NCBI GenBank assembly: GCA_945860745.1 | Contig: CAMASH010000001.1 | Span: forward strand, 44,700 to 108,699 | Length of the DNA stretch: 64,000 nt | Reading direction: 5' to 3' | DNA from: Chthoniobacter flavus | GTDB taxonomy: Bacteria; Verrucomicrobiota; Verrucomicrobiia; Chthoniobacterales; Terrimicrobiaceae | Part shown: positions 1 through 64,000 of the stretch, one piece after another | Position numbering within the stretch: the first letter of the stretch is position 1 | Layout: every line of letters starts with the position of its first letter | Notes under the pieces: model-generated | What the model saw: the letters and a program-made list of their open reading frames with translations, nothing else | Databases searched by the model: none | Told to the model about the DNA's origin: nothing | Position numbers and translations under genes: made by a program

Positions 1-315
1 AAAGTCCTCGGGCCACGCGGTCTGATGCCCAATCCCAAAACCGGCACGGTCACGGATGACACGGCCAAAGCCATCAAGGAAGTCAAAGCCGGCCGGATTG
101 AGTTCAAGCTGGACAAAAATGCCAATGTGGCCGTGCCCGTCGGCAAGTTTTCCTTCGACGAGACCGCATTGGTGGAGAACGGCAGCGCCGTCATCGACGC
201 CGTCGTCAAAGCCCGCCCGGCCACGGCCAAGGGTTCCTTTGTCGAAACCATCACTCTCAGCGCCACCATGAGCCCCGGTGTGAGCGTTGATCCCGCCCCG
301 TTCCTGAAAAACTAA
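1..315 (+). CDS. rplA: 50S ribosomal protein L1 (uL1), C-terminal part; 5' end lies outside the window
   Basis: Reading frame is open from base 1 ([18 protein letters not shown]..., a typical uL1 motif). It ends at 315 and is followed by rplJ-rplL-rpoBC in the canonical order. Confidence 0.9.
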
Positions 316-326
316 CTGCCCGCGCC

Positions 327-839
327 ATGAGACCCGAAAAAGCCACCATTGTTGCCGACGTTCAGGCCAAACTGAAGAAGTCGCCCTTCCTCCTCATTGC
401 CGATTATTCCGGCATGCAGGTCAAACACTTCGAAGAGCTGCGCACCCGGCTAGCCGCAGCCGGCGCCGAGTGCCACGTCGTCAAAAATACTTTCGTCAAA
501 CGCGCGGTTAAGGAACTTGGCCTCCCTGAGTTGAACGGCGCCCTCAGCGGCCAGACCGCCATGATCACCGGGGAGAGCGACATTTGCGCTGCGGCCAAGG
601 TGCTGAAGACCTTCGTTGCCGAGTTCGAAAAGCCGCCCATCCGGGCCGGCATCCTCGACAACGTCCTCCTGACTGCCGAGCAGATCAAGTCTCTCGCCGA
701 TCTGCCTTCCAAGGATGTGCTGCGAGCCAAGCTGCTCGGTCTGCTGCTCGCCCCGGCGACCAAACTCGTCCGCGTGCTCAACGAACCAGGTGCCAGCCTC
801 GCTCGCATCCTCAAAGCCAAGGCCGAAGCTCAAGGCTAG
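327..839 (+). CDS. rplJ: 50S ribosomal protein L10 (uL10)
   Basis: 170-aa ORF between rplA and rplL with L10-like sequence (…ADYSGMQVKHFEELR…VVKNTF…). Position in the conserved operon supports the call. Confidence 0.9.
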   Translation: MRPEKATIVADVQAKLKKSPFLLIADYSGMQVKHFEELRTRLAAAGAECHVVKNTFVKRAVKELGLPELNGALSGQTAMITGESDICAAAKVLKTFVAEFEKPPIRAGILDNVLLTAEQIKSLADLPSKDVLRAKLLGLLLAPATKLVRVLNEPGASLARILKAKAEAQG

Positions 840-983
840 AAATTCTCAAAGATTTTCCGGACGTAAGAAGCCACGCTCCGGGAGAAAACAAAAAACAACA
901 CAGGTTCCTCGTCGGGTCGGCGGCTGCCGGCCTCAAATGTCCTGGGGCTTCGGGACGCGACGACACCACACCAAAAATACAAA

Positions 984-1361
984 ATGGCAGAAACACAAAA
1001 CATCGTTGACCAACTCAGCGCCCTTACCGTCCTGGAAATCGCTGATCTGGTGAAACAACTCGAAGAAAAATGGGGCGTCAGTGCCGCCGCGCCTGTCGCA
1101 GTCGCCGCCGCACCCGCCGGGGGAGCCGCTCCCGCCGCCGAGGAGAAGACCTCCTTCGACGTCATCCTCACCGAAGCCGGTGGAAACAAAATCGCGGTCA
1201 TCAAGGAAGTCCGCGCCGCCGTCTCCGGCCTGGGTCTGGCCGAGGCCAAAACCCTCGTCGAAAGCGCTCCCAAGGCGCTCAAAGAGGGCGTCACCAAGGA
1301 AGAAGCCGAAGAGATCAAAAAGAAGATCGAAGCGGCCGGCGCCAAGGTCGAAATCAAGTAA
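984..1361 (+). CDS. rplL: 50S ribosomal protein L7/L12 (bL12)
   Basis: 125 aa with an N-terminal dimerisation helix, an Ala/Pro-rich hinge ([21 protein letters not shown]) and a C-terminal KIAVIKEVR…[12 protein letters not shown]…[18 protein letters not shown]. Confidence 0.95.
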
Positions 1362-1507
1362 TTCCTTTCCCTGCGCAATCGCGGGAACGCGGCCGAAAGT
1401 TTTTTAATTTTTGGCTTGCGTTCCCGGCGCAAGGGTTCAATATCAACAACCCGCCGCTTCTTACCCGCTATCTGCACCGTCTGGAAAAAAGTCACTAATT
1501 GCGTCCC

Positions 1508-1558
1508 CGCACGAGCCGGAAATCTCTTCCGGTTCGTGCGTGGGCGTTTTGCTTTTTT
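1508..1558 (+). terminator. Intrinsic terminator/attenuator hairpin in the rplL-rpoB spacer
   Basis: 14-bp stem CGCACGAGCCGGAA (1508-1521) / TTCCGGTTCGTGCG (1527-1540, one G-U pair), 5-nt loop, then TGGGCGTTTTGCTTTTTT. A partial terminator between rplL and rpoB is a known arrangement. Confidence 0.6.
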
Positions 1559-1616
1559 CGTGATCGGCCGCCAGCCCGCGAATTGAACGGCCCACATCCC
1601 GACAAATACTACCGCC

Positions 1617-4600
1617 ATGTCTGAACGCATCTACTTCGGCAAACTGAAGGAAGCCATTGAGCCCCCGAACCTCATTGAACTCCAGATCAACTCCTACGAC
1701 GAATTTTTCCAGAAGGACGTGGATCCCTCGAAACGCAAGAACGTGGGACTCCAGGCGGTGTTCCGGGAGTTTTTCCCCATCTTTGGTTTCGAAGAAAAGT
1801 CCAGCCTGGACTTTGTCAGTTATGACCTGGGTGAGCCGAAGATGTCCTCCATCGAGTGTCAGCGTGAGGGCCAGACCTTCAGCGCGCCCCTCTATGTGAC
1901 CTTCCGTTACAAGGACGAACGGGCCACCAAGGAAGAGAAAGTTTACATGGGCGAGATTCCGCTCATGACCCCGCAGGGCACCTTTGTGGTCAACGGGGCG
2001 GAGCGCGTCGTGGTCAGCCAGCTTCACCGCTCGCCCGGCATTTGTTTTGAAAGCAGCGTTCACCTGAACGGAAAGTTGCTCCATGGCTTCCGCATTATCC
2101 CCGACCGCGGATCCTGGATCGAGGTCCAGTTCGACACCAGCGACCTCCTCTATGTTTACCTCGACCGCCGCAAACGCCGGCGGAAATTCCTCGCCACCAC
2201 GTTCCTGCGCGCGTTGGGACATCCTTCCGACGAGGATATCATTAAACTGTTCTACGAGATCTCGACTCTCAAGTTGAGCGAAACGCTCGACGAAGAGGAA
2301 ATCAGCACCAAGGTTCTGATCGAAGACATCCGGGACGGGGAAATCACCGTGGCGCGCGCCTTCGAACCGCTGAATGCGGCCACTGTCCGCCAACTCATTT
2401 CTCTGGGTCACAAACTGGTCAAGGTTGTGGATACCAAGGACGATGACACCATCATCAAATCCCTCAAAAAGGATCCCGCTCACGACGAGGAGGAGGCCCT
2501 CAAGGATATCTATCGGAAATTGCGTCCTGGCGATCCGCCGACCGTCCAGAATGCCCGCAGCATGCTCAAGCGTCTGTTTTTCGACGCCAAGCGTTATGAT
2601 CTCGGTCGCGTCGGCCGCCATAAGATCAATCAAAAGCTCGGACTGAAAATCAGCGACGAGGAACGCATCCTGACCAAGGACGATTTCGTCGCCGCGATGA
2701 AATATCTGGTCGAACTTCGCAAGGGCGAGGGGATGACGGACGATATCGATCACCTCGGCAGCCGCCGTGTCCGCACCGTGGGCGAACTTCTCGCCAACCA
2801 GTGCCGCGTCGGTCTGGCCCGCACGGAGCGCCTGGTCCGCGAGCGCATGACCCTCTTTGATGTCGGGGTCGATCAGATCACACCGCAGAAGCTCATCAAT
2901 CCGAAATCGCTCAGCGCCGTTGTGCGTGATTTCTTTGGGCGTTCGCAGCTGAGCCAGTTCATGGATCAGACGAATCCGTTGTCCGAACTGACCCACAAGC
3001 GGCGTCTGTCCGCCCTTGGGCCAGGAGGTCTGAGCCGTGACCGCGCGGGCTTCGAAGTCCGCGATGTGCATCCGTCGCACTACGGACGTATTTGTCCGAT
3101 TGAAACACCGGAAGGTCCGAACATCGGCCTCATCAGTTCGCTCAGCACCTTTGCCCGCGTGAACGAATTCGGCTTCATCGAGACGCCGTATCGTAAAGTC
3201 ATTAACGGAAAGGTCTCCGATCAGGTCGAATACCTGAGCGGCGATCGCGACGAGACTTTCTATATTGCCCAAGCCAATTCCACCCTCGACTCCCAGGGAA
3301 AATTCCTCAGTGAGACAGTGTCCTCGCGCTACCGCGGGGACTTCCTCGAAGTCGAACCCGAGAAGGTTCAATACATGGACGTCTCGCCCAAGCAGCTTGT
3401 CTCGGTCGCGGCCGGCTTGATTCCCTTCCTCGAGCATGACGATGCCAACCGCGCCCTCATGGGCTCGAACATGCAGCGCCAGGGTGTGCCGCTGCTCATT
3501 TCCGATTCGCCGCTTGTCGGCACCGGACTCGAAGCCCGCGTCGCCCAGGATTCCAAGGCCGTCATTTTGTCTGAAGCGGCTGGAAAGGTCGCTTCCGTCA
3601 CGGGCAGCCACATCATTATCACCAAGAACGGGGAACTTCCCGAAGGCAAGAAGAAGGTCAAGACCGATGCCGCCAATGGCACGTGGGTTTACGAATTGCG
3701 CAAATTCATGCGCTCGAATGCCAGCACCTGCATCAATCAGAAGCCCATCGTGCACAAGGGCCAGCATGTGAAGAAAGGCGAAGTCATTGCCGACGGTCCC
3801 AACACCGAGAAAGGCGAACTCGCCCTCGGTCGCAACGTGCTCGTCGCCTTCATGCCCTGGAACGGATACAACTTCGAGGATGCCATCATGATTTCGGAGA
3901 GGGTCGTCAAGGAGGACATCTACACCTCCATCCACATTGACGAATTTGAGATCGGCGCCCGCGACACCAAACTCGGACCCGAGGAAATCACCCGGGATAT
4001 CCCGAATGTCAGCGAGGAAGCCCTGCAAAACCTCGGCCCGGACGGTGTCATCCGCATCGGCGCCGAAGTCAAACCCGGCGACATCCTGGTCGGAAAAATC
4101 ACGCCGAAGAGCGAAACCGAACTCGCTCCCGAGGAGCGCCTGCTGCGGGCCATCTTCGGTGAAAAGGCCGCCGACGTGAAAGACACGTCGCTCACGGTTC
4201 CTTCCGGCACTTACGGTATCATCATGGACGTCAAGGTCTCCTCCAAGAAGGAAGTGGCCCGCAGTAAGATGACTCCGGCCGAATCCAAGCGTCAGCAGAA
4301 GATGATTCTCGACGAGCACAAGAAGAAGAAAGACGACCTGCATGAGCAACTGACCGCGGCACTTTCGAACATCCTGCTCAACGAAAAAATCCCGCTCGAT
4401 GTGGTCAATGCCCAAACCGGTGAAATTATCATCCCGGCCAATCGCAAGATCACCAAGCAACTCCTGCGCAAACTCGCGGCCGTTTACGACCACGTCGAAA
4501 TCGATCCGAGCCCGATCCGCAACAAGATCCGCGAGATCATCGGCCAATACGAGCATCGCTTTGAAGACCTCGAACGCGAGAAGGATGAAAATCTCGGACG

Positions 4601-5411
4601 GGTGGAAAGCGGCGATGACGTCGATCCCGGCATCATCAAGCAGGTCAAGGTTTACATCGCCAGCAAGCGCAAGCTTTCCGTCGGGGACAAAATGGCCGGA
4701 CGCCACGGGAACAAGGGTGTTGTGGCCAAGATCGTTCCCGAAGAAGACATGCCTTACCTCGCGGACGGCACTCCGGTGGACATCGTGCTCAACCCGCTCG
4801 GCGTGCCGAGCCGCATGAACGTCGGACAGGTTTTGGAAACCCACTTGGGCGTTGCCGCCAAAGCCCTGGGCTTCAAGGTCGCCACTCCCGTCTTTGATGG
4901 TATCTCCGAGGAAAAAATCCGCGAATACCTGCGTGAAGCCGGCACCAAGGAAAACTACACCTGGGTCAACGAAACCGGCAAATCGACTGTCTATGACGGC
5001 CGCACCGGAGACACCTTTGACCAGCAGGTCGTGGTCGGTTATATCTACATGCTCAAACTCGGCCATTTGGTCGCGGACAAGATCCACGCCCGCGCCGTCG
5101 GTCCTTACAGCCTTGTCACCCAACAGCCGCTGGGCGGCAAAGCCCAATACGGCGGACAGCGTTTCGGCGAGATGGAAGTCTGGGCGCTCGAAGCCTACGG
5201 TGCCGCTTACACCTTGCAGGAGCTTCTCACCGTCAAATCCGACGATGTCCAGGGACGCACCCGCATTTACGAATCCATCGTCAAGGGCGACAACTCGCTC
5301 GAGGCGGGAACCCCGGAATCGTTCAATGTTCTCATCAAGGAAATGAAGGGCCTCTGTCTCGACGTGCGCGTCGGTGGCAAGGAACCTTCGCTCACGGAAT
5401 CCGCAGCCTGA
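1617..5411 (+). CDS. rpoB: DNA-directed RNA polymerase subunit beta
   Basis: 1264-aa ORF with hallmark beta-subunit blocks (…[30 protein letters not shown]…, …[10 protein letters not shown]…, …[14 protein letters not shown]…). Confidence 0.98.
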
Positions 5412-5448
5412 AACACGAAGATAGCAACGAAGTAACCATCATAAGATC

Positions 5449-9765
<4,317 letters not shown>

Positions 9766-9774
9766 AAACTCTCC

Positions 9775-10518
9775 ATGTCCGAATCATCACCAAACGTTGC
9801 AATCATGACCGAACTCCTCGAAGCCGGGGTCCATTACGGACACCAAACCAAGCGGTGGAATCCCAAGATGAAGGATTACATCCTCGAGGAAAAAAACTCC
9901 ATCTACATCATCAACCTCGCCATCACCGTTGATCAGCTCGCCCACGCGGCGTCTTACCTCGGTGAGGTGGTCAAGGGTGGGGGCAAGATCCTCTTCGTTG
10001 GCACCAAGAAGCAGGCGCAGGAAGCCGTCAAGGAAGCCGCCGAGGCGACCGGGCAGTTCTTCGTCAACCAGCGCTGGCTGGGGGGAACGCTCACCAATCT
10101 GCAAACCATCCGCCGCAGCGTGGCCCGCTTCCGCGAATTTCAGGAGTTGGAAAAATCCCCCGCTTTTGGCCGCCTGAACAAGGCCGAGGCCTCCGCGCTC
10201 CGCCGCGAAGCCGTCAAGCTTCATCACAACCTTGAAGGCGTCCTGAACATGGACAAGCTGCCCGATGCCATTCTCATCATCGACACGAATCGCGAGGAGA
10301 TTGCCGTGGCCGAGGCCGCGCGTCTAAAGATTCCCGTGGTCGCCATTGTGGATACGAACTGCGACCCCGATCGCATCAGCTATCCGATTGCCGGCAACGA
10401 CGATGCCATCCGCTCGATCCGCGTGATCCTGCAGAAGATCGTGAATGCCATCGTGCAAGCCCAGGGAGTGCGCGGAAAAATCGCCGCTCCCAGCGAACTC
10501 GAAGCCGTTTCGGAATAG
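9775..10518 (+). CDS. rpsB: 30S ribosomal protein S2 (uS2)
   Basis: 247 aa (…LLEAGVHYGHQTKRWNPKM…IYIINL…FVNQRWLGGTLTN…), followed by tsf as in the conserved rpsB-tsf pair. Confidence 0.95.
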   Translation: MSESSPNVAIMTELLEAGVHYGHQTKRWNPKMKDYILEEKNSIYIINLAITVDQLAHAASYLGEVVKGGGKILFVGTKKQAQEAVKEAAEATGQFFVNQRWLGGTLTNLQTIRRSVARFREFQELEKSPAFGRLNKAEASALRREAVKLHHNLEGVLNMDKLPDAILIIDTNREEIAVAEAARLKIPVVAIVDTNCDPDRISYPIAGNDDAIRSIRVILQKIVNAIVQAQGVRGKIAAPSELEAVSE

Positions 10519-10609
10519 TTGGTTGGTGAGGGTTGTTTTTGAGAGGCGAAAGCTTCCTCTTTCCATCCTATCAACAATCAACCCTCAACCCTCAACTTAC
10601 TTCAAATAA

Positions 10610-11215
10610 ATGTCCGATATCACGCCCTCACTCGTCAAGGAACTCCGCGAAAAAACCAACGCGGGAATGATGGATTGCAAGCGCGCGCTCGTTGAGGCCG
10701 CCGGTGATCTGGCCAAGGCTGAGGAAATCCTGCGCAAGAAAGGCATCGCCAGCGCCGGGAAAAAATCCTCCCGCGTGGCCAAGGAGGGCATCGTGGCCTC
10801 CTACATCCATCTGCAAGGGAAAGTCGGCGTATTGGTCGAGATCAACTGCGAGACGGACTTTGTGGCCAAGAACGAAATCTTCCGCGAATTCGTCAAAGAT
10901 ATCACCCTGCACATCGCCGCTGCGCATCCGCTTTACGTCTCGCGTGAACTCGTTCCCGACAACCTCATCCACGCTGAACGCGAAATTTTTGCCGCCCAAG
11001 TGGCGAACAAGCCGGCCAACATCGTGGACAAGATCGTCGATGGAAAGATCGACAAGTTCTATAGCACGGTGTGTTTGCTGGAGCAGGCTTTCATCAAAAA
11101 TCCTGATCTCAGCATCAAGGATTTGGTGAACTCGAAGATTGCGGAACTCGGCGAGAATATCGTGATCCGCCGCTTCACCCGCTACATGATCGGCGAGGAT
11201 CTCGGGGAGCGATAA
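10610..11215 (+). CDS. tsf: Translation elongation factor Ts (short ~200-aa form)
   Basis: N-terminal UBA-like motif (VKELREKTNAGMMDCKRAL…) and …VEINCETDFVAKN…; located directly after rpsB. Confidence 0.93.
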   Translation: MSDITPSLVKELREKTNAGMMDCKRALVEAAGDLAKAEEILRKKGIASAGKKSSRVAKEGIVASYIHLQGKVGVLVEINCETDFVAKNEIFREFVKDITLHIAAAHPLYVSRELVPDNLIHAEREIFAAQVANKPANIVDKIVDGKIDKFYSTVCLLEQAFIKNPDLSIKDLVNSKIAELGENIVIRRFTRYMIGEDLGER

Positions 11216-11467
11216 GCGTGCTCCGTGCCGGCCAGGGGGCCGGGACCGCCGCTTTCGCAGACACCCAATCTGGCGCTCTGTGATTCTCATCAGCGCTTGC
11301 CTGCCTCTCCGGGTCAGACCGCCGGTTTGAATTCCTCGAGAGCAACGGGACGACAGACCGCATTCACCGGCCAGAGATTTCTCTGCGGGGTGCCGTCGAG
11401 AGGAACGGGTAGCGGGCGAGTTCGTCGATTTCACGCTGGAGGCGGGTGATGTCCACCTTGCTCATGG

Positions 11468-12156
11468 CTAGGCGGGGCGATTGACGTTCTTGTAGCACAG
11501 GTAGCTGGCGGGCATGTCGCCCATGGCCACGAACCATTGCGGGCAATAGGGAGTCATCCAGATCACGTCGCCCTCTTTCACCGGGTAATAGTTTTCTTCC
11601 AGTCGGTAAACGCCCTGACCCCGAGCATGAGCAGTCCGTGCTCCATGATGTGCGTCTCGACGAAAGGAAGAGTGGCGCCCGGTTCGTAGGTGAAAATATT
11701 GAGAGCCAGGTCGTAGCGGAAATCCTCCGGCAGCAGGGTTTTCCGCAGGGCCCGCGGGTTTCCGAGGAACGGTTTTCCCTTCACTGTTTTGGCGTCGCCG
11801 AAAAGCGCCGCGGGAGCTTTGCTGCCCTCCAGGGGTTCGAAGACCTTGCGGAAACAGGTTACGGCCGTTCCGGATCGGGCCGAGGAAAATTCCAACGCAT
11901 GGCCAGCCGGGCAAAAGGCATAGCCGCCGGGACCGAAGATCCGGGTTTCCGGGCCGATGCGAACCTTGCAGGCGCCGGCCTGGACAGAGAGGGTCGTCTC
12001 GATCCCATCAGCCGGCAGCAGGGCCGATCCGTGCGCGGAAAAACGAATGAGCAACTGCGTGAGGTTGGCCCCCATGGCCGGGGAGATGAGAAAGTAGGGA
12101 GTTGCCTTGGAGAAACCCGGCAGCGCACCGGGCACATGGCCGTCGTCAGCGATCAA
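11468..12156 (-). pseudogene. allE: (S)-ureidoglycine aminohydrolase-like bicupin (AllE/YlbA family), interrupted by a frameshift
   Basis: Two overlapping minus-strand ORFs (11578-12156 and 11468-11914) together rebuild the AllE-like C-terminus: …FVETHIMEHGLLMLG / QGVYRLEENYYPVKEGDVIWM… (compare E. coli YlbA …[36 protein letters not shown]…). The frame switches at a C/G run near 11619-11622. Similarity also extends upstream of the TTG at 12156, so the start is uncertain. Confidence 0.65.
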
Positions 12157-12268
12157 GGCATGGCGGGCGGCAACCCGTGTGCGGGTGTCCCCGAATAGTG
12201 CGCCATCCCTTTCTCTCCATCATAAATCCCTCATTCCGTCACGCCTCCAAGGTCATCTTGCGAAAGTT

Positions 12269-14050
12269 TCAAGCAGGCACTGCGGACGGCGGGGCTTTTC
12301 TGGCGAACTGGAGTTCGTGCAGGTGGCTGTAGATTCCGCGCTGTTGCAGGAGTTCGTCATGGCGGCCCTGCTCGGCGATGAGGCCTTCCTTGAGCACGAG
12401 GATTTTGTTGGCGTTGATGATGGTGGAGAGGCGGTGCGCGATGACAATACAGGTGCGACGCGCCATCAGGTGGTCGAGCGCTTCCTGAACCAGGCGCTCG
12501 GACTCCGTGTCCAGGGCGGAGGTGGCTTCGTCGAGAATGAGGATGCGCGGATTCTTCAAAATGACCCGCGCGATGGCGACCCGTTGGCGTTGTCCGCCGG
12601 AGAGTTGCACGCCGCGCTCACCCAGCCAGGTTCCATAACCAAGGGACAGACCGCTGATAAATTCATGGGCATTGGCCGCCCTGGCTGCGGCGATGACTTC
12701 CTCATGGCTCGCGCCGGGGCGTCCGTATTTGATGTTTTCTGCGATGGTGCCGGAGAACAAAATATTGTCCTGCATGACGATGCCGACCTGGCGGCGCAGG
12801 GACTGCACGTTGAATTCGCGGATGTCGCGTCCATCGACCAGAATCCGTCCCGCGGTGGGATCATAAAACCGCGCCAGCAGGGTGATGACCGTCGTCTTAC
12901 CCGAACCACTCGGGCCCACCAGCGCGTAGGTCTCACCCGCTGGCACGTCGAAATTGATATGGCTCAGCGTGGTGTGTTGGGGACGGTAGCCGAAGGAGAC
13001 ATCCGCGAAGGTGACCCGGCCCTCGACCTCCGGCAGTTGCGGGAGTTGCTCGTTTTCCGGGATGTGTGGCTGGGTGTCGAGCAGGGTGAAGATTTGTTCC
13101 AGCGAGGTGGCGGCCTGCTGCATCACGGCGTTCGATTCCACGATGCGGATGACGGGCGTGTAGAGCAAGCCGATGAAAAACAGAAACGAAGTCAGTTCTC
13201 CGACGGTGAAATCCTTCGTGTGCATGACCAGATAGGATCCGTATCCGAGCACCACAAAAATCCCGATGCCGGAGAGAAAATCGGCCCCCACGCTCAGCAG
13301 AGAATTCCGCCAGACCACGCGGGTGTAATTGAGATAATCCGCCTCGATGCGCTGGCGGAAGACCTCCACCTCCGACTGCTCGGTGGCAAAGGCGCGGACC
13401 AACCGGGTGCTGGCGATGCGCTCATGCAGGAAACTCAGCACACGGTCCCAATTGCGCCGGTGGCGTCGGCTTTCAATGCGCAGGCGGCGTTTGTGCCAGA
13501 AATAATTCACCAGCAAGAGCGGCAGAATGGCGTAGGTCAGGATGGCCAACTGCCAGTTGGCACTGAGCAGAATGAAAAGTACCGCCACGAGGGTCACGAC
13601 ATCTCCCAGGAGGTTGACCGAGGCCCCGGTGACCAGACTGTGAAACGCGCCGGTGTCCTGACTGATCCGGGAGACGATTTTCCCCGTGTGGCGGGCGTCG
13701 TAAAAGCGGAGGGAAAGGTTTTGCAGGTGGCGGAAAATATTCACCCGCATGTCGCAGGTCACCCGCATGCCGGTGCGCTGGATGAGGAAATTACGGGTCA
13801 GGAGCGTGGCACTGCGGCCGATGACGGAGAACAGAAAAATTCCCAACAGCCAAAGAGTCTTGTTCCAGGAATCCCTGGCGGCTGCTTCGTCCACGATCAT
13901 TCCAATCAGTTTCGGCCGGATCAGTTCAAAGCCTGTCACCAGCAAAATGAGAAAGAAGATCAGGACCAGCTTCTGCCAGTAAACCAGCAGGTAGGGGATG
14001 AACCGCTTGAGCGTCGGCCAGATATCCGAGCCGGACTTGTCAGATGACAT
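12269..14050 (-). CDS. ABC exporter, fused permease/ATPase (MsbA/ABCB-like)
   Basis: 593 aa with a 6-TM N-terminal half, Walker A GPSGSGKTT, signature LSGGQRQR and Walker B ILILDEATSALD. Confidence 0.9.
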   Translation of the reverse strand: MSSDKSGSDIWPTLKRFIPYLLVYWQKLVLIFFLILLVTGFELIRPKLIGMIVDEAAARDSWNKTLWLLGIFLFSVIGRSATLLTRNFLIQRTGMRVTCDMRVNIFRHLQNLSLRFYDARHTGKIVSRISQDTGAFHSLVTGASVNLLGDVVTLVAVLFILLSANWQLAILTYAILPLLLVNYFWHKRRLRIESRRHRRNWDRVLSFLHERIASTRLVRAFATEQSEVEVFRQRIEADYLNYTRVVWRNSLLSVGADFLSGIGIFVVLGYGSYLVMHTKDFTVGELTSFLFFIGLLYTPVIRIVESNAVMQQAATSLEQIFTLLDTQPHIPENEQLPQLPEVEGRVTFADVSFGYRPQHTTLSHINFDVPAGETYALVGPSGSGKTTVITLLARFYDPTAGRILVDGRDIREFNVQSLRRQVGIVMQDNILFSGTIAENIKYGRPGASHEEVIAAARAANAHEFISGLSLGYGTWLGERGVQLSGGQRQRVAIARVILKNPRILILDEATSALDTESERLVQEALDHLMARRTCIVIAHRLSTIINANKILVLKEGLIAEQGRHDELLQQRGIYSHLHELQFARKAPPSAVPA

Positions 14051-14117
14051 CGATGAGAAACACCTCGCTCCTCAAGTGAATCAGATTGCCCGTCCCCGCA
14101 AGGAAATTCCGGAAAAT

Positions 14118-14801
14118 TCAGTGAATCTCCTCATCGCGGTGCCGCTGGAGAAGGGAAATGGCAAGAATCAGGGCGAAGGAAATGACGAGGAGAACCAGCG
14201 CGATGCTGTGGGCCTGGGCGTAGTTGAGCTTCTGCACCTCATCGTAGAGTTGAATCGAGGCCACCTTCGTCACCCCGGGGATGGCTCCGCCCAACATCAG
14301 AACGACGCCAAATTCCCCCACGGTATGGGCAAAACTCAGGATGATCCCCGTCCCGATCCCCCGCCGGGCAATGGGCAGGCTGATGTGCCAGAAGATCTGC
14401 CCCCAATTGGCCCCGGAAATGCGGGCGGCTTCGATCAGGGTGGGGGGGATGGCCTTGAGGGCGGATTGAAAGGGCTGAACCGCGAAAGGAAGACTGTAAA
14501 TGACCGAGCCGATGACGAGTCCGGTGAAGCTGAAGGCGAGGGTGTGACCGGTCAGTCCGACCCAGGCGGCCCCGAGGGGATTCTGCGGAGCGAAGAAAAT
14601 CAGGAGGTAAAATCCGATCACCGTTGGCGGCAGGACGATCGGCAGCGTCACCAGCGTTTCGAGAAAAATGATCCCCCTTCCACGGGAGGTATTCAACCAG
14701 TGGGCCAGGGGAAGTCCGATCAGTACCAGGAGAATGGTGGTCACCGTGGCCAGCCTGAAAGTGAGCAAAACAGACTGCCAGATCTCCGGAGAAAAAGCCA
14801 T
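14118..14801 (-). CDS. modB: Molybdate ABC transporter permease
   Basis: ModB-like sequence (…PLAHWL…LPIVLPPTVIGFYLL… EAARISGA…F…ISLP…). Start set at MAFSPEIW (14801), 13 bp after the modA stop; the longer ORF to 14846 overlaps modA. Confidence 0.85.
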   Translation of the reverse strand: MAFSPEIWQSVLLTFRLATVTTILLVLIGLPLAHWLNTSRGRGIIFLETLVTLPIVLPPTVIGFYLLIFFAPQNPLGAAWVGLTGHTLAFSFTGLVIGSVIYSLPFAVQPFQSALKAIPPTLIEAARISGANWGQIFWHISLPIARRGIGTGIILSFAHTVGEFGVVLMLGGAIPGVTKVASIQLYDEVQKLNYAQAHSIALVLLVISFALILAISLLQRHRDEEIH

Positions 14802-14814
14802 GTCGGGGAAAACT

Positions 14815-15564
14815 CTACTGCGGCAGGCGGAAACCAAAGCGGTCAAAGATTTCCCTGGCCTTGGCGGAACGCAGAAACGCGATATAGAGCGCGGAGGCCG
14901 GATTGTCCTGCCCCCTGCGGGTCACCACGGCGGCCTGTTCGAGGCGCGGATAACTCTCTCCGGGAATCTCGACCCAGCGTCCGACCTTGGCCAGCTTGGG
15001 CGACAGCACGAGGGCCAGAGCGACGATTCCGGCATCGGCATTGCCGGTCTCAATGAACTGGGCCGTTTGCGCGATGTTTTCCCCGTAGACGACTTTGGGT
15101 TCCACCTGATCCCACATTTTGAAGTATTGCAGCGCGGCCTTGGCGGCGCGGCCGTAGGGCGCGTGGTCGGGATTGGCAATGGCGATCTTCTTGATGGCGG
15201 CGTTGGACAGCGATGTGAGGCCGGAGGATATGTCGGTCTTTTCGCCCGTGGCCCAAACGACAAGGCGGCCGACGGCGTAGCGACTAAGGGATTCCTCATC
15301 GGCCAGACCCGCCTTGATCACGGCTTCAGGATAACTCACATCGGCCGAAAGAAAAACATCGAACGGCGCACCGTTCTTGATCTGGGCGAAAAAATTCCCC
15401 GACGAGCCGGTGGACGTCTTAAGGTCGATAGCGGGATGCTCCTTTTCGAATGCGGCATGGAGTTCCTCCAGGCAGTAAACGAGGTCCGAGGCCGCCGCGA
15501 CGGAGAGTTCGCCGGCCCGCAGGTCGCCGGCGAAAGCGGCCAGCAAAATGAGAAGGAGACGCAT
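14815..15564 (-). CDS. modA: Molybdate ABC transporter periplasmic binding protein
   Basis: 249 aa with a signal peptide (MRLLLILLAAFAG…) and a ModA-like body (…VAAASDL…SGSSGNFFAQIKNGAPFDVFLSAD…); adjacent to modB. Confidence 0.85.
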   Translation of the reverse strand: MRLLLILLAAFAGDLRAGELSVAAASDLVYCLEELHAAFEKEHPAIDLKTSTGSSGNFFAQIKNGAPFDVFLSADVSYPEAVIKAGLADEESLSRYAVGRLVVWATGEKTDISSGLTSLSNAAIKKIAIANPDHAPYGRAAKAALQYFKMWDQVEPKVVYGENIAQTAQFIETGNADAGIVALALVLSPKLAKVGRWVEIPGESYPRLEQAAVVTRRGQDNPASALYIAFLRSAKAREIFDRFGFRLPQ

Positions 15565-15613
15565 GGGAATCCGTTATCTCATGACGGATATAACGCAAAG
15601 CCGAAAACAGCGA

Positions 15614-15877
15614 TCAGGCGGCTTTGAGCAGAGCTTTCAGCCGTTTCCAGGAAGGGGCCATGGCGGGGCAAGCCCTGGCCTCCATTTCCGCATAGAGGTC
15701 CAGCACGCGGTTCCCCTGGGGAGTGAGAATCGCCCCGCCTCGACCGGATCTGCCGCGTTCCGCGATGATCAGAGGATGGTGGAACGAGCGGTTCATGGTT
15801 TGCACCAGCAGCCAGGCTTTCCTGCACGACATCTTCATGCGGCGGGCCGCCTTACTCAGGCTGCCGGTTTCCGCCAC
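15614..15877 (-). CDS. ModE N-terminal-domain-like winged-helix regulator (molybdenum-responsive family)
   Basis: …ETGSLSKAARRMKMSCRKAWLLVQTMN…GGAILTPQG… matches the ModE/Mop HTH domain. Conserved residues (IRVYAGEEITLGPGKAELLRSV) continue upstream to 15970 with no ATG/GTG/TTG, so the real 5' end is uncertain. Confidence 0.6.
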   Translation of the reverse strand: MAETGSLSKAARRMKMSCRKAWLLVQTMNRSFHHPLIIAERGRSGRGGAILTPQGNRVLDLYAEMEARACPAMAPSWKRLKALLKAA

Positions 15878-15970
15878 CGAGCGGAGCAGCTCGGCTTTGC
15901 CGGGTCCGAGGGTGATTTCCTCCCCGGCGTAAACGCGGATGCGCGGACTGCGCGCAGGAATTTTGCGGGC

Positions 15971-17317
15971 TTACTCATGGGAGGGGCGCAGAAAAACGCC
16001 CCGGGTGGTCGTTCGGACGATCTCGCCGCGCTGGACAAGAAATTTGCCCCGGCGGATGACATCAATCACGTGGCAGCCCGAGCGGTGATTTTCGTACAAG
16101 CTCATGGGATGTTTGGTCAGAAGAGTTTTTCCCTCAATCGGGGTGGCATTGCGGAAATCCACCAAGGCGAAATCGGCGTCGAACCCGACGGCAATCCGAC
16201 CTTTGCGTTTTCCCAATCCGAAGCGCGAGGCCGGATTGGCCGCCAGCCAGCCAGCGGCCCGGGCAAATTGCTGCGGGGCCCTGCGGCGGAGTTCACCGAG
16301 GAAGGCGGGGAAGGCATGCTGGCATCCGGAAATCCCGCCCCAGATTTGGAAAAAATCCTCCCCGGTCCTCATCTCCGGCGGGGCGGGGGAGTGATCGGAG
16401 CCGATGGTGTCCACTTGACCGGCCAGCAGGGCTCTCCACAGGGCCTCGACATCTTCCTGCGCGCGCAAAGGCGGGGCACATTTGGCCCGCGCCCCGATGC
16501 GGACGGCATCATCGGCGTTGAAGAGCAAATAGTGCGGACACGTTTCCGCACTCACATCGACTCCGGCCGTTCGCGCTTGAGCGATCACGGCCAGACCTTC
16601 GGCGCAACTGACGTGCACCACATGCAACCTGGCTCCGGTTTCCCCGGCGATTTCACAAGCCATGCGGATGGCGGCTACCTCGGCCTCCTTGGGTCGGCTG
16701 TTCAGAAAGGCGCGCATGGACGTGTCATTGGCATTTCTGATCACGCCAGCCAGCATCTCTGGAGACTCGGCGTGGACCGCCACCGGGAGGTTCCACCGTT
16801 TGGCCCGGGACATGCCCTCGCGCAGGGTGGCCGCATCCGTCGCCGGAAACTCCGTCATGCCGCTCTTGCACAGAAACGCCTTGAAACCCACCGCCCCGGC
16901 TTCCGCCATCTCATCGATGGCGTCGGCGTGGCCGGGACACAATCCGCCCCAGAGCGCGAAATCGAGCAGTGATTTTTCCTCTGCGAGTCGCCGCTTGCGA
17001 TTGAGTTCCTCGGCGTTGAGGACCGGGGGATCGGAATTCAGCGGCATGTCGAAGAAGCAGGTTCCTCCGCCTGCAGCCAGAGCGGTGGAGCCGGTGGCCA
17101 GACCTTCCCAGTGTTCCCGCCCGGGTTCGTTGAAATGCACGTGGGCGTCGATGAAGCCGGGGAAAACGAAGGCTCCGCACACATCGAGGTCCATGGCGGA
17201 CACATCGGAAATGGAGGGGCCGACTTCCGTAATGACCCCGTCCTCGACGGCGATCTCGCCCCGCCAGATACCGGTGTCGTTGACCAATTGGGCGTTGCGG
17301 AGGATCAGGGTGTTCAT
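15971..17317 (-). CDS. allB: Allantoinase (cyclic amidohydrolase superfamily)
   Basis: 448 aa with …PGFIDAHVHFNEPGREHWEG… and other amidohydrolase metal-ligand blocks. Sits between allC-like and urate-pathway genes. Dihydroorotase or hydantoinase cannot be excluded without phylogeny. Confidence 0.85.
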   Translation of the reverse strand: MNTLILRNAQLVNDTGIWRGEIAVEDGVITEVGPSISDVSAMDLDVCGAFVFPGFIDAHVHFNEPGREHWEGLATGSTALAAGGGTCFFDMPLNSDPPVLNAEELNRKRRLAEEKSLLDFALWGGLCPGHADAIDEMAEAGAVGFKAFLCKSGMTEFPATDAATLREGMSRAKRWNLPVAVHAESPEMLAGVIRNANDTSMRAFLNSRPKEAEVAAIRMACEIAGETGARLHVVHVSCAEGLAVIAQARTAGVDVSAETCPHYLLFNADDAVRIGARAKCAPPLRAQEDVEALWRALLAGQVDTIGSDHSPAPPEMRTGEDFFQIWGGISGCQHAFPAFLGELRRRAPQQFARAAGWLAANPASRFGLGKRKGRIAVGFDADFALVDFRNATPIEGKTLLTKHPMSLYENHRSGCHVIDVIRRGKFLVQRGEIVRTTTRGVFLRPSHE

Positions 17318-18365
17318 GCCACGGGAAAGCCTGAGAGAAAATCGGTCAGCACATCAATGGCAAGTCCGATGTCCTCCGGCGCAGCGTATTCGTCGGGGTG
17401 GTGACTCCGGCCCTCGCGGCAGCGGACAAAAAGCAGCGCGACTTCAGTCACCCCGGCCAGGGCCACGGCATCGTGGCCCGCCCCGCTGACCAGTTGCGGG
17501 CAGGTGCCCTGCCGGGCGGAGACGCGTTCGGCCAGGGTGAAGTTGACCCGGCCGGGAATGACATTGCTGGCGGCGGAGGGAATAGGCAATTCGCCCACGG
17601 TGGCGACGAGGCCGTCCTCCGTCACGGCCCGTTCTTCGATCACGCGCATGCATTCCGCCGCGCCAGTCAGGGCATCGCGGCGCATGCTCATCGGCGTGGT
17701 TCTGGCATGCCCGGCTTGGCCTGCCAGAAAATCCGCGCGCGGGTCTGGCCGGCAATGGCCGTGACCACGCCCAGGGCCAGATTCGCGGTTTCCAAAACCG
17801 GCCGCTGTTCAATATGTGCTTCGACATAGCCCAGCGGATTTCGAATCGGGGGTGGGGGAGCGAACGCCGGACGATGTTTGGCGATGGCTTCGCTGACTGC
17901 GATGCCGCTGGCATCTTTCGCGGCGAGTTCCACGGACCCGAGATTTCCGGTGTAATGGCGGCTGCCCAGATAAGTGGTTTGAAAACGCACGCCTTCCGCG
18001 TCGGAAAATCCGACGATCTCAAGATGGTGCGGCAGTGGCATCCCGCGCCGCCGGATTTCTGCAACCGCGAGTATTCCGGCCACCACGCCCAGCGGACCGT
18101 CGAACTTCCCCGCGTTGCGCACGGTGTCGAGATGGGACCCGCCAATGACGGTGCCGGCTGTGGGATTTCCGCAGTCAAGCCGTCCAATCAGATTTCCGGC
18201 CTGATCTTCGTAAACTTCCAGACTGGCCACCCGCATCCAGCCGGCGACTAGTTCTTTTGCGCGACCCAGAGCGGGGGAGAGAAATGTGCGGGTTAACTGC
18301 GGCGGCTCATCGCTGATGGCCCCGAGTTCATCGAGCCAGACAGCCGCTTGGTTTTTAACTTCCAC
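17314..18365 (-). pseudogene. allC: Allantoate amidohydrolase (M20 family, AllC-like), interrupted by a frameshift
   Basis: ORF 17688-18491 (…GGSHLDTVRNAGKFDGPLGV…VGFSDAEG…VEAHIEQRPVLE…IAGQTRARIFWQAKPG) and ORF 17314-17691 (MSMRRDALTGAAE…GAGHDAV…EGRSHHPDEY) are consecutive parts of one AllC-like protein. The expected GHA(G/R)TTPM motif is only readable in the second frame; the switch lies about 17706-17725. Probable GTG start at 18365, overlapping the hiuH stop. Confidence 0.7.
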
Positions 18366-18687
18366 GATAGGTGCTGTAGGACCAGGGCGAGCAGAGAAGC
18401 GGAACGTGATAGTGGGCGTCCGGGTCGTCCACGCGAAATCGCACCGGGACGGTGTCGAGAAATCCACTCTGAAAATAGTCTCCCACCGCAAAGGTCAACT
18501 CAGAGAGTCCGGTTGACAACGCGCCATCGGAAAGCAGTGGCTGATCGGTGCGTCCGTCGGCATTGGTGACGGTGCGGGTAAGAAAGGACTTCGCGCCCGA
18601 TTCGAACCGGTGCAGTTCGATGACAATCCCCGCCCCCGGCTTTCCGGAGGCCGTATCGAGAACGTGGGTGGTGATTTTTCCCGCCAT
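18355..18687 (-). CDS. hiuH: 5-hydroxyisourate hydrolase (transthyretin-like)
   Basis: 110 aa: MAGKITTHVLDTASGKPGAG…HYHVPLLCSPWSYSTYRGS, with the diagnostic C-terminal YRGS. Confidence 0.9.
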   Translation of the reverse strand: MAGKITTHVLDTASGKPGAGIVIELHRFESGAKSFLTRTVTNADGRTDQPLLSDGALSTGLSELTFAVGDYFQSGFLDTVPVRFRVDDPDAHYHVPLLCSPWSYSTYRGS

Positions 18688-18688
18688 G

Positions 18689-19219
18689 TCAGTCCTCCAC
18701 GATATCAGCCAATCGCAATCGTGCGATCTGGAATATCTCCCCGAGGGCCGTTTCGGCCTCCTTCTCCGGGGAGTTCTTCACCCGCGCCTCCATGGCAGAC
18801 CGGATTGTCTCCACATTGTTCAAGCGAGCGCAGATGATGAAGGGAAACCCGAACCGGGCGCGATACTCGGAATTCAGCGTGCCGATCTTTTCCAAGGTGG
18901 CCCGATCGCTCCGGGCGAGTCCGGCCGCTTCTTGTTCGCGGGCGGATTCCGCCGTGAGCAAACCCTGCCTGGCCAGCCGCCCCGCCAGATCGGGATGGGC
19001 GTTGATGAGCGCGAGTTGCTTTTCCCGGCCGGCCGCGACGACGAGATCCGTCACGGCCGCGTGCAGGTCTTCCACGCTGGCGAAGGGCCGGCGTCCCGCG
19101 GCGGTTTCCGCGATCCAGGGTGAGTGTTCGAAAATACCCCCCAGCAATTCGACGAAGGCCGGCCGCGACAAGGCATTCACGTCGCGGATGCCGCATTTTC
19201 TGCTGGTGATGGCTGACAT
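18689..19219 (-). CDS. uraD: 2-oxo-4-hydroxy-4-carboxy-5-ureidoimidazoline (OHCU) decarboxylase
   Basis: …FVELLGGIFEHSPWIAE…LINAHPDLAG…EQEAAGL…YRARFGFPFIICAR… is typical of OHCU decarboxylase. Start taken at MSAITS (19219); the ORF extends to 19306. Confidence 0.85.
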   Translation of the reverse strand: MSAITSRKCGIRDVNALSRPAFVELLGGIFEHSPWIAETAAGRRPFASVEDLHAAVTDLVVAAGREKQLALINAHPDLAGRLARQGLLTAESAREQEAAGLARSDRATLEKIGTLNSEYRARFGFPFIICARLNNVETIRSAMEARVKNSPEKEAETALGEIFQIARLRLADIVED

Positions 19220-19286
19220 GCCGGGTGCATCGTGATGGCGCAGTCGGGGCGCGGTTGTCCAGTGCTTTGACAGGCGGCGCAGGAAA

Positions 19287-19832
19287 ATGAGCAAACTGGA
19301 ATTCAATCATTACGGCAAACACATGGTGCGTCTGCTCCGTGTGAACAAAAACGGCCCCGCCCACGAAGTCTCCGAATGGGAGGCCGATGTCCTGCTTGAA
19401 GGGGACCTGGCCGGGTCCTATTTGAGCGAAGACAATTCCAGTGTTGTGCCCACGGACACCGTGAAAAACGCCGTCCTGGCCCTCGCGCACGACAGGGAGG
19501 ACGCCACGCGCGATGCCTTTGCCCTGGCCCTGGCTTCGCATTTCATCGAAGGCTATTCCCATCTCACCGCCGCGGATGGGGAGGTGCGGGAAAAACTCTG
19601 GACCCGCCTGGCCCCCGCGGGAAATCCGCATCCGCACGCGTTCGTGCGTGAGGCCAACGGCCAGCCTTTCAGTTTTGTCCGGGTCGAACGCAGAAAACCC
19701 GTCCGGCGTGCCGCCGGCATCCACTATCTCAACATCGACCTGACGAAGGTTGGGCGTCCCGCTGGACAAAAAAAAGTGTTCCTGCCGACCAGCGATCCCT
19801 TCGGCTCCATCGAGGCCGTGGTGGCGCGTTAG
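19287..19832 (+). CDS. uox: Urate oxidase-like protein with a large in-frame internal deletion (181 aa instead of ~300)
   Basis: The N-terminal T-fold domain aligns by eye with uricases (YGKHMVRLLRV…LLEGD…SYLSEDNSSVVPTDTVKNAV…HFIEGYSH…HPHAFVRE…). The C-terminal ~38 aa (IHYLNIDL…KKVFLPTSDPFGSIEAVVAR) matches the uricase C-terminus (…KHYFEIDL…EVF…DPNGLI…). The ~110 residues between are absent. Confidence 0.75.
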   Translation: MSKLEFNHYGKHMVRLLRVNKNGPAHEVSEWEADVLLEGDLAGSYLSEDNSSVVPTDTVKNAVLALAHDREDATRDAFALALASHFIEGYSHLTAADGEVREKLWTRLAPAGNPHPHAFVREANGQPFSFVRVERRKPVRRAAGIHYLNIDLTKVGRPAGQKKVFLPTSDPFGSIEAVVAR

Positions 19833-19837
19833 CGGCC

Positions 19838-21223
19838 ATGCTGCCGGAGATTCACACCGCCATCCCCGGTCCGCGCTCACGCGAACTGGCGGGGAAGCTC
19901 GCGAAATACGAAGTGCGCGAGGTGACCTTCCTATCGGACGATTTCCCGATTTTCTGGGAACGCGCCGAGGGCACGAATGTCTGGGATGTGGACGGAAACC
20001 GCTTCCTTGATTTCACCTCCGCCTTTGCCGTAAGCGGACTGGGCCATTCCTCGCCGGTCGTGCGCAAACCCTTGCTGGAACAAGCTGGCAAGCTGCTGCA
20101 CGCCATGGGCGACGTGCATCCGGCCGGAGTGAAAGCCGATTTGTGTGAAGCCCTGAGCCGCGTGACCTTCGAGCGCTGGAACGCGGGCACGGGCAAGACG
20201 ATCCTCTGCAACTCCGGGTCCGAAGCGGTGGAAGCCGCGCTGAAAACGTCGCTTTTGCATAGCGGCAAGCCCGGGGTGATTTATTTTTCGGGAGCTTATC
20301 ACGGCCTCGGCTACGGCGCGCTGGAGGCGGGCGGCCTGCCCTACTTCCGCGATCCCTTCCGTTCCCAACTGGCCAAGTGGGGCGTGCAGGTGCCGTATCC
20401 GTCCTGCTACCGGTGTCCGTGCGGACGCAAGGAAGGTTTCCGGCTGGAGGGCGAGCCATTTCCGAACTGCGCCACGACTTGCCTGGAAGAAATCAGCGCG
20501 CAAATTCTGGCGGCGATCCGGCAGCGGGAGATCGGCTGCATCATTGTCGAGCCCATTCAAGGGCGCGGCGGCGAGGTTGTCCCTCCGCGGGATTTCCTCA
20601 CCATGCTGCGGCGGATCTGCGATGCGGAAAAAGTGCTGCTCGTGCTGGACGAGATTTACACCGGCTTCAATCGCACCGGAAAACTCTTCGCCTGCGAGCA
20701 TTTCGACGTGATCCCCGACATCATCTGTCTGGGCAAAGCCCTCACCGGCGGCTTTCCGCTGGCGGCCTGCGTGGGACGGGCTGACATCATGGACGCCTGG
20801 CCCGCTTCACAGGGCGAGGCCTTGCACACCAGCACCATGCTGGGCAACCCCCTCGGTTGTGCCATGGCGGTTGCCGCCATCGCCGAACACTCGAAAAATG
20901 AAACCCAAGCACAAGCCCAGGAAGCCGGAAGACGCTTGAAGACTGCCCTCGGCGGCCTGCGTTCGCCTTTCATCGGCGACGTGCGTGGAGCGGGGACAAT
21001 GCTCGGGGTGGAATTGGTGAAGGGAGACGGCGCACCATTCGGGAAACTGGCCGGTGCCATCATGGTGCGCGGCTTGCAGGAGGGACTCATCCTGCTGGGC
21101 GGCGGGCCGGATGGAAACGTGCTGTCGTTTTCTCCACCGTTTGCGATTTCCGATGCAGAGGTGGCTTATCTGACGGGAAAACTGCAGGCCTACTTCGAGC
21201 AATTGCCGCAGACGCTTGCGTAA
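19838..21223 (+). CDS. Class-III PLP-dependent aminotransferase (GABA/acetylornithine aminotransferase-like)
   Basis: 461 aa with …NSGSEAVEAALK…, …LDEIYTGFNRTGKLFACEHFDVIPDIICLGKALTGG… (PLP-lysine region). Confidence 0.9.
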   Translation: MLPEIHTAIPGPRSRELAGKLAKYEVREVTFLSDDFPIFWERAEGTNVWDVDGNRFLDFTSAFAVSGLGHSSPVVRKPLLEQAGKLLHAMGDVHPAGVKADLCEALSRVTFERWNAGTGKTILCNSGSEAVEAALKTSLLHSGKPGVIYFSGAYHGLGYGALEAGGLPYFRDPFRSQLAKWGVQVPYPSCYRCPCGRKEGFRLEGEPFPNCATTCLEEISAQILAAIRQREIGCIIVEPIQGRGGEVVPPRDFLTMLRRICDAEKVLLVLDEIYTGFNRTGKLFACEHFDVIPDIICLGKALTGGFPLAACVGRADIMDAWPASQGEALHTSTMLGNPLGCAMAVAAIAEHSKNETQAQAQEAGRRLKTALGGLRSPFIGDVRGAGTMLGVELVKGDGAPFGKLAGAIMVRGLQEGLILLGGGPDGNVLSFSPPFAISDAEVAYLTGKLQAYFEQLPQTLA

Positions 21224-21228
21224 AGAAG

Positions 21229-21290
21229 TGTAGTCGCGGCACTCCGTTGCCGTGCGGGAAGGAGCGCCCCAGCAGAGTGGGGCGGCTACA
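21229..21290. repeat. Palindromic intergenic element, TGTAG(C/T)CGC…GCGGCTACA family (short copy)
   Basis: Its termini are inverted repeats. The core GCCGTGCGGGAAGGAGCGCCCCAGCAGAGTGGGGCGGCTACAG recurs at 43202-43321. Confidence 0.7.
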
Positions 21291-21301
21291 GTTTGTCCAA
21301 T

Positions 21302-21955
21302 CTAGCGCAGCAGCGGGGCATAGGTGCCGATGATGTTGGTGTCGCCGGTTTGCTTGGGGAGAAGGATCGCGCCGTCGCCGCCTTGGCGGAAGACGACGAA
21401 GCCTTTGTTGCCGTAGGGCTTGGCGGAGGATTCAAGGGGAAGGCCGCCGGTGGGGGTGTTGGTGAAGTTGGCGGTGGTGAGGAAGACGGTGTGGCTGTCG
21501 GAGTTTTTGCTCACGCCATAGGCGAGCACTGCGGTATCTTGGATGGTGGGCACGGTTCCCAATGGAACAACCTTTCCCGCAGCGGAGAGCAATTTACAGA
21601 GATCGTTAGTGGTGAGGTAGTCGGGAACCAGAAGCTTGGTCCAATTGGAAAAAGTTCCGCCAGTGTCGCCGGGCCAGCCGAGGTTGGTGTCCTTGGTGGG
21701 TTTCCCGTCCAAGGCCATTTGCTGGGTAGCGAGATGGAGTTGCTTCATGTTGCTGAGGGCTTGGGTCATTTGACCTCTCGTCAACCCGACATGGATTTGG
21801 GGCCGGGCCATGAGAAAGATGACAATGACGAGAACGACGATGATCTCGGTCAAAGTGAACGCGGAGTTGCCGGCGGGCTTGATGCTCACGGGAGGAGCTT
21901 CGTCTTTTCGTGAGGAGAGGGGAAGAAAGAAGGGGAGACCGGAAAAATTCTTCAA
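21302..21955 (-). CDS. Prepilin-type N-terminal cleavage/methylation domain protein (type II secretion/type IV pilin-like)
   Basis: …GNSAFTLTEIIVVLVIVIFLMA… is a class-III signal/pilin N-terminal helix; the remainder is non-conserved. The start codon is uncertain. Confidence 0.7.
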   Translation of the reverse strand: MKNFSGLPFFLPLSSRKDEAPPVSIKPAGNSAFTLTEIIVVLVIVIFLMARPQIHVGLTRGQMTQALSNMKQLHLATQQMALDGKPTKDTNLGWPGDTGGTFSNWTKLLVPDYLTTNDLCKLLSAAGKVVPLGTVPTIQDTAVLAYGVSKNSDSHTVFLTTANFTNTPTGGLPLESSAKPYGNKGFVVFRQGGDGAILLPKQTGDTNIIGTYAPLLR

Positions 21956-22048
21956 CTTACACTTAAACCTGAACGTGAACTTAAACTCTGAATTCCACGA
22001 CCCGAAAGAGAGGAGTTTAGGTATAGGTGTAAGTTTTCAAGAAGCATC

Positions 22049-23311
22049 CTATGGCTTCTCCGCCAGCCGGTAGAGCATTTCGCCGGCTTTGGGGACATAC
22101 AAAATTCCCTCGTCTTCGCGGTTGGCGAAATCCGCCGGGTTGATGCTGGCCGGGTCGCGGTAGCCGAGGTTGATCTCGTGGCAGATAGACTCGGGGATGC
22201 TGGTGGCGAGGGTGACCTGGACGCGGCATTTCTCCACGCCATCTTCATAGGTGCCGACGCCGCGGACGTGGGTGGAGTGGGCCAGGATGCCCCAGGGGTG
22301 GTCTTTGAAACGGTCCCATTGCTTGAGAAAATAGTCGCGGCAATGGTAGCCGATCTCGCGGATGAGGCGGCCGTGGACGACGCTGATCTCGTGGATGTGC
22401 GGGGCGTAGATGATGAGTTCGCCGCCATCGGCCACGACGGGTTCGAGTTTGTACATGCATTTGCCGCCGACCCAGAGTTCGTCATACATGGCGGGGGCGC
22501 AGGAGAGGACCGTGCGGAAGGGGCGCTCTTTGTAAAGGATGTGGAGGCGGTCGGAGTGGTCGCTGGCGGCGTCCCACGCTTGCTCGGGGGTGCCGGCGAA
22601 AAGGCCGGCGAAGTTCGGGCCTTCGACCACGAGGCAGAAGCACAATTTTTCGATGGGAAGGAGGGCGGCGGCGCGATCGACCACTTTGCGCACGGGGGTC
22701 CATTTGTTCCCTATGATGAGGGGGTTGGTGATGACGGCGCCGAGCCAGTGAAAAAAATTCAAAATGTCGGGGCCGGAGACGCCGGGGAAGAGGTATTTGT
22801 TGCCGCCGGAGAAGCCGACGACTTCGTGGGGAAAGACGGGACCGATGATGATGAGGCGATCGTAATCGAAGAGGTGTTTGTTGATGGAGACGGGGACGTC
22901 CATGGCGAAGAGGCCGTCGGACAGTTCGCTGATATCAGCGGCCGGGATGTGGCCGAGGGAGCGGAGGGCGTCGGGGTTGTCCCATTCGTGATTGAGGAGG
23001 CGGGGCGCGGCGAATTCGCCGGCGCGTTCGGCGGGGGAAAGTTCCAGGCGTTCGCAAATGGCGTCCTGGGTCATGGGCGGATGGGTGCCGAGGGCGACCA
23101 TCACGTCCACCGCGCGGCATTGCGGGGAAATGAGACGGTGGAGGGTTTTAAATACGGGACCGATGGGCGCGGTGCGGGTGGAATCGGGGACGATGAGGAG
23201 AACGCGTTTGTTCTGCCAGTCGTGGCCCGCGCAGGCTGCGGCGATGGCGTTTTCGATCGCGGCGGGGGTGAGGCTCTGGCCGGGTGGCGCGATTTGTGAG
23301 ATGAGGTTCAT
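22049..23311 (-). CDS. LarA-like (DUF2088) nickel-pincer-cofactor-dependent racemase/epimerase family protein
   Basis: 420 aa with …LLIVPDSTRTAP…VMVALGTHPPMT…VVGFSGGNKYLFPGVSG… resembling the lactate racemase N-terminal domain family. Confidence 0.75.
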   Translation of the reverse strand: MNLISQIAPPGQSLTPAAIENAIAAACAGHDWQNKRVLLIVPDSTRTAPIGPVFKTLHRLISPQCRAVDVMVALGTHPPMTQDAICERLELSPAERAGEFAAPRLLNHEWDNPDALRSLGHIPAADISELSDGLFAMDVPVSINKHLFDYDRLIIIGPVFPHEVVGFSGGNKYLFPGVSGPDILNFFHWLGAVITNPLIIGNKWTPVRKVVDRAAALLPIEKLCFCLVVEGPNFAGLFAGTPEQAWDAASDHSDRLHILYKERPFRTVLSCAPAMYDELWVGGKCMYKLEPVVADGGELIIYAPHIHEISVVHGRLIREIGYHCRDYFLKQWDRFKDHPWGILAHSTHVRGVGTYEDGVEKCRVQVTLATSIPESICHEINLGYRDPASINPADFANREDEGILYVPKAGEMLYRLAEKP

Positions 23312-23314
23312 CCT

Positions 23315-24127
23315 TTAAATGGTTTGGGAAAGGAAGCCGCCGTCCACGCGGATGTCGGTGCCGGTGACGAAGCTGCTCGCTTTTTCGCTGGCGAGAAAAA
23401 CGGTGGCACCGGCGAGTTCGCGGGCTTCGCCGAAACGGCCCATCGGGGTGTGTCCGAGGATCGAGGCGGCTCGCGCGGTGGGGGAGCCGTCCTCGTTGAA
23501 AAGGAGTCGGCGGTTTTGTTCGGCCGGGAAGAATCCGGGAGTGATGGTATTGACCCGGACGCCGTGCGGTGCCCATTCGCGGGCGAGGAAGAGGGTGAGG
23601 TTGAGCACGGCGGCCTTGGCGGCGGAGTAGGTGACGACGCGCGAAAGGGGGAGATGGGCGGAGACGCTGGCGATGTTGATGATGCTGCCGCGTCCGGCCG
23701 CGCACATGGCGGGGCCGAATTCCTGGCAGGGAAGCAGGAGTCCTCCGACGAGGTTGAGGTTGAAATTTGCCGTCCAGTCCTCGGCGCTGATGTTCTCAAA
23801 AGGGTTCTCGGGCGTGACGGTGACGCGGGGGTCGTTGCCGCCGGCGGCGTTGACCAGGATGGTGACGGGGCCGAATTTTGCCGCGACGTTTTCGCGGAGG
23901 GCGCGCAGGCTTTCGCGGGAGGATGCGTCGGCGGCGAAGAAGGCGGCCATGCCGCCGCGGCTGGTGATGGCGTCGCAACGGGCCTGGCCGCGCTCAGGGT
24001 TGCGTCCGGCGATGGCCACCTTCGCCCCTGCGGCTGCGAGGGCTTCGGCCATGCCTCCGCCGAGGACGCCGGTGCCTCCGATGACGACGGCCACGGAAGC
24101 GGAGAGATCGAAAAGGGAATCTGTCAT
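23315..24127 (-). CDS. SDR-family oxidoreductase
   Basis: VVIGGTGVLGGGMAEAL (TGxxxGxG), NAAG, and a catalytic-region-like SVSAHLPL…YSAAKAAV. Start at MTDSLF (24127) overlaps the upstream gene's stop by 4 bp. Confidence 0.85.
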   Translation of the reverse strand: MTDSLFDLSASVAVVIGGTGVLGGGMAEALAAAGAKVAIAGRNPERGQARCDAITSRGGMAAFFAADASSRESLRALRENVAAKFGPVTILVNAAGGNDPRVTVTPENPFENISAEDWTANFNLNLVGGLLLPCQEFGPAMCAAGRGSIINIASVSAHLPLSRVVTYSAAKAAVLNLTLFLAREWAPHGVRVNTITPGFFPAEQNRRLLFNEDGSPTARAASILGHTPMGRFGEARELAGATVFLASEKASSFVTGTDIRVDGGFLSQTI

Positions 24128-25191
24128 GGCGGGATTACCGATGTTGGGACGGATGTCTGCAAGAGTGTTTTTTCCCACACCTCGGCGGAGAGCCGGCCGC
24201 AATCGAATTCGCAACGGTGGCGAAGAATGAAACCGTTGCGCTCAAGGAACGGATCGGGAGGAGTGAGTGCTGCTGCAGGCCGCCGTGTGGCCAGGCGGAA
24301 AAAGCGATACATGAGCCAATGAATGATCCGGGCGCGGATGTGGCGAAGGCTTCCGGGTGGAGGAATCTGAAAGTCGGCCACCAACCAAACGGCTCCCGGC
24401 CTGGCGGCCCGGGCAAGCCGCGCAATCAATTCGCCCAATTGTTCCGCCGTGAAGCAATCGAGGAAGAAATTCGTGATGATGAGATCAAATGCGGCTGCAG
24501 GCGGATTCCAGTCCAGAAGATCGTGGTGCAGGAAGGTGACACGATCCGCCGGAAGACCCGAACGGCGCAGGCGGGTGCGGGCGACGTCGAGCATTCCGGC
24601 GCGGGAGTCCACGCAGGTGATTCGGGTGGCGGGTTGGCTCTTCCGCAATTCGACAAGGAAGCGGCCGTGGCCTTCGCCGGCGAGCAGGGCGTTTTCGCAC
24701 GGGGGAAGTTTGTCGAGGTGGGCGATGCGGCCGCGCTGGAGTTTTTCTCCGGCCAGAACGGCCTCCATCCCATGGTAATGAGGGGCCAGGAGGTCGCAGC
24801 CCGTCCGACAGAGCCTCGCGCGATTCCACCACAAACCCGCGAGAAGCGCCCCGACCGCGTAGGCGGCGATGTCGCGCCAGTCGCCCACCGCCCGCGGGAG
24901 AAAAAGCGGGCCGATGCCCTCGCAGACAATGGACCAGACCAGCCAGTGGGTCAGGATTTCTCCCGGAGTGGGAGGCCGATGGTGAACGCGCCAGCCGAGT
25001 CGGCGTTGCAGCCAGAGGACGGGCGGGAGGGCGGCGGGAATCAGCAGCAAATCATTAAAAGTTCCGTGCAGAAAAGCGGAAGTGGAAGCGGGCTCAAGGA
25101 TTGCGCGGTTGAGGACGTAAGCCAGGCAAGCCAGCAGACAAAGTGGATCGAGGAGGTAGCGGAAGGACTTTGCGCGGGAGGAAATCCTCAT
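24124..25191 (-). CDS. Membrane-domain / class-I SAM-dependent methyltransferase fusion protein
   Basis: The N-terminal ~130 aa is hydrophobic with several predicted TM helices. The C-terminal half carries a methyltransferase fold motif (…ALLAGEGHGRFL…VDSRAGML…FDLIITNFFLDCF…). Start chosen at MRISSRAK (25191). Confidence 0.65.
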   Translation of the reverse strand: MRISSRAKSFRYLLDPLCLLACLAYVLNRAILEPASTSAFLHGTFNDLLLIPAALPPVLWLQRRLGWRVHHRPPTPGEILTHWLVWSIVCEGIGPLFLPRAVGDWRDIAAYAVGALLAGLWWNRARLCRTGCDLLAPHYHGMEAVLAGEKLQRGRIAHLDKLPPCENALLAGEGHGRFLVELRKSQPATRITCVDSRAGMLDVARTRLRRSGLPADRVTFLHHDLLDWNPPAAAFDLIITNFFLDCFTAEQLGELIARLARAARPGAVWLVADFQIPPPGSLRHIRARIIHWLMYRFFRLATRRPAAALTPPDPFLERNGFILRHRCEFDCGRLSAEVWEKTLLQTSVPTSVIPP

Positions 25192-25370
25192 TCGCACAAT
25201 GAAGTAGGCAAGGCAGCAATCCGCGTCAACTTCCCGGCCCGATCCGGTCGGTCTGTCCACGGGTGATCCGGGATTCCGGAGCGGACTGCGGTTGGATGAT
25301 CCGACCGAGTTGAAGGAGCGGGAAAAAATCTCTGGATTCCCTGAGCCAATCCCCCTCACGATGCCGCCGC

Positions 25371-26384
25371 ATGGCAAATACGAGTGAGTCCCTCCCGGCG
25401 GCTATCCTGATCGGCGATCCCCTTGCGCTTGAACAGGCCTATGCGCATGACTTGCGCACGGAGCTTTCGGCCAGGGTGCAACTTCTTGAGCCGCATCTGA
25501 CAGGAAAAAACTGGCGGGAGCATGCCGGCCTTCTGGCCCGGGCGGATGTCGCCCTTGCGACGTGGGGAGTGCCGTGCCTGGATGCGGAGTTCCTCTCCCT
25601 TGCTCCGAAACTCCGCGCGGTTTTCTACGCAGCCGGGAGTGTGAAGAGTTTCGTCACGCCCGAGCTTTTTGCCCGGGGGATCACGGTGTCCAACGCCAAC
25701 AAGGCGAACGCCATTCCTGTCGCGGAGTATGCCGTTTCCGCCATTATCCTCAGTCTGAAAAAATTCTGGCCCAACGTGCGCCGCACCCGCCGGATGCGGG
25801 TTTGGGATCACCATTTGCCGGGCCCCGGGGCCTATCGTTCCGTGGTGGGTCTGGTTTCCCTCGGGGCCGTTGGCCGGCTCACGGCGGAAAAACTGTCCGG
25901 CTACGAACTTGAGGTTCTGGCTTATGATCCCTTTGCGACGGACGAACAAGCCAAGGCCCTCGGTGTCCGGCTGGTTTCGCTGGAGGAGATTTTCCGGCAT
26001 TCGGATGTGGTGAGCCTGCATGCGCCCTGGCTGCCCGAGACGGAGAACCTGGTGCATGGCGGGTTGCTGCGTCTGATGAAACCGGGAGCCACCTTGCTGA
26101 ATACCGCGCGGGGTGCGGTGGTGCAGGAGGAGGACTTGTGCGCGGTGCTGCGGGAGCGGGCCGATTTGACCGCGGTGCTGGATGTCACGCACCCGGAGCC
26201 GCCGCGGGCGGACTCGCCGCTTTTCGAACTCGAGAATGTCATCCTGACACCCCACATCTCGGGCAGCATGGCCGGGGAGATCGGCCGCATGGGCCGTTGG
26301 ATGGCCGAGGAATTGGGGCGTCACCTCACCGGCGGACCGCTCCAGCACGCCATCACCGCGGAGATGCTGGCAACAGCCGCTTGA
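25371..26384 (+). CDS. D-isomer-specific 2-hydroxyacid dehydrogenase family protein
   Basis: …VGLVSLGAVGRLTAEKL… (NAD-binding GxGxxG), …LLNTARGAVV…, …VILTPHISG…. Confidence 0.85.
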   Translation: MANTSESLPAAILIGDPLALEQAYAHDLRTELSARVQLLEPHLTGKNWREHAGLLARADVALATWGVPCLDAEFLSLAPKLRAVFYAAGSVKSFVTPELFARGITVSNANKANAIPVAEYAVSAIILSLKKFWPNVRRTRRMRVWDHHLPGPGAYRSVVGLVSLGAVGRLTAEKLSGYELEVLAYDPFATDEQAKALGVRLVSLEEIFRHSDVVSLHAPWLPETENLVHGGLLRLMKPGATLLNTARGAVVQEEDLCAVLRERADLTAVLDVTHPEPPRADSPLFELENVILTPHISGSMAGEIGRMGRWMAEELGRHLTGGPLQHAITAEMLATAA

Positions 26385-27167
26385 TTGGCAATGAGAGCGG
26401 GATTGCTTTCGGTGACATATCGCAAACTTCCGGCGGAGGTTGTGATTGAGAACGCGGCGGCCTGCGGGCTGGCCTGCCTGGAGTGGGGAGGGGATGTGCA
26501 TGTGCCGCCCGGCAAGATGGATGTGGCGCGTGACGTCGCGCGGTGGACGAGGGATGCCGACCTGGCGGTTTCCGCCTATGGGTCATATTATGTTCTCGGG
26601 GAGAGTGAGGCTGCGGGTTTGTCCTTTGCCAGCGTGCTGGAAACCGCCTTGGCCCTAGGTGCACCGGTGATCCGGGTTTGGGCGGGAAAGAAAGGTTCGA
26701 CGGATGCGGATGATGCCTGGCGGGAAATTGTCGCGGCGGATGCTTGGCGGGTGGCGGAACTGTGCCAGCGGGAGGGTATTTCCATCGCCTATGAATTTCA
26801 CGGCGGCACCTTGACGGATACGGCCGCTTCCGCGCGGGACCTGCTCGATGCGACGGACCATCCCGCCATTTTCACCCTCTGGCAGCCGCCCACCGGTCTC
26901 GGCGAGGAGGAATGTCTGGCGGGGCTGGCCGCGGTGGTGGGACGATTGTCGCATGTGCACGCTTTTCACTGGTGGCCGGACGCCACTCACCGCCTGCCCT
27001 TGGCCGAAGGCGCAGCGCGATGGAGAAGGTATCTTTCGCTGATAAGAAAATCCGGGAAGGACCCCGACGTGCTGCTGGAGTTTGTGCCCGGCGACGACCC
27101 GGAGGTTTTGGCCCGCGAGGCCGGAAGTTTGCGCGGTTTGCTTGAGAATCCGGATCCGGTTGAGTAA
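26385..27167 (+). CDS. Sugar phosphate isomerase/epimerase (xylose isomerase-like TIM barrel)
   Basis: 260 aa with a …CLEWGG…IRVWAG…IAYEFHGGTL…LLEF… pattern typical of the AP-endonuclease-2/xylose-isomerase-like TIM barrel family. Confidence 0.75.
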   Translation: MAMRAGLLSVTYRKLPAEVVIENAAACGLACLEWGGDVHVPPGKMDVARDVARWTRDADLAVSAYGSYYVLGESEAAGLSFASVLETALALGAPVIRVWAGKKGSTDADDAWREIVAADAWRVAELCQREGISIAYEFHGGTLTDTAASARDLLDATDHPAIFTLWQPPTGLGEEECLAGLAAVVGRLSHVHAFHWWPDATHRLPLAEGAARWRRYLSLIRKSGKDPDVLLEFVPGDDPEVLAREAGSLRGLLENPDPVE

Positions 27168-27189
27168 CCACTTGGCAGGGAGAAAATCG

Positions 27190-28230
27190 ATGGCCGGGCA
27201 AGAATCATTCCGAATCCGCAACAAGCTGCTGTTCAGCGTGGCGATTTTTTTCGGGGTCTGCCTGATCGGAGTGCTCGGGTATTACGTCCTGTTCGGCTGG
27301 GGTCTGATGAATGCCATTTACATGGTGGTGATCACCATCTTCGGCGTGGGCTATGGAGAAACCGAGCCGGTGGATCAAACCGCCGAGCGCATTTTCACCA
27401 TCCTTTTTATTCTGGGGGGAAATATTGCCGCCGTTTACGTGGTCGGTCAGGTGGTGAGCATGATGACGGAAGGAGAGATTGCCAAGGCCCTCGGGGATAT
27501 GCGAGAAAGCCGCCGGGTGGAAGGGATCAGTCATCACACAATCATCTGCGGCTACGGCCGCATCGGGCAGACTCTTGCCCAGGAACTGGCGCAATCCGGC
27601 AGTCCCTTTGTCATCGTTGATCTGGACAAAGATCGCATCGCGCAGGCTCATGCCCTTGGGTATCTGGTGATCGAAGGGAGCGCGACGGAGGAGGAGACGT
27701 TGATCAAGGCCGGCATCTACCGGGCGGATTTCCTCACGACGGTGCTGCCGCAGGATACCCTGAATGTTTTTATCACCCTCACCGCCCGCAATCTCAACAA
27801 GAACGTCCGCATTATCGCCCGCGGGGAACAGCCAAGCACGGAGAAAAAGCTGCGCCAGGCGGGTGCGACCGAGGTCATTCTTCCCGCGTCAATTGGCGGC
27901 CTGCGCATTGCCCATACGATTACCAAACCGGCTCTGACGGACTTTGTCGGGGGTGTGGGCGGAACGGATTTTCATCATTTGGGATTGGAGATTCATGAAC
28001 TGGCGGCGACTTCCAAAGGTCACCTCGTGGGCTGGAATGTGGGCGAGATCCAACGCCAGGCGGGAGGGAATCTGATGATCCTCGCGATCCGCCGTGCCAG
28101 TGGGGAAATGATTCGTGAGCAACTCGATAAAGTCGCGGTCGAGGCCGGTGACTCCCTCATCGTGCTGGGACGCAAGGAGGGGTTGCCGGAGTTTTTGAAG
28201 ACCGGCGTCACCGATACGGAATTGATCTGA
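27190..28230 (+). CDS. Potassium channel with C-terminal RCK/TrkA-N domain
   Basis: Two TM helices flank the selectivity filter TIFGVGYGE, followed by IICGYGRIGQTLAQEL (Rossmann-type RCK). Start at MAGQESF (27190). Confidence 0.85.
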   Translation: MAGQESFRIRNKLLFSVAIFFGVCLIGVLGYYVLFGWGLMNAIYMVVITIFGVGYGETEPVDQTAERIFTILFILGGNIAAVYVVGQVVSMMTEGEIAKALGDMRESRRVEGISHHTIICGYGRIGQTLAQELAQSGSPFVIVDLDKDRIAQAHALGYLVIEGSATEEETLIKAGIYRADFLTTVLPQDTLNVFITLTARNLNKNVRIIARGEQPSTEKKLRQAGATEVILPASIGGLRIAHTITKPALTDFVGGVGGTDFHHLGLEIHELAATSKGHLVGWNVGEIQRQAGGNLMILAIRRASGEMIREQLDKVAVEAGDSLIVLGRKEGLPEFLKTGVTDTELI

Positions 28231-28238
28231 TTGCCGGG

Positions 28239-29339
28239 TCAGCGCCGATTCAGGATGAACCGGGCGATGACGTCCGACGCCTCAGGACGACTGAGAGCAA
28301 GGGTGGCTTCATGCCAGGATCGCCATTCTGTGGCGTCATGGGCAAATGCTCCGGCCACGGCATCGGCGATGTCCGGGGCCGTGGTCGCCAGGGCTCCGGC
28401 TCCGCGTTGCAGCATGAGCCGCGCATTGCCTTCTTCCTGACCGGGGACAATTTGCGTGATGATCATCGGGGTTTTGGCTGCGAGCGTTTCTTGCACAGTG
28501 GCTCCGCCGGCTTTGCTGATGAGGAGATGATGTTCGGCCATGAGTCGCGGCATCTCAGACGTCCAGCCGTAGACCGCCGGGTTCTTTCCAACCTCACCAG
28601 CGACGCGGGCGATCCGATCGGCCAGGTCCTGATCGCGTCCCACCGTGACCGACAGCGCCACGTTTTCCAGTTTCAGCAAATGCCGCACGATATCGGGCGC
28701 AAGCCGGCGGCCGGAGTTGATGACGTAGAGAACACGCCACAAACCGTCCGCGGGAGGCACGGGCCGGTGGACAGACTGCACCGCGAAAATGCGGGGCACG
28801 GGGAAACCGAGGACGTGGATCTTCCGCGGAGCCACCCCAGCGTCCCGCATGACGGCGGCGGTGGGCTCATTGGCCACGATAAAATCATGGCTGTGGGCGC
28901 GATGCCAGACCGTGTTGACCGTGATGGAATCGGTGATGATGGTGACCGTGCGAAACGGACGTTTGAGCCTGTTGCGATACAACCAATCGAGCAGGTGATT
29001 GCAACCAGGGTAGGTCGAAACAATGACTTCCGGCTGCCATTCCGAAATCAATTCCTGCAAGCGCCGCGCCGCGCCCCCGTAGAGACCCATGTGGAGTTCC
29101 ACCAAGCGGGTGCGATCCATCAGTTCGAAGACGGCCTGCCAGAGCACGGGGGTGTGATTGATGGCGGCCACGTATCCGCGTTGGATCAGCCGGTTGAATT
29201 CGCCATAGGCTTCGAGAAAGGGATCACTGATGACGACCTTCGTGTCGGGTGAAGCCGCGAGAAGGGCCTCCTTGAGATTGCGCGCGGCGGCGTTGTGGCC
29301 CTCGCCGAATCCTGCGGTGAGGAGGAGGACCGATTTCAC
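28239..29339 (-). CDS. MGDG-synthase-like (GT28) glycosyltransferase
   Basis: N-terminus MKSVLLLTAGFGEGHNAAARNLKEAL… is typical of diacylglycerol glycosyltransferases of the MGDG synthase family, with a C-terminal GT-B half (…SKAGGATVQE…). Confidence 0.75.
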   Translation of the reverse strand: MKSVLLLTAGFGEGHNAAARNLKEALLAASPDTKVVISDPFLEAYGEFNRLIQRGYVAAINHTPVLWQAVFELMDRTRLVELHMGLYGGAARRLQELISEWQPEVIVSTYPGCNHLLDWLYRNRLKRPFRTVTIITDSITVNTVWHRAHSHDFIVANEPTAAVMRDAGVAPRKIHVLGFPVPRIFAVQSVHRPVPPADGLWRVLYVINSGRRLAPDIVRHLLKLENVALSVTVGRDQDLADRIARVAGEVGKNPAVYGWTSEMPRLMAEHHLLISKAGGATVQETLAAKTPMIITQIVPGQEEGNARLMLQRGAGALATTAPDIADAVAGAFAHDATEWRSWHEATLALSRPEASDVIARFILNRR

Positions 29340-30406
29340 AGCCAGTGTTTGCGTTTGAAAAACGTGATCATGCCGAATGCCACGGTGGCCATGAGGGTGA
29401 GGCAGGCCACATAGCCGTAGGGCCAGTCGAGCTCCGGCATATTCCAGGGATGATCGGGGTTGAAATTCATCCCGTAAACCCCCGCGATGAAAGTGAGCGG
29501 AATAAAGATAGCCGAGATCACGGTGAGGACGCGCATGATTTCATTGGTGCGCAGGCCGAGGCTGGAAAGATAGACGTCCATCAAGCCCGCCGCGAGGTCG
29601 CGGAAACTTTCCAGAATGTCGATGATCTGGGTGCTGTGATCGTAGCAATCCCGGAGGAAGACCTGGGTTTCCTTGCTGATCAGACCGGTGTCGTCCCGGA
29701 TCAAGGTGTTGAAAATCTCGCGCTGGGGCCAGGCCGCGCGGCGCAGCTGCAGCAGGAGCCGTTTGCCTTGATAGAGACTTTTCAGCGTGTCCTTGGTCGG
29801 CTTGCTTAGCAACTCGTCTTCAATCTCCTCAATGCTCTCACCCACCGTCTCAAGGATCGGGAAAAACTGATCCACCGTCGAATCAAGCAAGGCGTAGGTC
29901 AGGTAGTCCGCCTTCATTTTCCGGGCGTAGCCGCGTCCGGCCCGCAAGCGCGCACGGACCTGCTCGAAGACATCGTGTTTGGACTCTTCCTGCAGGGTCA
30001 CGACGTAACAATCCCCGAGAAAAAGACTGAGTTGCTCCACTGCGATGCGGGATTGCTCGTCCCGGTAAATCATCTCGCTGACGATGAAGTAGTGGTCTTC
30101 GTAGTGTTCGACCTTCGGGCGTTGGGAGGTGTTGAGCACATCCTCAAGGGCGAGGGGATGGATATGAAACTGCTCGCTGAGCTTCCGAAGGAGCGCGATA
30201 TCGTTGAGGCCGTCGATGTTGATCCAGTTGATTTTTGTGGAATCGAACCTCGTCATCAATTCCTCGAAGCTGTCGAATTGTCCTTCAAAGATCGTCTCGC
30301 GGTCGTATTGGATGAGCGTGATCCTGGGAGGCCCGGTATGATCCGAGGGCGGCGGTACGAGCGTCGCGGGAGGCGTTCCCGGCGCATGGTACTTAATCCG
30401 GATCAT
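29336..30406 (-). CDS. corA: Magnesium/cobalt transporter CorA
   Basis: 356 aa with the diagnostic YGMNF motif before the last TM helix. Overlaps the downstream gene by 4 bp. Confidence 0.9.
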   Translation of the reverse strand: MIRIKYHAPGTPPATLVPPPSDHTGPPRITLIQYDRETIFEGQFDSFEELMTRFDSTKINWINIDGLNDIALLRKLSEQFHIHPLALEDVLNTSQRPKVEHYEDHYFIVSEMIYRDEQSRIAVEQLSLFLGDCYVVTLQEESKHDVFEQVRARLRAGRGYARKMKADYLTYALLDSTVDQFFPILETVGESIEEIEDELLSKPTKDTLKSLYQGKRLLLQLRRAAWPQREIFNTLIRDDTGLISKETQVFLRDCYDHSTQIIDILESFRDLAAGLMDVYLSSLGLRTNEIMRVLTVISAIFIPLTFIAGVYGMNFNPDHPWNMPELDWPYGYVACLTLMATVAFGMITFFKRKHWL

Positions 30407-30412
30407 TTGCGC

Positions 30413-31330
30413 CTAGCTCGCCCTTTCCCGCGGCTGCTGGCAACTGAAAAAGTGGTCAAACCCCTGCGGCAGCGCTGTGGCGGAAATGCCCGGTTCGCGG
30501 AGAGTGCCGATTTCCGTCAGGCGGAGGCGGGGAAAAGTCTCCTTCCAACCCCGCCGCAGACGATCGGCCAGACGCGGGGGCACGGCGATGAGCAATTCGT
30601 AGTCCTCGCCGTCGGACATCGCCTCGTTCGCGTTGCATCCGCGGGTGCGCGGCAGGAGATCGGGATCAAGTTCGAATCCGCATCCGCTCGCCGTGGCGAG
30701 ACGCGGCAGATCGGAAGCCAGGCCATCGCTCAAATCCATCATGGCGTGGGCATAGCCGTGGGCGCTGAGCCAGCGGCCTTCGGCCACGCGGGGAACAAAA
30801 TCGAGATGCTTGCCCTGGATCGAGCCGCCCAGCGTCCCGGTGACAAAAAGCAGATCCCCCGGTTTTCCCGCCGCCCGGGTGATGAGGCGTCCGGCTTCGA
30901 CCCGTCCGACGAGCGTCACGGAGACGGCGGCACAGGGAGCGCGGGAAGTCTCGCCGCCCACGATGCCAATGCCGAAGCGCTTGGCGGCTTTGCTGAGTCC
31001 TTTATAGAATCCTTTCCAATAGGAAACGCTTCTGTCCACCGGGGAAAAAATCGTCACCAGGGCATGGAGCGGTTCACCGCCCATGGCGGCGACATCACTC
31101 ACGGCGCGGCAGAGGGCTTTCCAGCCGACGCGGACGGGGTCGTGCTCCGGCAGATAGTGGATTCCCTCGACTACGCAATCGGCCTTCAAAAGCAGGAACT
31201 CCCGCGAACCCTGGGCCGCCTGCACCACCGCACAATCGTCACCCGGACCAGTGACAACATTTCTGCCCTCCGGCAAACCCGTCAGCAGGATCTTCAAAAG
31301 TCTATCCTCGTTCAGATCGCGGACCTTCAT
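30413..31330 (-). CDS. thiL: Thiamine-monophosphate kinase
   Basis: …GPGDDCAVV…DCVVEGIHY…VGGETS… matches the AIR-synthase-related ThiL pattern. Confidence 0.85.
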   Translation of the reverse strand: MKVRDLNEDRLLKILLTGLPEGRNVVTGPGDDCAVVQAAQGSREFLLLKADCVVEGIHYLPEHDPVRVGWKALCRAVSDVAAMGGEPLHALVTIFSPVDRSVSYWKGFYKGLSKAAKRFGIGIVGGETSRAPCAAVSVTLVGRVEAGRLITRAAGKPGDLLFVTGTLGGSIQGKHLDFVPRVAEGRWLSAHGYAHAMMDLSDGLASDLPRLATASGCGFELDPDLLPRTRGCNANEAMSDGEDYELLIAVPPRLADRLRRGWKETFPRLRLTEIGTLREPGISATALPQGFDHFFSCQQPRERAS

Positions 31331-32103
31331 TTCATCAATCCGGGCCAGAGGAGGGTCGCCACAATGGTCAGGGAATTGAACAACGCATGCATGAGGATGG
31401 GAGCCCAGAGGGATGCCGTGAATTCATAGACCAGGGTGAGCGCCACCGCCAGCACAAGGAGTCCGCCGAGCGAGGGGAGATGGGCATGAATGACGGCAAA
31501 AATTACCGCGCTGAGGGCCAGCGCCCACCAGCGGCCGGCGTACTTCCGCGCCGTGCCATAGATGTATCCGCGAAAAATCACCTCCTCGGCCACGGGCGCA
31601 ACGATGAGCGCGGTGAAGGCCAGCAAGAGCCGGTTGCTCAATTCGGGACTGTCACTCAAGAATTGCAAAAGCGGCTGCGGAGAGGCTTCCCCACCCAGCA
31701 GGCGGAAACTGAGGGCGTGAATGAAAAAAATCGCGGGCAGGGCGATGAGCAAAGCGGGGAGGAAGGCCGGCAGACTGCGCCGCCACCCGGCGGCATTCAG
31801 GCCGAAGAGGGTCAGGGGATTGAGGGAGCGGAGAATGAGAAAGGAAAACAAACAGGTGATGAGGAGGAAGGAGAAGATGGCGTTGAGGATCAGAACCTGG
31901 ACCGTCACCACGATTTCCCGGCTGCCGGATCCCACCACGTTCAGGATAAACCAAAGCGCCAGGATCGACGCAAAGATCACGTCGGAAACCTTGTAGGCGT
32001 CGAGGGGAATGGCCGTTCCTGCCGCGTTTCCCGCGCGTGCCGCCAGACGGCGGAAATACGCCACGCTGCCCAGGCTGAGGACGCCGGAAAGAAACAATTC
32101 CAC
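31327..32103 (-). CDS. CPBP-family intramembrane glutamic endopeptidase (CAAX protease-like)
   Basis: Polytopic membrane protein with the EEVIFRGYIY and FAVIHA motifs. Confidence 0.8.
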   Translation of the reverse strand: MELFLSGVLSLGSVAYFRRLAARAGNAAGTAIPLDAYKVSDVIFASILALWFILNVVGSGSREIVVTVQVLILNAIFSFLLITCLFSFLILRSLNPLTLFGLNAAGWRRSLPAFLPALLIALPAIFFIHALSFRLLGGEASPQPLLQFLSDSPELSNRLLLAFTALIVAPVAEEVIFRGYIYGTARKYAGRWWALALSAVIFAVIHAHLPSLGGLLVLAVALTLVYEFTASLWAPILMHALFNSLTIVATLLWPGLMK

Positions 32104-32110
32104 GGTGATC

Positions 32111-33151
32111 TTAGGGGGCGAAGAACGGCGGCAGGAGATAGACCCGGCCAGGCTGAAGTTTGGGCAGGCCTTCCAGCAAATCCACCGTGATCGAGGGAGA
32201 CTTGGTTGCCCCGAACAGGCGCAGGAAGTTGGCGAAGCTCACGCTGTGTTTGTAGCGGACAATCTGCGCACCGGGGGCCTTGCCCAGTTCGCGGGCCTTG
32301 GTGTAGGCGTCTTCAATATAACCCAGTTCGTTGACCAGCTTGGCCGCGAGCGCGTCGGTGCCGCTCAAGATCCTTCCGTCCGCCACACCCGTTCGCAGGC
32401 TTTGCTCATCGAGGTCGCGCGCCTTGGCCACGATGCCGACGAAACGGTCGTAGCTCTGCATCACCAACCCCTCGACATAAGCCTTCTCATCGGGCGTCAT
32501 CTCGCGGGCGCCGTTCAGCATGTCCTTGAATTTTCCGCTCTTGAAGATCAAAGACTCCAGGCCGATTTTTCCAAAGAGTTCCCGGTAGTTCAAGGTGGAG
32601 ATGATCACGCCGATGGAACCCGTGAACGTGGTGGCATTGCACATGATGTAGCTGGACCCGCAGGCCGTGTAGTAGGCCCCGGAGGCGCCGATCGAATTGA
32701 AGTAAATGATCGACGGCTTGTGCGTGGTGAATTCCTTCAGGCTGTTGTAGAGCACGTCGGAAGCCGTGATCTCGCCGCCGGGGCTGTCCACGGAAATGAT
32801 CACCGCCTTGACCTCGGGGTCCTGGCGGGCCTGCGCCAGCGCCCGCTTGAAATCCCCGACCATGTCCTCCCCGAGGCTGCCGGGCTGTCCGTTGGCAATG
32901 ACGCCCTCCAGTGGAATAATGGCGATCTTCTGGCTCGAAGTGCTGCCCTCATCAATGACGACTTCCTCAAAATCCTTCTCCCGCACGGACCGGATCGAGG
33001 AAAGGCTTCCCGTGCCCTTCATTCCCGCCAGAGCGGCGAAGAGCAGCAGGTTGACAAACATGCTGGCACAGACGGCGAGGAACAGGACGATGATGGCGCA
33101 ACCGGACTTTTTCATGGAAAGAGCAGAAAGGTAGCGTGATCGTCCGCCCAC
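32111..33151 (-). CDS. sppA: Signal peptide peptidase SppA (36K type)
   Basis: N-terminal TM helix, then …VIISVDSPGGEITASD…GASGAYY…GSIGV… typical of S49 peptidases. Confidence 0.85.
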   Translation of the reverse strand: MGGRSRYLSALSMKKSGCAIIVLFLAVCASMFVNLLLFAALAGMKGTGSLSSIRSVREKDFEEVVIDEGSTSSQKIAIIPLEGVIANGQPGSLGEDMVGDFKRALAQARQDPEVKAVIISVDSPGGEITASDVLYNSLKEFTTHKPSIIYFNSIGASGAYYTACGSSYIMCNATTFTGSIGVIISTLNYRELFGKIGLESLIFKSGKFKDMLNGAREMTPDEKAYVEGLVMQSYDRFVGIVAKARDLDEQSLRTGVADGRILSGTDALAAKLVNELGYIEDAYTKARELGKAPGAQIVRYKHSVSFANFLRLFGATKSPSITVDLLEGLPKLQPGRVYLLPPFFAP

Positions 33152-33307
33152 TCAAGCGGCGAATTGCCGTTGGGTGAGCCGGTTGCGCGAAATCTCCCCG
33201 ATGAGACCCTTTCCTCATGTGAATAACTTGGGAAGAAAGTGCGCCCTCAAGGGAAATTTGTTCACCATCAGTTTGTGAATGACTGGGGAATCCTCTATGC
33301 GAAGTCC

Positions 33308-34708
33308 ATGACTCTCACCGAAATCCAGCGGGCTCTCACGACTTTGGACACCAAGCCGCGCCAGAGTCTCGGCCAGAATTTTTTGCACGATCAAAATCTT
33401 GCGCGTTGGATCGTGGCCCGCCTCGGTCTGCACGCGGGTGATCATGTGGTCGAAATCGGACCCGGACTTGGTGCTCTGACGGAACACCTTCTCTCCGAGG
33501 ACATCACGGTCACCCTCATCGAAAAAGATCGCAGCATGGTGGCGTGGTTGGCGGAACGATTCCGTGATTCGCGCGTGGAACTGTTCCACATGGACGCCTT
33601 GGATTTCGACCTGCGGAATCTTTACGGAAAAGGCCCGGTAAAAATCATCGGCAACCTGCCGTATTACGTCTCCACACCGCTCATCGCAAAATTCGCATCT
33701 GCCCTCTCACCCGCATCAATCCTTGTTCTCACGCTGCAGCACGAGGTGGCGGCACGTTTGCACGCGCAACCCGGCACGAAGGATTTCGGCGCGATGTCGG
33801 TCTGTTCCTCCCGCCGCTGGAATGTGCGCTACGTCAAGAAACTTCCGGCCTCGGTTTTCTTTCCGCAGCCGAAAGTTTCTTCCGCCGTGGTGGTGTTCGA
33901 ACGCAAGGCCGCGGAGACCATTCCGCCGTGCGACGAAATTGTTTTTGAATCGCTCGTGCGCCGGGGATTTTCCGAGCGCCGCAAGCAACTGCGCAACCTT
34001 CTTCCGGAGTTCAAGGAGCGCTGGTCCTCTCTTTGTGCGGATCTCGGGCTTTCCGAGACCGTTCGCGCCGAGGAACTCTCCCTTGCAACGTGGGAGAAGT
34101 TCACCCGGTCTGTGAATCCCGTGGAGGCGCAGCGCGCGGAGGAAATGTTTGACATCGTGGACGAAAACGACTCCGTCCTCGGCCTGCGTCCCAGGAAGGA
34201 GGTGCATGTGAATAACTTGCGCCACCGGGCGGTTCACATCCTCATTACCAACGAAAAAGGCGAACTCTTCCTGCAAAAGCGCTCGATCTGGAAGGACAGG
34301 AATCCCGCCTGTTGGGATTCCTCCGCCGCCGGCCACGTGGATACAGGGGAGACTTACGAGGAAGCGGCCCGCCGGGAGCTCGGGGAAGAAATCGGCATCG
34401 ACTGCCCGGTCACAAAAATCGGACGCCTGCCGTGTTCACCGGAGACCGGGTGCGAGTTTATCGAGGTCTTTCAGGGCCGGCACGAGGGACCTTTCCGCCT
34501 GGCGTCGCTGGAGGTTGAGACCGGTGCCTTTTTCCCCCGGGAGCAGGTCCTGGCGTGGTTGCAGCGGTCGCCCGCGGACTTCAGCCCGGTTTTTGCGCAG
34601 TGCCTGCCTTTTCTTGGTGGGGCGCGGGGCGATTCGTCCCGCCTGAGCGGGACTCAGATCTCCGCGTGCGCTCCGGTTCCCGTGTCCCAGGCGAAATCGG
34701 GGGCCTAA
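33308..34708 (+). CDS. rsmA: 16S rRNA (adenine1518/1519-N6)-dimethyltransferase RsmA/KsgA fused to a C-terminal Nudix hydrolase domain
   Basis: The KsgA part reads …PRQSLGQNFLHD…VVEIGPGLGALT…GNLPYYVSTP…. It runs on without a stop into …RHRAVHILITNEKGELFLQKRS…WDSSAAGHVDTGETYEEAARRELGEEIGI (Nudix box GX5EX7REUXEEXGU-like). Start at MTLTEIQ (33308). Confidence 0.8.
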   Translation: MTLTEIQRALTTLDTKPRQSLGQNFLHDQNLARWIVARLGLHAGDHVVEIGPGLGALTEHLLSEDITVTLIEKDRSMVAWLAERFRDSRVELFHMDALDFDLRNLYGKGPVKIIGNLPYYVSTPLIAKFASALSPASILVLTLQHEVAARLHAQPGTKDFGAMSVCSSRRWNVRYVKKLPASVFFPQPKVSSAVVVFERKAAETIPPCDEIVFESLVRRGFSERRKQLRNLLPEFKERWSSLCADLGLSETVRAEELSLATWEKFTRSVNPVEAQRAEEMFDIVDENDSVLGLRPRKEVHVNNLRHRAVHILITNEKGELFLQKRSIWKDRNPACWDSSAAGHVDTGETYEEAARRELGEEIGIDCPVTKIGRLPCSPETGCEFIEVFQGRHEGPFRLASLEVETGAFFPREQVLAWLQRSPADFSPVFAQCLPFLGGARGDSSRLSGTQISACAPVPVSQAKSGA

Positions 34709-35487
34709 ATCTCCTGCCAGGCCGGCTTGTGGTCGTAGATCCAGCGGTAGTATGCGCTTCGCCGCAGGTCTCCCGCCGCAGCCTCGTCGAGCAGGATGGT
34801 GGCCCGTTCATGAAGTTGCAGAATGGAAGCCGGAACGGACGCGGTAATGGGGCCTTCAACGGCGGCGGCGACGGCTTCGGCCTTGCCCTCCCCAAAGGCC
34901 AGCAGGACGATCTCCTGCGACTCCATGATCGTTCCCACGCCCATGGTGATGACATGCCGGGGAATCTCGTCTTCCGTGGAAAAGTAGCGGGCGTTGTCCT
35001 GCCGCGTGCGCGGGGTCAGGGATTTGATTCGGGTGCGGGAGACCAGCGACGAACCGGGCTCGTTGAAGCCGATGTGTCCGTCCCCCCCGATGCCCAGGAT
35101 TTGCAAATCAAGGCCTCCTGCCATCCGGATCGCCTCCTCGTAAGCCTGGCAAAACGCCGGAACATCCGTCGTGAGTCCGTCGGGAATGTGGGTGTTTTCC
35201 TCCGGGATGTTCAGGTGCCGGAAAAGATTCTCGCGCATGAAATGGTGATACGAAGCGGGATGGGCCGGCGGCAGTCCCAAGTATTCGTCCAGGTTGAATG
35301 AGGTGACGGCGCCAAAGTCCAGCTTCTCCTCGCGATGCAGCCGGATCAGGTCGCGATAGAGCGGCAGGGGCGTGCTGCCCGTGGCCAGTCCGAGCACGGC
35401 AGAGGGTTTCCGGCGAACAAGGCGCGCGACCAGCCGCGCCCCGAGGGCGCTGGCTTCCTGACTTGAACTTTGAATGATGACTTCCAT
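34705..35487 (-). CDS. nagB: Glucosamine-6-phosphate deaminase
   Basis: 260 aa with …LGLATGSTPL…FNLDEY…GIGGDGHIGFNEPGS…. Confidence 0.9.
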   Translation of the reverse strand: MEVIIQSSSQEASALGARLVARLVRRKPSAVLGLATGSTPLPLYRDLIRLHREEKLDFGAVTSFNLDEYLGLPPAHPASYHHFMRENLFRHLNIPEENTHIPDGLTTDVPAFCQAYEEAIRMAGGLDLQILGIGGDGHIGFNEPGSSLVSRTRIKSLTPRTRQDNARYFSTEDEIPRHVITMGVGTIMESQEIVLLAFGEGKAEAVAAAVEGPITASVPASILQLHERATILLDEAAAGDLRRSAYYRWIYDHKPAWQEI

Positions 35488-35636
35488 GTGGGCGGAGACT
35501 TTTCTTTCACAGGATGACGGAAAAATCGAGAGACTTCCTTTGGGATTCTCTGCGTTTGCCTTGCAGGGGAAAAACTCCGTATTCTTCCAAGCGATGAAGG
35601 AATTTGATAAACTATGATTTTTCCGGGCCGCCAGCC

Positions 35637-36599
35637 ATGAAGGTTCTTGTCACCGGCGGAGCCGGATTTATCGGCAGTCATGTGGTTGAGCAATTCCAGG
35701 GCCGGGCCCGGGTCTGCGTGCTGGACAATTTGCGCACCGGTGCCCGGAAAAATCTCGCCGGGCTCGACTGCGAGTTGATCGAGGGTTCGATCACGGACGA
35801 GGCCTCGGTGAAAAAAGCGGTCTCCGGGGCCGATTTTGTTTTTCATCTCGCCGCCATGGTTAGCGTGCCGGAATCCATGACGCAGCCGCGCGAATGCGTG
35901 GAGTGGAATGTCACCGGCCTGCTCAATGTCCTGCGCGCGTCGGCGGATGCCGGGGTCAGGAAACTCGTCCTGGCCAGTTCGGCCGCCGTTTATGGGGACA
36001 ATCCAACCGTTCCGAAACTCGAGACCATGATTCCCGAACCCCGCAGTCCCTACGCCATCACCAAACTCGATGGCGAATACTACGGCGCCCTCTTCGCCCG
36101 GGAAGGATGGCTCCCGACCGCCTGTCTGCGGTTTTTCAATGTCTTCGGTCCGCGGCAGAATCCCCGCAGCGCCTATGCGGCGGCCGTCCCGGTCTTTATG
36201 GAAAAAGCCCTGGCCGGCGAACCGCTCGACATTTTCGGCGATGGCGGACAGACCCGCGATTTCATTGCGGTGAAGGATGTCGTATCCGCCCTGGATTTCG
36301 TCGCGTCGAATGACGAAGCCTCCGGCGTGTTCAACTGCGGCTACGGCCGCGCCACGACCATTCTGGCTCTGGCGGAGGAGATCATCCGGCTGGCGGGTTC
36401 CTCCTCAACCATCGTCCATCATCCGCCGCGCCCGGGCGATGTGCGGCATTCCCTCGCCTCGGTGGCCCGGCTCACCGCCCTCGGATGGAAACCGGCGGGC
36501 AACCTCGCGGAGGGTCTCACGGAGACTCTGGCGGCTGTCCGGAATCCTGACCCATGGAGGGCGGCGGGTCTTCGCATTCCGAGCGACTCACAGCCATGA
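35637..36599 (+). CDS. NAD-dependent epimerase/dehydratase (UDP-sugar 4-epimerase-like)
   Basis: MKVLVTGGAGFIGSHVV…, …SPYAITKLDGE… (YxxxK). Start at 35637 within the longer ORF. Confidence 0.85.
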   Translation: MKVLVTGGAGFIGSHVVEQFQGRARVCVLDNLRTGARKNLAGLDCELIEGSITDEASVKKAVSGADFVFHLAAMVSVPESMTQPRECVEWNVTGLLNVLRASADAGVRKLVLASSAAVYGDNPTVPKLETMIPEPRSPYAITKLDGEYYGALFAREGWLPTACLRFFNVFGPRQNPRSAYAAAVPVFMEKALAGEPLDIFGDGGQTRDFIAVKDVVSALDFVASNDEASGVFNCGYGRATTILALAEEIIRLAGSSSTIVHHPPRPGDVRHSLASVARLTALGWKPAGNLAEGLTETLAAVRNPDPWRAAGLRIPSDSQP

Positions 36600-37435
36600 A
36601 TCTTTCCGCCGGCGACCCTCACATTTTTATCCCCGACGGCCGACCGCTTGAAGAGGCCCTGGCCGGCATCACGCATCTCGGCATCGGCGCGCATCAGGAC
36701 GATTTGGAGTTTCACGCCCTGCATGGAATTTTGGAATGCTATGAGCAGGAGGGACGCTCCTTTGGCGGCATCACCTGCACGGATGGGGGAGGCAGTTCGC
36801 GCACCGGTCCCTATGCGGGCTTTTCCGATGCGCAGATGCGCGCTGTCCGCATTGCGGAGCAGGACCGCGCCGCAGTCATCGGCCACTATGGCGTGATGGT
36901 GCAACTCGGCTGCCCCAGCGCCAAAGCCCGGGACCGCAAGAATCCGGCCTTGAAAAATGATCTGCAAACCCTGCTCGGGGCCATGCAGCCCGCAGTGGTT
37001 TACACTCACAACCTCGCCGACAAACACGAGACCCACCTCGCCGTTGCGCTCCATGTGATCGCCGCCCTGCGCGCCCTTCCGCCCGCACGGCGCCCGTTGC
37101 GCCTGCTGGGCTTCGAAGGCTGGCGGGCTCTGGATTGGATGCGCGATTCCGAAAAAGTCCGGCTCGACGTTTCCGGTCGTCCCGAACTCGCGGCGGCCCT
37201 CGCCGGCGTGTTCGACTCGCAGATCGCCGGAGGCAAACGCTACGACCTCGCCATGGACGGTCGCCGCACGGCCAACGCCACCCTCGACGATCCTTACGGC
37301 CCTGATTCCCTGCGCGGTGTGACCTTTGCCATGGACATGACTCCGCTCCTGCGCGATGACGACCTCGATCCGGTCGAATTTACTCTCGGGTTCGTCCGTC
37401 GACTGGAAGAAGACATCCGGAAAAAAATCCTGTAG
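36596..37435 (+). CDS. PIG-L/LmbE-family N-acetylglucosaminyl deacetylase
   Basis: …HLGIGAHQDDLEF… (AHPDDE-like Zn motif). The start ATG overlaps the epimerase stop (ATGA). Confidence 0.75.
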   Translation: MNLSAGDPHIFIPDGRPLEEALAGITHLGIGAHQDDLEFHALHGILECYEQEGRSFGGITCTDGGGSSRTGPYAGFSDAQMRAVRIAEQDRAAVIGHYGVMVQLGCPSAKARDRKNPALKNDLQTLLGAMQPAVVYTHNLADKHETHLAVALHVIAALRALPPARRPLRLLGFEGWRALDWMRDSEKVRLDVSGRPELAAALAGVFDSQIAGGKRYDLAMDGRRTANATLDDPYGPDSLRGVTFAMDMTPLLRDDDLDPVEFTLGFVRRLEEDIRKKIL

Positions 37436-38054
37436 CCCCCGCGATCACCTGCCGCATTTTTCAGAGGGAGACAGTCCGCGGGCGGCCGGAGGGCGATCTC
37501 AGTCGGGAGCCGGAAAATGGCGATCCGTTTGCGGTGGGCTTATGCGAAATAAGCCTTTCTCCCCGCCTGACGAAAACGATGTCACCCACATGATTCTGGA
37601 CGCGATAGAAAACACGAACGGGTGGGATGACAGGGTGGCTCGCTCGTTCCGCTCAAATCGTGCGGAGAGAGAAATTCCCGATCGGCAAGCCGGACCACGA
37701 GGACGCCCAGGACGGGCCGGCTCCAGCGGCAGGACTTTCTTCCTTGAAGCAAAAAACCAGGATTTGGCCCCACGCCGGCAACGGAGGCGAAGCCACGGCC
37801 AGGCTTGCAACGGACGGATGAGAAGGTTCCCGAGAAATCTCGGGCGCCAAGACCCGCGCCCTACGCAAGGCCGGTGGGGATGGGGCGGGCCAATTGACGT
37901 GGTCTTGCTCTTTGAGGTAAGACTTTTCCATGAAAGTCACCAGCAAGGGCCCCGTCACCATCTTTTTTTGCGGCCTTTGCGCTCCTTTGCGGCCAATGCG
38001 CAGGCAGCCAAAAATGCCGCTTGAATCTCCGATCAAGAAACCTGTGGCGAAATT

Positions 38055-39188
38055 GTGAGCCCAAACCCTTTCACCCTTCTCGCCACCGATCCGGCTTCCA
38101 AAGCCAGGGCGGGTCTGTTGCAAACCCGCCGCGGGGTGGTGGAGACGCCGCTCTTTATGCCGGTGGGCACGCAAGGCACGGTGAAAGCGGTCTCGCCGCT
38201 TGAACTGCACGAACTCGGCGCGCAGATCATCCTCGGTAACACCTATCATTTGCATGTGCGGCCGGGAGAAAAACTCATTGCCCGGCAGGGCGGGCTGCAC
38301 AAGTTTTCCGGCTGGGACCGGCCCATTCTAACCGACAGCGGAGGCTTTCAGGTTTTCTCCCTGGCCAAATTGCGCCGCATTACCGAGGAAGGCGTGCATT
38401 TTCAAAATCACCTCGACGGAACGCCGACCATGATCGGTCCGGAGCGCTCGATGGAGATTCAACGCGACCTGGGCTCGGACATCGTCATGGCCTTCGACGA
38501 ATGTCCGCCGCATCCGTGTTCGCATGAGGACGCCTCGCGCAGCCTCGATCTCACGCTGCGCTGGGCCGCGCGCTGCCAGGCCTGGTGGGAGATGCAGCCG
38601 ACGCATAACCGTCCGCTGGTCTTTGGCATCGTGCAGGGATCATCCCATGCCGATCTGCGCGAGCGCAGCGCCCGCGCCTTGGGGGAGATCGGCTTCGACG
38701 GATACGCCGTGGGTGGAGTCAGTGTGGGAGAACCCGAACCGGAAATGATGGCCGCGATCGAAAACGCGGAACCGTTTCTGCCCGCCGACCGCTCGCGCTA
38801 CGCCATGGGTCTGGGCACCCCGCCGCAAATGATCGAGATGATCGCGCGCGGCATCGATATGTTCGATTGTGTGTTGCCCACCCGGCTGGCGCGCAACGGG
38901 ACGGCATTTACCCCGACGGGCACGATGGCGCTGAAAAATGCCGGCTTCGCGGAAGATTCCGGCCCGATTGAGGAAGGATGCGCCTGCTATGCCTGCCGCG
39001 GTTTTTCCCGCGCCTATCTGCGGCATCTGATCAAAGCCGAGGAGATTCTCGGTCTCCGCCTCGTTTCGCTGCATAACCTGCATTTCTACATCAACCTGGT
39101 CCGCACCGCGCGGCGGGCAATTCTGGATGGGAACTTTTCCGATTTCCGCCGGGATTTTGTCGGCCGCTATGTGGTCCGGACACCGTGA
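38055..39188 (+). CDS. tgt: tRNA-guanine(34) transglycosylase
   Basis: …TPLFMPVGTQGTVK…ILGNTYHL…TDSGGFQVFSL…FDCVLPTR…CxCxxC… Zn site (CACYAC). Confidence 0.93.
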   Translation: MSPNPFTLLATDPASKARAGLLQTRRGVVETPLFMPVGTQGTVKAVSPLELHELGAQIILGNTYHLHVRPGEKLIARQGGLHKFSGWDRPILTDSGGFQVFSLAKLRRITEEGVHFQNHLDGTPTMIGPERSMEIQRDLGSDIVMAFDECPPHPCSHEDASRSLDLTLRWAARCQAWWEMQPTHNRPLVFGIVQGSSHADLRERSARALGEIGFDGYAVGGVSVGEPEPEMMAAIENAEPFLPADRSRYAMGLGTPPQMIEMIARGIDMFDCVLPTRLARNGTAFTPTGTMALKNAGFAEDSGPIEEGCACYACRGFSRAYLRHLIKAEEILGLRLVSLHNLHFYINLVRTARRAILDGNFSDFRRDFVGRYVVRTP

Positions 39189-39374
39189 TTTCGCAGGAGG
39201 GCAAACGCATCGCAAAGGATCACTCGCCCTCCACCTGCACAGGAACTTGCTCCTCCACTCTAAAGCGCAGGGAGTTTAAGTTCAGGTTCAAGTGGAGGTG
39301 GAAGAGCCCAAGCGCATCCGGTCTCCCCACATTTCACAGTTGCACCGGACTGCGAACCAGCCCATTCTTGAACT

Positions 39375-39977
39375 ATGGGAACTGCATTGATTGTCCTCCT
39401 CGTTTTGGTTGGTGCCGTGGTGCTGCTGGCTTTGTTTGCCATCGGCGAATACAATGGCCTCGTCACTCTGCGCAACCGCTACAAAAACGCCTACGCCCAG
39501 ATCGATGTGCAGTTGAAGCGCCGCTACGACCTCATCCCGAATCTGGTCGAAACCGCCAAGGGCTACATCAAACACGAGCGCGAAACGCTGGAAGCTGTCA
39601 TCGCGGCGCGCAATTCCGCCTACTCCGCCGGCAATCAGGCCGCCGCCAATCCGGGGGATCCCCAGGCCATGAAAAACCTGGCCGGGGCCGAGAGCGGGCT
39701 CTCCGGCGCGCTGGGCCGGCTCTTTGCCGTGGCCGAGGCCTATCCGGACCTCAAGGCCAATCAAAACATGATGCAGCTTTCCGAGGAACTGACCTCGACG
39801 GAAAACAAAATTTCCTTCGCGCGGCAGGCCTACAACGATTCTGTGATGGCCTACAACACCAAGCGCGAAGTGTTCCCCACCAGTATCATCGCGGGCATGT
39901 TTAACTTTGCGGCGGCGGAACTCTTCCAGGTCGAAAATCCCGGAGAGAAGGAAGCGCCCAAGGTTTCCTTCACATGA
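39375..39977 (+). CDS. lemA: LemA family protein
   Basis: N-terminal TM helix, then …YNGLVTLRNRYKNAYAQIDVQLKRRYDLIPNLVETAKGY…NKISFARQAYNDSVMAYNT… typical of LemA. Confidence 0.85.
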   Translation: MGTALIVLLVLVGAVVLLALFAIGEYNGLVTLRNRYKNAYAQIDVQLKRRYDLIPNLVETAKGYIKHERETLEAVIAARNSAYSAGNQAAANPGDPQAMKNLAGAESGLSGALGRLFAVAEAYPDLKANQNMMQLSEELTSTENKISFARQAYNDSVMAYNTKREVFPTSIIAGMFNFAAAELFQVENPGEKEAPKVSFT

Positions 39978-41458
39978 TCCCGCTGAGTCCGTCGCGCTCC
40001 GTTTTCGCGGAGCAGGCGGCCACGGCGAACGTTGTTCCCGTCTGGACGGAAATCGTGGCCGATGGCGACACGCCGGTTTCCGCGTTTGCCAAAATCGGCG
40101 GGGACGCGCCGTCCTTCCTGCTCGAATCGGCCGAACAAAGCGATCAGGTTGGCCGCTACTCGTTTCTTGGCACTGGCGCGCGTCTGACCATTTCCGCCCG
40201 CGACAAAACCGTGACGGTTACGGAAAACGGTCAGTCCCGCACCTTTCGGGCAGAGCGTGATCCGCTGGACGAACTGGAAAAGATCATGGCCCGTTACCGC
40301 ACCGTGCCGGAGACCGGGCTGCCGGGTTTTCATGGCGGCGTGGTGGGATACCTTTCCTATGACTGTGTGCGCTGGTTCGAGCCCACCATTCCGCCGCCGC
40401 CCAAGGATGAACTGGGTGTCCCCGACATGTTCTTCGTTCTGGCGGGAACAGTGATCATCTTCGACCACCGCCGCCGCCGTTTGAAAATCGTGGCCAACGC
40501 CTTCATCGAGGACGCGGGCGTGGAAGCCGCTTACGATGCGGCGGCTCGCGAGATCGAGTTCCTGCTCGAACGGCTGCGTCAGCCGGCAGCCTTCGAGCCG
40601 ATTTTCACGGGGTCCGAACCGCCGCGCGGTGAGGCAACCAGCAACACCACGCGTGAGGAATATCATGCCATGGTGGACCGGGCAGAGGAATACATCCGCG
40701 CGGGGGATATTTTCCAGATGGTGCCGGCCCAGCGTTTCGAAACCGATTTTTCCGGCGATGCTCTCGAACTCTATCGCGCCCTGCGCTTCGTCAATCCGTC
40801 GCCCTACATGTTTTGTCTGCGCTTCCCCGAAGGCTACGCGCTGGTGGGCAGTTCGCCGGAAGTTCACGTGCGTCTGACGGACGACCTGGTCGAGATCCGC
40901 CCCATTGCCGGAACCCGCAAACGCGGGGAGACGGAGGAGCAGGATGCCGCCAACGCGGACGACCTGTTGGCTGATCCCAAGGAGCGGGCCGAACATCTCA
41001 TGCTGGTGGACCTGGCCCGCAATGATGTCGGACGCATTGCGGAATTCGGCAGCGTGGAGGTGAGCGACTTCATGACGGTGGAGCGTTACAGCCACGTCAT
41101 GCATATCGTTTCCCATGTCTCGGGCAAACTGGCGGGGGGACGCACCGCCTATGATGTGATGCGGGCGACGTTTCCGGCCGGAACGGTTTCCGGTTCGCCC
41201 AAGGTGAGGGCCATGCAGATCATCAACGAATTGGAAAAGAGCAAACGCTGCACCTACGCGGGTGCGGTCGGCTATTTCGGATTCGATGGCAACCTCGACT
41301 CCTGTATTGCCCTGCGCACGGTGTTGCTCAAGGACGGCAAGGCCTACGTGCAGGCTGGCGGCGGCGTGGTGGCTGATTCGACCCCCGAGGGCGAATATCA
41401 GGAAAGCGTCAACAAGGCCATGGCGGCCATGCGCGCGATTGACCGGGCGAGAGGGTAG
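39974..41458 (+). CDS. trpE: Anthranilate synthase component I
   Basis: 494 aa with …FLLESAE…, …SPYMFCLRF…GSSPE…, …GTRKRG…, …GAVGYFGFDGNLDSCIALRT…. The start overlaps the lemA stop (ATGA). Confidence 0.93.
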   Translation: MIPLSPSRSVFAEQAATANVVPVWTEIVADGDTPVSAFAKIGGDAPSFLLESAEQSDQVGRYSFLGTGARLTISARDKTVTVTENGQSRTFRAERDPLDELEKIMARYRTVPETGLPGFHGGVVGYLSYDCVRWFEPTIPPPPKDELGVPDMFFVLAGTVIIFDHRRRRLKIVANAFIEDAGVEAAYDAAAREIEFLLERLRQPAAFEPIFTGSEPPRGEATSNTTREEYHAMVDRAEEYIRAGDIFQMVPAQRFETDFSGDALELYRALRFVNPSPYMFCLRFPEGYALVGSSPEVHVRLTDDLVEIRPIAGTRKRGETEEQDAANADDLLADPKERAEHLMLVDLARNDVGRIAEFGSVEVSDFMTVERYSHVMHIVSHVSGKLAGGRTAYDVMRATFPAGTVSGSPKVRAMQIINELEKSKRCTYAGAVGYFGFDGNLDSCIALRTVLLKDGKAYVQAGGGVVADSTPEGEYQESVNKAMAAMRAIDRARG

Positions 41459-41568
41459 GGAGGGTTGAAAGCCTGGCCTCGACCGCTTCGCGGCCTGCGT
41501 TGCAGGTCCCCAACCATCCGCCGATGGCGAGGATGGGGAGAGGGGGACCCCATCAAGGACCCTCCGCC

Positions 41569-42024
41569 CTACCGGCCAAACATTTCCGAAATCACCTTCT
41601 GGCGATAAGCGAAGATCCCCTTGATCTGCGCCCGCACCCAAGGCAGCGCAATTTGACCGAAGGGCGGCAAAGGCAGGGCGTAACGCACGTGATCCCGCAG
41701 GATCGTCTGTCCATCGGGCGTCTCCGTGAAGGTGTGGCGATGCACCCAGGTGCGATAGGGCCCCTTGAGTTGCTCATCGACGAATTCATGAGGCGGATTC
41801 CAGCGCGCGATGCGGGTGCGCCAGCGCATCGGGATGCCATGCAGCCGGATGGTGTAGTCGATCAAGGCACCCTCCCGCATCACAATCGGCGGCGGGGTGA
41901 GGATGTGAAAGCCCATCGAGGGCGGGGTGATGCGCCCGAGATTTGCGGCGTCGGCGAAAAACGCAAAGACGTCATCGCGGGGCGCGGGAACGGTCGTTTC
42001 CGCTTCAAAAATATGCTCAAACAT
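41569..42024 (-). CDS. SRPBCC-superfamily (cyclase/dehydrase-like) protein
   Basis: ~151 aa: …VPAPRDDVFAFFADAANLGRITPP…WRTRIARWNPPHEFVDEQLKGPYRTWVHRHTF… resembles the polyketide-cyclase/START-like fold family. Start at MFEHIF. Confidence 0.65.
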   Translation of the reverse strand: MFEHIFEAETTVPAPRDDVFAFFADAANLGRITPPSMGFHILTPPPIVMREGALIDYTIRLHGIPMRWRTRIARWNPPHEFVDEQLKGPYRTWVHRHTFTETPDGQTILRDHVRYALPLPPFGQIALPWVRAQIKGIFAYRQKVISEMFGR

Positions 42025-42164
42025 GAATGGGGTTTTTCGTGGGTAGAGTCGTTGGCAGGATCCCACCAGCTTTTACGCCCTCCGATCAACCGCTGGATGC
42101 GTATTCCTGGAGCGTGCCTGGCGTGGGGGAGTCGGGCGGAGGCCGCCAACGGCGGCTTCGACAC

Positions 42165-42226
42165 AAGGAGCACAGGCATCCTGCCAGTGTTGGTTGTCGG
42201 TCACGGGCAGACTGCCTGTGCTCCTT
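42165..42226. repeat. Perfect 14-bp inverted repeat (long hairpin) in the SRPBCC/trpG divergent spacer
   Basis: AAGGAGCACAGGCA (42165-42178) and TGCCTGTGCTCCTT (42213-42226) are exact reverse complements. The 34-nt loop contains the CTGCC…GGCAG sub-palindrome. Confidence 0.8.
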
Positions 42227-42289
42227 TTCGGATAGACCGGAGAAATTGTTTCTTTGCCTCTTCGCCCCTTTGCGTGAGAATTTGCGGTC

Positions 42290-42853
42290 ATGCTGCTGGT
42301 CATCGATAACTACGATTCCTTCACTTACAATCTCGTCCAGTATTTCGGGGAGTTGGGAGCGGAAATTGTTGTGCATCGCAACGACGGGATCACGCTGGAA
42401 GAGATCGAAAAACTCAACCCCGAGCGCATCGTGGTGTCCCCCGGTCCCTGCACTCCGAGCGAGGCGGGAATAAGTTGTGCGGTCATCGAGCATTTCGGCC
42501 CGCGCAAACCGGTTCTCGGGGTTTGTCTGGGTCATCAAAGCATCGGTCAGGTCTATGGCGGCGATGTGGTCCGGGCCGATCGGCTCATGCATGGCAAAAC
42601 CTCGCCCATCCTTCACCAGGGCGAGAACGTCTTCGCCGGACTGCCCAGTCCGTTTGAGGCCACGCGGTATCATTCGCTGATCGTCAAACGCGACACGCTG
42701 CCGGACTGCCTGAAGATCACAGCCGAAACCGCCGAGGGCGAAATCATGGGCCTGGCCCACAAGGAACTGCCGGTCTTTGGCGTGCAGTTCCACCCCGAGT
42801 CGATCCTCACGTCCGAGGGCAAGAATCTGCTGAAAAACTTTTTGCAGCTTTAA
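42290..42853 (+). CDS. trpG: Anthranilate synthase component II (glutamine amidotransferase)
   Basis: [19 protein letters not shown]…PGPC…GVCLGHQ…VQFHPES… is the class-I GATase triad pattern. Confidence 0.93.
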
Positions 42854-43201
42854 TCGTGAAAAGACGGGCGGGCGGCTTCTCCTGCTCTCCGTCGCATCCC
42901 TCCGCTCGTTCTTGTGCCGGAAGAAGGCTGGCTGATTGTGCCCAGACTACCGCTGGCCGGTTCCGTGGACAAACCCGTTCCCCGCGCCACCCAGGGGTTT
43001 GATCCTGAACTTTCTTCGAGGGGCGCCCTCTTGATTGCCGCAGGACCGGCGTTTCGCAGCGGGTCAAACTTCCGCCGTTTGAAAGTATCCATGTTGACAA
43101 TCTCGTGTGCGCTGTGCGGGGTCTCAAACCGGCAGTCAATGACGGCGGACAACGCTTGATCGATCAGGTCCTGCGAGAAAACGAGAGCGGTTGTTTTACG
43201 T

Positions 43202-43321
43202 TGTAGCCACGGCACTTTGCTGGCTTCGCCACCCTTTCGGGCTGCCCTGCGGACAGGCTATCTCCCTGCGGTCGGTTGTGGCCGTGCTGGAGGGACGCCC
43301 CAATGGAGTGGGGTGGCTACA
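43202..43321. repeat. Palindromic intergenic element, TGTAGCCAC…GTGGCTACA family (long copy)
   Basis: The termini TGTAGCCAC / GTGGCTACA are exact inverted repeats. The right part (GCCGTGCTGGAGGGACGCCCCAATGGAGTGGGGTGGCTACAG) parallels 21229-21290. Confidence 0.7.
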
Positions 43322-43341
43322 GCAAAACGCGTGGACACGGT

Positions 43342-44118
43342 TCAGTCGTTCTGACCGCGCCCGGGCGGATGGTCCGCGGTTTCAAAAACCACGGGGGCAT
43401 GTTGTTTGCGCGAGCTGACCTGCGCCACATGCAGTCCGACCAGTCGCGCCATCATGACCACGAGCAGGATTTGTCCCACCACCGCCTCCAGCACCGCCAG
43501 GCTCCGCGTGATCTGGCTGGCGGGCAGCACATCGCCGAATCCCACCGTGGTGAGGGTGGTGAAGCTGAAGTAGATGAGCCATCCGGTGTCCGGATGCATG
43601 AGGGGGCCGGGGCCGGGACCGCCGGGCGGGATGATGGTAAAGCTGTTCGGAAGGAGCAGTTGGATCAGCGCATAGGCAAACCCTGCCAGCACGCCGATCA
43701 GCAGGTAAATCGAGGCGGCCCCGAAGAGGATGTTTCCATCCACCACCGGGGCGCTAAAGACCACCCGCGTGGTCACGGCGATGACATAGCCCAAGAATAA
43801 AATCTGACCGATCAGGTGTGCGGCGGTGATGAAATGATGATGAAAGACCGTGCTGAGAGAGAGAAAGGTCAGCACGATGCCCCCGAGAATGATGGATGTC
43901 GCCTTGTTGCGGGCCACCGGCCAGATGGCATGCGCAGCGGCGAGCGTCAGCAGGATGACCAGCGGGGCAATGGCCACCTCGCCCCGGAGAAATGGCACCT
44001 CGCGATCCAGTTCACTGGTCATGGGCGCACCGATGATGATCAGAAAAAGCGAGCCGACCAGAAATCCGAAGGGATATTCCCTGAGCAATTCACCCAGGCG
44101 GGAGCGCGGCTTGGCCAT
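43342..44118 (-). CDS. Two-TM-type potassium channel family protein
   Basis: Multi-TM protein with a pore helix and the selectivity filter FTTLTTVGFGD. Confidence 0.8.
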   Translation of the reverse strand: MAKPRSRLGELLREYPFGFLVGSLFLIIIGAPMTSELDREVPFLRGEVAIAPLVILLTLAAAHAIWPVARNKATSIILGGIVLTFLSLSTVFHHHFITAAHLIGQILFLGYVIAVTTRVVFSAPVVDGNILFGAASIYLLIGVLAGFAYALIQLLLPNSFTIIPPGGPGPGPLMHPDTGWLIYFSFTTLTTVGFGDVLPASQITRSLAVLEAVVGQILLVVMMARLVGLHVAQVSSRKQHAPVVFETADHPPGRGQND

Positions 44119-44128
44119 GGAGAGAATT

Positions 44129-44274
44129 TACCACAGAGAGCACCGGGAACACAGAGAAAGGATCGCCGGGCCACGGATTTTCATCCCGCAACACCGTCTT
44201 GGAGAAGAGGGGGAACCAATCCGGGTTTTCCTCCGCCGCTAAATCCCCCGGTGCTTTCCATGCTCTCTGTGGTA
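44129..44274. repeat. 14-bp perfect inverted repeat pair spanning the divergent K+-channel/HAD spacer
   Basis: TACCACAGAGAGCA (44129-44142) and TGCTCTCTGTGGTA (44261-44274). Adjacent CCGGG/CCCGG extends the symmetry, and CACAGAGA-type repeats occur in between. Confidence 0.75.
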
Positions 44275-44285
44275 GTTCTTTCTCG

Positions 44286-44879
44286 ATGAAACTCGACCTG
44301 CCCGTTCGCCCCTTCGGGGGATACCTCTTTGATTGCGACGGCACGATTGCCGATACGATGCCGATCCACTACCGCGCCTGGAGTCAGGCCATGAAGGATT
44401 TCGGCGGCACATTTCCCGAGGAGCTCTTTTACCAATGGGGCGGCATGCCCACCGCCGTCATCGTGGAAAAGCTTAATGAAAAATTCGGACTCTCCCTTGA
44501 TGTCGAGGCCACCGTGCACCGCAAGGAACGGCATTATCTCGATAATGTCCACCAGGTGCTGCCGGTCGTGCCCGTGCTGGACATCGCGAAAGGCCTGCAC
44601 GGGGTGAAGCCCTTGGCTATTGCCTCCGGCGGACATCGCGAAATGGTCGAGGCCACGCTGAATGCGATCGGCATCATCGGCATGTTCGATGCCATTGTTT
44701 GCGCCGAGGATTATGAACGGGGCAAACCGTTTCCCGACCCCTTTCTCCTGGCGGCGAGGCGCATTGGAGTTCCGCCCGAGGATTGCCTGGTTTTCGAGGA
44801 TAGTCCGACCGGCGTGGAAGCGGCCAAGGCCGCGGGCATGCACTATGTCTTTGTGCCCACCGCGGATCGGTCGCTTTGA
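44286..44879 (+). CDS. HAD-superfamily hydrolase (beta-phosphoglucomutase-like, subfamily IA)
   Basis: …GYLFDCDGTIADT… (DxDGT motif I), …IASGG…, …KP.P…, …VFEDSPTGVEAAKAAGM…. Confidence 0.8.
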   Translation: MKLDLPVRPFGGYLFDCDGTIADTMPIHYRAWSQAMKDFGGTFPEELFYQWGGMPTAVIVEKLNEKFGLSLDVEATVHRKERHYLDNVHQVLPVVPVLDIAKGLHGVKPLAIASGGHREMVEATLNAIGIIGMFDAIVCAEDYERGKPFPDPFLLAARRIGVPPEDCLVFEDSPTGVEAAKAAGMHYVFVPTADRSL

Positions 44880-44938
44880 CCGTCGTCCTTTTTCCGTCCC
44901 ATGTCCGACAGTCATAGACCGCCGCTATAAAACGCTTC

Positions 44939-47101
44939 CTACGCCTTCTGCTTTTTCCGTCCGGGCTTGGGATAGGTTTTACGCGACGGCTCGATCTTGG
45001 AAAGGCCTGATCCGTTTTTGAGCTCTGTGATCTGATCACGCAGGAGGGCGGCGCGTTCATATTCGAGGCTGGCGGCTGCGCCAGCCATGTCGCGCTCCAG
45101 TTCGCCGATCAACTCATGCAGGTCAAAGCCGGTCGGGCTTTCCATCAGGGTGCCCTGCTTTGTTTCGGAGCTCTTGAGAATCACGTGCAGGCTTTCCTGC
45201 ACGGCCCGGACCACGCTCGTCGGCGTGATGCCGTGTTCCTCGTTGTAGGCGATCTGGCGGTTGCGGCGGTATTCGGTCACGTCGATGAGGGCCTGCATGC
45301 TGCCGGTGATCTGGTCGGCGAAAAGAACCACCTCGCCCTCCACGTGCCGGGCGGCGCGGCCTGCGGTCTGGATGAGGGAGGTTTGGGAGCGGAGATAACC
45401 CTCCTTGTCCGCGTCGAGAATGCAGACGAGCGAGACCTCCGGCAGATCGAGGCCTTCGCGCAGAAGATTGATCCCGACCAACACATCGCATTCGCCCGCG
45501 CGCAGTCCGCGCAGGATTTCCACCCTTTCGATCGTGTCGATGTCGCTGTGGAGATAGCGGACCTTCAGGCCGGTATCGCGCAGATAGTCGGCCAGATCCT
45601 CCGCCGTGCGCTTGGTCAGGGTGGTGACGAGCACGCGTTCGCCGCGCTCGATCCGCTGACGGCAGAGTTCGATGGTGGCATCGATCTGCCCCTTGAGCGG
45701 CCGGATGGTGATGCGGGGATCAAGCAGGCCGGTGGGGCGGATGATTTGTTCGACCACGAGATGCGCGCCGGGCTGGTGGACATCGAAGCCATCCTGTTTC
45801 TTGTTCTTGGCCAGAAACCCCGCCACCGCCACGGCGGCAGTTTCCTGGCGGAAGAGTTTGTCGGGATTCGCGAGATAGGCGGAATTTCCCACCACGCTGT
45901 TGCGCAGCTCGAATTCGCTCGGCGTGGCGCTGACATAGATCGTCTGCTTGGTCATGTCCATGAACTCGCTGAAGTTCAAAGGCCGGTTGTCCAGCGCGCT
46001 GGGCAGCCGGAAACCGTAATTGACCAGCACCGACTTCCGCGAGCGATCCCCGGCAAACATGCCGCCGACCTGCGGCACGGTCGCGTGCGACTCGTCGATC
46101 ACGAGCAGGAAATCCTCCGGCATGAAGTCCATCAGCGTGTAGGGCCGCGAACCGGGTGGGCGTCCGGTCAGGTGCCGGGAGTAATTTTCGATGCCGTTGC
46201 AGAATCCCATTTCCTGCATCATCTCGAGATCGAACTCCGTCCGCTGCTTGATCCGTTGGGCCTCCAATAATTTGTTGTCACGCTCGAATTCCATTACGCG
46301 GTGATCCAGTTCCGCGCGGATGGCGCGCGTGGCCCGCTGGAGTTTGTCAGAGGGCGTGACGAATTGCTTGGCGGGAAAAATGGTCAGGGTGGTGAGCGTG
46401 TCATGCACCGCGCCGGTGAGGGGATCGAAGCGGCTGATGCGTTCGATCTCGTCGCCGAAAAATTCCACCCGGATCGCCTCCTCGTCCACCTGGGCCTGAT
46501 GCACCTCCACCACATCGCCGCGCACGCGGAATTTTCCCCGCGCAAAGCCCACGTCGTTGCGCTCGTAAAGCATGTCCACCAGCTTGGCCAGGAAGGCCTC
46601 GCGGGTCATGGTCTGCCCCTGTTTGATCGTGACCAGCATTTGCAGATAATCCTCCGGCGAAGCCAGGCCGTAGATGCAGGAAACGCTGGCCACTACGATC
46701 GTATCGCGCCGGGACAGCAGCGACGACACGGTGGAAAGACGCAGACGTTCGATCTCCTCGTTGATCGACGAGTCCTTCTCGATATAGGTATCGGTGCGAG
46801 GGATGTAGGCCTCCGGCTGATAGTAGTCGAAATAGCTGACGAAATACTCCACCGCATTGCGGGGAAAGAACTGCTTGAACTCGCTGTAAAGCTGCGCTGC
46901 CAGCGTTTTGTTGTGCGACATGACCAGCGTGGGCCGGTCCAGTTCGCGGATCACATTGGCCACGGTGAAGGTTTTACCCGACCCCGTGACTCCGAGCAGG
47001 GTCTGATGCCGGTTGCCCGCCTGGAGCGAGCGGGTCAATTTGTCGATGGCCTGCTCTTGGTCGCCCTGGGGTTTGTAGATTGAGGCAAGCTCGAAAGGCA
47101 T
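44939..47101 (-). CDS. uvrB: Excinuclease ABC subunit B
   Basis: 720 aa: …[12 protein letters not shown]…, …YDYYQPEAY…, helicase motifs, …DADKEGFLRS-like ([10 protein letters not shown]) and a C-terminal UVR domain (…[13 protein letters not shown]…). Confidence 0.97.
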
Positions 47102-47285
47102 AAGCGTTCACTATGGAGGGAATCCGGCCTCCACGCAAATGCGATCGCCGTCGCCTCCGCAGCCGCGTTCGTGAGAACGCGGTGGAGGCAGGTCCACCTT
47201 CTGACCAAGGCGGCCACGGACCTGCCGTCAAAACCCGAATCCTTCTTGCCTGTCCGGCGCGTATCTTGTGATAGATTGCTGCTCA

Positions 47286-48428
47286 ATGCTGACCGTCAAC
47301 CCGCGACTTCTGTCTCCCGAACTCCGCCCCATCTGCGACAAGGTGCAGGCTGGGGAACGGATTTCCGATGAGGACGGACTGATTCTTTACGCCAGCCGCG
47401 ACATCAATGGCATCGGCAGCATCGCCAACATCATCCGCGAGCGGCTGAACGGCAACGTCGCGACTTTTATTCACAACCGCTACATTAACTACTCGAACGT
47501 CTGCCTGCTTTCCTGCCAGTTCTGCGCTTTCGGGGCCAAGAAACGCGAACCTCATGCCTTCGAGCTGGCCATTCCCGAGATCGTCGAGACCGTGCGGGGC
47601 GCGCTCAAGCTTGGCATCACCGAGATTCACATGGTGGGCGGACTGCATCCCACCCTGAAGGGCGCATGGTATCTGGATTTACTGCGCAGCCTGCGGGCTT
47701 TGGATGCCGCCCTGACCATCAAGGCCTTCACCGCGGTGGAGATCCGGCATCTGGCGGAACGGGTTTTCAAACTCTCCATCCGGGAAACGCTGGCGCTGCT
47801 GCGCGAGAACGGACTCGGCGCCATCACGGGGGGCGGGGCGGAGATCTTCGATGCGGAGATTCGCGACAAAATCTGCCGGGGCAAGGAAAGCGCCGAGGAG
47901 TGGGCGGAGGTCCATCGCACCTGGCATCAGATGGGCGGACACAGCACGTGCACCATGCTTTACGGCCATATTGAAGAGGCCCATCACCGCGTGGACCATC
48001 TGCGGCGTTTGCGGGAAATTCAGGACGAGACGGGAGGCTTCACCGGATTCATTCCCTTCGCCTTCGAGCCGGACGGCGCGCGTCCGTCGCTTCGGGACAT
48101 CCCCCATGCCACGGCCTTCGAGGAGTTACGCAACCTCGCCATCAGCCGGATCTATTTGGATAACTTTCCCCACATTACGGCCTATTGGATCAGTCTGGGA
48201 CTCCCGCTCGCGCAGCTCGCCCTGAACTACGGGGTGGACGACTTGCACGGCACCATTACGGAAGAAAAAATCTTCCACATGGCCGGGGCCAAAACGCCGC
48301 AGGAACAGACGGTGGCGGCGATGGAAAAAGCCATCCGCGAGGCGGGCCGCGTTCCCATGCAGCGCAACACCATTTACGAACGGATCGCGAGCACGACGCC
48401 TGCGGACAGCCGCCCCGTCGCCGCCTGA
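47286..48428 (+). CDS. Radical-SAM menaquinone (futalosine pathway) enzyme, MqnE/MqnC family
   Basis: …YSNVCLLSCQFCAFGA… (CxxxCxxC cluster) and an …HMVGGLHP… pattern. Directly followed by mqnA. MqnE cannot be distinguished from MqnC by eye. Confidence 0.8.
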   Translation: MLTVNPRLLSPELRPICDKVQAGERISDEDGLILYASRDINGIGSIANIIRERLNGNVATFIHNRYINYSNVCLLSCQFCAFGAKKREPHAFELAIPEIVETVRGALKLGITEIHMVGGLHPTLKGAWYLDLLRSLRALDAALTIKAFTAVEIRHLAERVFKLSIRETLALLRENGLGAITGGGAEIFDAEIRDKICRGKESAEEWAEVHRTWHQMGGHSTCTMLYGHIEEAHHRVDHLRRLREIQDETGGFTGFIPFAFEPDGARPSLRDIPHATAFEELRNLAISRIYLDNFPHITAYWISLGLPLAQLALNYGVDDLHGTITEEKIFHMAGAKTPQEQTVAAMEKAIREAGRVPMQRNTIYERIASTTPADSRPVAA

Positions 48429-49195
48429 TGGTTGTTTCCCTCCCGGCGGATCTGCGGATCGGCGCCGTTTCCTACCTCAATACCAAGCCGCTGATTCACG
48501 CCCTGGATGCGAACGCGGTGATGCGCGATGTCCCTGCGGATCTGGCCGGGAAATTTTACGACGGGGATCTCGATGTGGCGCTCCTTCCCATCCAGGAAGT
48601 GCTGCGGGCCGGAGGCGGCCGCCTGGTGGGCGATGTGGCCATCGCCTGCCGGGGTGAGGTTTTCAGCGTCTTCGTGGCGGTCCGGGGAGAATTGGCCGAT
48701 TGCCGGGAAGTCTATCTCGATCCGTCCTCGCGCAGTTCGTCGGCTTTGTTGCGGGTGTTGCTGGCCGAGTTTTATGCCGACAGTCACACGATCGTGGAGG
48801 AAGGGGATGTTCCCGGGGATGCGGCGCGCTTGTTGATCGGGGATCCGGCCATCCGGTTCCGTCAGAAGCAGGAAGCCGGCTGGAGTTACCACGACCTGGG
48901 GGCTTTGTGGGAGAAACACACGGGGCTGCCGTTTGTTTTCGCCGTTTGGGCTCTGGCCGAAAATGCGGGGGAGGTTGGCCCGGCCCTGCGCCAGGCAAAA
49001 AAGTCCGGAATGGCTGCGCGGGGAGAAATTGCATCGCGCGAGAGCGATCCGCTGTTTGCCCTGCGTTACCTGACCGAATACATTCACTACGACCTCGGAG
49101 CGGACGAAAAAGAGGCGATCAGTCTCTTCGAAACCTTGGCCCGCCGGCACGGCGTGTTGCCCGCGGGAGAGCCTGCGCAGATCACCTGGTGCTGA
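48428..49195 (+). CDS. mqnA: Chorismate dehydratase MqnA (futalosine pathway)
   Basis: …LRIGAVSYLNTKPL…GDLDVALLPI… periplasmic-binding-protein-like MqnA pattern. The ATG overlaps the upstream stop. Confidence 0.8.
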   Translation: MVVSLPADLRIGAVSYLNTKPLIHALDANAVMRDVPADLAGKFYDGDLDVALLPIQEVLRAGGGRLVGDVAIACRGEVFSVFVAVRGELADCREVYLDPSSRSSSALLRVLLAEFYADSHTIVEEGDVPGDAARLLIGDPAIRFRQKQEAGWSYHDLGALWEKHTGLPFVFAVWALAENAGEVGPALRQAKKSGMAARGEIASRESDPLFALRYLTEYIHYDLGADEKEAISLFETLARRHGVLPAGEPAQITWC

Positions 49196-49947
49196 GGATT
49201 TCCAACGCGCGGGGTGCGCTCCCCGCGGGATCGTTCGCATGGGCCTCAATGCAAATCGGGCCCTGATACTTTGCCTCGCGCAGCAGGGTAAAGAAGCGGG
49301 CAAAATCCGCTGGCTCCTCTCCGGGGACCAGTCGGTTTCTCCCGGTCGCGACGTGGACATGGTGGAGCAACTCTCCAGCTTCCACCAACGCGTCCTCGTC
49401 GTTGTCGTCCAGCCACCAGCGACTAACTGTCCACCAGCAGACGAAAATGGGAGTGGCCGACCTCGAGGACATAGGCGGCGGATTCCTTCACGCTATTGAG
49501 GACGTTGCACTCCTTGCGATTGAGCGGTTCGGCCCCAAGGGTGACACCATGCCGCGATGCGGCCCCGGCGGCCAGGCGACCAAAGCTGACAAGTTGCTCC
49601 CACGCCTCCGCACGGCAAAAGTCATCGGGAATGTTTCGCGCGCCGCCGGATCCGAAAACGATCGTCCGGATGCCGGCGATTTCCACGCGGCGACAGACAG
49701 TGGAAAGGTAGGCATCGATCCGGACAGGATCGACGGCCGGACCGGTGACCTTGAGGTTTCCGGGGACAAAGCAATTCGCCGCGAGGCAGGGCAGAGGGCT
49801 GCGGCGTGCTTTTTCCCATTCGGCCAGAAAGACGGATTCCTCCGCCTCGCCTTGCAGGAATTGCTGGACGTTCAGTTCGAGGAAATCAAACCCGGCTTGC
49901 GCGAAGTGGGGGGAGATTTCGGGGGAGGTGCAGATGCCGAAATTCAT
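49182..49947 (-). pseudogene. Sugar phosphate isomerase/epimerase (xylose isomerase-like TIM barrel), split by a frameshift
   Basis: ORF 49423-49947 ends …GHSHFRLLVDS*. ORF 49182-49472 continues in another frame with …WWLDDNDEDALVEAGELLHHVHVA…ICIEAH…. Together they make one ~255-aa TIM-barrel protein. The frame changes near 49421-49432. Confidence 0.6.
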
Positions 49948-49955
49948 GCGGATGG

Positions 49956-51041
49956 TTAAATGACATCCTCAGCCACGGCATCGGCCAGCATTTTTCCCCG
50001 TTGGGTGAGGTAGCTGCGGCCGGATTCTTCGCGAAGGAGACCCCCGGCCACGAGTTGGGCGGCCTTGTCCGTGGGAAGGAGGCTGGTGGGGACCCCGCGG
50101 TTCGTGCGCAGGGCAAAGGCGATTTGCTCGACCTTGCGGGTGTCCGCATCAAGGGCTTCTCGGAAATCGGCCGCTCCCTCGCCGCTTGCGATGCGCCGGA
50201 TGAACTCCGATGTGTCGCTGACGTTTTTCCAGCGTTCGTTTTGCAGAGTGGAAAACGCGCTGGGTCCGAGGCCGAGATAGTCGGACCCCAGCCAGTAGGC
50301 CAGATTGTGCCGGCACTCGCGGCCGGACCGGGCATAGTTGGAAATCTCGTATTGCTCGAAACCTGCCGCCCCGAGCAATTCCATGGTGACCTCGAAAAGA
50401 CCGGCATCAAGGGTTTCGTCGGGACGGTACTCGCCGCGGGTCATGCGGACGAAGTACTCGGTGTCCTCCTCGTATGTCAGGCAATAGGCGGAGATATGAT
50501 CGGGCTGGAGGGCGATGGTTTGGATCAAACTCTCGCGCCACTGGGCGAGGGTTTGGCCGGGGATGCCGAACATGAGATCCAGGTTTACGTTGTCAAATCC
50601 GGCTTCGCGGAGAATTTCGTAGCTCCGCCGGGCCTGGGCGGCTGAGTGAACGCGTCCCAAGGTTTCCAAAAGACCCGGATCCCAGCTCTGCACCCCCATG
50701 CTCACGCGATTGACCCCGAGGGCGCGCAAGGCGGCGGCTTTTTCGAGGGACACCGTGGCGGGGTTCATCTCAATGGTAAATTCCTCCACCGCGGAAAAAT
50801 CGATCCGTTGGCGTAGTCCGCCGATGAGGTATTGCAACTGCGGGGTCGAAAGCGCCGTGGGGGTGCCTCCGCCGAAGAAAATTGTGACCGGGCGCAGGCG
50901 GCCGGCGTGAAGTTCCGACTCCTTGAGCATGGCATCGAGGAAAGCCTGTGTCTTGTTGCGGTCACTTGCCTCCTTGTAAAAGCTGCAATACGGACACACC
51001 TTGGGGCAGAACGGGATGTGCGCGTAAAGATGAGAAATCAT
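49956..51041 (-). CDS. hemW: Radical-SAM heme chaperone HemW (HemN-like, oxygen-independent coproporphyrinogen oxidase family)
   Basis: LYAHIPFCPKVCPYCSF (CxxxCxxC) and a …FFGGGTP… pattern; its ~360-aa size fits HemW rather than HemN. Confidence 0.88.
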   Translation of the reverse strand: MISHLYAHIPFCPKVCPYCSFYKEASDRNKTQAFLDAMLKESELHAGRLRPVTIFFGGGTPTALSTPQLQYLIGGLRQRIDFSAVEEFTIEMNPATVSLEKAAALRALGVNRVSMGVQSWDPGLLETLGRVHSAAQARRSYEILREAGFDNVNLDLMFGIPGQTLAQWRESLIQTIALQPDHISAYCLTYEEDTEYFVRMTRGEYRPDETLDAGLFEVTMELLGAAGFEQYEISNYARSGRECRHNLAYWLGSDYLGLGPSAFSTLQNERWKNVSDTSEFIRRIASGEGAADFREALDADTRKVEQIAFALRTNRGVPTSLLPTDKAAQLVAGGLLREESGRSYLTQRGKMLADAVAEDVI

Positions 51042-51095
51042 GACAAAGACTACTCAAGCACCTCGCGGCAGGAACGCAAAGGACGCAAAGGATCA

Positions 51096-52235
51096 ATGAA
51101 GTCTCCAGGGAACACGCTGGTTCGGATTGTCGGCATTCTGCTGCTCTGGACCATCAGTCGTGCACCGGCCCAAATTGAAGACCCGCCTGCTCCCCCGAAT
51201 CCAGACCCGGGAATGGCGGGAACCAGCGAAAGGCGGTCATCTCTTCAAAAATCGAAGGTCTATTACGCCATCGATTCGAATGTCCTGGGTCCGTCCCGAA
51301 CGGTCCAGCCCCGGATCGTCGCCCGGATGGTGGAAAGTTTGGTCTGTGGTGCCACCGGAAAGGCCGCGCCGGCCGAAGCCTGGCGGTCCCTGGTTTCACC
51401 CGCTGACAAAGTGGGGATCAAGGTTTCCGCGTCCGGCCGGACGGTGAGCGGCACGAACCCGGAGGTGGTCGCTGCGGTGGTCGAGGGATTGCGCGAAGCC
51501 GGGGTGCCGGAAAAAAACATCATCGTGTGGGATCGCAATCTCGAGGACCTCCTGGCCGCCGGTTTTAAAAAAGGAGGCGACGGTTATCAACTGCGCTGGG
51601 TGGACCCCGCCTCCGGCTATGACTCCAAGGCCCAGGTCAGTGCGCCGGTGTTGGGCAAGCTCATCTGGGGCGACCGCAAGTTCGGGGAAAAATCGGTGCG
51701 GCGGTTTTCCGACATGCTTACGGGCGGCGAGCAGCTCAGCAGTCAGAGTTACTACGCCAAGGTGCTCAGCACCGAGGTAACCAAGGTGATCAATATTCCG
51801 TCACTGACCGACAGCTACACCACCGGCATCAACGGCGCATTGGTCAACATGACCCTGGCCAATCTCGACAACTGGCGGCGCTTTGCCAAATCCGCCGCGG
51901 AGGGCGACTCCTACATTGCCGAGATCTATGCGGATGCCCCCATCCGGGGAAAAGTTGTCCTGACCATCATGGACGCCCTCATCCTGCAATATGCGGGAGG
52001 GCCCTTTCCCGATCCGGATTTTGCGGTGGAAAACTACGCCCTGTTTGCGGGCAGGGATCCGGTGGCCATTGACGCCACCGCCTTGCGGCTGATTGAGGAA
52101 GTCCGCAAGGCCAACCGCATGCCCTCGGTTAAACCCATGGCCGTCTACATCGAGGCCGGAGTCGAACTCGGGCTGGGGGAGTTTCTGGAACACCGCATCG
52201 AGATGGTGCGCGTCGGCGTGGAGGGGATTCGGTGA
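51096..52235 (+). CDS. Secreted DUF362-domain protein
   Basis: Signal-peptide-like N-terminus (MKSPGNTLVRIVGILLLWTISRAPA) and …VGIKVSASG…NPEVVAAVVEGLREAGV…IIVWDR… resembling DUF362. Start chosen at 51096, preceded by AAGGA. Confidence 0.6.
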   Translation: MKSPGNTLVRIVGILLLWTISRAPAQIEDPPAPPNPDPGMAGTSERRSSLQKSKVYYAIDSNVLGPSRTVQPRIVARMVESLVCGATGKAAPAEAWRSLVSPADKVGIKVSASGRTVSGTNPEVVAAVVEGLREAGVPEKNIIVWDRNLEDLLAAGFKKGGDGYQLRWVDPASGYDSKAQVSAPVLGKLIWGDRKFGEKSVRRFSDMLTGGEQLSSQSYYAKVLSTEVTKVINIPSLTDSYTTGINGALVNMTLANLDNWRRFAKSAAEGDSYIAEIYADAPIRGKVVLTIMDALILQYAGGPFPDPDFAVENYALFAGRDPVAIDATALRLIEEVRKANRMPSVKPMAVYIEAGVELGLGEFLEHRIEMVRVGVEGIR

Positions 52236-53056
52236 AGGGGGAAGAAGGGACATTGAGACGCGGAGACGCGGGGAGTGGTTTCGCCGTGTCTCCGCGTCCC
52301 CCGGTTTCCGCGTCTCTCTCGCTGGACTGGAACCTCCTCAAACGGGTTTCGCGCTCTTTCTATCTGACCCTGCGTCTATTGCCCGGACCGGTGCGCGAGC
52401 CGATCTCACTGGCCTACCTGCTGGCGCGTGGGTCCGACACCGAGGCGGATGGGGCCGCGACGGACGCCGAGAAGGAACTGCTGGCCCGGCGTCAAGAAAT
52501 CGAAGGATGGCTGGCGGCATCGCCGGATCGTGCAGAAATCGGGAAAGTCTGGACGACGATCCAGGATGGTCAGCGTTTTGATGGCGAGCGGTTCGGCGGT
52601 GGGAATTCACCGCCTTTGTCGGCGGAGGAATTGGATCGTTACACGTATCTGGTGGCGGGTTGTGTGGGAGAATTCTGGACCGGAATTTGTGCGAAAAAAC
52701 TGCCCGGATTCTCCCGGCGTCCGCTTGAGGAAATGAAGGAACTTGGCGTGAGGTTCGGGAAGGGGCTTCAACTCGTCAACATCCTCCGCGACCGGCAGGC
52801 GGATGCCCGGCTCGGGCGGGTCTATGTTACGGACACGCAGTTTTCCGAACAACTCCGGCTTGCCCGCGAACATCTTGACGCGGCGGAGATTTATATCCGG
52901 TCCTTGACGGTTCGCCGCCTGCGCGCCGCCTGCGCCCTGCCATTCCTGATGGGATGCGAGACCCTCGATCTGGTGCAGAAATTTCCGGATCGCGCTGGAG
53001 TGAAAATTTCAAGGAACCGGGTTTGGTTTCTTTTGTTTCGAGGTTTCTTTTTTTAG
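52232..53056 (+). CDS. Squalene/phytoene synthase family protein (farnesyl-diphosphate farnesyltransferase-like)
   Basis: …LLKRVSRSFYLTLRLLP…AYLLARGSDTEAD…YLVAGCVGEFW…GKGLQLVNILRD… is the trans-isoprenyl diphosphate synthase head-to-head pattern. The first ~25 codons run through a palindromic repeat, so the true start may be downstream. Confidence 0.7.
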   Translation: MKGEEGTLRRGDAGSGFAVSPRPPVSASLSLDWNLLKRVSRSFYLTLRLLPGPVREPISLAYLLARGSDTEADGAATDAEKELLARRQEIEGWLAASPDRAEIGKVWTTIQDGQRFDGERFGGGNSPPLSAEELDRYTYLVAGCVGEFWTGICAKKLPGFSRRPLEEMKELGVRFGKGLQLVNILRDRQADARLGRVYVTDTQFSEQLRLAREHLDAAEIYIRSLTVRRLRAACALPFLMGCETLDLVQKFPDRAGVKISRNRVWFLLFRGFFF

Positions 53057-53063
53057 TTCCGGG

Positions 53064-53202
53064 AGGGCCCGACCTCCGGGCGGGCCGATGGATAGGGCAA
53101 CCCCGCCCAAGGTAGGGCCCGATCTCCGAGCGGGCCGTTTTTTCTCAAGAGCCCGAAACTCGCAAAGGCGGCCCGCCCGGAGGTCGGGCCCTACCATTGC
53201 CA
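53064..53202. repeat. REP block (left): three copies of the GGGCCCGA(C/T)CTCCG(G/A)GCGGGCC palindromic unit (two forward, one inverted)
   Basis: GGGCCCGACCTCCGGGCGGGCC … GGGCCCGATCTCCGAGCGGGCC … GGCCCGCCCGGAGGTCGGGCCC. Each unit is itself a GGCCCG/CGGGCC hairpin. Confidence 0.9.
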
Positions 53203-53232
53203 GTCGTGCCATGGCGCACTATAGACGGCAGC

Positions 53233-53685
53233 ATGTCCGGCGAACCACGGCCTGTGCGGAAATCTCTGCATCACACCGCGCCATCATTTGTTGAGGCCGG
53301 GGAAGTTTTCTTTCTCACCGTCTGCGCGGAAATCCGCGGTTCCCAGGACATCATTGCACCGCCCACTGCCAGGATTTTATTGGATAGCGCGCGATTCTAC
53401 CACGACTCCGGACGTTGGTGGCTCCGCCTCCTGGTCCTCATGCCCGATCATCTCCATGCTTTGGTGGCCCTGCCCGGACAGGAAATCCTCACCCGCACTG
53501 TCGGCGATTGGAAACGCTATGCCACACGGAAAACCGGACTCCATTGGCAGAAAAACTTCTTCGACCATCGTTTGCGTAATGACGAGAGCTTGGAGCAAAA
53601 AGCGCAATACATCCGGGAGAATCCCGTTCGAGCCGGATTGTGCACCACCCTCGACCAATGGCCGTGGTGGACAGAAAACCGGTAG
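53233..53685 (+). CDS. REP-associated tyrosine transposase (RAYT; IS200/IS605-like Y1 HUH transposase)
   Basis: 150 aa with the HUH motif (LMPDHLHALV) and catalytic-Tyr region (AQYIRENPVRAGL). The stop codon lies inside the right REP block. Confidence 0.8.
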   Translation: MSGEPRPVRKSLHHTAPSFVEAGEVFFLTVCAEIRGSQDIIAPPTARILLDSARFYHDSGRWWLRLLVLMPDHLHALVALPGQEILTRTVGDWKRYATRKTGLHWQKNFFDHRLRNDESLEQKAQYIRENPVRAGLCTTLDQWPWWTENR

Positions 53686-53822
53686 GGCCCGACCTCCGGG
53701 CGGGCCGTTGGATAGGGCAACCCCGCCCGAGGTAGGGCCCGATCTCCGAGCGGGCCGTTTTCTCTCAAGAGCCCAAAACTCGCAAAGGCGGCCCGCCCGG
53801 AGGTCGGGCCCTACCATTGCCA
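53683..53822. repeat. REP block (right), direct repeat of 53064-53202
   Basis: Same three-unit architecture with only a few substitutions or indels relative to the left block. Confidence 0.9.
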
Positions 53823-53833
53823 ATTCCCTCCGG

Positions 53834-55273
53834 TTACCGGCTTGCGGCCTGCGGCCAGACGATGTCTTTGCCTTCGAGGAGACCGCGGCGTTTGGAGAGC
53901 TTGGTGGCGTCTCCGTTGTCATCAGTGCCGTCGGGTCCGATGGCGTAGAGGAGGTATCCCTCGGCATTCCCACGCTGATAGCGCAGCGGATTGCCATCAA
54001 GGGGATCGAGCGGCACGATCGGAAGAAGACCCGGCACGAGATCTGTGAGGGATGGGGGATACTTCCCGTGGGCGAGCTTGCACCGCTGCAAGGCGAGGGC
54101 CGTCACGGTGAGGTGGGCCATGGCCTGGGTGGAGATGATGCGGTTCGTCGCGTTTTCGATGGTGGGAAAAATCATGCGGCTGAAAAGGCGTTCGAAGCCC
54201 GCACTGTTGAGTTGAGCTTGCAGTTTCCGGCTGGTTTCCAAAGCGGGTGTCCAAGGTCCTGCGAGCGGATCGGCAGGGACAAGGTCGATGAGAGTCTGAT
54301 AGTTTTCGAGGAACTGCTTCTCGTCGGCGTGACGGTAAACGGTGGCCCAGAGGAAAAAGCCCCCGACGGAAAGAATCTCATCGAGGGATTTCGGCAGGGA
54401 CGAAATGGTGGGGGTTGAGCCGGCGGACAACGAAGCGGTGAAGGTCGAAAAACTGGGGCTTTCAAAATAAGGCATGGCCATGGCCCTCTCCAGCCTCCAG
54501 AGGGGAATCAGGGTTGGCGTGATCCGGACCTCCGCCCATGCTTTTTGCAGAGTTTCAAGATCGGGCTCGGTGACTACGGAGGATTGCATCCACTCCCAAG
54601 TCAGGTTCTGCGCGATGCCGAGGAGGCTGGCGGTGATGAGACTGCTGATGAGGAGGGGTTGCTTGTTCGTCATGTTGGCCAGGCGCAGGATGGTCTGGAT
54701 ATTCGCAACCACGGCCGGACCGTTGTTTTCGCGCAGCAAAAGGATGCCTTCCTGGGCGAGAAATTGACCGGCTTTGAGCGATTCCGTGGCACCGGCCATC
54801 TCCATCGAAAATCCCTTGGTATAGTCGGGATGGATCTCCAGAAGGCGCGACTGGCTTGTCTCCCGGATGTCGGCCAGCCGCGGTGTCAGCGGACTGAATT
54901 TTTCCCGCAACTCCTCCCAGGCAACCGGTTTGCTGGCAACGGTGGCCTTCTCCTCGTGGTGTTTGACCACATTGAATCCGGGAGATTTCTCCTCCATGGT
55001 TTGGAGAGGTTGAATCTCATCGGCCCGGATTTTCTCTCCCAACTCCTTGCCAAGGGTGATGAGTTTTTTCGCGCCGTTGCCATCGAGGGGAGGGGCGGGC
55101 GGGACAAGGGCGGCACTATCGAAATGCTCGCCGCGGTTTTCGAGCGAGGCCTGATACGCCTCCAGTTGCCGGCGGGAGTGGCCGACGGCCAGGGTGGTCA
55201 ATCCGATGGCGGCGATGATCAGGAAGAACACCCATCCAGCCAGCCAGAGCAGGATGCGGGTGATTTTGCTCAT
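53834..55273 (-). CDS. Membrane-anchored hypothetical protein with a pseudopilin-G-like C-terminal motif
   Basis: 479 aa with an N-terminal TM helix (ILLWLAGWVFFLIIAAIGLTTLAV) and a long helical body. The C-terminus reads …GKYPPSLTDLVPGLLP…DPLDGNPLRYQRG…GYLLYAIGPDGTDDNGD. The start overlaps the upstream NRPS-like stop by 4 bp. Confidence 0.6.
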   Translation of the reverse strand: MSKITRILLWLAGWVFFLIIAAIGLTTLAVGHSRRQLEAYQASLENRGEHFDSAALVPPAPPLDGNGAKKLITLGKELGEKIRADEIQPLQTMEEKSPGFNVVKHHEEKATVASKPVAWEELREKFSPLTPRLADIRETSQSRLLEIHPDYTKGFSMEMAGATESLKAGQFLAQEGILLLRENNGPAVVANIQTILRLANMTNKQPLLISSLITASLLGIAQNLTWEWMQSSVVTEPDLETLQKAWAEVRITPTLIPLWRLERAMAMPYFESPSFSTFTASLSAGSTPTISSLPKSLDEILSVGGFFLWATVYRHADEKQFLENYQTLIDLVPADPLAGPWTPALETSRKLQAQLNSAGFERLFSRMIFPTIENATNRIISTQAMAHLTVTALALQRCKLAHGKYPPSLTDLVPGLLPIVPLDPLDGNPLRYQRGNAEGYLLYAIGPDGTDDNGDATKLSKRRGLLEGKDIVWPQAASR

Positions 55274-58200
55274 GAATTTTCAGAAGGCACCACCCACTCG
55301 CGCATGATGACGGCGAGACGCTTGACGGGTGGCTCGGACAGCATTTGTGCGGTGGGGCAGCTGATCGTTTCCACGATGGCTTCCGGCACAGAATTGATCC
55401 AGGCCTCCTCGACTTCGCGGCCCATGTCGGTGCCAAGGACGATCCCGGCGGGACCGGAAAGCGGCCGGGCCTTGTAGTTTTTCAAGGCGGCGAGATGGGC
55501 GGCGGCGACGGGCGTGCCAGGCGCTGATGGACCGGGAGCATTTTTCGCGGAGCCAAAGGAAAACACGCGGGAGAGGGTCCGTTTCCAATCATCCGGCACG
55601 GTGCTGTCCGGGGGCCGGGCTCCGGACAGCGCGAGGTAGGGAACCTGGCGTCCGGCGATGCGGAATTGCCGGGCCATCTCCATGGCGAGCACCGCCCCGT
55701 AGCCATAACCGAAAAGATGGTAGGGGCCGTCGGGGTCGAGCAGGCAAATGGTTTCCACCAGGGCGGCGGCTTCGGTTTCGACCGTGAGATGGCAGGCGGA
55801 AGGATTGGTCAGACCACGGGCAGTCGTTCCGTAAAGCGTCCAGTCGGTTTTGAGCAAGCCGGCGAGGGTGCGGTATTTTTCTGTTTCACCCTCGAGATCG
55901 TGGATGAGAAAAAGCACCGGGGCATCGGCGGTTTTTTCGAGGAGGACGAGGGGTTCCCAATCTTTGGCGGCGGGAGCGTGGCGCGGGGCGGACGGAGTTT
56001 CCTGGCGGGATGGCGTGGCGGGAGTCTCGGCGGGCCGGGGCAGGGCCGCGGCATGGATTTCCCCGGCGGAGGTGAGGGGAAGCTCCGAGACAGTGAGCAA
56101 AAAATCCGGCCGCAAATCTTCCGGCACCTGGCGGGAGACGAGTTGCAACAACCCGTCGGGAGAGGCGGTGGACCCCGGGCGTAAAATCACCCAAGCGCCG
56201 AACTCCGGCCGGCGACCGGTCTGCCCAGTGGCGCAGTGGGCATCGAGGATCTCGGGATGCTGGCGGAGGGCGGAGGAAGCGGCATCGCCTTGCGAGGTGA
56301 CGAAGTGAAAAATACCCGAACGGTCACGCCAGGCGGGAAGGGAATAGGTGCCGTCGTCCCCCGGCGGGAAGGAAATTTCCAGACGACCGGGGTAGCCGGG
56401 AGGGAGGGCCAGTCCGGCCGGATCCCGCAGGGTCGCGGTCACACCAGGACCCGGCAGCCCGATGGCGGTGTCGGGGACGGAAGCGCTGTCGGAGAAAACG
56501 GCGCGCACACCGGCACCGGAGAGGCCGGCCGGGCTGAAGATGAAAATGCCGGTGGCATGGCCATTTTGCAAAGCCCTCCACGAGGTCTGGCGTCCTGCGA
56601 GCGTGCCGGCGGTTTCGACGCAGACCACGCGCACGGATTCGGGCAGCGGACTTTCGGCCCGTTGCAAGCGCACGGTCAGGGCGCGCCATTGACCGGAGGA
56701 AAGCCGGAGGTGGGTGGGGGATCCGTTCTCGACCACGGCGAGGGGATCGTTTTCGTCTGGCAGCACCAGGGTCGCGCCGGACATCAGCGGGCAAAGCAGG
56801 GTTTCGACAAATGCCCCCGTGCCCGCGACCGACAATAAAGGAACGCGGTCGCCAGGGCCGAGAGCCTGCGCCGCAATCGTCTCGTGGCAGGCAAAGGCCA
56901 CAAAATCGGGACTTAGCGATCGCAAGGCTGGCGCGGCGTCGGTTTCCGTTCCGGTGAGAAGAAAGGCGTTTTTCTTGGCTGCACCCTCGCCGCCGCCCGT
57001 GCTGGCAGAAACGGTTTCCCATTGTTGGTCGAGGACAAGAAGTCGCCGGGTCGAACCGTCAAAAAACCGGGCAGTGCGCGAATCGCAAATGATTAGTTCG
57101 ACATCGGAACTCTCCATCTGCCCGGCTAACCAGGCGGGAGTGGCGTTGGGGTCCAGGGGCACGCAGGTGTCACCCGCCCGGAGAATACCCAGCACGGCCA
57201 CGGGCAGCCAGGGAGTCGGGGTGAGGCAGACGGCGATGTTCCATCCGTCCGCGAGGTTCTCGTTGCGCAGCCAGGTGGCCAGCGAGCGGGCGTGCGAATC
57301 GAGTTCGGCAAAAGAAAGGTCGGCGCCGTTCGGACCGGTGATGGCCAGCACATCCGGCTGGCGCGCCGCCGTGGCGGCGATCGTTTTCTCGACGGGTTGT
57401 GGTTTTTCCGGAGGAGGGGGCTTCGGAGCGGGGTTGAGAAACTGCATTTCCGCAGCGGTCAGGATGTTGACCCCTCCCACTTTATGCGTGGGATTCTCCA
57501 CGAGGTATTGAAGGGTTCTGGCCACGCGCTGGAGCAGGATCTCCGCCTCGGCCGGCGGACAAAGCGCGGGGTCGGACTGCAAGTGCAGGAGAAACCTGTT
57601 GCCGTCGCGCACCTGGAGAGTGAGGGGAAATTGGGAGTGGCTGACGATGCGGGCATCGAAATTGATCCAGCGGGGAAAGACATCGTGGATGCGGTCGTTC
57701 AGCGGCGGGGGAGACCACAGGAAGGCGGCGGGAAACTCGCGCACCTTGCGTGGAGGTTCGGCCAGGAGCAGGGCGCGCTCGAGGCTGATGGCGGCGTTCT
57801 GGGCGCGCTCTTTTGCCCCCCGCGCGATGTCTTTCAACCAGGACTCCACCCGCATGTCATTCTTGATCACGGTGCGGGCGGGCAGGAAGTTCTCCGGGCC
57901 GTTGGCCACCAGGAGGGCGTCGTCGCGCGTGGTGAGCCGGCTCAGAACGAGGGACCAGGCGGCCAGAAAAACATCGGGCTCCGCCACACCGAGTTGCTGG
58001 CAAAAGGCTTTGAGTTCCCGCGAGGCCTCGCGGTCCAGGAGAATGGAGTGCTCCTGCCGGGCGTTGCTCGCGTCCGCGGAAATGTTTTTCGGGTAAACGT
58101 CGAAATCCAGCGGCGCGGGATTCCCCGAAAAAAAGCGGGACCACCATTCCGCCGTGGCGGGTGAAGCGGGATCCGGGGAGTCCGCGGTTTCCTCCGGCTG

Positions 58201-58701
58201 GGGAACCGCGCCTTGCAGCGCCTCGATCCATTCGCACAAAATGTGGAAAAGCGCATCCTCATCGAGCAGCAACTTGGGAAAAGTGACGAGCAAATGGCAG
58301 TGTCCGCCGGGGAGTTCGATCGCTTGAAAACGGATGAGCGGGGGCTTGGCCGGATCGAAGGAATCGGCGGCATCCTTTTCCTGCAGGTCGCTCCACCGTG
58401 CGGAAATCTCCGCCGGCGAAACGTCCTTCCAGTCGAGCGATGACCAGGCAATTTCCGACGTGTCACGCGTGCGGTGGAGGGTTTCCCCCGTGGCGGCCTT
58501 GGAAAAATGAGAGCGCAAGATGCCGCGGGCGCCGGCCACCATCTGCCAGGCTTCGCGCAGGGCTCCGGCCGGACAGGACTCGCCGAGATTGAGTGACAAC
58601 TGGACGTTTTGAAACTTTGCATCCGTCGTGACGGAATGCAGGAAACACGCGGTGGCCAGGGCAGGGGAGGCGGGAGTTTCGGGCATTTCTTTACAAATCA
58701 A
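55270..58701 (-). CDS. NRPS-like C-A-TE protein with degenerate catalytic motifs and no recognisable carrier domain
   Basis: 1143 aa. The N-terminal ~430 aa is condensation-like. The middle has A-domain cores A1/A2 (LSFAELDSHARSLATWL; LGILRAGDTCVPLDPN) but later cores are degenerate. The C-terminal ~210 aa is an alpha/beta-hydrolase thioesterase-like domain (…VLFLIHDLEG…LFGYGYGAVLAMEMA…). Confidence 0.75.
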   Translation of the reverse strand: MICKEMPETPASPALATACFLHSVTTDAKFQNVQLSLNLGESCPAGALREAWQMVAGARGILRSHFSKAATGETLHRTRDTSEIAWSSLDWKDVSPAEISARWSDLQEKDAADSFDPAKPPLIRFQAIELPGGHCHLLVTFPKLLLDEDALFHILCEWIEALQGAVPQPEETADSPDPASPATAEWWSRFFSGNPAPLDFDVYPKNISADASNARQEHSILLDREASRELKAFCQQLGVAEPDVFLAAWSLVLSRLTTRDDALLVANGPENFLPARTVIKNDMRVESWLKDIARGAKERAQNAAISLERALLLAEPPRKVREFPAAFLWSPPPLNDRIHDVFPRWINFDARIVSHSQFPLTLQVRDGNRFLLHLQSDPALCPPAEAEILLQRVARTLQYLVENPTHKVGGVNILTAAEMQFLNPAPKPPPPEKPQPVEKTIAATAARQPDVLAITGPNGADLSFAELDSHARSLATWLRNENLADGWNIAVCLTPTPWLPVAVLGILRAGDTCVPLDPNATPAWLAGQMESSDVELIICDSRTARFFDGSTRRLLVLDQQWETVSASTGGGEGAAKKNAFLLTGTETDAAPALRSLSPDFVAFACHETIAAQALGPGDRVPLLSVAGTGAFVETLLCPLMSGATLVLPDENDPLAVVENGSPTHLRLSSGQWRALTVRLQRAESPLPESVRVVCVETAGTLAGRQTSWRALQNGHATGIFIFSPAGLSGAGVRAVFSDSASVPDTAIGLPGPGVTATLRDPAGLALPPGYPGRLEISFPPGDDGTYSLPAWRDRSGIFHFVTSQGDAASSALRQHPEILDAHCATGQTGRRPEFGAWVILRPGSTASPDGLLQLVSRQVPEDLRPDFLLTVSELPLTSAGEIHAAALPRPAETPATPSRQETPSAPRHAPAAKDWEPLVLLEKTADAPVLFLIHDLEGETEKYRTLAGLLKTDWTLYGTTARGLTNPSACHLTVETEAAALVETICLLDPDGPYHLFGYGYGAVLAMEMARQFRIAGRQVPYLALSGARPPDSTVPDDWKRTLSRVFSFGSAKNAPGPSAPGTPVAAAHLAALKNYKARPLSGPAGIVLGTDMGREVEEAWINSVPEAIVETISCPTAQMLSEPPVKRLAVIMREWVVPSENS

Positions 58702-58779
58702 TGACCTGCCGTGGCATGAGCATCCTGCTCATGCGGAAATCGCATCGGCTTGGAAGCCGAGGCCACTCGATTTTGGTGA

Positions 58780-60483
58780 CTACAAGTCGGCATCTGTTAC
58801 AGCGCCGAGTGAGGCTGTGGTCACGCAGGCGGCGTATTTGGCCAGGACGCCGCGGCGGTAGCGGGGTTTGGGTTGTTTCCATTTGGCCAACCGGGCCGCG
58901 ATCTCCTTTTTGGGAAGATCGAGATTCAGGGTGTGGCTGATGGCGTCGATCGTGATGCTATCGCCGTTTTTGACGATGGCCAGCGGACCGCCGTCGAAGG
59001 CTTCGGGAGTGATGTGGCCGACCACGAAACCATGGGTTCCGCCGGAGAAGCGTCCGTCGGTAATCAGGGCCACGTCCTTGCCCAGTCCGAGTCCCATCAC
59101 GGCGGCGGTGGGTGAGAGCATTTCGCGCATGCCGGGACCGCCGCGGGGTCCTTCGTAGCGGATGACGATCACGTCGCCTTTTTTGATTTTGCCATCGAGG
59201 ATGGCCTTAAGGGCTGTTTCCTCGCCGTCGAAAACGCGGGCGGTGCCGCTGAAACGGTTGCCTTCCTTGCCGCTGATCTTGGCCACGCCGCCGGCCGGCG
59301 CGAGATTGCCGCGGAGGATGACAAGGTGGCTGTCCTTCTTCAGGGGCTTGCTCAGCGGGGCGATAATTTCCTGGCCTTTGGGATAGGGTTTGAAGGGCGC
59401 GAGATTTTGTTTAAGGGTTTTCCCCGTGACGGTGAGGCAGTCGCCATGGAGGAGTCCGGCGTGGAGGAGTTCCTTCATCATGGGCACAATGCCGCCGATC
59501 TCCACGAGCTGGCTTATAAGGAAACGTCCGCTGGGTTTGAGGTCGGCCAGCACGGGCACGCGTTGGCCGATGCGGGTGAAATCGTCAATGGTCAGCTTGA
59601 TGTTTGCCGAATGCGCGATGGCCAGGAGATGGAGCACGGCGTTGGTCGAACCGCCGAGCGCGATGACGACCGTGATAGCGTTTTCGATGGCCTCGCGGGA
59701 AAAGATATCGGAGGGGCGGATGCCGCGTTTGAGCAGGTTGAGCACGGCCGCCCCGGCCTCGTGACAGTCGCGCACTTTGTGTTTCGACACGGCGGCTTGC
59801 GCGGAGCTGTTCGGCAGGGAAAGTCCCATGGCCTCAATGGCGGATGCCATGGTGTTGGCGGTGTACATTCCGCCGCAGGAACCCGGTCCGGGAATGGCGC
59901 AGGCTTCCACTTCGTGCATTTCCTTTTTTGTGATCTTGCCCGCGGCTTCCGCGCCGACGGCCTCAAAAACGGATATCACATCAAGGTTGCGACCGTTGAG
60001 ACAGCCCGGGAGAATGGTGCCGCCATAGACGAAAACTGCAGGGCGGTTCAATCGGGCGATGGCCATGCAACAAGCTGGCATGTTTTTATCGCATCCCCCG
60101 ATGGCCACGAAACCGTCGAAGCCCTGACACCCCACCACGGTTTCGATGGAATCTGCGATGACCTCGCGGGAAACGAGCGAGTATTTCATGCCTTCGGTGC
60201 CCATCGAGATGCCGTCGGAGATCGTGATGGTATTAAAGATGGTGGCCTTGCCGCCGGCCTGGTTGACGCCGAGGGCGGCCTCGCGCGCGAGCTGGTCGAT
60301 GTGCATGTTGCAGGGCGTGACCGCGCTCCAGGTCGAGGCGATCCCGATCTGCGATTTGGAAAAATCCGCCTCGGTGAAACCGACGGGATAGAGCATGGCG
60401 CGGCTGGGGGCGCGGCTTTCTCCATCAAGAACGAGAGAGGAATAGGGACGAAGGTTCGGTTTTTTACGGCTCGGGGTTCTCAT
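58780..60483 (-). CDS. ilvD: Dihydroxy-acid dehydratase
   Basis: …SRAMLYPVGF…IGIASTWSAVTPCNMH…GGCDKNMP…YGGTI…CGGMYTANTM…TDGRFSGGTHG…. Start chosen at MRTPSRKK (60483). Confidence 0.93.
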   Translation of the reverse strand: MRTPSRKKPNLRPYSSLVLDGESRAPSRAMLYPVGFTEADFSKSQIGIASTWSAVTPCNMHIDQLAREAALGVNQAGGKATIFNTITISDGISMGTEGMKYSLVSREVIADSIETVVGCQGFDGFVAIGGCDKNMPACCMAIARLNRPAVFVYGGTILPGCLNGRNLDVISVFEAVGAEAAGKITKKEMHEVEACAIPGPGSCGGMYTANTMASAIEAMGLSLPNSSAQAAVSKHKVRDCHEAGAAVLNLLKRGIRPSDIFSREAIENAITVVIALGGSTNAVLHLLAIAHSANIKLTIDDFTRIGQRVPVLADLKPSGRFLISQLVEIGGIVPMMKELLHAGLLHGDCLTVTGKTLKQNLAPFKPYPKGQEIIAPLSKPLKKDSHLVILRGNLAPAGGVAKISGKEGNRFSGTARVFDGEETALKAILDGKIKKGDVIVIRYEGPRGGPGMREMLSPTAAVMGLGLGKDVALITDGRFSGGTHGFVVGHITPEAFDGGPLAIVKNGDSITIDAISHTLNLDLPKKEIAARLAKWKQPKPRYRRGVLAKYAACVTTASLGAVTDADL

Positions 60484-60541
60484 AAGGTTTGGCAGGGTAC
60501 ATGACGGTTCGGGAGGGGGCAAAGGGAAAACCGGCGGCGCA

Positions 60542-61936
60542 TCACGGCTTTTCGCGGGTCTCGATGGTGGTGATGGCGTCCTGGATTTCCGCGGCTTGTT
60601 CTTTGTTCAACTGACCGCCGGCCAGCACGGCGCGATAATTGTCGAGAGCCGGTTTGGCCTGTCCCAGGCGGGCGTAGGCCTGGCCGAGATAAATCTGATA
60701 GTTGATCACCGGCAGGCCGGCCGATTTGCTGAGAGCGATGATCTTCTCCAGCACTTCGGCCTCGCGGGCATAGTCATTCAGCGTCCGGCAGATCCGGGCC
60801 GAGAGAAACAACGTGTAGAGATCGTCGGGATTGCGGGCGAGGACTTGCTCGACCAGGTCTTGGGCTCTGGCGGATTCGTTGATCTCAACGAGGGACAACG
60901 CCTGGACGATTTTTGCCTGGGCGAAATCCGGCTCGGAGGCGAGGGCTCTCTTGCTCAGGGAAATGGCGTCCTGCCAGCGTTTATGCGAGGCGGCGAAGGT
61001 GGCGGCATAAGCCAGCACGCTGGCGTTGTCGGGCGCGAGCTGGAGCGCGCGGTCCATGCAGGCCCGCGCGAGAGTGTTGCGCTGGATGGCATCGTAGCGT
61101 TCGGAAATCTGGGCGAGGTAAATCGCGGTTTCCAAGTCTGTGCCGAAACGGAAAGCATCCACGTCGAGGGATTCGACCGCCAGACCCGGACCGCGCCGGA
61201 AGAGATAGCCTTGGTTCGTAACAGCCATCGGATGCCAGTCGGGTGAGGCAATCAGATGCTCGAGCAGCGGGCGGTATTCGGCTACAGGGCCGGTGAGCAG
61301 CACGGCCTGCCATTTTTCCTTCCGGAGCTCCTCGCGCCACATTGCCGGATTGGCCGCGAGGCGACCGGCGTGCTCAGGAGGGATGGCTCCGGCGTCCGGC
61401 GTGGCGAAGAGCAGGAGGTGCACCTGACCGCTGGCATTGGCGAACAATTCGCCGTTGGAGAACTCGCGGGCTTGCCCGATCAATTCCACCGGGGCAGCCA
61501 GTTTGAGGTTGGAAATGTTCTGGCCGCGGCCGGACAATCGGCTCCAGGCCGCAGGCAGGCCACTGGCCAGCAAGAGCGCGGCGGCCGCGAGAGCGATGGT
61601 TCGTTCCGAACGCGGATTTTTTAGAAAACCAATGAGCAAACGCAGAGCAGCCAGCGCGAGGAAGGCCGCCACCGTCCAGCCCAGAAAAACTCCCAGCCAT
61701 TGCCCCCAGCCGAGCCAAGCCGCTCCGCCGGCGCGCCAAATTTCCCCGTTGAGATAATCGAGCGCGGAGGCACTGTAGCCGGCCAGTCGCCGTCCTGCGG
61801 CGAGTCCGCGGGCCGCCGAAAAAAGCGCCCCCTGCGATGGGAAGGCCGCGAAAAACGGCAGGGCGTGAAGAAATCCGCAAATGATTGCAGCGATCGCGGA
61901 CCAAACCGCGTATCTTAATGAGGAAATTCGACCCAT
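60542..61936 (-). CDS. Membrane-anchored TPR-repeat protein
   Basis: The N-terminal third has several TM helices. The C-terminal half shows repeated TPR-like A..A…P..A…Y patterns (…YLGQAYARLGQAKPALDNYRAVL…). Confidence 0.65.
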   Translation of the reverse strand: MGRISSLRYAVWSAIAAIICGFLHALPFFAAFPSQGALFSAARGLAAGRRLAGYSASALDYLNGEIWRAGGAAWLGWGQWLGVFLGWTVAAFLALAALRLLIGFLKNPRSERTIALAAAALLLASGLPAAWSRLSGRGQNISNLKLAAPVELIGQAREFSNGELFANASGQVHLLLFATPDAGAIPPEHAGRLAANPAMWREELRKEKWQAVLLTGPVAEYRPLLEHLIASPDWHPMAVTNQGYLFRRGPGLAVESLDVDAFRFGTDLETAIYLAQISERYDAIQRNTLARACMDRALQLAPDNASVLAYAATFAASHKRWQDAISLSKRALASEPDFAQAKIVQALSLVEINESARAQDLVEQVLARNPDDLYTLFLSARICRTLNDYAREAEVLEKIIALSKSAGLPVINYQIYLGQAYARLGQAKPALDNYRAVLAGGQLNKEQAAEIQDAITTIETREKP

Positions 61937-61981
61937 GACAAAAAAACTGTGGGAACTTTGCCTTTTTTTCCGAATCACGCA

Positions 61982-62488
61982 ATGAATCGAACACTCGCCA
62001 CCCTTTTCCTTATGAACCTTTTCGGATTTCTCGCCAAAGCCGAGCCCATCGCCGTGGGCTCACCCGCGCCTGGGCTTTCTGCGCTTGATCAGGACGGCAG
62101 CCCGGTGTCATTCGCCGCCGTCTACGCGCGCGGAATCACGCTGGTCTATTTTTATCCGAAGGCCGACACGCCCGGCTGCACCGCCCAGGCCTGCTCGCTG
62201 CGCGACTCGTTCGCGGATCTGCGGGCGGACGGATTGCAAATCCTTGGCGTGAGTCACGACACGCCCGCGTCGCAGAAAAAATTCCAGGAAAAATACACGC
62301 TGCCGTTCACCCTCATTTCCGACCACGATGGAAAAGTCGCGGCGGCTTTCGGAGTGCCCTCCCTGCTGGGATTCACCAGCCGCCAGTCCTTCCTCATCAA
62401 GGATGGCAAGGTGGCGTGGAATTCCTTGAAAGCAAAAACCAGCGATCACGCCGCGGAGGTGCAGGCGGCCTTGGACTCTTTGAAATAA
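61982..62488 (+). CDS. bcp: Thioredoxin-dependent peroxiredoxin, Bcp type, with signal peptide
   Basis: …VGSPAPGLSALDQDG…LVYFYPKADTPGCTAQAC…FQEKYTLPFTLISD…. Confidence 0.85.
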   Translation: MNRTLATLFLMNLFGFLAKAEPIAVGSPAPGLSALDQDGSPVSFAAVYARGITLVYFYPKADTPGCTAQACSLRDSFADLRADGLQILGVSHDTPASQKKFQEKYTLPFTLISDHDGKVAAAFGVPSLLGFTSRQSFLIKDGKVAWNSLKAKTSDHAAEVQAALDSLK

Positions 62489-62588
62489 CGCGTTGTCTTT
62501 CTTTTGATCCTGTGGATTATTGTCATCCCTCGCTGGCGATTCTGTATTGAACTTCAAAAAGAATTACGCGAAGGATGCTTCCGGTTAC

Positions 62589-62660
62589 GGGTTGGTAGCT
62601 CAATGGTAGAGCAGTACCCTTTTAAGGTATTGGTTGTGGGTTCGAGTCCCACCCAACCCA
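62589..62660 (+). tRNA. tRNA-Lys (anticodon UUU)
   Basis: Hand-folded cloverleaf: acceptor GGGTTGG/CCAACCC, D arm GCTC-AATGGTA-GAGC, anticodon arm GTACC-CTTTTAA-GGTAT (UUU at 34-36), variable TGGTT, T arm GTGGG-TTCGAGT-CCCAC, discriminator A. CCA is not encoded. Confidence 0.9.
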
Positions 62661-62717
62661 CTCTCTGAAAACCTCAGAGAACCGCATGAATAAAGGCTCT
62701 GCGGGCCTTTTGCCATC

Positions 62718-62819
62718 ATGCACAATGCTGCACGATGCTGCACATAAACACCGGCATTTTTGGCGACATTTGGCGACAGATTGGCGACAAATGCCCCCTG
62801 CATGGCGCATCACGGGGGC
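62718..62819. repeat. Two sets of direct repeats spaced about one helical turn apart, plus a GC hairpin
   Basis: ATGCTGCAC at 62725 and 62735 (with ATGCAC at 62718). TTGGCGACA at 62760, 62770 and 62781. Then GCCCCC (62793-62798) … GGGGGC (62814-62819). Confidence 0.8.
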
Positions 62820-62825
62820 GTCGAA

Positions 62826-63070
62826 ATGTAAAATCGGTTTTACATATCCAAAACGGGTTTTGGATTTAGGCATATTCCAAACCGGGTTTTGGATTTAGGC
62901 ATATTCCAAACCCGTTTGGAATATGGGCAAATCCAACACAGTGTTGGATTTGGGCAAAAGTGAAACTCGTTTAACTTTCGGGCAAACTCAAAACCGGTTT
63001 GGAATTTGGGCAAAAGAGAAACCGGTTTCTGATTTGGGCAAATGAAGAACAGGTTCTTCATTTCGGCAAA
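62826..63070. repeat. Tandem array of ~9 units (26-29 bp), each a variable 14-20-bp palindrome plus a conserved TTTGGGCAAA-type linker
   Basis: Units are read directly from the sequence (listed in findings). The only ORF across it (62840-63061, minus) simply translates the repeat. Confidence 0.85.
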
Positions 63071-63370
63071 TGTAGAATGCCCTGCCCCTGCTAGGGAATC
63101 AAAACGATTCCACGGTCAACCTCGCGCGTCGTTTTTCAGCCTGTTTGGCTAAAATGCGATCGCGATTCCTCAAATACCACAGGTGGCGGCATTTGCGGCG
63201 GTGGGCGATGCCAAGGCGTTTTCTACGCATCGATCCACTCCTCATCAACTCCCGCACCGAAAGCTGGATCGGCCTGCTGGCGTTTCAACTCGCGCAGGAT
63301 AATTTCAACAGCCTCGCGGGCGTTTTCGTTCTGATCACTGATCTCGTTTTCGGTTTCTGGGTGCATGGGT

Positions 63371-63411
63371 TTTAAAAGGTGCGCTCGTCGTGCGCCATGG
63401 TCGACGAGCGT
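63371..63411 (-). terminator. Putative intrinsic terminator of the minus-strand operon entering from the right window edge
   Basis: On the minus strand: ACGCTCGTCG - 11-nt loop - CGACGAGCGC, followed by ACCTTTTAAAA. It lies 65 nt downstream of the 63476 stop. Confidence 0.45.
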
Positions 63412-63475
63412 GATTCCCGGCAATGCCGTGATGAAACGGTGGCGGCGGGATTTGCTCAGGCAAAAAAGGGTTCGG

Positions 63476-63787
63476 TCATCGGGCGGTTTGCAAGAATGCG
63501 GGCCACTGACTGCCCTGCACCGCGCTTGGATGTGGCATCGGAGTGATGTGCCTCGCGATCTCGGAGATGCGATGCTCGCATGGCATGTTGGACGGGAAGA
63601 TCAAGTTCGTGTCGAGGGCGGTTTGGTCGACGACCTTCCAGAGGGCGTCCTCTAATTTTGCGGTGGGCATGTCGTGGTCAAACTGGAAACGCTTGCCCCT
63701 TGCACGAAAAAGCCGTTGCAAGCGGTCGAGGTTGGCCATGACAAGCGGCCTGAGCGGGTCGGGTGCTTTGCGCCAGTTGAGAATCAT
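63476..63787 (-). CDS. Hypothetical protein (103 aa)
   Basis: ORF whose ATG lies 4 nt after the stop of the upstream partial ORF. No family recognised. Lower GC than the core genes. Confidence 0.4.
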   Translation of the reverse strand: MILNWRKAPDPLRPLVMANLDRLQRLFRARGKRFQFDHDMPTAKLEDALWKVVDQTALDTNLIFPSNMPCEHRISEIARHITPMPHPSAVQGSQWPAFLQTAR

Positions 63788-63791
63788 AAAC

Positions 63792-64000
63792 TCAGCCCTC
63801 GACGAGGTCGCGAAGCCATTGCACCGAACAGCCGCCCCAAAATTTAGGAGAACGCATTTCGGCGGCGAAATAATTCCGCAGATACCACGCCTCCAGAAAA
63901 AGCGAGGTCAAGATCGGGTCGGCGTGCAGGACAAAAACCTCATTCCAACTGTCGGTGTAGACCTGCTCGGTGAGAGCCTGCCCGTATTTTAAGAAACGCT
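63792..64000 (-). CDS. Hypothetical protein, C-terminal fragment (5' end outside the window)
   Basis: Open minus-strand frame from the window edge: …KYGQALTEQVYTDSWNEVFVLHADPILTSLFLEAWYLRNYFAAEMRSPKFWGGCSVQWLRDLVEG*. No family recognised. Confidence 0.4.
   Translation of the reverse strand, partial: RFLKYGQALTEQVYTDSWNEVFVLHADPILTSLFLEAWYLRNYFAAEMRSPKFWGGCSVQWLRDLVEG

Follow-up and report, generated by a model that had tools for sequence, protein, structure and literature searches.

Gene locus and domain architecture

The window, i.e., the entire stretch of 64,000 nucleotides analysed, contains on its minus strand an open reading frame (55270..58701) which, by sequence and predicted fold, is an NRPS termination module composed of condensation- (C), adenylation- (A) and thioesterase-like (TE) domains; all features given with coordinates in the following are located on the same strand. 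The original prediction had given exactly these coordinates and a length of 1143 residues. The 1143 codons are counted from TTG 58701, the start of the maximal open reading frame, with ATG 58686 forming codon 6. Since the codon-6 methionine is invariant across the C-A-TE orthologues and the database copy of the protein (P0001) comprises 1138 amino acids, ATG 58686 is probably the true start, as judged from sequence, yielding a gene at 55270..58686 for a protein of 1138 amino acids. Residue numbers of the domains given below refer to the 1143-residue numbering from TTG. The protein is predicted to be soluble, with a mass of 122 kDa, a pI of 5.2 and no TM segments.

All three domain-like regions recognized previously were matched by Pfam profiles: Condensation (PF00668; 3.7e-18 with the full protein, 5.5e-20 with the isolated domain), AMP-binding (1.3e-26, full protein) and Thioesterase (8.4e-18, full protein). 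The AF2 model (pLDDT 86, pTM 0.72) displays a confident fold in three domains, and its best Foldseek matches are SrfA-C (2vsq; 4.7e-63), AB3403, ObiF1 and EntF. Motifs were placed by aligning the protein with solved NRPS structures and with five genuine C-A-T-TE NRPSs. Every motif string quoted in the original prediction is present in the protein sequence, and its assertion that the catalytic signatures are substituted even fell short of the actual extent, since according to the structure-guided alignment A4, A5, A7, A8 as well as the Asp and the His of the TE domain are also lost.

Degeneration of the catalytic motifs

The condensation-like domain (57412..58686; residues ~6–430) retains the C2 motif. 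At the C3 site (58258..58278, codons 142–148), PKLLLDE stands opposite the canonical HHxxxDG in the alignment to NRPS structures and sequences, as had been proposed. The position of the second His is occupied by Lys here and by S, A, K, P, E, G, T or R among 57 species representatives (His in none), and the structural Asp of the motif is kept in 57 of 57. Pro142 (55/57) and Glu148 (53/57) are conserved, and the strongest family-specific conservation block, DRIHDVFPRWINFDA (residues 336–350), also resides in this domain.

In the adenylation-like domain (56032..57411; core ~431–777, small subdomain ~778–890), A1 and A2 are kept in the alignment and had already been regarded as recognizable. The previously reported replacement of the P-loop in the A3 region (56923..56952) is reflected by alignment of TSGSTGxPKG with GTETDAAPAL. 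A4 (FDxS; Asp235) is aligned with TGAF, implying loss of the Asp, and A5 (NxYGPTE) with the substituted FIFSPAG, the A4–A5 alignment being too degenerate to be trusted for a Stachelhaus pocket code. A7 and A8 fall within deletions of ~26 and ~12 amino acids, respectively. The claimed Lys-to-Glu exchange in A10 was recovered, with NGKxD (Lys517) aligned with AGEIH and Glu881 (56059..56061) at the position of the Lys. This position is Lys in only one of the 57 species representatives, as well as in P0105 among the protein clusters, and Trp in 42 of the 57.

The place of the carrier domain (PCP) is taken by a Pro/Ala/Thr-rich linker (55957..56031; residues ~891–915). In accordance with the absence of a carrier noted before, Pfam analysis of the full protein did not match PP-binding, and a dedicated Pfam scan of residues 860–960 for PF00550 (E≤10) yielded no hit. 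LGGHS and the remaining PCP of the five real NRPSs are aligned with a gap. Residues 893–913 are predicted to be disordered (AF2 pLDDT <50), linker length varies from 25 to 60 amino acids across the family, and A10 is separated from the first TE strand by only ~35 residues. A carrier hidden in the linker was therefore rejected on account of the nil Pfam result, the disorder and the limited space.

The thioesterase-like α/β-hydrolase domain (55273..55956; residues ~916–1143) carries Gly1000 (55702..55704) at the position of the nucleophilic Ser, GWSFG being aligned with GYGYG as stated originally. The Ser position is Gly in 55 of the 57 species representatives, and the Asp position (Gly1027) in 56. 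The position of the His is Thr here (within CPTAQML) and Trp in 45/57. One orthologue, P0003 (locus L009), does possess the elbow Ser (GYSFG), but the Asp and His of the triad are missing. Compared with a functional NRPS, the protein thus has the C fold but lacks the catalytic His, the A motifs, the PCP and the TE triad.

Distribution and selection

Orthologues sharing these losses are present in ~70 species-level genomes, all affiliated with the Terrimicrobiaceae/Chthoniobacterales. The hosts are soil and lake Verrucomicrobia, forming soil clades and a freshwater clade. P0025, bearing a JGI name, was considered as originating from a cultured host and rejected, since every contig is metagenomic.

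These losses recur in the 57 species representatives as well as in each 50 %-identity cluster detected among 1.84 billion proteins. A profile search of 1.84 billion representatives, the ranking of which is dominated by giant multimodular NRPSs (scores sum over modules), revealed neither relatives with intact motifs nor evolutionary intermediates. The motifs are missing in all of ~22 single-module clusters of the family, and an outlier with 24 % identity (L077) is equally degenerate.

The gene had been described as intact rather than decaying, and of 56 full-length loci, 55 indeed have an unbroken reading frame; the remaining one contains a scaffold gap of 100 N. Determination of dN/dS among orthologues, suggested at the time as a check, resulted in values of 0.18–0.20 overall and 0.14–0.23 by domain, with 0.076 for ilvD, 0.18 for the TPR gene and 0.25 for the downstream gene as controls. 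Across the 57 species representatives, 93 positions are at least 95 % conserved, among them ~25 polar residues that are distributed over the three domains and comprise, inter alia, His, Asp, Arg and Ser. Polar positions at this level of conservation include H136, R344, D349, H664, R666, S723, H971, H1069 and K1127. Since the protein lacks the catalytic His, Lys and Ser as well as a PCP, and since 55 of the 56 loci are free of frameshifts and stops, the original view of a maintained, non-canonical protein stands.

The ilvD gene and the genomic neighbourhood

Directly upstream of the C-A-TE gene is ilvD (58780..60522), encoding dihydroxy-acid dehydratase, separated by 93 bp in the window. Of 73 evaluable loci, 71 have ilvD as the immediate upstream neighbour, and the gap between its stop and the ATG has a median of 14 bp across species (≤30 bp in 42/48). 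Two loci (L044 and L072) are without upstream ilvD, and in L059 ilvD is truncated and rearranged. The flanks beyond this pair are shuffled, with the downstream flank gene common to only 8 % and the upstream one to 13 % of locus pairs. By genomic adjacency, ilvD is thus the near-universal partner of the dead module. The C-A-TE protein evolves faster (29–83 % amino-acid identity) than IlvD (81–93 %). No convincing minus-strand terminator was detected between the two genes. Only 5 of 54 loci show a Shine-Dalgarno-like motif ahead of the start, which makes ribosome-binding sites uninformative here.

Upstream of ilvD, a membrane-associated TPR protein is encoded (60542..61978); the soil clades of the family have conserved its gene, whereas the freshwater clade lacks it. 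Downstream of the C-A-TE gene, an orphan protein of 479 amino acids (53834..55273) is predicted to be anchored by an N-terminal TM segment, its helical body being followed by a small β domain at the C-terminus; the coordinates agree with the reported 4-bp overlap (ATGA) of the C-A-TE stop with this frame. Its co-occurrence with the dead module, suggested originally as a check, did not hold beyond the subclade of the window, to which it is restricted, and it was accordingly dismissed as an obligate partner. The AF2 model of the 479-residue protein (pLDDT 88) is uninformative with respect to function, because its best PDB match reaches only E=0.42 and only 15 homologues exist. A distant paralogue is located in an unrelated context.

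The setting of the window is that of the core chromosome (rpoBC, uvrB, trpE-like). Neighbours of the C-A-TE gene comprise ilvD, the TPR gene, SQS_PSY, DUF362, radical SAM, uvrB, rpoBC and similar genes. The scanned open reading frames of the window include no other NRPS, PKS or PPTase gene, and neither these frames nor the conserved neighbourhood, which is also devoid of P450 (Oxy) genes, yielded a gene for a carrier, a PPTase, MbtH or a further NRPS. Judging from the scanned frames, the gene does not lie in a biosynthetic gene cluster, as would be marked by PPTase, MbtH, tailoring or export genes.

Possible function and alternative explanations

Homology to and fold of an enzyme family, absence of the canonical catalytic residues and purifying selection together are the hallmarks of a pseudoenzyme. 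We somewhat favour the C-A-TE protein being an NRPS-derived pseudoenzyme that is made together with IlvD and acts non-catalytically. Its ancestor would have been a stand-alone termination module (C-A-T-TE) of the EntF/SrfA-C/AB3403 type, in which the carrier, the adenylation and condensation residues and the entire thioesterase triad may have been lost prior to radiation of the Terrimicrobiaceae lineage, with the three folds and the structural core motifs being kept throughout. NRPS-type loading, condensation and release of a substrate would be impossible for such a protein; selection would instead preserve a soluble three-domain protein of ~122 kDa. Under this reading, the gene would be cotranscribed with ilvD and probably also translated in tandem with it. 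Because the gene is kept intact and nearly always behind ilvD, a new non-enzymatic task is probable, and the protein may serve as a binding or scaffolding partner tied to IlvD or to the synthesis of branched-chain amino acids, possibly binding via surfaces that once were domain interfaces or substrate cavities. One may further speculate, with considerable reservation, that a whole NRPS termination module was turned into a non-catalytic partner of IlvD (regulator, stabilizer, sensor or metabolon scaffold), supplied in fixed proportion via translational coupling. Adjacency to ilvD could also reflect hitchhiking in an operon devoid of physical or functional coupling.

A non-catalytic role unrelated to IlvD, with the module merely residing in the ilvD transcription unit and acting elsewhere, e.g., in conjunction with the TPR and 479-residue membrane proteins flanking it in the soil clades, is conceivable but rather doubtful. 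The genes for the TPR protein, IlvD, the C-A-TE protein and the 479-residue protein share one strand, with the 4-bp overlap at the last junction, and both flanking proteins are membrane-associated and composed of repeats or helices, suggesting protein–protein interaction. Yet most of the family, including the whole freshwater clade (~30 % identity), lacks both flanking genes but retains ilvD, and the paralogue of the 479-residue protein occurs in an unconnected context. That the protein only appears to be a pseudoenzyme and catalyses a new reaction by relocated or different residues is unlikely, despite the ~25 highly conserved polar residues spread over all three domains and the conservation of the very residues which replace the old catalytic sites; migration of catalytic residues is known among pseudoenzymes, as described in the available part of a review (PMC10211241). 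The conserved polar residues (H136, R344 etc.) could constitute a newly formed site for catalysis or ligand binding, so that the protein is only probably non-catalytic. However, three independent active sites have each been dismantled: adenylate chemistry is implausible with the ATP P-loop, A5, A7, A8 and A10 gone, the TE Ser, Asp and His are changed to Gly, Gly and Thr or Trp, and intermediates would have no shuttle without a carrier domain.

A trans-acting part of a split NRPS, relying on a free-standing carrier and an adenylating enzyme encoded elsewhere, is very improbable. Complementation of inactive A domains in trans is known, e.g., for albicidin (PMC8949500), but here the catalytic residues of C and TE are missing too, so that nothing is left to complement, and the neighbourhood and scanned window frames lack carrier, PPTase, MbtH and further NRPS genes. 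Still less credible is neutral decay, with the gene being the remnant of a former biosynthetic gene which has not yet acquired stops. Loss of all catalytic motifs and the faster evolution relative to ilvD would agree with decay; the intact 3.4-kb frame in 55/56 loci, a dN/dS of ~0.18 in each domain, the 93 highly conserved positions and the confident AF2 fold of three domains argue against it, and the pseudogene reading was rejected on the basis of frame integrity and dN/dS.

Comparison with known systems and implications

NRPS modules are viewed as purely catalytic machines, and to our knowledge the dead NRPS parts known so far are single domains within working assembly lines. The C-A-TE protein, in contrast, represents a complete free-standing module that has lost its catalytic equipment, is preserved family-wide and is tied to a housekeeping gene. 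It shares domain order and folds with the termination modules SrfA-C (2VSQ), AB3403 (4ZXH), EntF (5JA1/5T3D) and ObiF1 (6N8E) (Foldseek E values of 1e-58 to 1e-63), as well as A1, A2, C2 and the Asp of HHxxxDG, at a sequence identity of only 15–24 %. Unlike these, it has no carrier, catalytic His, P-loop, A10 Lys or Ser-Asp-His triad, A7/A8 are deleted, and its gene is located outside any biosynthetic cluster, in a core-genome operon with ilvD.

Glycopeptide NRPSs contain an X-domain, a degenerate C domain by which P450 oxygenases are recruited (Haslinger et al. 2015, to the extent summarised in PMC8949500). It shares the condensation fold and a mutated HHxxxDG with the C-A-TE protein, and its retention for a non-catalytic, protein-recruiting role resembles what may apply to the latter. 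However, the X-domain is one dead domain in an active assembly line beside Oxy genes, whereas the C-A-TE protein is an entire dead module, free-standing, without active domains and without P450 or NRPS neighbours, and hence is not of the glycopeptide X-domain type. Inactive A domains inside active NRPSs (albicidin, ramoplanin; PMC8949500) likewise combine the adenylation fold with degraded core motifs; these are complemented in trans and serve peptide synthesis, whereas in the present case no partner A-T or carrier was observed in the neighbourhood or the scanned frames, and C and TE are dead. With pseudoenzymes in general, examples of which are prozymes, pseudokinases and iRhoms (reviewed in PMC10211241), the protein has in common the homology to an enzyme in combination with missing catalytic motifs and purifying selection. 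The partner of prozymes is a paralogue, whereas the genomic partner IlvD is not paralogous to the C-A-TE protein.

An NRPS-derived multi-domain pseudoenzyme of bacteria was not found in the searchable literature, nor was a relevant earlier description retrieved with respect to Terrimicrobiaceae NRPS, NRPS pseudoenzymes or inactive/pseudo A domains; matches to "inactive adenylation domain" concerned ubiquitin E1 enzymes. A function, if found, would point to non-catalytic uses of the C, A and TE folds and provide pseudoenzyme biology with a bacterial multi-domain example. If partnership with IlvD proved true, it would represent the first NRPS-derived pseudoenzyme recruited to core amino-acid biosynthesis. 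Genome mining based on Pfam likely counts the C-A-TE loci as "NRPS-like" clusters, and such miscalls, if made, would lead to overestimation of the biosynthetic potential of Verrucomicrobia. A signature suitable for filtering is given by P-x-L-L-L-D-E-[DE] and G-x-G-x-G in combination with absence of a PCP and a position directly after ilvD.

Domain composition and loss of catalytic motifs

The C-A-TE protein, a dead NRPS-like termination module, is encoded by a minus-strand ORF, 55270..58701 (1143 codons counted from TTG; this count is used for residue numbers). Its true start is probably the ATG at 58686 (codon 6), since this Met is invariant across the family and the database protein identical to the window copy (P0001) comprises 1138 aa. 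Pfam recovered the condensation-, adenylation- and thioesterase-like regions of the original prediction as Condensation (residues 18–141 plus further stretches, 3.7e-18), AMP-binding (443–777, 1.3e-26) and Thioesterase (930–1042, 8.4e-18), all scoring well under working NRPS domains. The proposed lack of a carrier between A and TE was likewise corroborated, since the full protein had no PP-binding match and residues 860–960 scanned alone contained no carrier domain at E≤10. AMP-binding_C gave nothing above threshold with the full protein; in the separately scanned residues 778–895 it was the sole match, at sub-threshold level (9e-4). NCBIfam matches (EntF, MxcG and generic NRPS models) were all far below their cut-offs; therefore, no curated NCBIfam family covers the protein, whose relatives are named "hypothetical protein" or [quoted passage not shown] in the source databases. 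The protein is predicted to be soluble, with no TM segments.

In the AlphaFold2 model, which is of high confidence (38 family sequences as input; mean pLDDT 86.2, pTM 0.72), disorder is limited to the linker (residues 893–913), residues 1043–1060 between predicted TE strands 6 and 7, and both termini. The lid of canonical TEs sits at the position equivalent to residues 1043–1060. Foldseek comparison with the PDB ranked four-domain termination modules at the top, i.e., SrfA-C (2VSQ, 4.7e-63) first and AB3403 (4ZXH), ObiF1 (6N8E) and EntF (5JA1/5JA2) among the other leading matches, followed by C-A(-T) structures.

The substitutions originally read by eye (C3, A3, A10 and TE elbow) were borne out by phmmer against solved structures and by a MAFFT alignment that included five genuine NRPSs (a terminal TE being present in four). 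In case of phmmer, McyB HHIILDG aligned with PKLLLDE, NGKID/NGKVN at A10 with AGEIH, and the SrfA-C elbow GYSAG as well as the matching AB3403 elbow with GYGYG. The motif-by-motif MAFFT map revealed degeneration exceeding the original description: C3 (HHxxxDG) reads PKLLLDE, A3 (TSGSTGxPKG) GTETDAAPAL, A4 (FDxS) TGAF, A5 (NxYGPTE) FIFSPAG and A10 (NGKxD) AGEIH, while A7 (YRTGD) and A8 (GRxDxQVKxRGxRIE) fall inside deletions of ~26 and ~12 residues, respectively. The PCP (LGGHS and four-helix bundle) corresponds to a gap, with a Pro/Ala/Thr linker instead, and the TE triad is replaced at the elbow (GWSFG to GYGYG), the Asp (vlvDA to alsGA) and the His (GHH to CPTAQML). Structural motifs survive, namely A1 (LSFAELD) and A2 (LRAGDTCVPLDP), both previously regarded as recognisable, a C2-like LRSHF and the Asp of HHxxxDG. 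Judged from these alignments, an NRPS mechanism would be impossible, since the ATP P-loop, the A10 Lys, the carrier arm and the condensation His are absent, as are the TE nucleophile, acid and base.

Family distribution and fixed replacements

A search of 5.8 billion proteins retrieved 43 relatives (820–1191 aa, from identical to 32 % identical to the query), with search scores falling sharply from 472 to 114 bits between the family and ordinary NRPSs. Precomputed Pfam annotation assigned C-A-TE to nearly all 43 and PP-binding to none. Scanning of species-representative genomes yielded 72 loci, mostly from Terrimicrobiaceae, Chthoniobacterales or "Spartobacteria" MAGs of soil and lakes; Verrucomicrobiota are named in the titles of all but three, two of these being titled "bacterium" only and the third (L079), untitled, probably representing an ordinary NRPS. 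No cultured host was identified.

None of the 57 full-length representatives has canonical catalytic positions, bar one TE Ser and one A10 Lys, and several replacement residues are themselves fixed. The C3 region has Pro142 (55/57), Asp147 (57/57) and Glu148 (53/57); Gly occupies the TE Ser position in 55/57 (the other two having Ser and Asp) and the TE Asp position in 56/57, and Trp the A10 Lys position in 42/57 and the TE His position in 45/57. The single Ser belongs to the 75 % identical orthologue P0003 (locus L009; elbow GYSFG), in which the TE Asp and His are still absent, and is probably a single-base Gly-to-Ser change without functional meaning. When 1.84 billion representatives (50 % identity) were searched with a profile, a dozen divergent clusters were added (~22 in total), all without catalytic motifs; among these clusters an A10 Lys occurs in P0105 only, where the other motifs are absent. 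Since no evolutionary intermediates were found in this search, the motif losses would predate the radiation of the family. Its outer limit is marked by a very divergent member from a Chthoniobacterales MAG (L077, 5929..9423, plus strand; 24 % identity, 1164 aa), in which C3 reads STALLDF, the TE region is scarcely recognisable and the gene follows ilvD after a 284-bp gap.

Purifying selection

The ORF is uninterrupted in 55/56 full-length loci (1083–1322 codons, with the earliest possible start taken in each). In L042, L063 and L067, the apparent stops fall upstream of the start Met, and L058 contains a 100-N scaffold gap. Nei-Gojobori dN/dS of the window copy versus 83 %- and 75 %-identical relatives was 0.18–0.20 overall (C, 0.16–0.23; A, 0.17–0.22; TE, 0.14–0.20), exceeded by the linker alone (up to 0.33); control values for the same genome pair were 0.076 for ilvD, 0.18 for the TPR gene and 0.25 for the 479-aa downstream gene. 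At least 95 % conservation was found at 93 positions spread across all three domains, with Trp, Gly and Pro frequent. Purifying selection holds all three folds plus their arrangement. The intact ORFs and low dN/dS agree with the originally proposed maintenance and rule out a pseudogene; a decaying relic is next to inconceivable.

Linkage to ilvD

The window represents core chromosome (rpoB, rpoC, uvrB, trpE-like, KsgA-like methylase, MqnC-like radical SAM, ilvD), with the minus-strand order TPR membrane protein, ilvD, C-A-TE and 479-aa membrane-anchored orphan. When all fetched loci were searched with tblastn, the gene immediately upstream was ilvD in 71 of the 73 having an upstream region, the exceptions being L044 and L072; in L059 the locus is rearranged and ilvD truncated. 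The distance from the ilvD stop to the C-A-TE ATG has a median of 14 bp (≤30 bp in 42/48 species; 93 bp in the window). Any common gene was shared by only 101/1275 locus pairs within 3 kb downstream and 155/1176 within 3 kb upstream of ilvD; the ilvD/C-A-TE pair is therefore retained amid reshuffling. Such pairing is what a selected operon classically looks like. In the window, the interval between the two genes contains no convincing terminator, and C-A-TE expression is predicted to be tied to ilvD.

Only 5/54 loci have a Shine-Dalgarno-like tetramer ahead of the C-A-TE start (58686..58779 in the window and orthologous intergenic regions), despite the very short gaps to the ilvD stop, which is consistent with re-initiation/coupling or with a lineage seldom using such motifs. 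The TPR gene is confined to soil clades. As predicted, the ATG of the 479-aa gene overlaps the C-A-TE stop (ATGA). Co-occurrence with this membrane protein, originally suggested as a check, holds within the window's subclade and fails elsewhere, where tblastn over the fetched loci found the gene absent. In one clade (L081–L083), the full gene set for a Liv-type branched-chain amino-acid ABC transporter (periplasmic binding protein plus two ATPases and two permeases) is located ~3.5–8 kb downstream, which fits a branched-chain amino-acid theme but may be coincidental.

Proposed role and alternatives

The family represents a real, well-supported lineage-specific pseudoenzyme that apparently has not been described before; searches found no literature on it or on NRPS-derived pseudoenzymes. 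Derivation from an NRPS and retention by selection are very probable. The protein resembles EntF/SrfA-C-type termination modules in fold and ancestry, but differs from them in every catalytic feature that defines membership. Its nearest functional precedents would be the X-domain of glycopeptide NRPSs, where a C domain that is dead provides a docking site for P450s, as well as inactive A domains, e.g., of albicidin (PMC8949500). However, these are single dead domains within working assembly lines, whereas here the whole module is dead. The case is notable for complete degeneration combined with deep conservation.

The protein would act through binding rather than catalysis, possibly as a ligand sensor, a scaffold or an adaptor; a functional link to IlvD or the branched-chain pathway may exist. 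Functional coupling to IlvD is proposed tentatively, with the ilvD linkage offering a testable lead; a non-catalytic role unconnected with IlvD is considered unlikely. A cryptic new enzyme could account for the otherwise unexplained conserved polar residues H136, R344, D349, H664, R666, S723, H971, H1069 and K1127, and is judged distinctly improbable. That the protein is a trans-complemented NRPS part is hardly credible; among the window ORFs scanned there were no other NRPS, PKS or PPTase genes.

Other ORFs in the window

The 479-aa orphan (53834..55273, minus strand) has only 15 homologues, all metagenomic and, where named, from Verrucomicrobia. A TM helix at its N-terminus is followed by a long helical body and, at the C-terminus, by a small beta domain with a pseudopilin-like DPxDGxPLRY...GxDGxDDxGD motif. 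Since its best PDB match reached only E=0.42 despite a confident AlphaFold2 model (pLDDT 88, pTM 0.86), it may represent a new fold. A 489-aa ORF (33239..34708, plus strand) displays an unusual fusion of KsgA-type RrnaAD (residues 39–285) with a C-terminal NUDIX hydrolase domain (328–441). Genes for a squalene/phytoene synthase-like protein (SQS_PSY, 274 aa), a DUF362 protein (467 aa) and a HemN-like radical SAM protein (361 aa) at 49956..53056 (both strands) form a block adjoining the ilvD operon in soil clades (61–75 % identity).

Follow-up and report, generated by a model that had tools for sequence, protein, structure and literature searches.

The window, meaning the whole stretch of 64,000 nucleotides that was analysed, ends in a tRNA-Lys gene, a tandem array of short palindromes and several small genes of an integrated element. 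The features of this end, with coordinates and strand, are as follows.

62589-62661, + strand: tRNA-Lys gene (anticodon ttt), called by ARAGORN and by the Rfam tRNA model (77.6 bits); the left junction of the element (attL side) lies at its 3' end
62693-62712, + strand: terminator-like hairpin AAGGC-tctgcgg-GCCTT followed by TT(T), from the sequence read
62719-62748, + strand: TGCACRATGC direct repeats, 2.6-3 copies, from Tandem Repeats Finder and a repeat family; also in the related contig L253
62759-62789, + strand: three tandem 10-bp direct repeats, TTTGGCGACA / TTTGGCGACA / ATTGGCGACA
62793-62819, + strand: GC-rich hairpin GCCCCC-N15-GGGGGC directly before the array, from the sequence read; conserved in L253
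62823-63075, no strand assigned: terminal palindrome array of nine units, each a variable dyad with arms of 7-10 bp around a centre of 0-4 nt
63099-63230, - strand: arginine-rich 43-aa ORF, MRRKRLGIAHRRKCRHLWYLRNRDRILAKQAEKRRARLTVESF, from the ORF list; ends ~25 nt from the array
63223-63423, - strand: small acidic protein, 66-aa ORF (49 aa as called in a related contig)
63476-63787, - strand: 103-aa element protein; the exact protein occurs in two contigs
63792-64000, - strand: 3' part of a 227-aa element gene that runs past the end of the window; aligned to L003 9219-9902

The segment holding the hairpin at 62693-62712 is kept at the start of sister elements, after tRNA-Glu (91% identical) and after tRNA-Ser in contig L006, and a simple terminator scan made no call at this hairpin. 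The 10-bp repeats at 62759-62789 would, by analogy, be arm-type binding sites of an integrase, presumably comparable to the P'1-P'3 sites of lambda. Other short repeats occupy the equivalent place in sister elements, namely TGCCAAGTAAT at tRNA-Ser, TATTGGCAC at tRNA-Glu and TTGTCAGGAA at tRNA-Asp. Beyond the array, the ATG of the 43-aa ORF overlaps the stop codon of its upstream gene (ATGCGTAG). This ORF is kept in L003, L253 and L256, deleted in the tRNA-Ser element of L006 and uncalled as a gene in public contigs. Searches of Pfam, PHROGs, NCBIfam and PADLOC returned nothing for the 227-, 103-, 66/72- and 43-aa proteins. The AF2 model of the 227-aa protein is helical and found no fold match; the family of this protein comprises just 22 clusters in 5.8 billion proteins, and no relative of it was found in IMG/VR.

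Layout of the palindrome array

An earlier note, made from the letters of the window, had described nine palindromes and the linkers between them, and all of these were seen again when the sequence was read, starting with 62826-62845 (ATGTAAAA-tcgg-TTTTACAT) and 62847-62864 (TCCAAAAC-gg-GTTTTGGA). The nine palindromes are present, but three are imperfect, with a C.T mismatch or bulge in unit 3, a G.A in unit 6 and an A.G in unit 7, and the array effectively spans 62823-63075. Similarly, the count of nine and the regularity of the spacing stand, but the range of 26-29 bp given for it does not hold at the first junction, where units 1 and 2 are joined by 'TA' only, without a linker, at 20 bp centre to centre. 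The other seven junctions in the window measure 27.5-29 bp. A conserved linker of the form (A)TTTGGGCA(A/T)A(T) trails units 2-9, with its G-rich form on the + strand, and the linker type across the array is TTTGGGCAAA. Tandem Repeats Finder reported a period of 28 with 7.0 copies at 62849-63043, and a separate repeat search gave the same families. The DNA is lower in GC, as had been remarked (0.435 at 62800-63099 compared with ~0.60 nearby). A coding repeat was ruled out because a period of 28 nt is not a multiple of 3, in agreement with the earlier view that the region is not plausibly coding.

An integrated element and its relatives

The array sits inside an element of 8-10 kb that is integrated at the 3' end of tRNA-Lys. 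In the sister genome L361 the tRNA-Lys site is empty, and its sequence departs from the window directly after the 3' end of the tRNA; contigs L002 and L004 end at window positions 62660 and 62644, that is, no more than ~17 bases from the same point. The comparison of this locus between sister genomes, which had been suggested as a check, fits element insertion, and the idea of an island boundary at tRNA-Lys is supported. The AhpC/tRNA-Lys neighbourhood of L253 is the same as that of the window, with neighbouring genes ~85% identical in DNA, and L253 is the sole array-bearing element covered in full. It encodes an integrase (PF00589, 2.8e-8), an excisionase-type HTH_17 protein (4.8e-8) and a DnaB-like helicase (phrog_19, 4.2e-9). 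In addition, a small-terminase-like protein is indicated by phrog_57 matches in three family members, which are modest in strength (9.4e-5, 1.4e-6 and 2.3e-5). Across the 8-10 kb elements the helicases are DnaB-like or AAA_25, alongside the integrase, HTH_17 and the phrog_57 match. Since an integrase, an excisionase-type HTH protein, a DnaB-like helicase and a small-terminase-like protein occur in related copies, the element resembles, in its predicted gene content, a small phage satellite of PICI-like type. Such satellites are small islands at tRNA genes that combine an integrase, an excisionase or AlpA-type regulator, a replication module of their own and a gene for redirecting packaging, and that lack structural genes. 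The replication module of L253 has a DnaB-type helicase, whereas array-less elements of the Leu type have a primase-helicase. The helicase gene of L253 is directly followed by TACCCTT iterons, which stand in direct and inverted orientation around a GC hairpin, and the putative origin of replication of the element probably lies elsewhere than in the arrays.

The array of the window is identical in L001 and L003, save for two extra units that are inserted in L003 after window position 63075. L253 has an orthologous terminal array, also of nine units, with stems that are mostly different from those of the window; about 3 of the 9 units are recognisably common to the two, while the 150 nt adjacent to the tRNA are nearly identical by eye. 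L253 also carries a second, internal array of six units, 2 kb inside the element and inverted relative to the terminal one, which lies just upstream of a gene for a 150-aa winged-HTH/coiled-coil protein, with ~40 nt to the gene start. The same internal array is present in L254 with four units. The gene order in these elements runs from the small-terminase-like gene through a short ORF and the internal array to the winged-HTH gene. This placing is compatible with a terminase recognition site (cosB/pac), in which repeated sites bound by the small terminase lie near its gene, with a cleavage site close by that sets the ends of the virion DNA. In L253 the two arrays, at distances of 1.4 kb and 3.5 kb past the helicase gene, bracket a module encoding the 150-, 227- and 103-aa proteins. 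Unit counts vary among close relatives, from 9 to 11 in the terminal and from 6 to 4 in the internal array. The comparative base is thin, with three array-bearing element variants at 85-89% DNA identity.

No arrays are present in the sister elements inserted at tRNA-Ser, Glu, Asp and Leu, which share the same genes. Nevertheless, in array-less elements of the Leu type the homologous place, ~65 nt ahead of the 150-aa gene on the same strand, contains a single ATTTGGGCGAAT and a single weak match to the unit (19.9 bits), so that array-less relatives carry what is, on sequence grounds, a putative precursor of the unit. The single linker-like motif of the array-less elements falls inside a called ORF of 83 aa, and its conservation there may for this reason reflect coding. 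Moreover, where the internal array lies in L253, an ORF is truncated that array-less relatives keep intact.

Further copies are scarce. The linker motif has no other copy in the 62.6 kb of host DNA of the window. In a search of 195 kb, which took in the 62.6 kb of window host DNA as well as host flanks from L361 and L363, a covariance model of the unit matched inside arrays only, save for four array-less elements with one weak match each at the homologous site. The matches listed from a scan of genome and metagenome contigs with GGGCAAA-N19-23-GGGCAAA-N19-23-GGGCAAA were simple tandem repeats or coding repeats without relation to the array, and variable palindromes occurred in none of them; IMG/VR contained no similar array by the pattern TTGGGCAAA-N15-22-TTGGGCAAA, and a literature search on satellites and pac sites brought up no relevant tandem arrays of hairpins. 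A Chi-like or polar role for the motif was also considered and rejected, as GGGCAAA occurs 13 times on the + and 6 times on the - strand of the host part, with a Markov expectation of 11.6 (+), and is not over-represented.

Complementarity of the arms

The symmetry of the units was evaluated on 30 units from five arrays, in which 270 aligned stem cells were scored. When right arms were permuted among the nine units of the window, the observed complementarity was reached in 2 of 20000 permutations, and for the 30 units in 0 of 20000, the match within units being 10.27 of 13 positions, compared with 7.73 between units. In the 30-unit alignment 82.7% of cells are paired compared with 67.7% in shuffles, both sides have changed in 69 cells compared with 23 +/- 4.7 in shuffles (0 of 500), and a shift of the partner column by 1-3 lowers pairing to 28-46%. 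The earlier observation that the arms change together beside a conserved linker is borne out by the permutations and by the double-changed cells. Spacing from centre to centre is 27.5-29 bp at 21 of the 25 junctions of all arrays. The middle stem columns hold 2-4 pair types each, and three columns are paired in 30 of 30 units. The outer CAAA/TTTG columns are paired in just 14 and 16 of the 30 units, yet they are conserved in sequence, from which it follows that the linker is a sequence motif outside the stem. The stems of neighbouring units are almost fully diverged, and the 10-nt linker is near consensus at most junctions.

Folding energies of the array lie well below those of shuffled sequences on both strands (z = -6.1 and -8.3, 0 of 200 shuffles each), and the folds of all five arrays have equal energies on the two strands, so that no choice of strand is seen. 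The composition of the pairs is informative in this respect. Watson-Crick pairs fill 241 of the 270 cells, the remainder being 9 G.T, 8 A.C and 12 other mismatches, and because G.T is as rare as A.C there is neither wobble tolerance nor strand bias. A C-G pair flanks the 2-nt centre in 19 of 30 units, and an RNA hairpin is disfavoured because no loop could close across such a centre. Between the window and L253, the centres of orthologous units are inverted from GG to CC and from AG to CT, and one double change from T-A to C-G is seen. The reverse-complemented centres can be read, at the level of sequence, as a DNA-level event and as the signature of template switching in replication. In PMC8604942 and PMC8794818, template switching is described as homogenising the arms of inverted repeats without selection and as inverting the spacer. 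The matching changes of the arms look like copying of DNA from arm to arm during replication, not like RNA folding. The earlier note had taken co-varying arms to mean that hairpin potential is preserved by selection; this does not follow, since template switching, according to both papers (PMC8604942, PMC8794818), homogenises arms unselected.

A candidate protein-binding array and its rivals

The array is tentatively explained, at somewhat less than an even chance, as cis-acting DNA of the satellite, bound through its linkers by a satellite protein in the manner of a cosB or pac site or of a centromere. Each 28-bp unit would offer a near-dyad linker, ATTTG-GG-CAAAT, to be read as double-stranded DNA by an element protein, for which the 150-aa winged-HTH/coiled-coil protein is the best candidate and the small-terminase-like protein, encoded just upstream, the alternative. 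Many such sites at a fixed spacing of 28 bp could build a higher-order nucleoprotein complex, which would act as a packaging-recognition site (cosB/pac-like) or as a centromere- or operator-like landing pad. Template switching between arms would keep the variable palindromes complementary and would invert the spacer, and slippage on the linkers would lead to gain and loss of units. A spacing of 28 bp corresponds to 2.67 helical turns, which would place bound proteins off a single face of the helix. Protein binding leaves the palindromic spacers unexplained, and the separate argument from template switching is needed for them.

The case for the 150-aa protein comes from its AF2 model (mean pLDDT 81), in which the first ~58 residues superpose on MerR-type winged-HTH structures, with weak Foldseek E-values of 0.02-1.2. 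The N-terminus matches DNA-bound RacA (TM 0.70-0.72, prob 0.98-1.0, weak E-value) and the DNA-binding domain of pSK1 Par on centromere DNA (TM 0.85, prob 0.98, weak E-value), the E-values for the matches to pSK1 Par and RacA being 0.17-0.95. Weaker matches include terminase-related and Rpp structures, as well as phage excisionase, MerR-like and HTH proteins. The 150-aa protein passes the threshold of no Pfam HTH family, PDB sequence searches returned nothing for the 150-, 183- and 233-aa proteins, and a profile search found 12 members of the 150-aa family among 1.84 billion representatives, without informative domains. Both the 150-aa and the small-terminase-like proteins also occur in array-less sister elements, and the arrays are therefore dispensable for the family.

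Several known systems share parts of this layout. In lambda, cosB lies upstream of the small-terminase gene Nu1 and has three R elements and an IHF site. The likeness lies in repeated elements, here candidate protein-binding sites, directly upstream of a winged-HTH gene with a helical self-association region, and in an element that also encodes a small-terminase-like protein, as packaging-redirecting satellites do. However, the arrays described here have 4-11 units rather than three R elements with an IHF site, there are no variable palindromes between R elements, a nicking site like cosN was not found here, and a second inverted array lies 2 kb away. Plasmid centromeres (sopC of F, with 12 x 43 bp and a 7-bp inverted repeat in each, and par of pSK1) likewise have tandem dyad units beside the gene for a small DNA-binding protein, which is predicted here. 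In sopC, however, the inverted repeat is the conserved and recognised part, whereas here the arms vary and the linker is conserved. Centromeres also have a partner NTPase (ParA, ParM or TubZ), and none is present in the Pfam and PHROG annotations of the complete elements L253 and L007; partition is of no evident use to an integrated satellite, and the 28-bp spacing is out of helical phase. The second hypothesis of the earlier note, a centromere- or iteron-like protein-binding array of an integrated element, is the favoured direction, although no ParA-type partner was found for it. CRISPR arrays share a regular period and short palindromic elements of ~28 nt, but they need conserved repeats with unique spacers of ~25-50 nt, whereas here the palindrome varies, a linker of 10-12 nt is conserved, and the whole period of 28 bp holds no unique spacer of at least 25 nt; the description of the array as the reverse of CRISPR logic was apt. 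A Racr-type CRISPR-repeat mimic was set aside, the stems being variable. Integron attC sites also keep their arms complementary while the sequence varies, and are recognised as DNA, but they are single sites of 57-141 nt between gene cassettes, with R and L core sites and extrahelical bases, and no integron integrase is present here. In type III toxin-antitoxin loci of ToxI type, a terminator and a toxin gene come after near-identical tandem repeats on the same strand, whereas here the units differ strongly; no ORF is so placed after either array, and PADLOC gave no match for neighbouring proteins.

Among the alternatives to a protein-bound array, a serious rival, though an unlikely one on balance, is a functionless or selfish hypermutable palindromic minisatellite, in which a motif pair and a proto-hairpin were expanded by slippage. 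Template switching would then keep arms identical and change stems fast, and the linkers would look conserved through the ordinary mutation rate and the use of microhomology. This would suit the lack of arrays in the tRNA-Ser, Glu, Asp and Leu sister elements with the same genes, the presence of a proto-unit in array-less relatives, the variation in unit number between close relatives (9 and 11; 6 and 4), the turnover that leaves ~3 of 9 units common to the window and L253 beside a nearly identical tRNA-adjacent 150 nt, and the overlap of the internal array of L253 with a truncated ORF that is intact in array-less relatives. The inverted spacers and missing wobble pairs also point to a mutational mechanism, as set out in PMC8604942. 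On the other hand, two separate arrays with the same linker are kept, inverted, in one element, and the same architecture persists in three variants with 85-89% identical DNA. Diverged stems beside a near-consensus linker of 10 nt would require a very large gap between the mutation rates of stem and linker, and a neutral second array, inverted and 2 kb away, needs an extra rare event. It is distinctly improbable that the arrays act as RNA, either as hairpins that stabilise, process, slow or terminate mRNA in the manner of REP/BIME or, as the earlier note had it, as a multi-hairpin sponge presenting single-stranded UUUGGGCAAA. Enterobacterial REP/BIME hairpins lie between co-directional genes and after the last gene, and such are the positions of the internal array, which lies between co-directional genes on the sense strand, and of the terminal array, which follows the last gene between convergent units. 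REP/BIME elements, known from enterobacteria and pseudomonads, are also clusters of short imperfect extragenic palindromes, between cistrons and after the last gene, whose stems evolve while keeping complementarity. However, they are dispersed genome-wide in hundreds of copies with a RAYT transposase and alternate in REP orientation, whereas here a 28-bp unit with a conserved linker has no copy outside the arrays in ~100 kb of host DNA; the scan of element proteins showed no HUH-type family. Both strands fold well below shuffles, a short A-run and a short T-run flank each hairpin, and the arginine-rich 43-aa ORF ends 25 nt from the terminal array, all of which an RNA role could accommodate. 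It is opposed by the near parity of G.T (9) and A.C (8) among 270 cells, with A-U and G-C alternating without G.U intermediates, by pairing that reaches a 2-nt centre unable to close a loop, and by the inverted centres. In a single transcript, moreover, the linkers of the two arrays would read differently, as UUUGGGCAAA and as UUUGCCCAAA; the stems are rich in AT, with T-runs of 3. The sponge hypothesis is disfavoured on the same grounds of pairing, centres and opposite array orientation. Promoter and terminator scans found nothing in or beside the arrays, including no sigma-70-like promoter and, on either strand of the array, no intrinsic terminator (GC-rich stem with at least 5 T in 8 bases). 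No Rfam family except tRNA was matched; the best array matches, to models of plant and animal miRNA precursors, scored 16-26 bits where 80-195 bits would be required.

Two further explanations are very unlikely. The linkers might be extra weak arm-type sites of the tRNA-Lys integrase, with the arrays forming an enlarged recombination complex or an integrase sink. TTTGGGCAAA matches the tandem repeat TTTGGCGACA at 7 of 10 positions, these repeats lie 35 nt before the array, and among elements of known insertion site arrays are seen only in the tRNA-Lys type. Nevertheless, more than 2 kb separate the internal array from the attachment site, a linker-like motif occupies the internal position in Leu-type elements with a different integrase target, and we know of no integrase arm region with at least nine sites. 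Equally remote is the idea that the arrays flank an initiator gene as replication iterons or as copy-control sites, after the pattern of P1 incC/incA or of the dyad-symmetric iterons of the lambda origin. Those systems resemble the present one in having two arrays around a gene module and dyad-symmetric units at a regular 20-30 bp spacing. The two arrays do bracket a module whose first product is a predicted DNA-binding protein; in addition, the 150-aa protein matches, below the Pfam threshold, the primase domain that binds DnaB (E = 0.0043 and 0.055), and L253 has a DnaB-type helicase module, unlike the Leu-type primase-helicase. However, the recognised arms of iterons are near-identical within a replicon, whereas here the units differ, no AT-rich unwinding region adjoins the arrays, and the TACCCTT cluster directly after the helicase gene is a more typical candidate origin.

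To return to the protein-bound array, a more specific form of it, which is put forward as rather improbable, is that the paired inverted arrays are a previously undescribed cis signal of satellites, whose linker would be read by the winged-HTH or the small-terminase-like protein and whose palindromes would vary under template switching, serving as a satellite-specific packaging or hijacking site. If the arrays are landing pads, their layout is unlike that of known centromeres, iterons and cos sites in its conserved spacer, variable dyad and two inverted arrays around a gene module, and they would give a direct handle on the packaging or control of the satellite. The arms provide a natural case of "compensatory" co-variation that does not point to RNA structure, which is a warning for covariation-based searches for ncRNA. 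Finally, the analysis brings to light small satellite-like elements, inserted at tRNA genes of a Verrucomicrobiota-type host, which form a rare family; their core proteins are very narrowly spread, one with 22 clusters among 5.8 billion proteins and another with 12 representatives among 1.8 billion.

The terminal array and its insertion site

Reading of window 62300-64000 for palindromes and linkers confirmed nine palindromes joined by linkers, as the earlier note had listed them, although the junction between units 1 and 2 is only 20 bp and lacks a linker, units 3, 6 and 7 contain one mismatch each, and the effective extent of the array is 62823-63075. Tandem Repeats Finder reports a period of 28 bp in 7 copies, and the GC content is 0.435 against approximately 0.60 in the surroundings. 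The linker, which is the constrained part of the array, forms a near-dyad, ATTTG-GG-CAAAT, with polarity given solely by the central GG. The tRNA is the sole Rfam match in the region. The flanking features are as follows.

62589-62661, + strand: tRNA-Lys(ttt)
63099-63230, - strand: 43-aa arginine-rich ORF, whose ATG overlaps the stop codon of the upstream gene (ATGCGTAG)

The 43-aa ORF has no gene call in public contigs; it is kept in the related contigs L003, L253 and L256 and deleted in the tRNA-Ser element.

Same-species contigs were obtained by exact-protein look-ups, and two of these end at or just inside the 3' end of the tRNA (L002 at window 62660, L004 at 62644), the pattern expected of a population polymorphic for insertion. 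In the sister genome contig L361 (GCA_041746635.1), the NRPS-like, ilvD, TPR and AhpC synteny is that of the window, but host genes follow tRNA-Lys directly and divergence starts right after the tRNA 3' end, which bears out the earlier suggestion that the array lies within an integrated element. L363 and L364 retain only a short remnant and no array. In L363, from a related species (L363:10654-10800), the first ~50 nt after tRNA-Lys are as in the element and are followed by approximately four TTGGCAGC-type repeats, with neither array nor element genes before host genes resume. The closest named homologue of a host gene (67% identity) is in a Terrimicrobiaceae (Verrucomicrobiota) MAG.

A satellite-like element family and its arrays

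The whole element, about 8-9 kb, is visible in the related contig L253, which has the same AhpC/tRNA-Lys neighbourhood as the window.

Order of features in the L253 element
1: integrase (PF00589)
2: CI-like protein (weak match)
3: HTH_17 excisionase-type protein
4: 233-aa protein
5: DnaB-like helicase
6: two small ORFs, one (183 aa) a small-terminase-like protein
7: HTH-like ORF remnant
8: internal array
9: 150-, 227-, 103- and 72-aa genes
10: terminal array
11: three 10-bp direct repeats, then tRNA-Lys

The small-terminase-like protein matches phrog_57 in three family members (9.4e-5, 1.4e-6 and 2.3e-5), and the context of the array most resembles a PICI-like phage satellite. The family is very small, with 22 clusters of the 227-aa protein among 5.8 billion proteins and 12 representatives of the 150-aa protein among 1.84 billion; no relative was found in IMG/VR. 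Sister elements with the same 150-, 227- and 103-aa genes occur at tRNA-Ser and tRNA-Glu (L006), tRNA-Asp (L009) and tRNA-Leu (L007, L251, L252, L255-258), and no arrays were found in any of these contigs. Near the tRNA, every one of them has a short direct repeat of its own.

Sister-element sites
L006:1057-1143
L006:7168-7242
L009:11460-11534
L007:3092-3173

The repeats are tandem, of 9-11 bp, different in each element and situated ~100 nt from the tRNA, and are probably arm-type sites of the integrase. The Ser, Glu and Asp copies share their metagenome assemblies of origin with the same-species contigs of the window. In the tRNA-Leu element of L007 (11150-11195 vs 3092-3173), the complete tRNA adjoins the integrase end; at the far end tRNA-Leu stops at the anticodon loop, leaving only its 5' half. 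This orientation is opposite to the common one, where it is the 3' portion that the element provides. Within the 72-aa gene of L253 (L253:7640-7720) is an internal duplication of ~38 nt, its copies separated by a segment with a perfect 22-bp palindrome (GACCGTGCCCATGGGCACGGTC), which makes the protein longer than the window's version. Directly after the helicase gene, L253:4321-4470 contains at least six copies of TACCCTT, plus three or four of its inverted form AAGGGTA, which flank a GC hairpin (GCCCCCTTACAGGGGGGC). This cluster, separate from the arrays, is likely to be the element's replication origin.

The terminal array of L253 is orthologous and also has nine units, of which only about three are recognisably common to the window. 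In unit 1 a T-A pair of the window (ATGTAAAA/TTTTACAT) is C-G in L253 (ATGCAAAA/TTTTGCAT), a double change, and the centre is GG in the window and CC in L253 for the TCCAAAAC unit, and AG and CT, respectively, for the TGAAGAAC unit. The remaining stems differ, while linkers and 28-bp spacing are retained. L003 matches the window exactly from the host genes to the end of the array, where (window 63075) a 40-nt insertion adds two extra palindromes (L003:8456-8495); to the right it is visibly more diverged, indicating a recombination breakpoint at the array end, within a region that is 96% identical overall.

An internal array, of six units in L253 and four in L254, is found after the small-terminase-like region and before the 150-aa gene, ending ~40 nt upstream of the start of the latter. 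At two stem pairs, L253 and L254 differ on both sides of the stem. The G-rich linker strand is here the sense strand of the genes, and the internal array is therefore inverted relative to the terminal one. Upstream (L253:5286-5754), an ORF whose counterpart in array-less elements is an intact 83-aa gene has been truncated; after it, in a different reading frame, comes an HTH-like stretch (KEIAKAAEVSTGQV) with a C-terminus that L254 does not conserve. This suggests gene decay around array insertion. A unit covariance model, a search that the earlier note had proposed, found nothing beyond the arrays in 195 kb except one weak match in each of four Leu-type loci, at the homologous internal site of array-less L007, L251, L252 and L255. 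A single ATTTGGGCGAAT stands beside this site in 8/8 Leu-type loci examined.

Paired changes, probably at the DNA level

The palindrome array is real and statistically solid. Folding is far below dinucleotide shuffles on both strands (z = -6.1 and -8.3). Across 30 units from five arrays (window, L003 extra units, L253 terminal, L253 internal and L254 internal), arms match at 10.27/13 positions within a unit vs 7.73 between units; when right arms were dealt among units, the observed total was reached in 0/20000 permutations, or 2/20000 for the nine window units only. When the 30 units are aligned almost without gaps, 82.7% of cells are paired vs 67.7% in shuffles, and 69 cells are changed on both sides against 23 +/- 4.7 (0/500); sliding the partner by 1-3 columns lowers pairing to 28-46%. 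In the middle of the stem, three columns show pairing in 30/30 units with 2-4 pair types, while the outer CAAA/TTTG columns are conserved in sequence though paired in only about half of units, and the original parse as a variable palindrome with a sequence-conserved linker is therefore correct.

Several observations point to DNA as the level of these changes. The 270 stem cells comprise 241 Watson-Crick pairs, 9 G.T, 8 A.C and 12 other mismatches; a structured RNA would be expected to accept G.U but to show few A.C on its own strand, and their equality here points to DNA. No G.T intermediates occur in columns where A-T and G-C alternate, the 2-nt centre is flanked by a C-G pair in 19/30 units, where no hairpin loop could close, and centre dinucleotides of orthologous units are mutual reverse complements. 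Local folding energies do not differ between strands. Two reports (PMC8604942, PMC8794818) describe arm homogenisation and spacer inversion in inverted repeats as outcomes of DNA polymerase template switching, a mechanism also shown to generate perfect hairpin stems and to preserve them. The earlier observation that arms change together is true, but such a mutational mechanism would explain it, and joint change alone is no proof of selection for a hairpin.

Candidate functions of the arrays

The array differs from CRISPR in having no unique spacers, from REP/BIME in not being dispersed, and from type III antitoxin arrays in its non-identical units and lack of a toxin gene; the defining features of an intrinsic terminator, or of any Rfam family, are likewise missing. 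It may be filed as a repeated cis-acting site array of a mobile element. In lambda, cosB lies upstream of Nu1, and plasmid centromeres adjoin the gene of their binding protein. The layout around the internal array resembles both: within an element of satellite-like type, a repeat cluster immediately precedes a winged-HTH gene and neighbours a small-terminase-like gene. Centromere, iteron and cosB arrays would share its working logic, with roles reversed here (variable dyad, conserved spacer). The AF2 model of the 150-aa protein (pLDDT 81) has an N-terminal MerR/excisionase-type winged HTH followed by long helices; the structures closest to it are the DNA-binding domains of RacA (on DNA) and of pSK1 Par (on centromere DNA), with terminase-related and Rpp structures scoring lower, all with weak E-values. 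No NTPase partner, as centromere systems would have, was found.

The arrays are tentatively regarded as protein-binding DNA, which would serve in packaging recognition or as a centromere/operator-like pad. This reading, a plausible one whose protein-binding, centromere-like form was already raised in the earlier note, is favoured by the constrained linker, the winged-HTH gene, the cosB/centromere-like layout and a likely origin elsewhere. Its main weaknesses are that sister elements with the same proteins have no arrays, that the site of the internal array is also where an ORF intact in array-less relatives is truncated, and that units spaced 28 bp apart are out of phase with the helix. A serious rival, somewhat less likely, is a palindromic minisatellite that is hypermutable and functionless: it explains the patchy distribution, fast unit turnover and template-switch signatures, but less well the retention of two inverted arrays in diverged elements and linkers near consensus when stems have almost completely diverged. 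The RNA sponge, one of two hypotheses in the earlier note, or another RNA role as stabiliser or attenuator, is rather unlikely; evidence against it comes from the pair statistics and from the two arrays having linkers of opposite polarity. As roles for the arrays, integrase arm sites and replication iterons are both very unlikely. The array is an instructive example of covariation without RNA, it belongs to a new satellite-like family, and its function, possibly protein binding, is directly testable.
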